This document shows, piece after piece, positions 1 to 51,453 of a stretch of DNA of 51,453 nt. Below the pieces are notes generated by a model. It searched no databases. It was given only the letters and a program-made list of their open reading frames with translations, and had not been told where the DNA came from. The stretch lies in contig KZ538006.1 in NCBI GenBank assembly GCA_000934665.2, forward strand, positions 372,001 through 423,453, in the 5' to 3' direction. This stretch comes from Catajapyx aquilonaris. Its lineage: Eukaryota. The stretch's first letter is position 1; each line of letters opens with the position of its first letter. The position numbers and the translations under genes are program-made.

Positions 1-3000
1 CAAACTTATTGCCAGAGTGAACAATTCATAACTCTGGAACTTACCATAATTATGATACATTGTGTACAAATTGCATTTTTATAACAATGGTAATGCAGCC
101 ATAAAAATTGCTGTAAGTGTTTAATTCACACCGCCCATTTATTTTCTAACAGGCTTATGAGCTTCTTAATAATTGAACAACAATTAATAAAATACTTCTT
201 GAGACTCTTGCTTGAAAAAAAATGTAAGTAGGTTTGTTACCAGGAGATTAAAATACATTACACTTGCCATATATAATGCAGTGTTCTTTATGCGAGAGAT
301 GGTTGCAATTTCGAAACGTGGACTACGTGTTCGAGTGGGAAACTATTAATTAATTCAGTTGTGAAATGAGGTCAAGAGATACAATAGCTTTACACGGTGC
401 CCGTACATCAAGATTACATGGTGACGTATTTTATTCATGACGGTGTGGGCGAAAAACTAAAGCTCGACATGTCCACAAATTGTCTGATTTTGTGATTAAC
501 GTCACTCACAGATATCAACCGATCAGAACGTCATTCAAGGCAATAAATCTGATATATTTAGCTGCATACTAAGCGTATTGTCACGTATCAAAAGACAGTA
601 TATGTAATACTCGCGTCGAAATGATATGTGCAAGTTATCGCGTGCCTATTCCGGATATGCAGCGTACTCCATGTCCTTTCTCACATGTCATCAGGCAACA
701 ACCACTTCTATTCAAAACAATCTTCATGCCTTATCCCCGCTATCTGCCGTTATGAACACTGACCTTTGGAAGATATTATTATTATTCAGTACCATCAGTC
801 AGGTGATCGTGTTAGGATAGGTTATTGTCACATGGTTGCAACACTTTCCTTAATACTTTTAACCTTATTGCAAATACGCAATGGAAAGGTATAGTTGTCT
901 TCTTTAGATCAGATATCGAATGCGACTGACCTGACTGGCTTGAACTGTAGTCGTCATGCCACGAAAATGATATACTTACTAGTTAAGTGATTTTTGCACG
1001 TCATGTATGCTATAAGTATGAACTTTTGATAAAATAGAGATCGACGCCTGTCTTCAGTCTTATCTGGTTGTTTCTGTCCAACGGAAGTTGGCACCCCGTA
1101 CACAGAGATAATGACATGCTATACGATCAACTTTGATATGGCCACCTTGTCATTACAGCTCCCTTTTCTCGTTTCTTATTAAAGGGGAACGTAACCAATT
1201 TTGATCAAGGCCCAACATTTGTATGAAATTTTTATGCCTCAATGTTCATGTGACGGGCGCCCCTTTTCATATATACGCAGTAGTCTACCCTGCTGGAAAT
1301 GATCATTTTGTGTGACCTCCAACTTCTATGCTATCAAAATTGTGCTTAAAAATTTACGTGCGGTATTGACTTTCAAATGTTACTATATGCTATGTCGACT
1401 TTGTGTTCGTAACTGGCCAGAATATATTCAGTAATTATACTGCCGTAAATGGCTATACATATACAAGGTTTGTGTAATAAAATTTGGTGCCTGTTGTATT
1501 AATAATAATCCATATACCTAATTGGGATTTCCAATATTTTTTTTATTAATGACAGGTGTGCCTGTACTGGTGGATGATAATGAGCACTTGTAGTGACCAA
1601 AGGTAAAGATAATAGAGAAAGCAGAGGGTGTACGATTATGTTATCTGCTAGTGATATAGACAGCATAAGTACTTTTCCCGGTGGTCACGGGAGCATGATT
1701 CTCCTTCAGTCTTGTCCTAACCGGTGAAGGACCAGCTTTGAAATTTTTCTTCGTGACCCGTGTACTTACCCCAGCTTTGCCGCATGAGCGCCGAAGGTGA
1801 GGTGTAATGACTCATCTGGTAATTTCAGGATTTGTCTGGACATAGGACACATACAAAACTGGCAGCTGAAAAGGGGGGTTGACATCAAATCCGTGTCTGT
1901 ATAAGTCAGCAGGAAATTATAGCTCCTGGTATATTAAATGCTGGGTAAGTTGAATTCATATGACGTATGCACACACTGGCAATATGCATTGCAGGGCATT
2001 GCACTGAATTGGTTCAAACTGCGCTGAATTGGGGGATTTATATTTACATAGAGCTGCTTCGATTATGCATATATATTTATTTTGATGCAGGTTAGTATAT
2101 AGTGCTGGAGAGTGCAGTGTAATAGTTCAGTAGGTGTAAGCTGGTAGAAAGATAGCCAATGAAAAGCTAGAACTGTTTGATTATTGGCATGATGGTAGCA
2201 GGATAATATGAACGAGAATATTACAATATTGAATATAAAATGCGAATATTGCATTACATTGAAAATGCGTCGATACATCACCAGAGTTCCACAAAAATTA
2301 TTTTTATAACCCATTTTAGTGGCAGTTTAACAGGAAATAGCTGCCGGAAAAAACTAGTTATTCGAGTTGTAAGCGATCGATTCTTTGCAAAACTAGACCT
2401 ACTAAAACTAGAGTTCATTGATACTGGTACTCGTTGACTCCTTCGGTCTTTTACGAGGGTTGACTATTTTAAATCGATAGTAATATTGACATACTTGACT
2501 AAGTAGCCTATAGTTAAGGTTGTCGAGAGGGTATATTATACATTAGGCTATACATAGCTTGGTAACAAGGTATAGGAGAGGCTTGGGGAGAATGAGCGTT
2601 GTTTTTTAGGCTTAAGTCTGTGGTGTCCATATAAGAGCACATGTATTGAGCTGAGATAGGCTATTTGCATGTCACCAAATTGTGTACCAAAATATGTAGG
2701 CCTAGGTGGAAATGTCGTCAGGCAGGTAATTAATTCTATGATGTGATTGTGTTCAGTGTTAGGTCTTCACTTATTTTGACGCTATTTTTACAATCTACTG
2801 TAATTATTTGCGTTCCCTTTTTAGCTTGGATGTAATAATCTTGGTGTCGGCATTCTGTTCATACTGTATATCGAAAATAGCAGTGGAATGTGACGATACA
2901 TTTTAAATAGCTGCCATTTTATTCTCAAGACATGCTGTGTAATACAGTGTTATTGAGATACAGTAGGCTACAGAGAAACGTGAAGGACCACGAGAGAGGC

Positions 3001-6000
3001 CAATATGTATGTGTTAATTGGGACTCATTATGATGCACCAGTGAAAGGTGTTGAACAACGAACTCTATACAGGGTACAGGATATATTGTACAGTAGGCTA
3101 CTACTATTTACAATCACTGCTGCAACGTCCTTAAAGAGTTAATCTGATGAATAATTGCTGACAGCTATAAAAATTTATCAGTTACAGCTCATCAGTAAGA
3201 TACAATACTGTATAAGCAGATGATCTGGAACGTCAAAGCGAGATTTCTATATAAGCAATGATCCTGTACGGTATATTTCATAGCGTACTTTATCGTTCTG
3301 GTGTAGCTGAGAGAATGTCACTTATTGCTTATACGCAGGTATCAAAATACTGCTTAATAAATCAAACAATATTAAATTAATGAATCCGATCGTTGATAAG
3401 TAGAGACAGTCATTTTGATGCTTTGGTGTATGATGGATTTTAGATTTGCGGATGTTAAGATAGGACTTTTCACAAATTCAATTATTCAATTTCAATTTAA
3501 TTTCAATTTATTGTTTCCCTGTTGGACTGTGTTTTTCACAAATTCACTCCGTAAGAAAATCGAGTCGGACTCATGCATTTATGGACTTACGATACCCCTC
3601 ACAGAAGTACAACTTACCAAACAAATGAACCTGCAGTGTCACAATTAGGAAAAATTACTGACGTGTGTTTGTAGGCTAAATGTCATATCAACTTTTTATA
3701 TTCTCTTTGTAGACTATGTCGTCACCAATCTCGTTCTACATAAGCCAGGTGATGTCCGCTCTAATTATAAGGATACATTTTTACTGACCAAGCCAACGAC
3801 CTGGATAGGTACGGTATCTCCTGTTGACCTATACGATAGACTCTAAATAAACACATTCCATTATCTAGTGTCATGTAGCAATATAAGATGCATGATGATT
3901 ATTGCAAGCATTTACTTTGGTGTCGCCATGGCCCCATTGCCACACCTTTGCCACACGTTTGGAAACATGTCTCGAGATTTGCGAACTCGAATCGTGCATG
4001 TGGAGATGGCGCTGCTGGAGGTGACAAAGATGGCTTCTGGTAGTTGCGTAACTCTCTTCTGGAATGCTGATGATACCAACCAACCACGTTAGCATTACGT
4101 CTCTTGCTAGTTAACAACTGCTGCGTCGCATCTTCTTTGATGACTTGCCGCCTCATGGGAGTTATTTTACAACAGGATGCCTCTTGATTATAATCATTAC
4201 CATCAGATGCCCAAGCATCAAATCAAAATGGCAGCTTCTCAAATGAGACGTCGGTGGCAGCCTGGCTCGATTTACATAACGATGTAACCTTGGATGGAGA
4301 AAGAGGATGATTAGCTAACAGAGGCTTGCCGAATGTTAATTATTGTGCTGGTCGTGGAGTAATTGTCTGTTATCTCTAAAAACCTTGTAGTCTTTTTACG
4401 TCCCTGGCAAAATTGTCTTTCGTATAGAATATGAATTATACTTGCTAGATTTAGTAAATTATTCTTACTTTCTCTGCCTTCCAGGGAGCGACTATTATGC
4501 AGCCATGAGGCACATGTACCACGTGACACCTGATGGAGCTGTCGCTAATGGGAATTGCAAGAAGAAATCAGTGGATAAAGGTCAGATTCCAATATTCTTA
4601 AAAGAGCCGCACAACACCTTTTCAAAAGAGCCAACTGGTACCGTACTGGAATACAGTAGTTGTGGAGTGAAGCAACATGAGCGACGTTTAATCGTGTCTT
4701 GATCTATATATGTGTGGTGCTAGTTTACTTCAAAGGAAAAACATATGCCGCCAAATCATATAAATAACTTAGCCTGTAATTATTGCTAAAGTGTCAGTAT
4801 TTTGCAAAAGGTCGTGTGAATGCCCGATAATCCTCAAGAACATTCTCTATCCATACTGTTTTTTTTCATTGCATCGTATAATTAAGTACAGAAAATTGAC
4901 ACAACAAAACCTTCATTAATGCCAAAATGTGTGTATAACAGATAACATTATTTTCTGACAGTTGAGGAATGGGATAAGGTCTGAGTCAACAAATTCTCCT
5001 CAATATACGCGCATAAATCCGCATAAGATAAAACCATGTTTACACATACAATATTGGGCGGGGGGGGGAGGGGGGCTGACACAGGTCTTTTCTATAGGTA
5101 AACTGTTCAACATTAACCGGAAACTTTACGATTGGGTTGCGACTATTTTAATTGACATTATGTTTTAAATAATGAGCAAATAATTGTTGTCAGTAACTAG
5201 AACTTGCTGCGAGTATTCCAACTTGTACATATGTCACATAGTGCCCACATGCAAAGGCCACGATAAAATTCCATCAACTGATCATACATTCACGTTGGAT
5301 ATATTGGCCTTGATTCTCCAGAGATTAGATAGGCACGGGAATAAAATAAACGCAGCCTATTGTCATTGGGAATCAATCATGGGCTGTATAACCATTTAAT
5401 TTTAAATGCGCATAGCATTGTAGCCAGGACCACGCACCAATCCCGTGCCTTTGGAGCTTGGGTTTTAGCCCATTATTGTACCCCTTCTCATGGCTGGCAT
5501 TACATCACGTGTGTCCTCCAGCAAAATTTGGGTGTTGGTAATGCCTGCAGACAGTATCCAGAAATATATAGGCCCAGGGGGGAGGAACCGAGCCAAGAAG
5601 ACGGGAGGCAAAAAAAGAGAGAGAATTTCAAGTCGAAAATTTTCAGCGAAGGCAAAAGCGCAGATTCGCAGTTGAGTGATGGGGTGGGGACATCAGGGAG
5701 GATGGGGGGTGTCAAAGTCAATATCTGCATGACAAGGACCCGCCTCAATCAGAGTGCATGCATCCACAATTGATCATGTCGTCAAGTACATGATAATTGA
5801 GATAATGATAAAATGAGGCGGATCATATCAAAGCAATATTTATACTGTATTGTCAACGTGAGCCAAATATGTTAATCAATTTTTTTTATTGGATTTACAC
5901 ATCATACTTATCATGTTATTGTGAAGCATATGTGGAGTGATTAGTTCATAACCTGAATATATCTGTTTGAAAAGAGATGTGCTCATTTTTAGTGAAGATA

Positions 6001-8255
6001 AGATATTGCTGAGAACTTTTTGGCACCGTGGCCCGAAGGAGTTGTACGCATGGAAGCAAAAGGATGCTGACACCCTTTGATGTATTTTGGGATTTTAGAC
6101 CTTACCTTAAAACGAATGTCAGTTGTACGAATTGGCCAGTTTTCGCAGTCGCATTTTAGCATTAATTACCGAAATAAATTATCCGCTTGCATATAATTGC
6201 TGACGAATGGTGTCATTCACATCGTAGGTTACTGCCCTCTTAAAATCACGTGCTAATGGAAAAAAATAATCGAATAATCAGTCACACAAGACCTTTGCAT
6301 AGAGCAAAGTTAACCTCATTGTTCCAAGGTTGTCTGCATACATTTATTGGAATGAGGAGCTTCGCTAATAATGGTATTGGCAAAGGGATATACGTAGAAT
6401 TACACGCCCACAAATAAATGCGAAGGTCAAACTCTTTATTTTGAACACCGCATTACCTTCAATCCACTATCGACTTGTTATTTAATATTAATAATAGGCC
6501 TATATGGGTAACGTCAATGCCTAATGTCACATGCTAAGAATGTAAGTCGCAATAACGACAAAAAATATTCGTTTTAGAAAGAGCAGTGTAATTAAACACA
6601 AAGCTGCAATCATCACTTTAGTCATACGGTCTCTAGTACTTAATTTTCGCTTATGCAATACCGACACAACTGCTAATCCACGAGTATTCATATATACGCA
6701 GCTCGGTACCGACATTTATGCAAATTGCACGAATATTGCTCGCTTGCGTGCCCGGATTACGTATAGCGTACATCTTGGCCCAATGCCCGTCAAATTGATA
6801 CGCACCTAAAACCTAAGACGCAATATAAACCGTGTAGTGCTAATTACACTTATCCATTACATTACAAAGCTGTTGGGCCTGCCTAAGTCAGATTTTACCG
6901 GTCTGTACTCAGCTTTTCAAATAATACCGGTTTAGAAATCGGTCGTCTGGTTGCAAAAAAAACAACCGGACATGACCAGGCCGTGACGAAAAATCGATGC
7001 CACGCGTTTATTCCTACAATTTATTTTCGGGTGTAAACCTAAGGTGTAAACCCCCCATCAGATCGATTATTTTTTATCTGCAGGACCAGCAGGTCACCGA
7101 CTGAATAAAATGCGTCCTTTTTCTCCCCCCAGTTTTTTGGCAATGAATAAGTTACTGGCGCAGAGGTCATAGTCCTTAGACTATCAACACGACGACGCCA
7201 AACTCGGTGTCGACCCAATCGTCGGGGCATGCGTCGTTGACGCCAACGTTTATGACGCCGGCGATACACGCCCTGGATCCGCATTTGTATGGAAAGAGGT
7301 CCTTCGACATTATGAATCAAACGATGCAGCTGCTTGTTTTTATTGTGCTCTTGTACAACCAGATTTATTATAATGAAAACTATTGTGGGGTTTGATGTAG
7401 GATATGGCATCGTTATATTGACGAGCCACATGGCCATCGTGGGTATTGCGCAATCCGCATGCGCATGTGGCGGGAGTGGATGGCCTCTGCATGGTTGGAA
7501 TTAAGTTGATCGCTGAAATGTCATCATCAGGTATACACATGGTATACACAACTGTATATAATACGTTAAAAGAGCATTACTAGTGAGTATCACATGGAGC
7601 ATTAATTTTTAGTTCTCTTCTAATGCTCTTGTGGTGCTTTTTTGTTGCTAAAAGGCATCACAAGAGCATTAGAAGTGGATCAAAATTTGATGCTCCAAGG
7701 GATGCTGTATTAATTTTTTGTTGTTTACAGTGTATGTATAGGCTATTTTTAAAGAACATCGACGATAATAAAGGTAATAAAAATTGTCATGTGTATTTGT
7801 TTGTCCAGTTGTTTACGGAGGCATATTTCGTGGTCGACGTAGCAATGTCAGATATGCACATGTCATTAAATTAGAAGTCGTATGATATCTCTTGAATGCG
7901 ACCTGTGCATGACATTCGTAGGCACATATAACATACCGGTGGTATTACAGTAGAGCAATTTATTACGGATTCACCATGTGTTGTGCAGGCGGCATATATG
8001 AGTCATTCCTTTTAAATAGATGAAAGCTATAGGGAAAAATGTATGAATAAGTCCTGATCCACTTGTAGTTTCATGACATCGGGTGTTGTAGGAAGGGCTT
8101 TTTTGCGAGCTAATTTGGGTCTCACAGTGCTGGTTAAAACTAGAGTGTCCTATTTTTGGAAATAGGCTGAGCCACAAGAATCTAGTCGCCACTTCTAGAC
8201 CAGGCGATTACAATCTATGAAACATTTACGCCCCGCCGCTTCACTATACCGCCTG

Positions 8256-8318
<63 letters not shown>
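8256..8318. repeat. (AAT)n microsatellite, ~21 units
   Basis: Perfect ATA/AAT run read directly from the sequence. Confidence 0.97.
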
Positions 8319-8815
8319 GAGTATAGGGTGAGTCCACCTACCTTTGAACTTTCAGAAATGTGGCATAGCCTACCTTATGCTACATTCATATAATCAACAG
8401 AAATAGAAATGCAAATGAAAGAGGTCTGGGCGTGCTGTATACTGTATGTGTCCCTCGTGGCACTGCTTGTCTGCCTTCAAAGTAACAGGACGGTTCCTTG
8501 CGTCATTGCTGGGGAGAATTTTCTACGAATTGCCATTTCCGCCCCAAGCCCAGGCTGTAGAATATCCATGCTGATAATGCCCCCCGCGAGGTGAGCGTCA
8601 TTGCGGTGCAAAAAGTCGCGTAATATGTAGGAAGGAAGGCACGGACACTTGCGACATCACTCAAAACTACTGTATGGGACATTTTTATGTCCCAAATGTG
8701 TCGAGCCCTGCAAGAGTCATGTTACATATATGTCAGCAGTAACTTCAGTGTAAAAAATGATGTAGCCTATATACTGCCTATATCTGAATTTGCGGATGCA
8801 TTTACATCAGCAGGC

Positions 8816-8816
<1 letters not shown>

Positions 8817-8885
<69 letters not shown>
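8817..8885. repeat. (AAT)n microsatellite, ~23 units
   Basis: Perfect run; explains the poly-N and poly-I stretches in ORFs 8687..8911 and 8807..8995. Confidence 0.97.
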
Positions 8886-8886
<1 letters not shown>

Positions 8887-9183
8887 CATAGCATTTTTTT
8901 TTTGTCTTTAGCTGACCGTGCGCGTGCGTATACCTATATAGGTAGGCTATAATATACACGAAGGTGAAGGAGCTCGAGAGAACAATGCGAAACACTCAGA
9001 CGAAATTGACCAAGCCAAGCAATTCTTTACGTTCAAAGACGGGTTAATGTTTCCGTGCAATGCAATATACTTGCATTAAATTAACTGATGGCACCAAAGT
9101 TGACAATTCAGCTCATTCAGGGGACAATGAAATGTGACCAAGCCCTATGTGAAAGTCCGCGACGACATCCGATTCTGGGGAAG

Positions 9184-9403
9184 AGTCATACCCGATTGTT
9201 GGCATAAGGTCAACTTGGTGAAACGTTTCTATTTATTAATTTGCATAAAATAATTATATTATATAAAATGTACCATTATTATATGCAATATAATATAATA
9301 TATAACATCTAATACAGTATAATAATTTATCATACTTATGTTCATTTATAAATAGAAAGGTTTCGTTTGACCAAGATGATCTTTGCCAACATCTGGTATG
9401 ACT
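9184..9403. mobile_element. Degenerate MITE-like foldback element with AT-rich (AATAT-like) core
   Basis: Left arm AGTCATACCCGATTGTTGGCATAAGGTCAACTTGGTGAAACGTTTCTATTTAT matches the reverse complement of the right arm (AGTCATACCAGATGTTGGCAAAGATCATCTTGGTCAAACGAAACCTTTCTATTTAT) with several mismatches and indels. No clear TSD. Confidence 0.65.
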
Positions 9404-9984
9404 ATAATATATAATGCGTATATTATAATAATATACAGTATAATATAATATAATATAATAAATAGTCTTATACAGTTATGCAGTATACCGGTAATCATTA
9501 GCTCTTGCCCTCTTAGTAAATACTGTATATGTATAGGCTATATGTAGGCCTACCAGTGATAGCAAGAGCTTGATGGTGATAGTTATAGGCTACAGTATAA
9601 TGTGGAATAGTTACATAATATAACATATAAGTCATATTAGTGTATATAAAGAAAATCCTGAATAAAATTAAGGATTTTTGTGGGTAAGGTCAGTTAGGTT
9701 AAGAATCCTCTTTTTAAAATATTAATTGTGCTATTTTATGGGGCGGAAATTATGACGACATTCATTTTGAACTAAAATAAAACCTCCTGCATTATTTGAA
9801 TTGCGGTTTATTCGCTTTACAATGACGCACTTTATATCCTCGTATCCGACACCTAGTACCATGCAATTATAAGCACGCCAGCAAAAATAACAAATAATTT
9901 ATGCATGCGTATTTAGATACCCAACACTGCGCAAAAACAAACCCTTTAGTTGAAAAAAAAACAAACCACCAATTTAAATATGAT

Positions 9985-10330
9985 AAGTCACGAAAGTCAC
10001 GCTCTTATTAATTAAAAAGGGTGTGACGTCACGCGTATTTCCAACCCTTCCGTCGGCCTGCCTGCCTCCCACCCCCTCCACCACGGGCCCAACCCTTCCC
10101 CGACCCCCTCCGTCGTCCGCGTCCGACGGGAATTGACTGACTCTCGTTCCACTCCGTCTGAAGACACGCCGCAGAACAGACCTGCCCTGCCCTTTGACCT
10201 GGACTGGATAGTTGGAACGAGGCTTCTCCTGCAGCTGCTCTCTCTCCCATTATAAGGCAGTGGATACATTTAAGAAGGATATGGGACTGTACGACCTGGA
10301 CACCTGAACACCAGCTGGACACAACCAATA
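9985..10330 (+). promoter_or_regulatory. Probable promoter/5' UTR of the P5B ATPase gene (CpG/C-rich, CRE palindrome TGACGTCA at 10024-10031)
   Basis: Abrupt switch from AT-rich to GC/CpG-rich sequence ~0.5 kb upstream of the first coding exons. TSS not mappable. Confidence 0.45.
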
Positions 10331-10572
10331 TTTTTTGGGAAGAGAGGTCATACCCACCACCGCATTTGCTGTTGTTCTTAAGTCATTTGGCCCAAAATGA
10401 AGAAGATGGATAACGCTGTGACTGAACCGGTGGTGTACCAGTTTAGTAAACTGTAGTGCGCCAAGTGTTGTTCTAAAAAGAAGTACTTTTCCACGCACCG
10501 TGCTCGTACGTACACCCTTTTTAAAAGAGAAAAAAACCCCTCCGGTAGTTAAAAAAGCCAAGTTAGTCCAGT

Positions 10573-10666
10573 ATGTCGTGCAACAAGATCCTCTCCGCTA
10601 TGCTCAAGATAGAGAAGATGCCTGCTGAGGATCAAGCCCAGCCGTTGGTCACCAAACTACATAAGG
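10573..10666 (+). CDS. ATP13A3: Candidate alternative first coding exon (1a) of the P5B ATPase: MSCNKILSAMLKIEKMPAEDQAQPLVTKLHK
   Basis: ATG-initiated, ends AAG G|GTTGGA (phase 1), which joins exon 2 at 12365 in frame. The donor is weaker than that of exon 1b. Confidence 0.45.
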
Positions 10667-10874
10667 GTTGGATCAAACCCGAGCCGGGGGACTGACACCC
10701 GCCTGGGGTCAAGTAGTTGGACTCTCATTTTGGAAGGAAGCGGGGGCAGTGACTGGACACGGTCCGAGTTCGGGGGAGACACGGTGATATTTTGAGGGTT
10801 AGGTTTGTGAGGACACCTCCCCCCCGCCGCGGTTTGTTTCTATGCATGCTGACTGCATGGGATATAGCGAAATA

Positions 10875-13800
10875 ATGCCAGCCACCCAGAAGATGTTCTT
10901 GTCTGGCCTGCGACGCGGGTCATCCGGGATCTTCCGGGAGCAGAGGACCAAGCTTTTGGCCGATGGTAAGGAATACATGTCGACAAATGTGTTCTGACAT
11001 GGGCAATCTTGCTGCGTGTTGCATGTACGAGCGGGGATGTGCAGCAACGAGCATCGTTGAGCGATGAAATAGTTTCAGAGTGAAACGACATTCGCCCCAA
11101 ACATCGCTCAGCGAATCTCTCACATATGTAAACGTCGCCTAAAGCATCTGAAATGTATTGAGTATCTCTGAAAACCAAGAGCATGCCACTGTATGAAGGG
11201 AGGGATATTTTTAGGCATGGCAGGCCTAAGCCTCCCTAAATGGCCGCGAGGCTGGTAGAAGATTTTTAGAGCAGGCTGGATCGCACTGGAAGGGGATATA
11301 GGTCTAACCGAGGGCATTCAGCCCTATGGGGGAATTCAGACTGGGACGAATACCTACTGAATGTTTGGGTCAAAGTCTTTATAAGTTTTGCACTTGTGAA
11401 GAGTGCTATTTTTGAGCTGAGGTGCTTGCTCTGGCAGAAGCTTTTGGTTTTTTTTTTTCACAGTTGAAGGATTCCAACTTATCAACTAGCTGTATTTAAT
11501 GCTGGTACTAGGTACAAGTTTGTGCGGTTCATGCAGAAGTGGGTGGGAAGATGTCCAAAATTGTTTGCAAATGGGAAGGTGCAGGGGTGAGTGAACAATA
11601 CAAAAGAAAAGTGACTCAGCAGTGAGTCAATGTTTTAGGAATCGAGTCCCAACTCCCCTACCAGAGTAGGGCAAAATCATGTTAACAATAGCGGAGTCGG
11701 ACAAAATAAACACAATGTAAAAATCAATATGATCAGTATGATTTGGCTTGTACATTTCACAATCAATACTTAAATTTATTTTCAAGGCCGCCTTGGGACA
11801 CCCCACTGCTTTCTTTATTCTGCTATTTCTTATTTCAAGTTCCCTTATCAAAGCTGTAAAGACGATAATGCATTATTAAGAAGTTATAAATTGCTTATCA
11901 GATTTATTGGTGACGTGGATTAGAAAATGCTGCTCAGTGACGAGGAACTTTGGACTTGCGTGTGCCCAGATTTGCTACAGCGGATGTGTTTATCTGCGTG
12001 GAAAATTTCACACTGTGTTACTTTTTTTTAAAGAGTGTAAAGATGAGATGCATGAAAAAAGTAATTAGCACCACACGTTGTCTATTTGCCTTAGTAAGGA
12101 GTTGCTGTTACCGGTTATGTGGCACATATTTGGAGGGTACACAGTATGGTCTTTGTGAAAAATTGTTTATGACGAAATAAATAATGTAGAGTAGGCCTTA
12201 GGTTAATATATCATTAAATTGTAAAAATGCTACCATTTCGTGCAATAGGGCCAGTGGTGTAATATGCCAACTGTGTGTGAAGCAGACAGCTGTTAAGGCC
12301 TCTCATTGCATTATGAGTAAAATAATGTGCCCCCGATTCAAATTCCCCTTTTTTGTCATTTCAGGAGAGAAGGGCCCGAACCATGGGCCATCCCCGGTCA
12401 AACCAGGTGTTGACTACATCAACCAGGGTGAAGAGGATCAGATGGTCAGTATTTTTAGTGACTGTCCATTTGATTGTCGTTTAATGATGAAATGTTTTCC
12501 AGGAAATTTATGGCTACTGCCAGAGTACCCTGTACACATTTGTCACGTGGGTGTGCATCGTGGGCACAGCTGGACTCCTGCGGCTGGTGTTCCACTGGTA
12601 TCCACATTTGATGCTGTATGCCACTCACAAGCAGTGCAAACTGGACAAGGCCGAGAAGATCCTTGCTATTGTGAGTATTGCAACAATAAGAATTGAAGCA
12701 GTGACTAATATGATAATTACCAAATTATATTTTACTGAAATGGTGCACATTAGCAAAAGTTGGGCTTGTGGACATTCCACCCACTTTTTGCTGTCATAAA
12801 AAAATGCTTGAATGTGGGTTACATGTAATTAAGTAATTTTTTCCATAGTGTGATATTTGTTTTGTGTTAAAGTCGGAAATGGGCATGTTCCGAGAGTGAC
12901 ATTAGTTGAAGATTAAATGTGATAGCTGCCCACTAATAGGATTATAAGAACCTTGTTAAAAAATTGTTTTGGAGATAGAGCTAGTCATGGCTCTTTGTAA
13001 ACACCATTTGGGGATTGAAAACATTTGTTTCATACCACAGGAGAACTGTACTTGAGTGACCAGCTTTTGAATGAATGCATGTTTTTGAAACCTTGTACCT
13101 TGCAGGAGAATTACCAGGACAAGCATTTGAAGTATCATGTCAAGGATATCTTCACTCTGTCAACTGATGACATGGAGTGAGTATCGTTTTTATCGCAATC
13201 ACAGTTTTGGAGCGATATAGTAAATGATGTGTATTTTCAGGAGTTTGATCCAGGTTAATAAAGGGATAAAACCTGACGATGAGATATGGTCTGAACAGAA
13301 GGTGGATGAACTGAAGGCAGCATGCAGTGGAAAGCTCTCAATTCCAGGCCCAAATGGCGAGTACCAAAGTAAGCAAATTGCATTACTAATTAGGACTAAG
13401 CCTCTTTTGTCTGGTCACCCTGGCTAACTAGATTACGGTAGCTTGAATAACCAACTACTGCATTTCCAGCCGTGTCGGGTGTCAACATGTTCCAATGCAA
13501 GAAGCTCAAGTATCTCTGGAATGAAGAGCTGGGCGAGTTCCACAAGTTGCAGGGATTGGACCATCACGTGTCTACTGCCACCTTGCACATGCACCAAGGA
13601 CTCAATTTTGTCGAGCAGGCACAAAGGTAAGTTTCACACATCTCTCATTTGCCAGCCCCTGACGGAATTTAAACTCATCATCCCAAATGTTATTCCAGGC
13701 GGTTGGTTTATGGTGGCAACGAGATAACGGTGGAAGTGAAGGGGGTGGTGAAACTCCTCTTCCTGGAGATCCTGAATCCATTTTATGTTTTCCAAATCTA

Positions 13801-16800
13801 CTCCATCTGCCTCTGGTTTGGCTACCAGTATTACTACTATGCCACTGCCATCATCATCATGTCTTTGTGGGGTATTGTGTCCACCATAATTCAGACCCGC
13901 CAGGTGAGTTGCATTGTGTATTCATTGAAATGGTTTGACTTAACTGTCCAGGGTAGTCAGACCACTTTGATGTTTGCAGCCATAATTTTGAATGAAGACA
14001 GTTGTTTCAATCATTGATGGGCATGCACAAACTTGTGTTCTTGTATACTATGCAATGAATTTGTACTTAACATTGTTTCTGAACAGTTAACGGTGCCGTA
14101 TTTCAATTTGGTGCAATGCATACTTATGCTAGTTTAAGAATGAGAACATAAGGTAGCATGCAATGTGGTAAGAGTTATTCAGAACTGTCTGACAGGTGAC
14201 CTGCATTAATGATCTAATTATAAATATTTATAAGCCATGCTTTTGTACATTTCGAAGTATATATTATGTTTTAATGCATGTCACCTTCGAGGTAAGGTTC
14301 CATGGTCATGCAATCATCCTGGATGGCAACAATCAAGTTATGTGAAACATTAAAAAATGGTGGAGTTGGATAGTATCTTTTGATGTAGGTTATGCTGTTG
14401 ATCTGAAGTATTGTTGTTTTATAGGGATTATAATGTGAGCCTTTTGGGCCTACCTGTCTGCAACCTGAGGGAAGTGCAGGGCATGAAAGGGTGGACAGAG
14501 GCAATGGCTAGCCCCTTTTTCGTGCAGGCAGGCTGGCCCAAAGCCCACATACAGGGTGTTTCAACTTTTTTGTCCGAACAGTTCTCGGAAATATTGCACT
14601 AAGTAAGCTGCTACTTTCTAAGCAGTGTATGCCACTTCAACCCAAGATTCGCAGGGAATATTGCCCATTCCTCCGACAAACTGGTTGCAAGTCACTGCTT
14701 ACAAAGTAGCAGCTTATGGTGCAATATTTCCAATAACTGTTCAGACAAAAAAGTTAAAACACCCTGTATAGTGATAATGTTATGTAATCTCACCACATAT
14801 TTGTTCGTTGATCATTAGTCTTCAGCTCTATTGGTAATTTGCCACCGGGTGATGCCTTGGAAAAGCCAGTTTCGGATCTAATACTACATGTTTTTATTAC
14901 TTATGTTCCAGTTTCTAAACTATCATGACATGGTATGTCTACTTGTGTGCTGTAGTAACATTGGTTTAAGTTGGAACGGAAACTTGTACATAACCTTACA
15001 CTTGTCAGCTAATTTTTTAAATGCAGACTTTTCCCTACATAGTTATTTACTGTTACGGTAGAAAAAAAGTTTTTATTTGGATACTTTGATCCAAATGAAT
15101 GTTTTCTGTTATGCCTGCTTCTGCAGAGAGAAAAGTCAGTTTAGAAAAATAGAGCAGTGTAGGGCATGATGTGTGCCCATCTAATAATTGTTAAACGTAA
15201 GGGCTCGAGTGAAAAAATGCCCAAAGTGCCAGTTCAAAATTATGGAACCAAGGATGATCTGACTCACCTGCAGTTTTTTTTTTTTTTTTGGGTGAAATGT
15301 ATGACTTGGCGACTTTATCCTGTAGGCCAGTTCTGGCAAAGTGAGAGAGAGGGTTGGTGAGAGATATGAGAGAATGTTCATCACGTGATACATCAAGGGA
15401 CACCTTCCCCTCCCTCTTCCTGGAGGTGCTGCGTGTGGTGGTGAATCAGCGAGCAGCCAACCCATTTATTTCAAGGGCCAGCCTCGAGTGTCTTCTATTC
15501 TTCGAAACATTTCCCAGGCTGCAGCCTTTCTTTTGCAACCCTGCGGCCAAAGGCCTGATTTATCAACAGGTGGAGGAAGTTCAACTGGAACTTATTTTTA
15601 TCTTCTCTTCCAAGTTGTCTTTTACATTTTTGATGGGTGTTCTGTGGATTTGTATCGTTCATATCTACAGCTTATCTTACACAACTTGATTGCCTTTTAG
15701 AGTTCGTAGGATGAAAAGTACTATTTTATTACAATCACTTATTTCACTTGCAGGTATCATGGTATAGATGGCTACGCAATTGTACATTACCTACTCTTGA
15801 AAACATGCGGATATGATATATACAAATTTTTACTGCCTTTCAGAACACCTTGTTTTAAAATAAACTTGAGTTTTTATATATTCTTCGTTGTTGTTGGCAG
15901 GTGTTGTGGGTGGCAATGGTATTAATTTGCAGCATTATTTATGCCAGAAAGTAGAGTACCACACCCACCCTGTGGAACATGTGCCTTCTAGATTTTCTTC
16001 CCCTTTTTCTACTTTCTATATATCGTGATTACTTGTAGCAGTGAATACATGCTTAATGTAAGGGCAGGTGAAGGTGTAATATACTTACTCTGTGTTGCTG
16101 GTAATACAAAGACATTTAATAACACGTAATAGTACCCTAATATATTCTTTTGGAATTTTGCGAAATTATCGGTTGCAAACTCAAATTATCACAGTATGAT
16201 GTAATGACATTTTAATTATCAGTTAATGCTGTGGGGAAATTTTGAAATTCAGTGATTCTTGAGTTCGACAATGTCATGATGTGATGTCAAATTAAGCATG
16301 CATTCTCTGCTCAGCACATTGTGAAATTTAACTTTCAGCTTATTTATCTTTGTTGGGTGTAATTATATGAAGTTGCATGTTGTTGGAAGGTATTTTTCCA
16401 TGTGTTTCAATATAGAAAAATAAGAAAAATATTGTTGAAAACAGGGCCTAATTCGTTTCAAATACTTACGTGTTTCAAGAGTTGGGTCACATCCATATGG
16501 ATAAAATCTTTCTGGACGCTAATTTTTACTTGCCTGTTGCTTTGCATTCAATTTTTGCTGTGAGTACATGCATAGTTGGAGAACCCATTAATGGGCTTTT
16601 CTGCTGAACGTCTGATTACACTCAATAATACAGGCGAGGAAACAGGAATGAGTGGAAGTCAGTGACTGTTAAGTTTTTACTGACAAGGATGTGAGCTAAC
16701 TTATGAAATATGTGGTGTATAAATATCAGAAGACTAGTATGTATTTTATGTGGAGCAAATGGGATACTCCACTGTTATAAGTAGTGTTGGCATGCATTGG

Positions 16801-19800
16801 CAGGCAAATCTATTCTGCCTGTGGAGTCATGAGCTAATCTGATGCTGACTTTTCACAGAATCAGAAGAACCTTCGTAGCACCATCCATTCTTCCGATGTT
16901 GTGACTGTGTGGCTTGGTGGAGATAGCTACGAGACCATGGCAACAGAGCAACTGGTTCCCGGGGATGTAATAGTGATCCCTTCCCATGGATGCATCATGC
17001 ATTGTGATGCTGCTCTGCTTAAGGGCAACTGCATCGTCAATGAGAGCATGCTGACTGGGGAGAGTGTCCCAGTCACAAAGACTCCTCTTCCAAACCAGCC
17101 AGACATGATGTTTGACTCAAAGGAGCATGCCCGTAACACTTTGTTTTGTGGGACCAAAGTCATTCAGACCCGATTCTATGGCAGAGAGAAAGTTAAGGCA
17201 GTGGTCCTGCGAACTGGATTCCTCACGTCCAAAGGGAACCTGGTTCGTTCGATCATGTATCCTCCCCCAGTTGACTTCAAATTTGAGCGGGATTCCTACC
17301 GCTTTGTTGGAGTGCTGGCTGGCATTGCTGCCATTGGTTTCATCTACACTGTGGTCACCAAGGCGAGTACTCTGGCCTACATAATATTCTCTTTTATACC
17401 TGTATCCACTTCCACAAAATGCCTGGAAGTGATGTGACATTCCATGAAGCAAGTCTGATCATTACATGTTGTTTCCCTTGACAGTATTTTCGTGGCATAG
17501 CCGGATCCATCATTGCCCTTGAATCTCTGGACTTGATCACCATAGTGGTTCCCCCTGCTCTGCCTGCAGCCATGACAGTTGGTCGCTACTATGCTCAGAG
17601 CCGACTGAAGCAAAAGAACATTTACTGCATTAGTCCCAGAGCCATTAATGTTGCTGGGTCGATAGATTGTGTCTGCTTTGATAAGGTGAATAATTCTCAG
17701 AATTTTTGTAAATGTATCATTGCTAACTTTCTGTCCTCTGATGTTGTTAGACTGGAACCCTTACTGAAGATGGGCTGGACATGTGGGGAGTAGTTCCAGT
17801 TCATAATCAGAAGTTCCAGGTTCCAGTCAAGACAATGGAGACCCTCCCGAAGGAAGCCCTGTTGCTGGGGATGGCCTCCTGCCACTCCCTGACTGTCATT
17901 GGAGGGGAGATCTGTGGGGACCCCTTGGACCTCAAGATGTTTGAGTCAACTGGCTGGGTGCTGGAGGAGCCCAATGTGGACGACTCAGCCAAGTTCGACA
18001 TCATCACCCCAACTGTGGTCAAGCCCCAGAGACCAGATGTGGTGGAGAGTGCAGAGAATGTGGAGCTAGCTCCACATCTGGAGGTGGGGATAATTCGTCA
18101 GTTCCCCTTCTCGTCTGGATTGCAACGTATGAGTGTGATCACTCGTACACTTGGTGCACCTCACTTTGAACTCTACTGCAAGGGATCGCCTGAGATGATA
18201 GCTTCCCTCTGCCATCAGAACACTGTGCCATCTAATTTTGAATCGGTAAGGGCAGACTTGTCTTTGTAGACAGTCATAGAGAATGAGTAGTTTGACTAGT
18301 CCTTTTTTTGGAGTGTAAGGTGTGTATGCTTATTAATTAACTTTTGTATTTCCTTCAGGTGCTGCAGGAATACACACAGGAAGGTTATCGTGTGATTGCA
18401 GTGGGCTACCGTGTGCTGGGTAAGGCAAGTTACGCTAAGGTGCAGCGACTAGCCCGTGAAGAAGTTGAGCGTGACCTCATCTTTTCTGGTCTGTTGGTGA
18501 TGGAGAATCGGTTGAAGCCTGAGACCCCTGCTGCCCTTCAGACCCTGAGAGAGGCCTGTGTGCGCAGTGTTATGGTGACTGGCGACAACATGCTGACAGC
18601 CATCAGCGTTGCCAGAGACTGCGATATGGTTGGGCCAGGAGAGCGTGTCGTAATTGTCAACGCAGAGCCTGAGACCATTGGCAAACCTGCCTCACTGCAG
18701 TTCAGCCATGCAGAGGCACCCCTCCCTAAAAATGGGTCGGTGATATCAGACCTGACCGTGCTTAGTGGTGACCTTACTATGTTGACAGACATCCGCATTG
18801 ATTTTGATACCACTGAGCGGTATCATTTTGCAGTGTCTGGCAAATCATTTGCAGTCCTGCGTGATTCCTTTCCATCACTGCTTCCTCGAATTGCAGTCCG
18901 AGGCACTGTATTTGCCAGGATGAGTCCAGACCAGAAGCAACAGTTGGTGCAGGCACTCCAGGACCTGGGGTACTGCGTTGGTATGTGTGGTGACGGTGCT
19001 AATGACTGCGGAGCCCTGAAGGCAGCACATGCAGGCGTGTCACTGTCTGAAGCGGAGGCATCAGTAGCGTCTCCATTCACATCAAAGGAGAATAACATCT
19101 CATGTGTTCCAGAGCTGATCCGTGAAGGACGTGCTGCTCTGGTCACTTCCTTTGGCATCTTCAAGTATATGGCAGCATACAGTCTCACGCAGTTTGTGAC
19201 TGTCATTATGCTCTACAGCATTGACTCTAACCTCACAGACCCCCAGTTCCTCTACATTGACTTGTTCCTGATCACCCTATTCGCCTTCTTCTTTGGGAAG
19301 ACTTGTGCATATAGTGGGACACTTGTGCCACGACCACCTGAAGCCAGTTTAACAACTGTAGCACCCGTGGTCTCTATCTTGCTCCAGACAGTGGTGGTTA
19401 TTGTGTTCCAGGCAGCTGCCTTTGTTCTGGTGCAGTACCAGCCATGGTTCATTCCATTCGTTGCCAATGGTGGTGATGCAGATGAGGATCACGGGTGTCA
19501 CCAGAATTATATATTATTTGCAGTGTCATCCTTCCAGTACATAATCCTAGCAGCTGTGTTTTCAAAGGGAAAGCCATATAGACGCGAGATGTGGTCCAAT
19601 GGTGGACTCCTAGGTTCAATGCTGGCAATGACTGTATTCACATGCTACCTTATCATATACCCATGCTCATGGCTGGTGCATCAATTCACATTTGTGCTCC
19701 CGCCTGATGTACTCTTCCGTGCTGCTTTAGTTGGAATTGCAGTGCTCAATTTGGCACTAAGCTTAGGTGCAGAGATTTTGGCCGACCGAATTGGCGAGTG

Positions 19801-20179
19801 TTGCTGGAAGCGCAGTGGTAGTAAAGGTCGGGAGTATATGGCCGTGGAGGATGAGATGTGTCGGTCTCCAGAGTGGCCGCCAATATCACCAGCCCCAGAA
19901 GCCCCAGTTCCACCTCACTGCCAGGCTCTCCCAGCAGTGCGTCCGTCCATGGAACTTAAGGTGGACCTTGTGTCGCCGGAGAAGCGTCGGAATGGACGGG
20001 TTCCGGAACTAGCATTGAATGCTGGGTGTCTCCTGGTACGTGCTGCTGGCATTGATGTGCTGGGAGAGGCCATCAGGCAGGAGGTGGCTGGAAGAGGAGG
20101 CGTGACCTTGCTCAACGGTCATGTCGCTAGTACCCCCATAGGGGATGAGCTTGAGCTCAGGTCACCGTCTAGCTCCTGA
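10875..20179 (+). CDS. ATP13A3: P5B-type cation/polyamine-transporting P-type ATPase (ATP13A2-5 family, ATP13A3-like), ~1306 aa, 11 exons
   Basis: Exons 10875-10965 (upstream in-frame ATG also at 10842), 12365-12444, 12503-12670, 13106-13176, 13241-13368, 13470-13626, 13699-13903, 16859-17362, 17485-17685, 17751-18245, 18359-20179; all phases consistent. Motifs: NESMLTGES (A-domain), PPALP in TM4 (P5B signature; P5A has PPELP), DK|TGTLT phosphorylation motif split by an intron, [41 protein letters not shown]. Confidence 0.95.
14433..14550. mobile_element. Old hairpin/MITE-like element abutting the TA-flanked MITE
   Basis: ATGTGAGCCTTTTGGGCCTACCTGTCTGCA pairs imperfectly with TGCAGGCAGGCTGGCCCAAAGCCCACAT. 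Confidence 0.5.
14552..14766. mobile_element. Tc1/mariner-type MITE (215 bp), TA target-site duplication, in ATPase intron 7
   Basis: TA|CAGGGTGTTTCAACTTTTTTGTCCGAACAGTT ... AACTGTTCAGACAAAAAAGTTAAAACACCCTG|TA. Inverted similarity continues inward (GGAAATATTGCAC/GTGCAATATTTCC, TAAGCTGCTACTTT/AAAGTAGCAGCTTA). Confidence 0.88.
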
Positions 20180-21853
20180 CATGAGACCTGGGACTGTCTC
20201 TTACGTATCGTGTCTGTAGTGGCTCTCTGAGGGTCATAGTCTTTTGCTAATGTGGTTTTATACAGGGTTTTTTTTGGATCACATATCGAGTAATCAGGGG
20301 TGTATTACGCCTGGTGTTATTTATTCATGAGTCTCATTGTTTAGTCGACTCCAAGGTCCCTTGTGACTTGTGAAGCATGATTGCAGGGAAACTTGAGCGG
20401 GACTCACTTTTCCCTTATATGCTTTTATTAGAACCTTGACAACTGTTGGATATTAACAGGCCGAAACAGAGCTTAGTCTTTGGAAGTATTCCTGACATTT
20501 TCAGTAGTGCACATTTACGAATCGTCTCTAAGCAATGATCTGTTGCATATTACATATTAGACAGTGCGCATTTTCTAGATGGCATTACATCATATTGTTC
20601 AAGCTGCAAATAATAGTGACAAGTAGGTGAATGCCTGACAGAAAAATTGGGAAGTCCTGTAAGCACAGCTCCCTGCATTCATGCCTTCATCCCCCTCTTG
20701 ACGCAGGTGAGTCACAAGGTGACCAGGTTGGGATGACCAAGTCATAGCGACAGTATTAATATCCTCTCCCGCCTTTTGACCCATCTATACTTAGCCTGTG
20801 TCAAGCAGTGTATATCCACATATCTTGTGCAAGTGGATGGTTTTGCTGGGCTTGGCAGCGTTGGTCAAATCAAGCCAGTCATGAATTCACAAAATGCAAA
20901 ATGACGTACACATGGTAAACGTAACAGCAGCTCTTTCTTGACGGGTTAACAAAACAGTTGCAGCATAGCATGCAGGGCTTAACAGTTGCAGCATGCATAT
21001 ATGCAGTATTAATGTTGTACTTTTTGTTTCGGGTATTTAGCTGTCATTTATATAACTGGCTATTTCATGTTGATTAGAAACGAAGCAGAAAGTCAGGTGT
21101 GGTTAAAATGATTAGCTAGTCTTGACGCAGAAAATGAAGTGCGCATTTACTTGTCCCTGGAAGGACATGGCACTCTTCTGGATGGACCACACAATATTCA
21201 ACTCCCTCCCGCTGGAGTCCAGACCACAAATGTTGCCATTATGCAGTAAAATACGTGTTCCAGTGCCTGTCCCATTATTGTATAGATAGATATTTTGTGT
21301 TGTATTGGTTTTCTTGTTATTTATTTTGTGAAGAAAACCTGAGGCCATTAGTTGAAGGAGAGTCATTTTATCCGCGACCAATAATTTTAATTATTAACAG
21401 TACCAGTATACCACATGAGCCATGTGAAGAAGAGACGTCGATGTAAGCAATCGCTCTCTTTGGTATGCCTGTGTGTTTTGTTTCAGTAACCATCAACGCA
21501 GTGCTTCCTACAAAGTGTTTGCAAACATCTTTTTTCTTAGTCAACAATAATGCATGCATATCATTGTTGACTAAGAAAAAAAGAGTCCAAAGGAACAATT
21601 TTAATTTTTTAAAGTGATTCTGCTCAGGTGTGCAGAACAAAAAAATTGTTGTTGTTTTTTCCAGCGATGCCTTTTTCCAGAAATCGCCTGGAAAAAAAAA
21701 ATCATTTTGTACTCAAGCTAAATCCATGGTCCCTTAGGTCATAGCGCCGCCTCTATATAATTTCTTTCCCTGTTTAGAACATTACAGGAGGCTTTTTGTA
21801 GGCTGGAATTTTATCAGCAAATTGCACACATTGTGAACCATTTTACCGCTATA

Positions 21854-21859
21854 AATAAA
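21854..21859 (+). terminator. Probable polyadenylation signal (AATAAA) of the ATPase gene
   Basis: AATAAA after ~1.7 kb of 3'UTR-like sequence, followed by a pyrimidine-rich stretch and then the CpG-rich Ack upstream region. Confidence 0.55.
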
Positions 21860-22033
21860 TGTGATTAGAATATACATACACAATGCCCTTCATTTCTCCC
21901 TCTTTGCTTTCGCAGGTAATGCAATAATGAGACCACAATGACGTCAATTGCCTTTAATTGCACCTCTTTAAAGGCTATTACGTATCACCCCTCATATGCC
22001 AAGGTCATAATTGCAGCTAAGATATCGGTCACT

Positions 22034-22505
22034 ATAAGAACGCAACCAGGGAGCATATACTACATAAGAGGCCCAAACATTCGATTTCCGCGTCTCTCTG
22101 TTTGGGGGCGTTGCCAAGGTTGGCGGCCATTTTGAAGTACGGGCAACGCCAACGAGGTATAAATAGGGCACAGGCAAAAATAGAGTCCGCCATCTTTGAT
22201 TCGCCCGTGTTCTTGCCGTGTAGTTGCCATGGCCCCCAAAACCATCAAATATGGCGGACCCTATTTTTGCCTGTACTCTATTTATACCTCGTTGGCGTTG
22301 CCCACACTTCAAAATGGCCGCCAGCCTTGGCAACGGCCCCAAACAGAGAGACGCGAACATCAAAGGCGCCGACAGAAGTTTGCGCCTCTTATGTAGTATA
22401 TGCTCCCTGACGCAACCGAGTGCGCACACTAGTTCGCGCCACAACGTTGCCACGTTTACCATGGTTGTGGCGCGAACTAGTGTGCGCACTCGGTTGTGTT
22501 CTTAT
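22034..22505. mobile_element. ~102-bp palindromic MITE (GCAACCGAGTGCGCAC family), interrupted by the 363-bp MITE
   Basis: Removing the insert and one TSD restores ATAAGAACGCAACCGAGTGCGCACACTAGTTCGCGCCACAAC ... GTTGTGGCGCGAACTAGTGTGCGCACTCGGTTGTGTTCTTAT (one mismatch between arms). Confidence 0.82.
22047..22409. mobile_element. 363-bp foldback MITE with CAGGG termini and 7-bp TSD ACGCAAC (P- or hAT-like non-autonomous element)
   Basis: Perfect 26-bp TIR CAGGGAGCATATACTACATAAGAGGC / GCCTCTTATGTAGTATATGCTCCCTG. Inner inverted arms 22089-22200 and 22244-22355 with ~8 mismatches. ACGCAAC at 22040-22046 and 22410-22416. Superfamily assignment is inference. Confidence 0.9.
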
Positions 22506-22619
22506 TGCTGCTCATATTTCAGCTTTCCGCTACTTTAATAGCTGTTCCAATCGCCAGCCACGTAAGTAGCGGTTCCAAATCGCGGTTACTTGTAGCAGCG
22601 ACGCATGCAGCCGCTATGC

Positions 22620-22831
22620 TTCATTCGACTCCCCCCTTTTCAGTCTTTTTGAGTCCCTCCCACTCTTGGTCGTCTCTTGGTCTCTTCTGTTCAATGCGGA
22701 GGGAGTTTCTCAGAAGGAGTTCTCCTCGGAGTGCGCGCTTCTCCTCCTGGGCAGGGCAGTGCCCCTCGGCCGTACTGCGTCGTTGGAACTTTGCATGGAA
22801 CGCATTTGCTTCCGGATGAGCTAGCGCACAG
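22620..22831 (+). promoter_or_regulatory. Probable promoter and non-coding first exon of Ack
   Basis: CpG-rich region; Inr-like TCATTC (22621) and TCAGTC (22640); donor CAG|GTCAGT at 22831/22832 that can join acceptor TTTCAG at 24329, 13 nt before the ATG. Confidence 0.5.
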
Positions 22832-23163
22832 GTCAGTTGTTCAGAGGGAGGGGGGCGAAGAGGAGGTCGGAGGTCAGCCCCAGGAGGCGGCGGGGTGCGT
22901 AGTACTTCTTTTTTTTGGAGGGGGATGGAACGTTTTTTTTTTTTCGGTGTTCAGAGAACTCCATTCGTTTTCTTTCCAAACGATTGTTTGATGGTGTGGG
23001 AATTGGTTCGGGTTGGAAATCGAGGAGGGAGGTGACCTGGTTGATCGTATTGTTGGGGTTGGAGATTTGTGGGGATGGAAGAGGGAATGGGGTTTTTGGA
23101 TGGTGGGACTTGTTGCTCAGAGATGTTGTCAGTTAGGACGCATTGGTATGGAGAGGCCCTGAT

Positions 23164-23278
23164 TGATCACGGTGACAACCAAGGGGGTACTCCGCTGTAC
23201 ACCTGCAGTCGTACTCCCAGGTACTCCGGTGTACACTTCACAGTCGAGTGAGTACCCCCTCGGTGACCACAGTGCTCA
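23164..23278. mobile_element. Small hairpin/MITE-like element with internal direct repeats, Ack intron 1
   Basis: ACCAAGGGGGTACTC ... GAGTACCCCCTCGGT inverted ends; internal direct repeats GGTACTCCG(C/G)TGTACAC...CAGTCG. Confidence 0.5.
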
Positions 23279-24342
23279 TATTAGACGGTGAAATGTGTTG
23301 TGCGCATTTTTTGCAGGGCGTTGGATTTGTTTACTTGCGGCTCTATCTCGCAACCAGCTTGTTAGGGGATGGCATGCACTAGGAGACGAGCTTGTCAATG
23401 GAATCGGTAACGTCACATTCGCATAGCTGCATTTTTTTCATGGAAGGTTTAGAAGCTTCTTCCGGTAATTAATATTTAAACGTTTACACTAACTTGGGTC
23501 TCCGTAATCCCTGATTGATTTTTTAATGGAATGTGCTGTTATTTTTAAACATTATTTACAATTACAAAGGAGGTTCTAATCTAAACTAAAGCTTGCTTAG
23601 GAAAATAATGTGAATGGGGCTTAAGTCAGTTATGATCAAATGTGAATCTATAATTATTGCAACCAATAAAGAGTATTAAGATTATGCTCTGTTAATTGTT
23701 AGTTGCATTATTGATGGCGTATTGAAGTAATTATTTGATATGAAAAGTAGTAATTACAACAGCAAGTTACCCCATGATAGCCCAATATTGAAAGTGTTTG
23801 CTGCCATTGCGATGTCAGTAGCTTCTCTGTTTGTAGCAACTTTAAAATTTTAAGCTACATCAGTTGCAAGAAATGAACTAATGCGAAACATGCTGGGGAT
23901 GCACTGTTATACAAAACATTTTTTGTACTGATCACATGTGATAGAGCTGCATTATAATCATCCATGGGGAACAGATGGAAGTGCTGTAATGAGCAGGTTC
24001 CAGCCTAATTTATGGCCTGTTATATAAAGATCTCACTGTAGTACTACCATATGATGGTAGTGCTGAATGAAGTAGAATTTCTAATAGTGAGTCATGGGTT
24101 GGAAGTTTTAAAATGTGTGTGTGTGACTTCCATAGAACTTGTATAGCTAAAGGGAGAGATTAGGTTTTCCCAAGACCTACATCCTATTTGATTCATGGGG
24201 AAGGACATTGCGATGACCTTCTTGCTATTAAAGGTCATGTTTGCCATTCTGTGTATGTAATTATCACTAGATTGAAACACCCACATCTATCGTCGGTTGA
24301 GGTTTTTACCCTCGATGTTTCTGTTTCAGAGGTGAGTAGAGG

Positions 24343-32995
<8,653 letters not shown>

Positions 32996-35851
32996 CCTGC
33001 ACCGAACAAGTGCTGGGAGTCATCGCTTTAGCAAGAAAGAGAGAGAGACCAGAAGCACGTTTTGAGAGACAGAAGGCGAGTTTGTACCTGTGGGCCAATT
33101 TTCTTGGTGTGTGCGTGTGTTACATGTATGAATGTTAAAAGTTGCCTGTTGTATATTTTTTGGTAGGAGCGTTTTTTGAGTGCTCCACTGCATTCCTGTT
33201 TCAGACGTCACGTATTTTTTTTGACGATAACTTATTCTTGTTAACATATGTGTCGTATTGGGCAAGCAGCCTTGGGGTTGCTTCTGTGTGTACAAGGAAA
33301 TTACCTTAATTTCAGTCTGATGTCATGATAAAACCAAATACGTTAAAGTTGCATCAACACATTCAAGAGTCGAACTGATGAAGCATCTCGCATTCAAATC
33401 TCATAGGAAGACAGACGAGGATGTAGTTGTATTTACTGCCACAAACTGTTTCGCATTCTATGCCAGACTACTCATCAAATTCATAATTCAGACTATTAAA
33501 ATATTTTTGGTATGGTACTTTTAACTTGGATGCATTTTGAGCAAGTACTGTACGGAGTTGCATGGTGCTAACACATTGTTACGAGAGTCTTTGCTGGTTG
33601 TTGGGAAGTTGTTGACTTGTTGGAAATTGGTAGCTTAATTTTTAATACTGCGGCAGCTTTACAGGGCAACAACCAATTAGCATGAGCTACTTAAATGACA
33701 GAGATTGCCTTGGAATTGAGCAATTCACTGTCACAATCCTTGCTTATGTAATGACATTAGACTGAAATTCAGGTGACGTGCCTGAAGTAAATATTACTTT
33801 TTCTTACTCTCCAGCTTCATGGTCCATGGCCACATCAATGCAAGGTGGGACAAAATAGCCAATGATTATTGTCTTAATATGGAAACCGTACTGAGATAAC
33901 AGTTATATCCTCTGAAAGTGCATGTTATAATATGTAACCTGTTGTAGTTAGTGTTATCTGTTTTGTTGCCGCAAGACGTGGGCCCCCTGCTCGAGTAGAA
34001 GGAAGAAAAAAAAATTGTATGGCAGTCAGTATTATTGCAGCTCAAAATGTTTGTATGGATTGGGTGTGTCTCCTCTCTTAAAAAGTCCCCGAGTGAATGC
34101 CATGTGTGAGGCATACGTGAGCTGGGAGAATCTCACTTTTACTAGAGCTTTATCTTTACTCGCTATATGTCATTCTGTTTTCCACCAATTCCATCACGTA
34201 TGTATGTAAAACTGGAGTGTATTTTTTGCTCGCTTCTTGAGTGCTTCCATAGGCTACTAGTTAACGAAAGGTCCAGTTGAAGACTGGAACACCAAAGATG
34301 AGATATGCAAACTGTAATAGATATCATGACATTGCAGTGTTGCAACAAAGAAGATAACCTGTTGGCAGTTGTTGCGGTTTTTAATTGTCAGAATATAATA
34401 CAATGTTAGGATTAAAGGAGAATGCGAGTGGGCCACAAGCATGAAAGTGATAAATAAGCCACTAAGTTGACGAGGAGCGTTGGATAAGTTGCACTTATTT
34501 GTTAGTAACGAATACGGGCTACGGGTTAGCACTGTTTGCTCCGAATAGTCTATGCAACTTATCATTGCTCCAAGTACTTAAAATGTAGTGGTATGGAATT
34601 TGAGGTAACGCAGGGATAAGTCATTATTCTTCCACTGTGATGGCTGACTCTGTCATTAACAAGGACTGTAGTCTGCATTGTGTATTTATGAATATTTATA
34701 AAGCAGTCTGACGACATATACGTGTGCTTTTATTTTCTTCATGTGATGATTGTGGGGCGGCTTGTGGGTTTGTACACTTCAAATGTGTGTCTCTTGTGTT
34801 CGTATTAGAACAAGAAAATTGGTGGGATGGAGTTTCCTTATTTTTTTCGTTGCTGTCATAAATGACATTGTGGGTTTGAGGGAAAGGAGCACATGGTTGT
34901 ACTTAATAACTTCACTGGGAATGGGTCGCACACTTGAGTAGTGTCTCTTGGTTCATCGGGCCGAGTTTCTCATCATGTCGTGGGAAAGCTGGAACGACTT
35001 CTTGCTGCCAGTCATTTGTCAACTTTAGAGCAGTTTGCACCATTTTGATAGCATTTTTGCACGGTTTTCTCTTGAAAACATCTTGCGCCTGCTTCCTCCT
35101 CCCTGCGTGGCCTGCCACAGCCGCACCAACAATAACGGAGGGATGCGTCCAGCAATCATGTGAACTGGAGCAAATGATGTGGGAAATTCTTGCAAGGGAA
35201 AGCGAAGGCTACTCCTTGATGTCCTGCCCACAACCATTACCTTTTCATGTTATTGTTGTGCTGTCAACTGGGAGCTTGCGGTGTGTGGGTCAAGTGTAGC
35301 CAGAGTTCAAGACCGATGTGAGTGCCACAAGTCAAACATTGCAGGAAGTGCAATTTTGTGGTTTCTTTGCCTTGGTTGTAGAAATGAGAACTGGGTGTGT
35401 ACTGGTCAGCCAAATTTTTTTTAAATACTTTTCACCAATTAGGGTCCAATGCGGAATGTGAAAACCGGCCCATCTCCAATGGGTGTTAATTTACACCTCC
35501 ATCCAAGTCATAAAGGTTGTGACAACTTTCCCAGTAAACTGTCTCAAACTGGTAGCACAATCTACACGTCTTTACCACACTTGAAGGGTGGGACGAAGAA
35601 AAAGTGGAGAAGGTGGTGAAGGGGGTGCACTTTCTCTTCCTGCTGGACACTGGCCATCATGACCATCATCATGTGCAATGCAAGCTAAAAGGCGAGCATG
35701 GGTGAAAATGGTTGGTGTGTGGGAGTGGTGGAGGAGGTTTGGTGGTAGGGAGAGATGAGAGTCGAGGAGGCGGAACCACCAACTTTTTGGAGGGCAATTC
35801 AGTCCGTGCTGGCAGGTTAGGAAAGGCAGAAGGTTGAATCCAGCACAGGAC

Positions 35852-38800
35852 ATGGGAATGAAGAGAGGTCGAGGAACATACGTGGATCCGTGGGACCTGG
35901 AGAATGTGGCGTACATACGTCGACAGTCCATATGTCAGTTCCAGCCTTTCCAGCCTGAGCCCACCAGCTTGTCCACCAGCGGAGTGACTGGCTCTGAAGA
36001 GGAGGATTCTCCAGTGGCTGATGTGGAGGAAGCAGCCTTTTCCAACCCAAGGTATGAGCCTGTGGACCACTACGGATTGTACGTGGACATGGCACCATCG
36101 CCCACCAGCTGCGGACCATCGTCGTTTCGTCCAAGAAGCATCCTCACGTCGCTCACAGGTACGACAATCCAATTCATTGTTGACTCTTTTTTTTCCAGCT
36201 ACAACATAATTGTTGACAAGAAATTTGCCGCGCATTGTTGCGTAGAACCCAGTTGTTCACGGGATGTTTAAAAAAAAGTGATTTAGAGTGCAGTAATCAC
36301 CTAGGTGATTAATTATGGGATTCATCGGTCCAAAAATTTGAGTTAACAGGGCTTGAAGGAACCGGGAGAAATGAATTTAACTGGTTTAAGTACCGATAAG
36401 TCTGGACGAAAATGAGTTTGCTGTGGCTGATAGTTCAGTTTCATTACATGTGAGTGAGAAAAATGAACTCGATTTTATTACAACTTCGTACTGAGTATTG
36501 AGCTGAAATCATGTCGTTAATAACTGAATTAAGCGCTTCAAAATTCAGAAATTCGTGGCTAATCATTCTGTATAATATTATTGCAAATTTGTTAAAATAT
36601 GCACCAACAAGTTGACCGCTGATTAGGAATTTATGTCGACGGTTCAGGTCCAGTTACAGCTATGAAAAAGTGGATTTATAGCTCTTATTAATGTTGGCAA
36701 AAAAATTAACCAAACAATAGCAATAGCTCGAACGGTGCCACTGGGGCCTGAAAGGTCACATTTGCATATTGTCCGAGATATTTTTATTTGAAAGTATGGA
36801 CATCTTGTCCACGGATTCCTTAGATCCCACAGCTTTCTTTCACCACACCCTGTACATGTTACTCGATCGTTTCGTACACATCACGATCATTCTTGCAGCA
36901 AGAACCTTCCGCAACCCGTACCACCACCAGTAAATTCCCTTTTTTTTTTAAAAAAAAAAAAACGTTTTTCAAACGTCCCGAACCAGAAACGGAAACCGCA
37001 GCATTTTTAACCCCCATCCTCCAAAAAAAGAAGAAGAGAAGAAGCCCAAGTATGTCACGCCATATTTCACCTCATTACATAACAGTTTGACCTGCCTCCA
37101 CACTTCCAGAAGTTATTAATACAGTACATTCAGTACCGTATGTTTCCAACAGTTTTTCAGTCATTTTTTTTGGCGTGAAAAGATGCACAAAGATTTTTGT
37201 GACCAAAAAGTTCACGAAGGAGGTCGACCCGCTACACTTTTAAAAATGTGGTCAAGGTCTTAAGCTGGACAACACCTACGAGAGAGAAAAAAAAATCAGA
37301 GCTGAACGTGCGCACGTGCGAAATGCACTTATCCCACTTACGCATGCTTAGCCATGTGCTTTGCGTTTTAATATTTACGACAACTATTGTTCGACACAAC
37401 TGAAGCACATTTTTTGTTTTTTTTTGGGGGGGGGAGGTAAAAAATTTCCTTTAAAAGTGGTTCATTGGATTTGACAAAATTTCGCACGCCAATTAAAAAA
37501 TATGCAGGTCCGTTAGGATTTTACACTGGTTTTTCGTACGGGAACTTAAAAAAGCGAAATTGGATGATTGTGAAGTCATGCGTTAAGATGATAATTTCTC
37601 CGATGCATTTTTTTTTTCGCCAACTGTGTGGCTATACGGTACAGTTGGCTGGAAAATTCCTTTCACTTCTTTTTCGGAGCCAAAAAATGGTGACCACAGG
37701 TGACGCCCTCAAATATTTCATTATTTGAAATATTTAACCCTACATATGTTAAATTCACGGAAATAAGTACAGGTCATACTTTGCAAGAAAAAAGAAAGTG
37801 TTGAGGAAAGATGATCCACACCCATAGTAAGTACACACTTTAGAACAATGTTTTGGTTGCGTGCCATGAGCCTTGTAAGGTCGTTGGATGGGTGAGGCTC
37901 GAAATGGACCTAAACTTCCTATTTGACCAAAAAAATGTGCAAAAAATTTTCTCTCCGGTTAGGTGCATATTCGCATATCCGGTCATCTACCTTCACACAC
38001 ACGCATGATGGATGCTTTCTTTTTTCCCACGGTTTGATAGCTGGAAAATCTCACTGACCTTTGCTCAGTTTAATGGACAGTTGCTAGTAAGGACGATTCA
38101 TGCTTAGACCCCTCAGATCTCGTAAAAAAAAGTGAAGGTTCCCGTTATGGGGGTGTGCGTGCAGAATTTGATAAAATGGACTGCTGGCTCTATTCCACCA
38201 TAAGAAACATGTAAAAGGAGGAATTGTGGGTTGAGAAGGAAGTGCAATTTTTGCTTGGCTTTTTTTTGTCTACTGGAGAGGCACAACAATACGGGGTTTT
38301 TTTTTTCCTCAGGAATGTTCAGAATGGTTTTGCTACACTGATCATGAATATCGGATGAGCGGGTTATGCGCAAAATGTGAATAAAGGGATGAAACTATTC
38401 GTAGTTTACACATATGTTACATAGTAGCAACCGAGTGCGCACCCACACTCGCGCAGCTCCATAATGCCAACCGAGTGTAGGCTGCGCGAACTATAGTGCG
38501 CACTTGGTGTCGCCCATAAAAAATCATCTACCGGGTTATTTATCATACAATGTATTGTCTTCTAATTGCTGGGAGTCACCTGCGAACAATAACCATTATG
38601 CAAGTAAAGTCCTGGCATTCAACAGTTGATGATGACAATATTGTTCGCGCAATTCATGTGAAGTGTTTGGATGGCACTCTGTGCCGCGATAACGAGTGAA
38701 AGCTCGGGTTGTGTCCAAGGGTGTTCGGAAAACAATAAATCGGAAAAGGGGGGGCTGCTGGCCGCGGATTCCCTCCACTGAATTCGGGTGCTGGCCCCCA

Positions 38801-40204
38801 ATCATTCAAGTGTTAACTCCAGTCGAACTTCTTCAGTCCAAAGTGGCCTTCGACACATTATACTGGAAACAAACAGAATAATCTGCTCAAGGTTGATATT
38901 TTCCACCCCAGGTCGCAGGCCTAGAAAAATGTGAGCGAAGCGAGTGTTTTTCTAGTTTTAAAAAAATGCAATAACTATCATTGTGAGTAACATATTTTGA
39001 TGTCCATGTAATGTTCCGATATTTCTCTGTGTGCGGCTCTGTAATAGGAGAGAAAGCGTAAAAGACTGTAATCACCGCTCTCATATATTTCCCATTGTGG
39101 ATGAGGAAAAAAATGTGGTGTAGACCACGAGAGGAGGAACCATTCACCTGTACTTTATACCACCAATAGACTGATAAAGTATGCATTCCGTTGTGAAACT
39201 GCTTGAAGTAATTAGATTTTCAGTTTTATTGCCCCTCTCCGTTATCCTAAGTTTTGCATCAGAAAGTAGCAAAATGACCACCTGTGAGCGAATCAGGTCG
39301 AACCAAGAAGGAAAACCTAATCATGTGCAGCACGACAAATTATCCGGAAAGTTTGAGCTTTATAAGGGTTAACGGACGTGACGACCATTGTTGTTGTAAG
39401 GTCACGACAAACGCGATTATACCGAGCCTTGCCCTTGACGATTGTCAGGAACATGTGTACAGTATAGTCAATTGCAAAGAGAGAAGAACTGGCTTTGCAC
39501 TTATAACCGGTTAGGATGAGTTTGAGGTCCACTTTCGCCCAAAACTTTTTATCCTACTTTGTATGGCCCTGTCGTGACTTGGACTCCTCTTCCTGACCTC
39601 CATTGGAAACATTTTTCACGCCTTATTTTGAAAAGTTTATTACCTGCTGACAAGTCTGACCTGATGTTCCAGATGGCGATTCGTACGAGGACTGCGAGAT
39701 GGGTCACTCCGGTAGCAGTGACCCCGACTACCAGCTGTTGACCTCGCATAATTCGACCCAAACGGCCAGCTGGCAGTTCAAGTCTCCTCAAGTGTGGTCA
39801 AATCTGGATTATGTGGATTATGCTGGACCCAACAGCATCTATTACTATCCTAAGCAGCAGTTTATTCCTCCGGTCAATCTGGCCAAGTTGCCACCAAGAT
39901 GCTTTGTGGACGTCCCTCCACTTAGGTAATATGCTCGTTTGACCTTTGACCCCCGGACTTGTCTAATTTTGTGAATATTTTCAGGGGAAGGCCGGTGAAG
40001 CTGGCTAGTGGTAAGCCTCCTCCTCTGAAGAAGAGGTCACCGGAAGCGTCACCTCCGCCCACTGCGTCACCGGAGGTCATGGGTTACGTGTGTCCTCGAC
40101 CGCCTCACATTGGTTTGGGCAAACATGGGCATATGCACATCGACTACTCCCTGAGCTGGCAGAGGCTGGACTATTACGTGAGCCAGGTGGCTCTCAACGG
40201 ATGA
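35852..40204 (+). CDS. Uncharacterised protein, ~259 aa, 3 exons (N-terminus uncertain)
   Basis: Exons 35852-36158, 39673-39925, 39985-40204 with GT-AG sites and matching phases (1, 2); GC-richer coding-like composition. Motifs RGTYVDPWDLENVAYIRR and PRPPHIGLGKHGHMHIDYSLSWQRLDYYV flank Ser/Pro/acidic sequence. No domain recognised. Confidence 0.75.
38427..38519. mobile_element. MITE, GCAACCGAGTGCGCAC family (degenerate copy)
   Basis: GCAACCGAGTGCGCAC..TCGCGCAGC ... GCTGCGCGAACTATAGTGCGCACTTGGTGTCGCCCATAA; same terminal motif as 22034-22505 and 43727-43926. Confidence 0.7.
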
Positions 40205-43200
40205 TCATTTGCAGATCATTTGCATCTTGTCAGGGACTATTCAAAGGGAGGTTTGAAATTATTTTTTTTGAAGGGGGATTGTAGGTGGTAGAGCCAATAA
40301 TGGGAGGAGGAAAAAAGTAAACACGCAAAGAAAAAATAGGCAGACTGCTTTCTCCAAACGGATATGAGGACTTGAGACAAGTGAGGTTAAGACGCATGAC
40401 ATTTTTCATGAGGCTGACAGTCATAATTGGTGGTCCTGAGGATTCGACTTTGTTGGAATTACAGGGTGCTGCAACTCAATTGGCTGTAAAGATGGTGCTA
40501 TTCGACACGATTCAACCTAATAATAGAGCTAGGTTATATTATTTGGTATTCCTAGATATACAGTTAGAAAGTAATTCATTGTGCTAGGCAGCTTGATTTA
40601 TTCTGGGAAGTGCTTTTGATAACTCAAACATGGCTACAGAATGAAGGATCAACCTGGGACATTTTTATGCTATATGATATCAGTATGTTATTATAAGTAG
40701 TTTATGGAAACAGACATTGACAAGTGACTGACGAGCAATGGACAGACCAATGACATTTTCATTTGCATACAGCTTGTTCTGGTGGAAAAAAGGTACTGCG
40801 CATTTCAACTGAATTTACAACGTAACGGGGCGTCAAATATTTAAAAAACTGCTGATGTTAAATAGTTATAACGTAAAATTAGGGACAAATGCCCCCTCTT
40901 AATTGGCTTGATGAGCTCTGCGTGACGGGACTTCAGACGTCAGAATCATATTGACCCCACACATCTTCCTCTAACGACGTAACACAAATTTTGTGAAACA
41001 ATTGACCTCTTATACTTTGACCTGGAATTCTTGATGACTACCAACCGACACGTGACAAAAAGACGCGTGAATTGCACTCATGCACCGTATTTCCAGCAAT
41101 AATTATACTGTAATGGACTTGTTTATTCATAGAAATATTTCTTCTTGTCAAAGAACAGCAATTTCGCACTCTAGTTATTATACGGAATGTTAGCAGTGCA
41201 GTACAGTTTCAGGTGCATTACTGACAAACCGTTGTTTTTAAAAAATGGACATTTCCTGGACACTTTTTGTAGCACATTGTAACAGCACATAGTAAAGTAT
41301 GTGCTTCAATATAATATGTAACTAAACAACTGATATCTTCAAAAGTCTTGCATGTGCAATGCATGAGTAATAATCGAATTGCTTCATGTATGGTTTTTAA
41401 ACATATGTCAAACCGATTGCATCTGAAGCCACGCCATGGCACCGATATTAATCTTAATCGCCACAACTGTCGACACACTGTAAGGATCTCACCGATATTA
41501 TGATTGTCAGTGTTCACACTGGTTTTAACATGTAGCACAGACGCCAAGACGTTGTGATTTTGTCACTTTTTTTTCCGCCACCCCGAAAAACCTTTGTGAA
41601 AAAGAAGAAGAATAAAGAAGGCGAGTTGGCCTACTTTGTGCCGTTTAAATAGTGCATGGACACTGTGGATGTTCATAATACATTTATGCACCATGGGTGT
41701 GTCTTTAAAATCAGGGATGAGTGACCTGACTGCCCAACACGGGCAATGGAACTCTTACTTTTTTGCGCTAAATAATGTACGGGGAGAAAAATATTTACTT
41801 AATTATTGACAAATGAATACATCGCCATTAAATCGAATTTGTATGTTGGTAATTATGGTGTTAGTTAATGCGCTTTCTGGTTTCCGTTATGTTTGCAACA
41901 ACAGGAACCGCGAAACAATACATAAAAAGGATGCTGATTATTGGTGCTGAATTTTATTTCACCAGTATTATTTCTTGAAGTGAATAATAATCGAGGTGCA
42001 ATAATACAACTTATTTATGTATAAAGTGTTAGAGCATTGGCTTTTCCTATAGGCTATCATGTTTATTTTGCTTCCGCAGAGTTAGAGTGTTTGGCATTTG
42101 CTTTTGGCTTGGGAAGTGTTAAGTAGTTACATCATTCATGCAGCATGTCCATTCGTAATGTGGAATAACACGTGTACATTGTTATTTATTTGTTTTGGTT
42201 AATAAAAGGGACTTGGTTTTAATATTTGTATGCATCTAGCATCTGCATATGAAGGAAAATGTAATACAAGGTGGACCTATATCGGGTGGTAGTACTTATT
42301 GGTCAATCATGTAAGTCATCTGAAGTAATGAATATGGGAAATCATCATCATCATCATCTATTGAATACTGTTAGTAGAAATGTGGCCAAATCATCACAAA
42401 TGCACCGGATGTTTCATCATTAGTCATATGGTTGTTAGGGTGAGTTCTAGCATTAATTTGATATTCGAAGCCTCGTTACTGACTCGTGGAATAATTAGCT
42501 TTGATTTAACCAAAAAATGCACTGAAGGAAGTGTACTATTTCATTTTATTGTCTCGGTCTAGGTCTAGCATTAATTATGTGTTGCTAGTTTTTTGCTACT
42601 AGATAACACCCAATTAAATGGCACAGGCAAGGCTGCATAGAGGAGTGAATAACTGCCAGGATACTTTACATATATACATGTGTAAGACTAAGACTAGAGA
42701 GATTACCTGATTGCGATTTGCGAAGACCATAAAACAACTCTCTATAAAATGATTTCTTGATCTCCAAGAACTCATCTTAGCTACAATAGTTCTGGCTGAT
42801 AAAATTGTATTTTTTTCCCCCCTCCTTGTGTGAAAAGGACGCCAAATTCTCCATTGTAAAACCGAGCAGTTGTGTGAGAGACGCCATTGCAAATCCCAAC
42901 GCCCCTGTAGCTACTAATGGTGCAGGTTTCCTGCTGGACCCTCCCTACTTACTCTCAAGCTGCGTAAAAACCTTTGCAACTGAGATGATGGATAATCTCT
43001 GGGATAGTTGGAAACTCCTTCAATTCAGCTGAAAACCAGGGGGATATCCATGCATCTGGCCTGGTCACCTCCTTGTCAGAGAATGATGAGAGCGCCTCCC
43101 CATACATCTTCCTAGCTGATGGACAATAATAAGCAACACGAGTAGCTTAGAGTTGGGAAAGGAAACACCTGAGGCGTCAGTCAAGCAAGCAGCCAATCCG

Positions 43201-43726
43201 ATCTAGTCTTGTGTTCGCTGTCAAATACTTGGTTTTGTCTTCTTATTGACTTGGAACCTTTTGTGTCTCTGTCAGACCACCTGCAGAGGAAAAAGGAGGA
43301 TCTCCCGTGGTGAGTGTCCCTGAGCCATAAATTGGCTTAGGGAAGGAAGGAAGTGGGGGCTTCCAAGGATAAAAAGCTATGTCTCGAAGGAAGTGAAGGC
43401 TTCTAATTTCAAACACACGGTCTGTAATACGTATTTATTAACAGGGGAGAGGGTAAAGTACAGACTAGAAAACGGGAGGTCAGCAACAGCAGTCGGGAGG
43501 TCATCACTCGTGGTGTCTGGAAGGTCAATTCAAAATGCCAAATTAGCACTGCACAGTATAGACTTCGGTAACAATCTTGTTCCGACTTCAAAACTGCAGA
43601 ACGAAAAATATGTTCCGACCTGGAGACGGAACATTACGTGTACTGTACGTTTCTGGATATTCAAAAGACAATTATTAATGAAACAACTTGATGAATTAAA
43701 AATAGTAGCAATAATCGACGATTTTC

Positions 43727-43926
43727 TTACGAGCGCAACTGAGTGCGCACCATCACTCGAACAAGTCTATTGTTCCAACAACATTGCCAGTTACTCCTCA
43801 ACCAAATTCACACCGGTAGCCTCTAAGGTTCGTTCCAGAGCCTTGGCAACGTCGCAAAAGCCCCATCAAGCGTAGTGTTGGAAACAATTTGCGCGAACTG
43901 TGTTGCGCACTCGGTTGCGCTCATAA
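43727..43926. mobile_element. MITE, GCAACCGAGTGCGCAC family (200-bp copy with TTA/TAA ends)
   Basis: TTACGAGCGCAACTGAGTGCGCA ... TGCGCACTCGGTTGCGCTCATAA, plus inner ATTGTTCCAACA / TGTTGGAAACAAT. Confidence 0.8.
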
Positions 43927-44056
43927 AAAAATCGGATATATCAGCAGCCTCGTGTAAACAGGTATTTACTAAGGTGGGATATGTTCACATAATGTTCAGT
44001 ACATCCGAGCAAGTTTTGTTGGAAGTCGCGACGGACAATTTGGAACATGTACTGAC

Positions 44057-44857
44057 CTAGTGACTGCCACCGAAAGAGCTGTGGTCATCTCCGCCTCCGG
44101 AGGATGAGAACCCGCCAATGTGGTGTCCACCGTCGTCTCCTCCTCCGCTGTGGTGCTCCTCCTTGATGAAGACTGGTACCTTCTGGTAGACGGTGTATGG
44201 CACCTTATGCACCACTGGTATCTTGTGCACCACTGGCACCTTGTGGTACTCTGGGATCTTGTGCACCACAGGAACGTGCTTGACCTCAGGGACCTTAACA
44301 ACGTAAGGGATCTTGTGGACCTCTGGCACCTTCACCACCACATGGTGTATCTTCTTCTTCGGTTCTGGAGCTTCCTGCAAATCAAGTTCGCTTTACATTA
44401 TTTCCTTTCACTCACCCTGAAGCAAAGCAGGAACAAGACATTTTTTTTTTTTTTGGGGGGGGGGGGGTGGTTATAATTACTGAGTAGAAAGCTGCACTTA
44501 CGTACGACTCCTGCTTGACCTCATGGCCGAAGCTGTACTCATGGTGACCATGCTTCTGTCCGGACACTTTGGCGTACCCGAACCCATGCTCCTTCTTGTA
44601 CCCATCCTTATGGCCATCCCCGAAACTCTCGCCCTTATGCGATATGTAGAACCCATGCTCGTACTTGAAGTCATCACCTGCTTGGCACCATCCAGCAACT
44701 CCAAGGAGCAGAAGCGCCGATATAATTGTCTGCAACAAATAGACAACAATTATTCTCAACAATCACACGACTGTTGCTCACTGATGCGACCTCAACATCG
44801 AAGAATGAAATCAAGAAATGTTAGACCCAGGTCAGTGATACTTACAAAAGAGGCCAT
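44057..44857 (-). CDS. Secreted His/Gly-rich, Val-Pro-repeat low-complexity protein, probably cuticular, ~185 aa, 3 exons
   Basis: Exons 44857-44846 (MASF; upstream ATG at 44866), 44729-44502, 44374-44057; GTAAGT donors, CAG acceptors, all phase 0. Signal peptide TIISALLLLGVAGWCQA; repeats KVPEVH/KIPYVV/KVPEVK/HVPVVH/KIPEYH/KVPVVH; Gly-Ser-Asp-His tail. No R&R chitin-binding consensus seen. Confidence 0.88.
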
Positions 44858-44893
44858 GTTTGGCATGTGGTTGTGCGTACGAGAGCAAAAGTG

Positions 44894-44931
44894 AACTGAT
44901 GTCTTGCAGCCTCCTTTGGGTTTCTTATATA
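44894..44931 (-). promoter_or_regulatory. TATA box (TATATAAG) plus arthropod initiator (TCAGTT) of the cuticle-type gene
   Basis: Minus strand TATATAAG at 44931-44924, TCAGTT at 44899-44894 (~32 nt spacing), ~30-40 nt upstream of the ATG. Confidence 0.8.
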
Positions 44932-47480
44932 CCGGGAATTCGCTCGGATTCCAGTTTTCCCAAAAGGAAAGTGGCCATTGGACTTCCACACACTCTAGCT
45001 CACCCCCCCCCCCTTCCCCCTACAACCCCCAACTTCCTCCCACACCTCCTGGAGATTCCATCGGACTCTTATTCTGCCCCGTAACTCTCAGTGTGGAAAT
45101 CCACCTGTTTTCACTATCTGCATTGCCTGATGCTCTGTTTTTATTATTTTCTTTCCGTCGCAAGAGGCTAAATGGGAGGTAACGCAACCGAGACTTTGGA
45201 CATGCAGAGGCCGCGGGAACTGAAAACGAGGAACTGCTCGCCATTTTATGATTCTTTGCTGCTGCATACTATAATGACTGATCCTGAAAGGGAAACTCTT
45301 TCATTATACACTGGAGCTTGGACTGTTTAGGTTAGACACACTATTAGTTACATTCAGTTCCGATGGGAAGAAGCTTAAGGCCGACGATCTTCAAGAAAAC
45401 CGGATTTTTACTTTTTCTGAAGGTAAAGTAGCCTGTGTCATTATAGGCTTTCTTATCCTGGCATTGTGCCTTTGATTCTTCAGTGGTGAGGATATGGAGT
45501 TTTGTCTGATTGGTGTAAATTACAATATAAGTACAATACTACATCAGTTGTTATTAAAACATATTATACGATCATATATTTTGAAATAGGCTATAGGGCT
45601 CATATTTGTCCGAATAACTAATATAATCAGCTAATTTGATTATTAATGTGAATTCGTTTCATAATTTATTCCAGGGTTTGCATGGAGCACTTTAAATAAA
45701 GAAATAAATATTCATTGCAGTTGGCAATATTAATAATGAGAGTGAAATGAAGATATGCGAATCATTTCTCTAATGTGACTACCGGCAAGGTTGTAAGTAG
45801 GGCAGCCAGGTGTTAATTGCTCCCCCTCTAAAACATTACGATTATTAAGTAATGGGGAAACTCAATGACACGACAATCATTTTTCGAAAGGGGTCATAGG
45901 TTAATCAGCAGAAGAGACATAAAGTAATACCTGATGCAAACAATGTGCATAGTAGAAAGCATGAGATTTCGCTTCTTAATTGTTGGGTAAGAGGAAGTGT
46001 GTGTTTGGTACTCACAAACTGTAGGTGCGAAAAGCGGAATAATAATTTCGTGTGTACAAATACAGTTGGCGATGAAGAATTTTTAGAACCAGTTCACGAC
46101 TATACAAAAAAATATTATATATAAAACGAGAGAAGGTTTTTCTTGTTGTTTCTTCAGCTTGCTGTTGTCCGAGTGATGGACAAGTTGGGTCAACCCCTCT
46201 TTTGGCTTGGTTTACAACTGAATGGGAGTACCCCTTATTCACCCAGCACCACGGGAGGGTGACTTTGGGTTATCTCGCCATCACCAGTCACACCTCGAAA
46301 GTCTTCCCATCAATTTTGGTGCCATTGGTGACACCAGTGACCAATCATTGTATTTTTGGGTGGAATTTTTCTTAACTACTTGAAGGCAAATAGAGAGAAA
46401 AACCAGTTTTTTTTATTACAATCATTAAAATAAGTCGAGTGTTACCTATCAGTAGCTTTAGAATGAAAGTTATGGCGGAGCAGTAGTTGAACTCGACCTT
46501 AATAAATTTTCATTCGGTTTTTATTGCATTAAATCGCTTCCGTAACTGGCTAACGAGGGAAAGCGGACTTTGCAATTAGCGCGTATTACTCTTCTTGAGA
46601 AGGAATTTGGTACTGGCGGAAAATTATAGTTGCCAGCCTAGCAATGATGTAAAACAATTGGGTTCAACTATAGTTTTTATATAGGCTTGTACCCCCGATA
46701 AACTCGGGAAAATTCCGGCTAGAACTAGTCGATAAAAAATTACAAAAAAAAGTGTAACCTGCTACAAATTTCACTAACTGACGAACCTGAACGCGAATAA
46801 TAATAATAATGATAAATCTATGTCCAGTTTGTAATTTGAAGTCAATTGCGAAGATAATTTACGAGCTGTTTACCTTTCGACAAACCAGTAACTGGCTGAG
46901 TATAACTGAAGGTAAATTTACTGTTGGAAGGTTGACTCTGGAGAGACTCCGGGACAAATGAGCCAGCAAACGGATCTGTCGTTCAACCCCTTAGAAGCAC
47001 TTGAACTTTGTCCAGAAGATCTAAAAAAAAGCACTCTTGGTAGGGGTTATTCGGGCTTTCCTTTTGTGCCTTTAATCCAAGCTTGTCAAGTGAGAAGAAC
47101 TGACTCTGTTTCAAAGACAGATTGCTCCAATCCATCCAGCATGATTTATGAGCAGTATACCTGTAGAGGTCCCACCAAACTATACTGGGCAGGAGGGACA
47201 ATGATGACGATGATGACGATGGACACGCGAGTTTTTGGTGGGGACAAGAAACACCTTTTGTAAGTGACACCCTGGGGTATGGTCCAAGGTCTTGCACCTG
47301 GGGATGGCTTTTTCCTCAGCTGGAAGCCAAAGCTGGGCTTTTGGCAGATTTAGGATGGGTGGAGGAAGCAGAAGAAGAAGGACTGGTGTTGGGGAGGGGT
47401 TGAGGAGGGGGGGGGGGCGAGGTCATATTACTAGGGAGTTGTCCGAGCAAGGTCAGTTCGAATCTGCCTGCGACCAGAAG

Positions 47481-49287
47481 ATGTTCCTTCGGTGGTGTGT
47501 CCTCTTCCTGATGTGTCCTCTGGTCAGGGCTGGGTACCTTTGGGGATGGTTGCTGCCTCCTCCGGGTGTGGCTGAGGAGAACCAGGTCATGCTTCCCAAG
47601 CACCTGACCTTTCAAGAGGTGGAGAGGTTGAGGAGGCTGCAGATTGATCAGAAGGTAAGAAGAAAAAAAAATGTTAGCCGGAGCGTGAAATTCGGTTGGA
47701 AGCATTGAACCTATCGGTACTTGCTTTCACTAAGTTCCGTTCACGTGCTCACAAACCATCCAGAGTTATTAAATGGCAGAGGATATGCGTAGTTTCTCAA
47801 ATATTGTGACGTCACTGGAAAAATACATTGTAATCTGGGAACAAGTTTGGAGGGTTCAACGAGTTTGTTTGGGAAAGTGAAGCACATAAGAGGCTGAACC
47901 GATCATTATCATTTGTTTGGGCTTTTGTAACGTGTGTGACAACAACTGCGTGTGCTGTCAGTGTGTTGCACAGAGACAATAAGATGAGGATTAGAGATTT
48001 TGCATCCGTCATTAATTTGTAATATTGCGTTAGAAGTAGACGTTAATTGTAATATAGGAATAACCAACACCAACTGAGTCACATTTTGTTATAAATTAAG
48101 TTAGGCAATGTGCACATACTTTCTGATTGTGAAAACACCCCTTAATATTTGAGAAAAAAAAAGTTGATAATAATAGAAGTAATAAGAGCATCAGCAAAGT
48201 GACCACGGTTCGTGAGTTACACGTTTGCATGAGCACGAAAACCAGAGGTGAAATCAGAGCGCTGAGGCAACACCTTTGAAGTGAGGAACATGAGATAATA
48301 CATCTTCAGGCGAAACCTAAGTAGGTGTTAGGCGGAAGTTCACACCTTGTTTGCTCTTTTCCTGGGTCCACAATGAATCATGCTCCCAGCAAATATTGCA
48401 CATCGATTTGGAACAGATTCTGACCGATTTTACTTTTCAGAGTGGACCTTGCAAGAACCCGAGGGACTGTCCGAGAGGCCAGTTTTGTGATCACCATTAT
48501 GGGGTGTGCCAAGAGTTGCTGAGACAAGACCAGTTCTGCAGGGAAGACTACATGTGCCAGAAGGGGATGTGGTGTCTTTTTGGTCGATGCCAGCCTCGAG
48601 TACGCCATGGATCAGAAGGTACAATACATTACAACCAAAACTATGAACCCACTATCCGGAAAAATACGAAGCAATAAATAACCAGCCAGTAAACTATTGT
48701 ATAATCTCCGAGGCACGAGTACAGTAAATCATTGACAGCAATCCACTGCCTGGAGGCAAAGTATTGCGTGCAGGCTGATAAAACTTCCTGTTTTTCCAAC
48801 AGCTTCATTTTTCACGGAATATCCCTCCGGCCGTTAACGTCTTCATTAACCTACTGATGATGCGACGACCGCAAGACACGGATTAACACTCACTTTTTTA
48901 TATATATTTACGACAGGTTCTAGATGCCAGAAAGGCTCAGATTGCGACCGAGGAATGTGCTGCGCTCGACTACATGGAGAGAAACTGTGCCAGAGGCTTC
49001 TGACCAAGGGCCAACGATGTCATGTGTCTCCTGGGGGTCTGCACTACAGCCTCAATGAACTATGCCCTTGCGACAGAGGACTAACCTGCACTGCACTTCC
49101 TAGGTACAAACATGTCGTCGTTAATTAAGTTTTTGAATATCTACTGACTTGTGAGTGGTGCATTGACAATCACTTTGAGATTACTCGTGTTGTATTTTAA
49201 CTCATTTTTCTCGTATATTGTAGGCTGAACAGGACCCACGAACAGCAGCTGTCTCCAATAGACTACCTCCGATGCTCTCCGGTGTGA
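47481..49287 (+). CDS. dkk3: Dickkopf-family (Dkk3-like) secreted cysteine-rich protein, ~200 aa, 4 exons
   Basis: Exons 47481-47654, 48441-48618, 48917-49103, 49224-49287; phases 0, 1, 2 consistent. Signal peptide MFLRWCVLFLMCPLVRA. CRD1 CKNPRDCPRGQFCDHHYGVC..FCREDYMCQKGMWCLFGRC. Colipase-fold CRD2 CQKGSDCDRGMCCARLHGEKLC..GQRC..LCPCDRGLTC..YLRC with all 10 Cys. Inr TCAGTT at ~47454. Subfamily label is tentative. Confidence 0.85.
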
Positions 49288-50365
49288 CCAGTTGATTCGA
49301 CGAAAAATTATGTCCCATTGACTCTCTTTGTTCATTACATGTACATATTGTGTTAATACATTGCAGCTGTAAATGGAAAAATAGCTTTATTTGACTGATT
49401 TTTGCTCATTTTGGAAATAATTTTTTTTGTCATGTTGAGATAAAGAGCAAAAAGAAAGTAATGGTTTAATTTATTACTTCCTTACATTTTTCAGGACATT
49501 TCAGTAGGTTAGGAAAATACTTGTTCACATGTTCAGCTGCTTATAAAAAGCCCAGGTTTATTGTTACATATTGCTTCTTATTATAAGCGTATTAGTGTGT
49601 TATTCTGTTCTATTATTTCAGTCAGTTATAACAATTATTTATAATGTGAAAAACCCTTATGAAATTAACCCTCGTGCATATTACTGTACAGTACTGATCA
49701 CTTCCTGTAAAATGTATAACAGGCTCCCAGAGTAAGAGGGCTATCTATATTCACAAATATGCACAAAACATATGCCAAGATAAAGCTGCAGGTGCAAAAA
49801 CCACAGACTTCATTATTTTATAAACATAGAAATTAGAGGACAAAATACGTTGCATTAGAATAATGTATCCAGGTGAAGGCTTGAGGGACTGGCTTTGTAA
49901 CAAAAAGATACTCTAAAGTCAAGATTTCATCTCAATTCTTAATTCTGCCAAAAGGAAGAGTCAGTGCTGGTGCATCACTGCGGCGGTCCTCCAATGTCCA
50001 CCAAAAGGAAACATTGTAAACATTATTTTGCTTTTATTTCAGAGATTAATGATTGGCTTTGTAAATATTGTCATCATTGACAACATTTTGATTGCATTCT
50101 AATAATGATTTTCAAACAACCCAGTTCACAACTGCATCAGCTACTATCAATCTCGTTGAACCATTCGCAATGCTTAATTGTAACCAGGAACCTCCCATTA
50201 AATGTGCATAATAAATGTTTCAAACAGTCAGCATTATTATGTTTTAACTGATCCACGTTCATATTTTTAGATATATATATTTTTTTTTACAATTTTGTAC
50301 TCGTCAACACTACAGGCGCCCTTCCTTTACGATAAGTACATGCTGGAGAGAGTGTCAGTATCGAG

Positions 50366-50440
50366 GTAGCGCAGTGGTCCAGTGGCTAAGGCGCTCTCTT
50401 CGCAACCCGAAGGATGAAGGATCGAATCCTGAAAGAAAGA
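50366..50440 (+). mobile_element. tRNA-derived SINE-like head / tRNA pseudogene
   Basis: A-box TGGTCCAGTGG (50375-50385), B-box GGATCGAATCC (50419-50429), tRNA-like spacing; no acceptor stem. Confidence 0.6.
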
Positions 50441-50567
50441 CGTCGCGTCGTTTCTTTTTATCGCTATGGACTCTGCCGGACTTCATCTCGCATCTTACAT
50501 TTATTTCTCTTTGAAGTGCATCTGGTAAATAGGCTAGAGCCTTCCAACAATCACAAATTCGTTGAAG

Positions 50568-50640
50568 CAGAGCGTGGTTCTGTGGAAACGCGTCGGACTC
50601 TCGATCGAAGGGTCCTGGGATCTAATCCCGGGGCTTCTTC
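50568..50640 (+). mobile_element. Second tRNA-derived SINE-like head
   Basis: A-box-like TGGTTCTGTGG (50575-50585), B-box-like GGATCTAATCC (50618-50628) inside a CTGGG..CCCGG T-arm-like stem. Confidence 0.5.
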
Positions 50641-50766
50641 GGTTGTGGTCAGGCAAAGAAAAAAAAATTTGCAGCCGACATCTCTGGCCAAGATGGCGAC
50701 TGTTCCCTCGCAGTTTCCCCAACACTTCTTCAGAGGTGTCAGAGGAGCAGCGAAGAGGGGGGGGGG

Positions 50767-50780
50767 NNNNNNNNNNNNNN
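50767..50780. other. Assembly gap (14 N) inside a G-run
   Basis: Ns in the sequence. Confidence 0.99.
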
Positions 50781-51089
50781 GGAGAGGGGGAGGATAGGGT
50801 GGGAGGGGAGAAATTTTTTTTGGATATTTTTAAAACACCTGCTTAATGGGAGGGGGCGGTCACTTTTTTCGAAGAAAAAAGTCTTAAATTTAATCATTCA
50901 AAAATTGAAGAATTCCGGTTTGTGTGGGCCATCCCCAGCCCCCACCCTACCGCTGCCCAAGTGGGTGCATTTACCTTATACCTGGGAGTTCCATTCTCAA
51001 ACCTATAACCCCTCCAAATATTTAACCCTACAATTTAAACGATAGGTCCAATAAAATCACCAGCACATGCAAATTAATCAGCACACTTT

Positions 51090-51388
51090 TTAGGGCATTT
51101 CCAATGGTTTGTTGCAGCCTGACCTTTGACCTGAAAGGCCCTAATATTAGGTTTTTGGTCTGCGGCCAGGCCCTACCTCGGTCTCCATCTGTCGGATCTC
51201 TCGTAATGAGACTGTACAGAGCACAGTACATAGATATACAGTATATCCATGTGACCAAGGATGCTGATCCTAGCCAAATGTATAGCAGTCCCAGTTGGCT
51301 GGTATCAGTATGAATGTGACGTAGGCGAGTGGTCACCTCTTGGGGTCATCAGGACGGACATTCGGCATCGCTGTTTCGTGGCATTGCT
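51090..51388 (-). CDS. Possible 3' end of a membrane-protein gene entering from the right edge
   Basis: Putative exons 51388-51337, 51298-51177, 51130-51090 join in frame: QCHETAMPNVRPDDPKSQLGLLYIWLGSASLVTWIYCISMYCALYSLITRDPTDGDRGQRSGCNKPLEMP*. One hydrophobic TM-like segment, but the model needs 38- and 46-nt introns. Confidence 0.3.
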
Positions 51389-51453
51389 CTATGGATTAAT
51401 AAAATAATAAATCCCCATCCGCTTCCGCTGTGGGTGGAGATGCGCACCGCAGA

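Follow-up and report, generated by a model that had tools for sequence, protein, structure and literature searches.

Does the gene at positions 47481-49287 (+ strand) of the window, the whole stretch of 51,453 nucleotides that was analysed, encode a Dickkopf (Dkk) protein, in which animal lineage does it reside, and through which partner might its product act? The gene has four exons, separated by GT-AG introns with pyrimidine-rich acceptors. Its spliced coding sequence of 603 nt encodes 200 residues plus a stop codon and contains no internal stops. The initial annotation had described a complete gene with a signal peptide and two Cys-rich domains (CRD1 and CRD2), and the intact 200-codon frame and consensus splice sites agree with this. 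Judged by the consensus sites, the continuity of the frame and the homology to relatives, the three splice junctions look intact as modelled. Exon 1 is coding from 47481 to 47654 (+) and ends in a phase-0 donor. It encodes a predicted signal peptide (residues 1-17/18; 47481-47534, +), indicated by hydropathy and by small residues at the equivalent position in relatives, then, where the mature protein is predicted to start, the aromatic motif YLWGWLL (47535-47555, +), which is conserved family-wide, and a poorly conserved spacer. Exon 2 (48441-48618, +; phase-1 donor) holds CRD1 (C62-C108, 48450-48590), identified by Pfam PF04706 and by its Cys spacing, and most of the linker. The core of CRD2 lies in exon 3 (48917-49103, +; phase-2 donor) with nine Cys (C121-C175), the CCARLHG loop and the GGLxYSLNxxCPC loop. 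The coding part of exon 4 (49224-49287, +) contributes an N-glycosylation sequon (NRT), the tenth CRD2 Cys (C197, 49273-49275) and the stop codon; a similar terminal Cys motif was found in many relatives.

In the flanks, an initiator-like element TCAGTT (47453-47458, +), which we take to be the arthropod Inr motif, lies 28 bases 5′ of the ATG and is a possible transcription start, weakly supported because this motif has a density of 0.68 per kb across the window. ATTAAA and AATAAA (50197-50215, +), about 0.9 kb 3′ of the stop codon, are candidate polyadenylation signals. A gap of 14 N within G runs is present at 50767-50780, 1.5 kb 3′ of the gene. When the host genome itself was searched, exon 3 gave one match from two candidates and PF04706 one match from 30, so that the gene looks single-copy.

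The spliced translation confirmed the CRD2 features as first described, with ten Cys (the last one from exon 4), CCARLHG and the late CPC. The C6-C7 loop measures 14 residues. As had also been noted, an N-terminal NxI(R/K) motif is absent, the sole N-x-[IV] being NQVM at residue 34. When exon 3 was compared with Pfam, it matched DIKK1-2-4_C-subdom1 (E 6.7e-5) and Prokineticin (PF06607, E 0.0064), both below the cut-off, and it had no match to DIKK1-2-4_C-subdom2. Against PDB chains the same exon matched Dkk1 and Dkk2 with E values of 1.4e-6 to 5.1e-6, compared to 2e-4 for Bv8 and 7.7e-3 for MIT1, and a profile from 56 family members separated Dkk1 (7e-13) further from Bv8 (4e-4). The structure model of the Priapulus member (mean pLDDT 82.8) retrieved Dkk1, Dkk1 and Dkk2 as the top three Foldseek hits. 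CRD2 identity to relatives reaches 67%. A word-index search with exon 3 alone gave one candidate and no match, and a PF06607 search of the host genome gave no matches, as did the control of that search. The placement with Dickkopf rather than with prokineticins or astakines, as originally proposed, is upheld by the two CRDs, the Dickkopf_N match above the cut-off, and the PDB and profile matches that favour Dkk1.

CRD1 contains 8 Cys with the spacing 5-5-6-9-5-5-4 and is followed by an inter-domain linker of 12 residues. Exon 2 matches Pfam Dickkopf_N (PF04706) with E 3.6e-10 and 40.4 bits (cut-off 25). When the same exon was searched in the ESM Atlas, only low-score myxobacterial Cys-rich clusters were returned (top score 0.83). 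The CRD1 disulfides of Dkk4 are given as C41-C53, C47-C63, C66-C80, C73-C85 and C79-C90 (PMC6078440). The Cys matching C66 and C80 are both missing from our CRD1, and therefore one entire disulfide has been lost, namely the one that has no counterpart in CRD2. To place this in the family, relatives were collected by phmmer with exon 3. At E<=0.001 this search yielded 87 representatives (62 of them at <=1e-10): 49 with complete CRD1 and CRD2, 30 with an incomplete CRD1 and 8 without a matching CRD2. Among the 49 complete proteins, CRD1 has 8 Cys in 40 and 10 Cys in 9, and the linker is 12 residues long in 40. The named 10-Cys forms are all cnidarian (Hydractinia, Paramuricea, Acropora). An eight-Cys CRD1 common to Nematostella and protostome Dkks is described by De Oliveira et al. 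2019 (PMC6425005). The 8-Cys CRD1 is thus the norm of the family, already published and not peculiar to this genome. The reduced CRD1 and the short linker that had been singled out at first are indeed present, but both are standard for a published subfamily (PMC6425005, PMC11414264).

This subfamily was named dkk5, as a third one, by Vellutini et al. 2024 (PMC11414264), with members from Lingula, Priapulus, Branchiostoma belcheri and Nematostella. The same proteins are labelled dkk1/2/4 in PMC6425005, and the name is contested. Our matches from these four species, which we equate with the dkk5 proteins of PMC11414264 by species and pattern rather than by accession, have the Cys spacing of the Catajapyx protein (in CRD1 exactly), its linker and a CCAxxHG loop. 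CCxxxHG occurs in 69 of the 87 representatives and a Dkk1-type FW in two. A CRD2 HMM built from 11 non-arthropod invertebrates, including the same four, scored the Catajapyx protein at 88.5 bits; two Dkk1/2/4-type proteins reached 48.2 and 38.8 bits and two prokineticin-like ones 33.0 and 24.9. Most members scored 99-108 bits and a divergent barnacle member 41.0, and it seems that CRD1 and CRD2 of our protein evolve somewhat faster than those of most Dkk5 members. In a CRD1+CRD2 tree of 69 rows, which contained no Dkk1/2/4 or deuterostome Dkk3, Daphnia and malacostracans formed a group with our protein (SH-aLRT 81, flagged for long branches), and this group fell inside a 56-row clade that held all named bilaterians (SH-aLRT 99). 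Vertebrate Dkk3 is absent from all our trees. In a CRD2-only tree, a short alignment of 62 columns, three AU tests rejected nothing, with p-AU 0.32 for a grouping with Dkk1/2/4-type proteins and 0.45 for one with prokineticin-like proteins. Taken together, the sequence comparisons make it very likely that the gene is the single ortholog of Dkk5, that is, of the protostome-type Dkk also called 'Dkk3-like'. It is assigned neither to Dkk1/2/4 nor to Dkk3 proper, because it lacks the 10-Cys CRD1, the soggy N-terminus and the CRD2 insertion of Dkk3 as well as the features of Dkk1/2/4. It is a new member of a published and barely studied subfamily.

The host had been called an apparent arthropod, and both the mitochondrial gene order and the tree of a neighbouring gene agree with this. 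The arrangement cox1-trnL2-cox2 is the gene order of crustaceans and hexapods. One mitochondrial-type contig reads cox1-trnL(taa)-cox2-trnK-trnD and another nad2-W-C-Y-cox1; diplurans have the mitochondrial order common to most crustaceans and hexapods (PMC3914688). In mitochondrial-type contig L002 (G000:C5905) cox1 is broken over several frames, either because the contig is a nuclear copy or because it was assembled wrongly. The ATP13A3 that neighbours the Dkk gene reaches no more than 54% identity among the matches listed. In a 17-row IQ-TREE it fell within Pancrustacea (100/99) and outside six winged insects, and AU tests rejected a grouping with Malacostraca (p-AU 0.0096) or with Myriapoda (1e-5). 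FastTree joined it to two springtails (90; 15 of 47 rows left out), a fork that the 17-row IQ-TREE left open; the host trees comprised no branchiopod, copepod or remipede. This P5B ATPase gene (ATP13A3-like; 12379-20179, +) adjoins an ACK/TNK2-like tyrosine kinase gene (27260-36271, +). Human ATP13A3 and TNK2 both map to 3q29, and the pair in the window may be an old linkage.

The genome also contains an odorant-binding-protein (OBP) gene (E 1.8e-7), and the OBP family is reported only from hexapods, with remipedes unexamined (PMC5850775). Just downstream of the OBP exon (L014 912-2031, -; G000:C485) lies a second OBP-like Cys pattern without a Pfam match, possibly marking tandem OBP genes. 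The only odorant-receptor candidate among 15 scored, a 7tm_6 match, is a gustatory receptor; diplurans and springtails are reported to lack odorant receptors (PMC6938034). An Osiris-type DUF1676 match was found in the genome, and an 18S start pattern had no match there. From these data the host is likely, with good confidence, to be a non-pterygote hexapod within the pancrustaceans. Elsewhere in the window, a small secreted His/Gly-rich gene (44057-44762, -) with V-H-K-V-P-type repeats and no Pfam match probably encodes a cuticle-type protein.

We next asked how members are distributed across animals. Named arthropod members come from branchiopod, malacostracan, ostracod and barnacle crustaceans, a millipede, a tick, mites and a horseshoe crab, and others from a tardigrade, nematodes, a priapulid, a brachiopod, a nemertean, cephalopods, a sea cucumber and amphioxus. 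Sequences of Daphnia pulex and turkey stand in the 2019 supplement (PMC6425005) as hypothetical proteins. The initial annotation had proposed a little-studied ecdysozoan Dkk; the subfamily is barely studied, as suggested, but databases hold ecdysozoan members in plenty, and sequences from Daphnia and Trichinella are already in the 2019 supplement. Vertebrate members from Rhinoraja, Spea, Xyrauchen, Dromaius and Apteryx scored 100-107 bits on the HMM built from invertebrates only. In the ESM Atlas, the clusters closest to the frog protein are three chordate ones (57-72 members), separate from those named Dkk3a, Dkk4 and DKK1. A Xenopus gene 'Dkkx' (Ding et al. 2017) may be the frog member. A loss of dkk5 in vertebrates is stated in PMC11414264; the skate, teleost, frog and bird proteins, given their scores, contradict this statement. 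The nearest listed non-chordate cluster to the frog protein is an arthropod 'ITG-like peptide' cluster (122 members, score 0.81), and ITG/prohormone-3 may be a distant Dkk relative retained in insects. Penaeid shrimps have many near-identical 'dkk3-like' records, 33 of them in one Penaeus cluster and several on one chromosome-size record; they have an altered N-terminal motif and are possibly a tandem expansion.

No hexapod and no mammal was found among the named members (30 of the 87 representatives were looked up, 20 with a name, and 28 of 52 profile matches carried names). A search of this database with ATP13A3 yielded many insects along with two springtails; the unnamed matches could still include hexapods. 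The Catajapyx aquilonaris gene apparently extends Dkk into Hexapoda, and with a Dkk in a hexapod the absence from flies would be a loss within hexapods.

Besides the vertebrate members, the aromatic motif goes beyond what had been annotated initially. YLWGWLL follows immediately after the predicted cleavage site, and related motifs are present in emu (YLWAWMY), skate (YIWAWIL), Priapulus (YIWSWAW), Ixodes (VWSWAL) and Nematostella (VFGWLL). A strict pattern, devised after the sequences had been viewed, was found in 21 of 35 named proteins, compared to 0.4 expected from shuffling the same regions; of the 14 proteins that it misses, several are near variants or come from truncated models. A second pattern occurred in 50 of the 87 proteins, a set containing near-identical sequences, and in one of 49 control stretches. 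The motif is weaker in penaeids and Oratosquilla, and absent from Hydractinia and two unnamed 10-Cys proteins. The Dkk literature retrieved by searches on Dkk distribution, rather than on the motif, contained no mention of it in the text seen. An uncleaved membrane anchor that includes the motif was considered and set aside: charged or small residues of cleavage type separate the motif from the short hydrophobic core in many relatives. In the Priapulus model the tip region (residues 21-30) has a pLDDT of 64 and most of the CRD region >90. It is reasonably likely that the tip is a binding determinant.

We then compared CRD2 with the known interfaces of Dkk1, in which we take H204/F205/W206, F234 and R236 to be the LRP6-facing residues. 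In the alignment H204/F205/W206 are replaced by L/H/G, F234 by N, R236 by L, K226 by P and R191 by K, and the Arg at R203 is kept. The LRP6-facing residues are thus not retained, and the reading of CCARHFW as CCARLHG in the initial annotation extends to F234/R236, which read N/L. In Dkk1, K226 contacts Kremen (PMC5014086). The altered positions are near-invariant in the family (G in 73/74, H in 65/74 and N in 63/74), and since they are fixed family-wide in another state, they point to a different conserved partner surface. The genome encodes an Arrow/LRP5-6 protein made up of four propeller-EGF units, an LDLa repeat and a transmembrane segment and bearing a PPPSP motif. Its gene lies almost wholly in one open frame of 1563 codons (L009 1739-6427; G000:C1679), with only one LDLa recognized by Pfam. 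Kremen was not seen in an exon-by-exon search of the fragmented assembly, in which 14 Kringle matches were found and no contig had both Kringle and WSC; from the frames read, the two WSC matches resemble xylosyltransferase and polycystin-type genes. Prediction of a complex between the exon-3 CRD2 and propeller 3-EGF of the host Arrow scored 0.00 twice, with the alignment unused and the partner fold uncertain, and weighs neither for nor against binding. The earlier suggestion of an action independent of Arrow was overstated: Arrow is in the genome, and amphiDkk3 is reported, in a paper title, to inhibit Wnt/β-catenin.

That report is the title of Onai et al. 2012. In the brachiopod, dkk5 is described as expressed in the anterior ectoderm, like sfrp1/2/5 (PMC11414264). 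On account of these two reports a role in the Wnt pathway is favoured. We propose that the gene encodes a secreted disulfide-rich ligand. Once the leader is removed, a short N-terminal tip rich in Trp would be exposed; a flexible tether would connect this tip to the CRD1-CRD2 unit, whose two domains are joined by the fixed 12-residue linker. We infer that it would be secreted from the embryonic anterior ectoderm and would damp Wnt/β-catenin signalling there. The Dkk1-type clamp on LRP6 propeller 3 and Kremen would not be used; the protein would instead use conserved surfaces of its own, namely the HGE loop, the GGLxYSLN loop and the aromatic tip. For the tip, our foremost guess is that it fills a hydrophobic site of some component of the Wnt pathway, for example a propeller face of Arrow or the Wnt/Frizzled lipid site. 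We lean, with modest confidence, towards such an anterior Wnt dampener without the Dkk1 clamp, placing it before an orphan ligand and that in turn before Dkk1-like binding. The amphiDkk3 protein has no aromatic tip, and therefore its reported activity needs no tip and may not transfer to our protein.

It is also possible, though rather unlikely, that the protein is a Wnt-independent orphan ligand with a receptor of its own, whose free aromatic N-terminus would be the activating tip while the CRDs give affinity. In prokineticins the AVIT N-terminus is an activating tip. Consistent with such a ligand, from anthozoans to birds the motif occupies the predicted start of the mature protein, with emu matching the Catajapyx AGYLWxW, the tip of the Priapulus model is not confidently folded, and the CRD2 loops are near-invariant at positions unlike Dkk1. 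The failure to see Kremen would fit as well, but this search was made exon by exon in a fragmented assembly. The anterior expression in the brachiopod alongside Wnt antagonists (PMC11414264), and the Wnt inhibition reported in the title for the tip-less amphiDkk3 isoform, argue against this account. A broader form of it, which we put forward tentatively and consider doubtful, makes Dkk5 an orphan ligand of ancient origin that persisted from anthozoans to wingless hexapods, skates, teleosts, frogs and birds and was separately lost in winged insects, C. elegans and mammals, with the Trp-rich mature N-terminus engaging a partner other than the LRP6/Kremen sites of Dkk1. If true, hexapods would have their first member in this gene, by which the loss in insects would be dated, and the repeated losses could lead to the receptor by phylogenetic profiling.

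Less probable still is that CRD2 acts like Dkk1 and blocks Wnt directly by binding a β-propeller of Arrow through a remodelled equivalent surface. The closest solved folds are Dkk1 CRD2 in LRP6 complexes, an Arrow with four propeller-EGF units is encoded in the genome, and Arg is kept at R203 and Lys stands at R191. However, the substitutions at H204/F205/W206, F234, R236 and K226 and the absence of NxI(R/K) speak against it, and the failure of Dkk3 to bind LRP6 has been attributed to lost interface residues (PMC6078440). That the gene encodes a colipase-fold protein of the prokineticin/astakine or venom type, or is a relic without expression, is very improbable. The faint Prokineticin match of exon 3 and the CRD2-only test, which did not reject such a placement, are opposed by the two-domain layout, Dickkopf_N above the cut-off, the family profile's preference for Dkk1, the intact frame, the consensus splice sites and a CRD2 up to 67% identical to relatives.

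The N-terminal motif and the conserved CRD2 loops are direct targets for mutagenesis. Whether Wnt-Dkk antagonism survives in protostomes is raised as a question in PMC6425005, and it becomes testable in Daphnia, ticks, spiders or fish. What gives the locus its value is a host that is probably a hexapod, the retention of the subfamily in vertebrates and the motif at the N-terminus; the subfamily was named only in 2024 and has almost no functional data.

Among known systems, the closest are the Dkk5 or protostome 'dkk1/2/4' members, such as Daphnia XP_057371686, Penaeus XP_069986341, Lingula XP_013407542 and Trichinella AEH58051. The Catajapyx protein has the same signal peptide, CRD1 spacing, 12-residue linker, 14-residue C6-C7 loop, N-terminal aromatic motif, and CCARxHG and GGLxYSLNxxCPC loops, and differs in host lineage. 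The amphiDkk3 protein (AEG80153, Branchiostoma floridae) has the same CRD1/CRD2 pattern, and in it a TGF-beta-receptor-2-like N-terminal domain (Pfam E 0.0014, below the cut-off) replaces the aromatic tip, which another amphioxus model, XP_002602111, does bear. Branchiostoma members thus carry either this domain or the tip, perhaps through alternative first exons. By its pattern, what has been studied under the name 'amphiDkk3' appears to be Dkk5, a further point that the initial annotation did not cover.

Vertebrate Dkk3 shares the late CPC, as had been recognized at the outset, and additionally the 12-residue linker and, by eye in the PMC6425005 supplement, a Gly at the position of Dkk1 W206. 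It differs in its 10-Cys CRD1, its long soggy-type N-terminus and an LDLITWE-type CRD2 insertion, given as L249-E255 (PMC10606412). Dkk1/2/4 proteins have two CRDs and a colipase-fold 10-Cys CRD2 as well, and 3S2K is the closest solved structure. Unlike them, the Catajapyx protein has no CCARHFW, NxI(R/K), CRD1 C66-C80 disulfide, long flexible linker or DIKK1-2-4_C-subdom2 match. Prokineticins, astakines, MIT1 and colipase have a colipase-type Cys pattern as in its CRD2 but are single-domain proteins; prokineticins start with AVIT, unlike our protein. The similarity of this whole group to it is at least eight orders of magnitude weaker than that of Dkk1.
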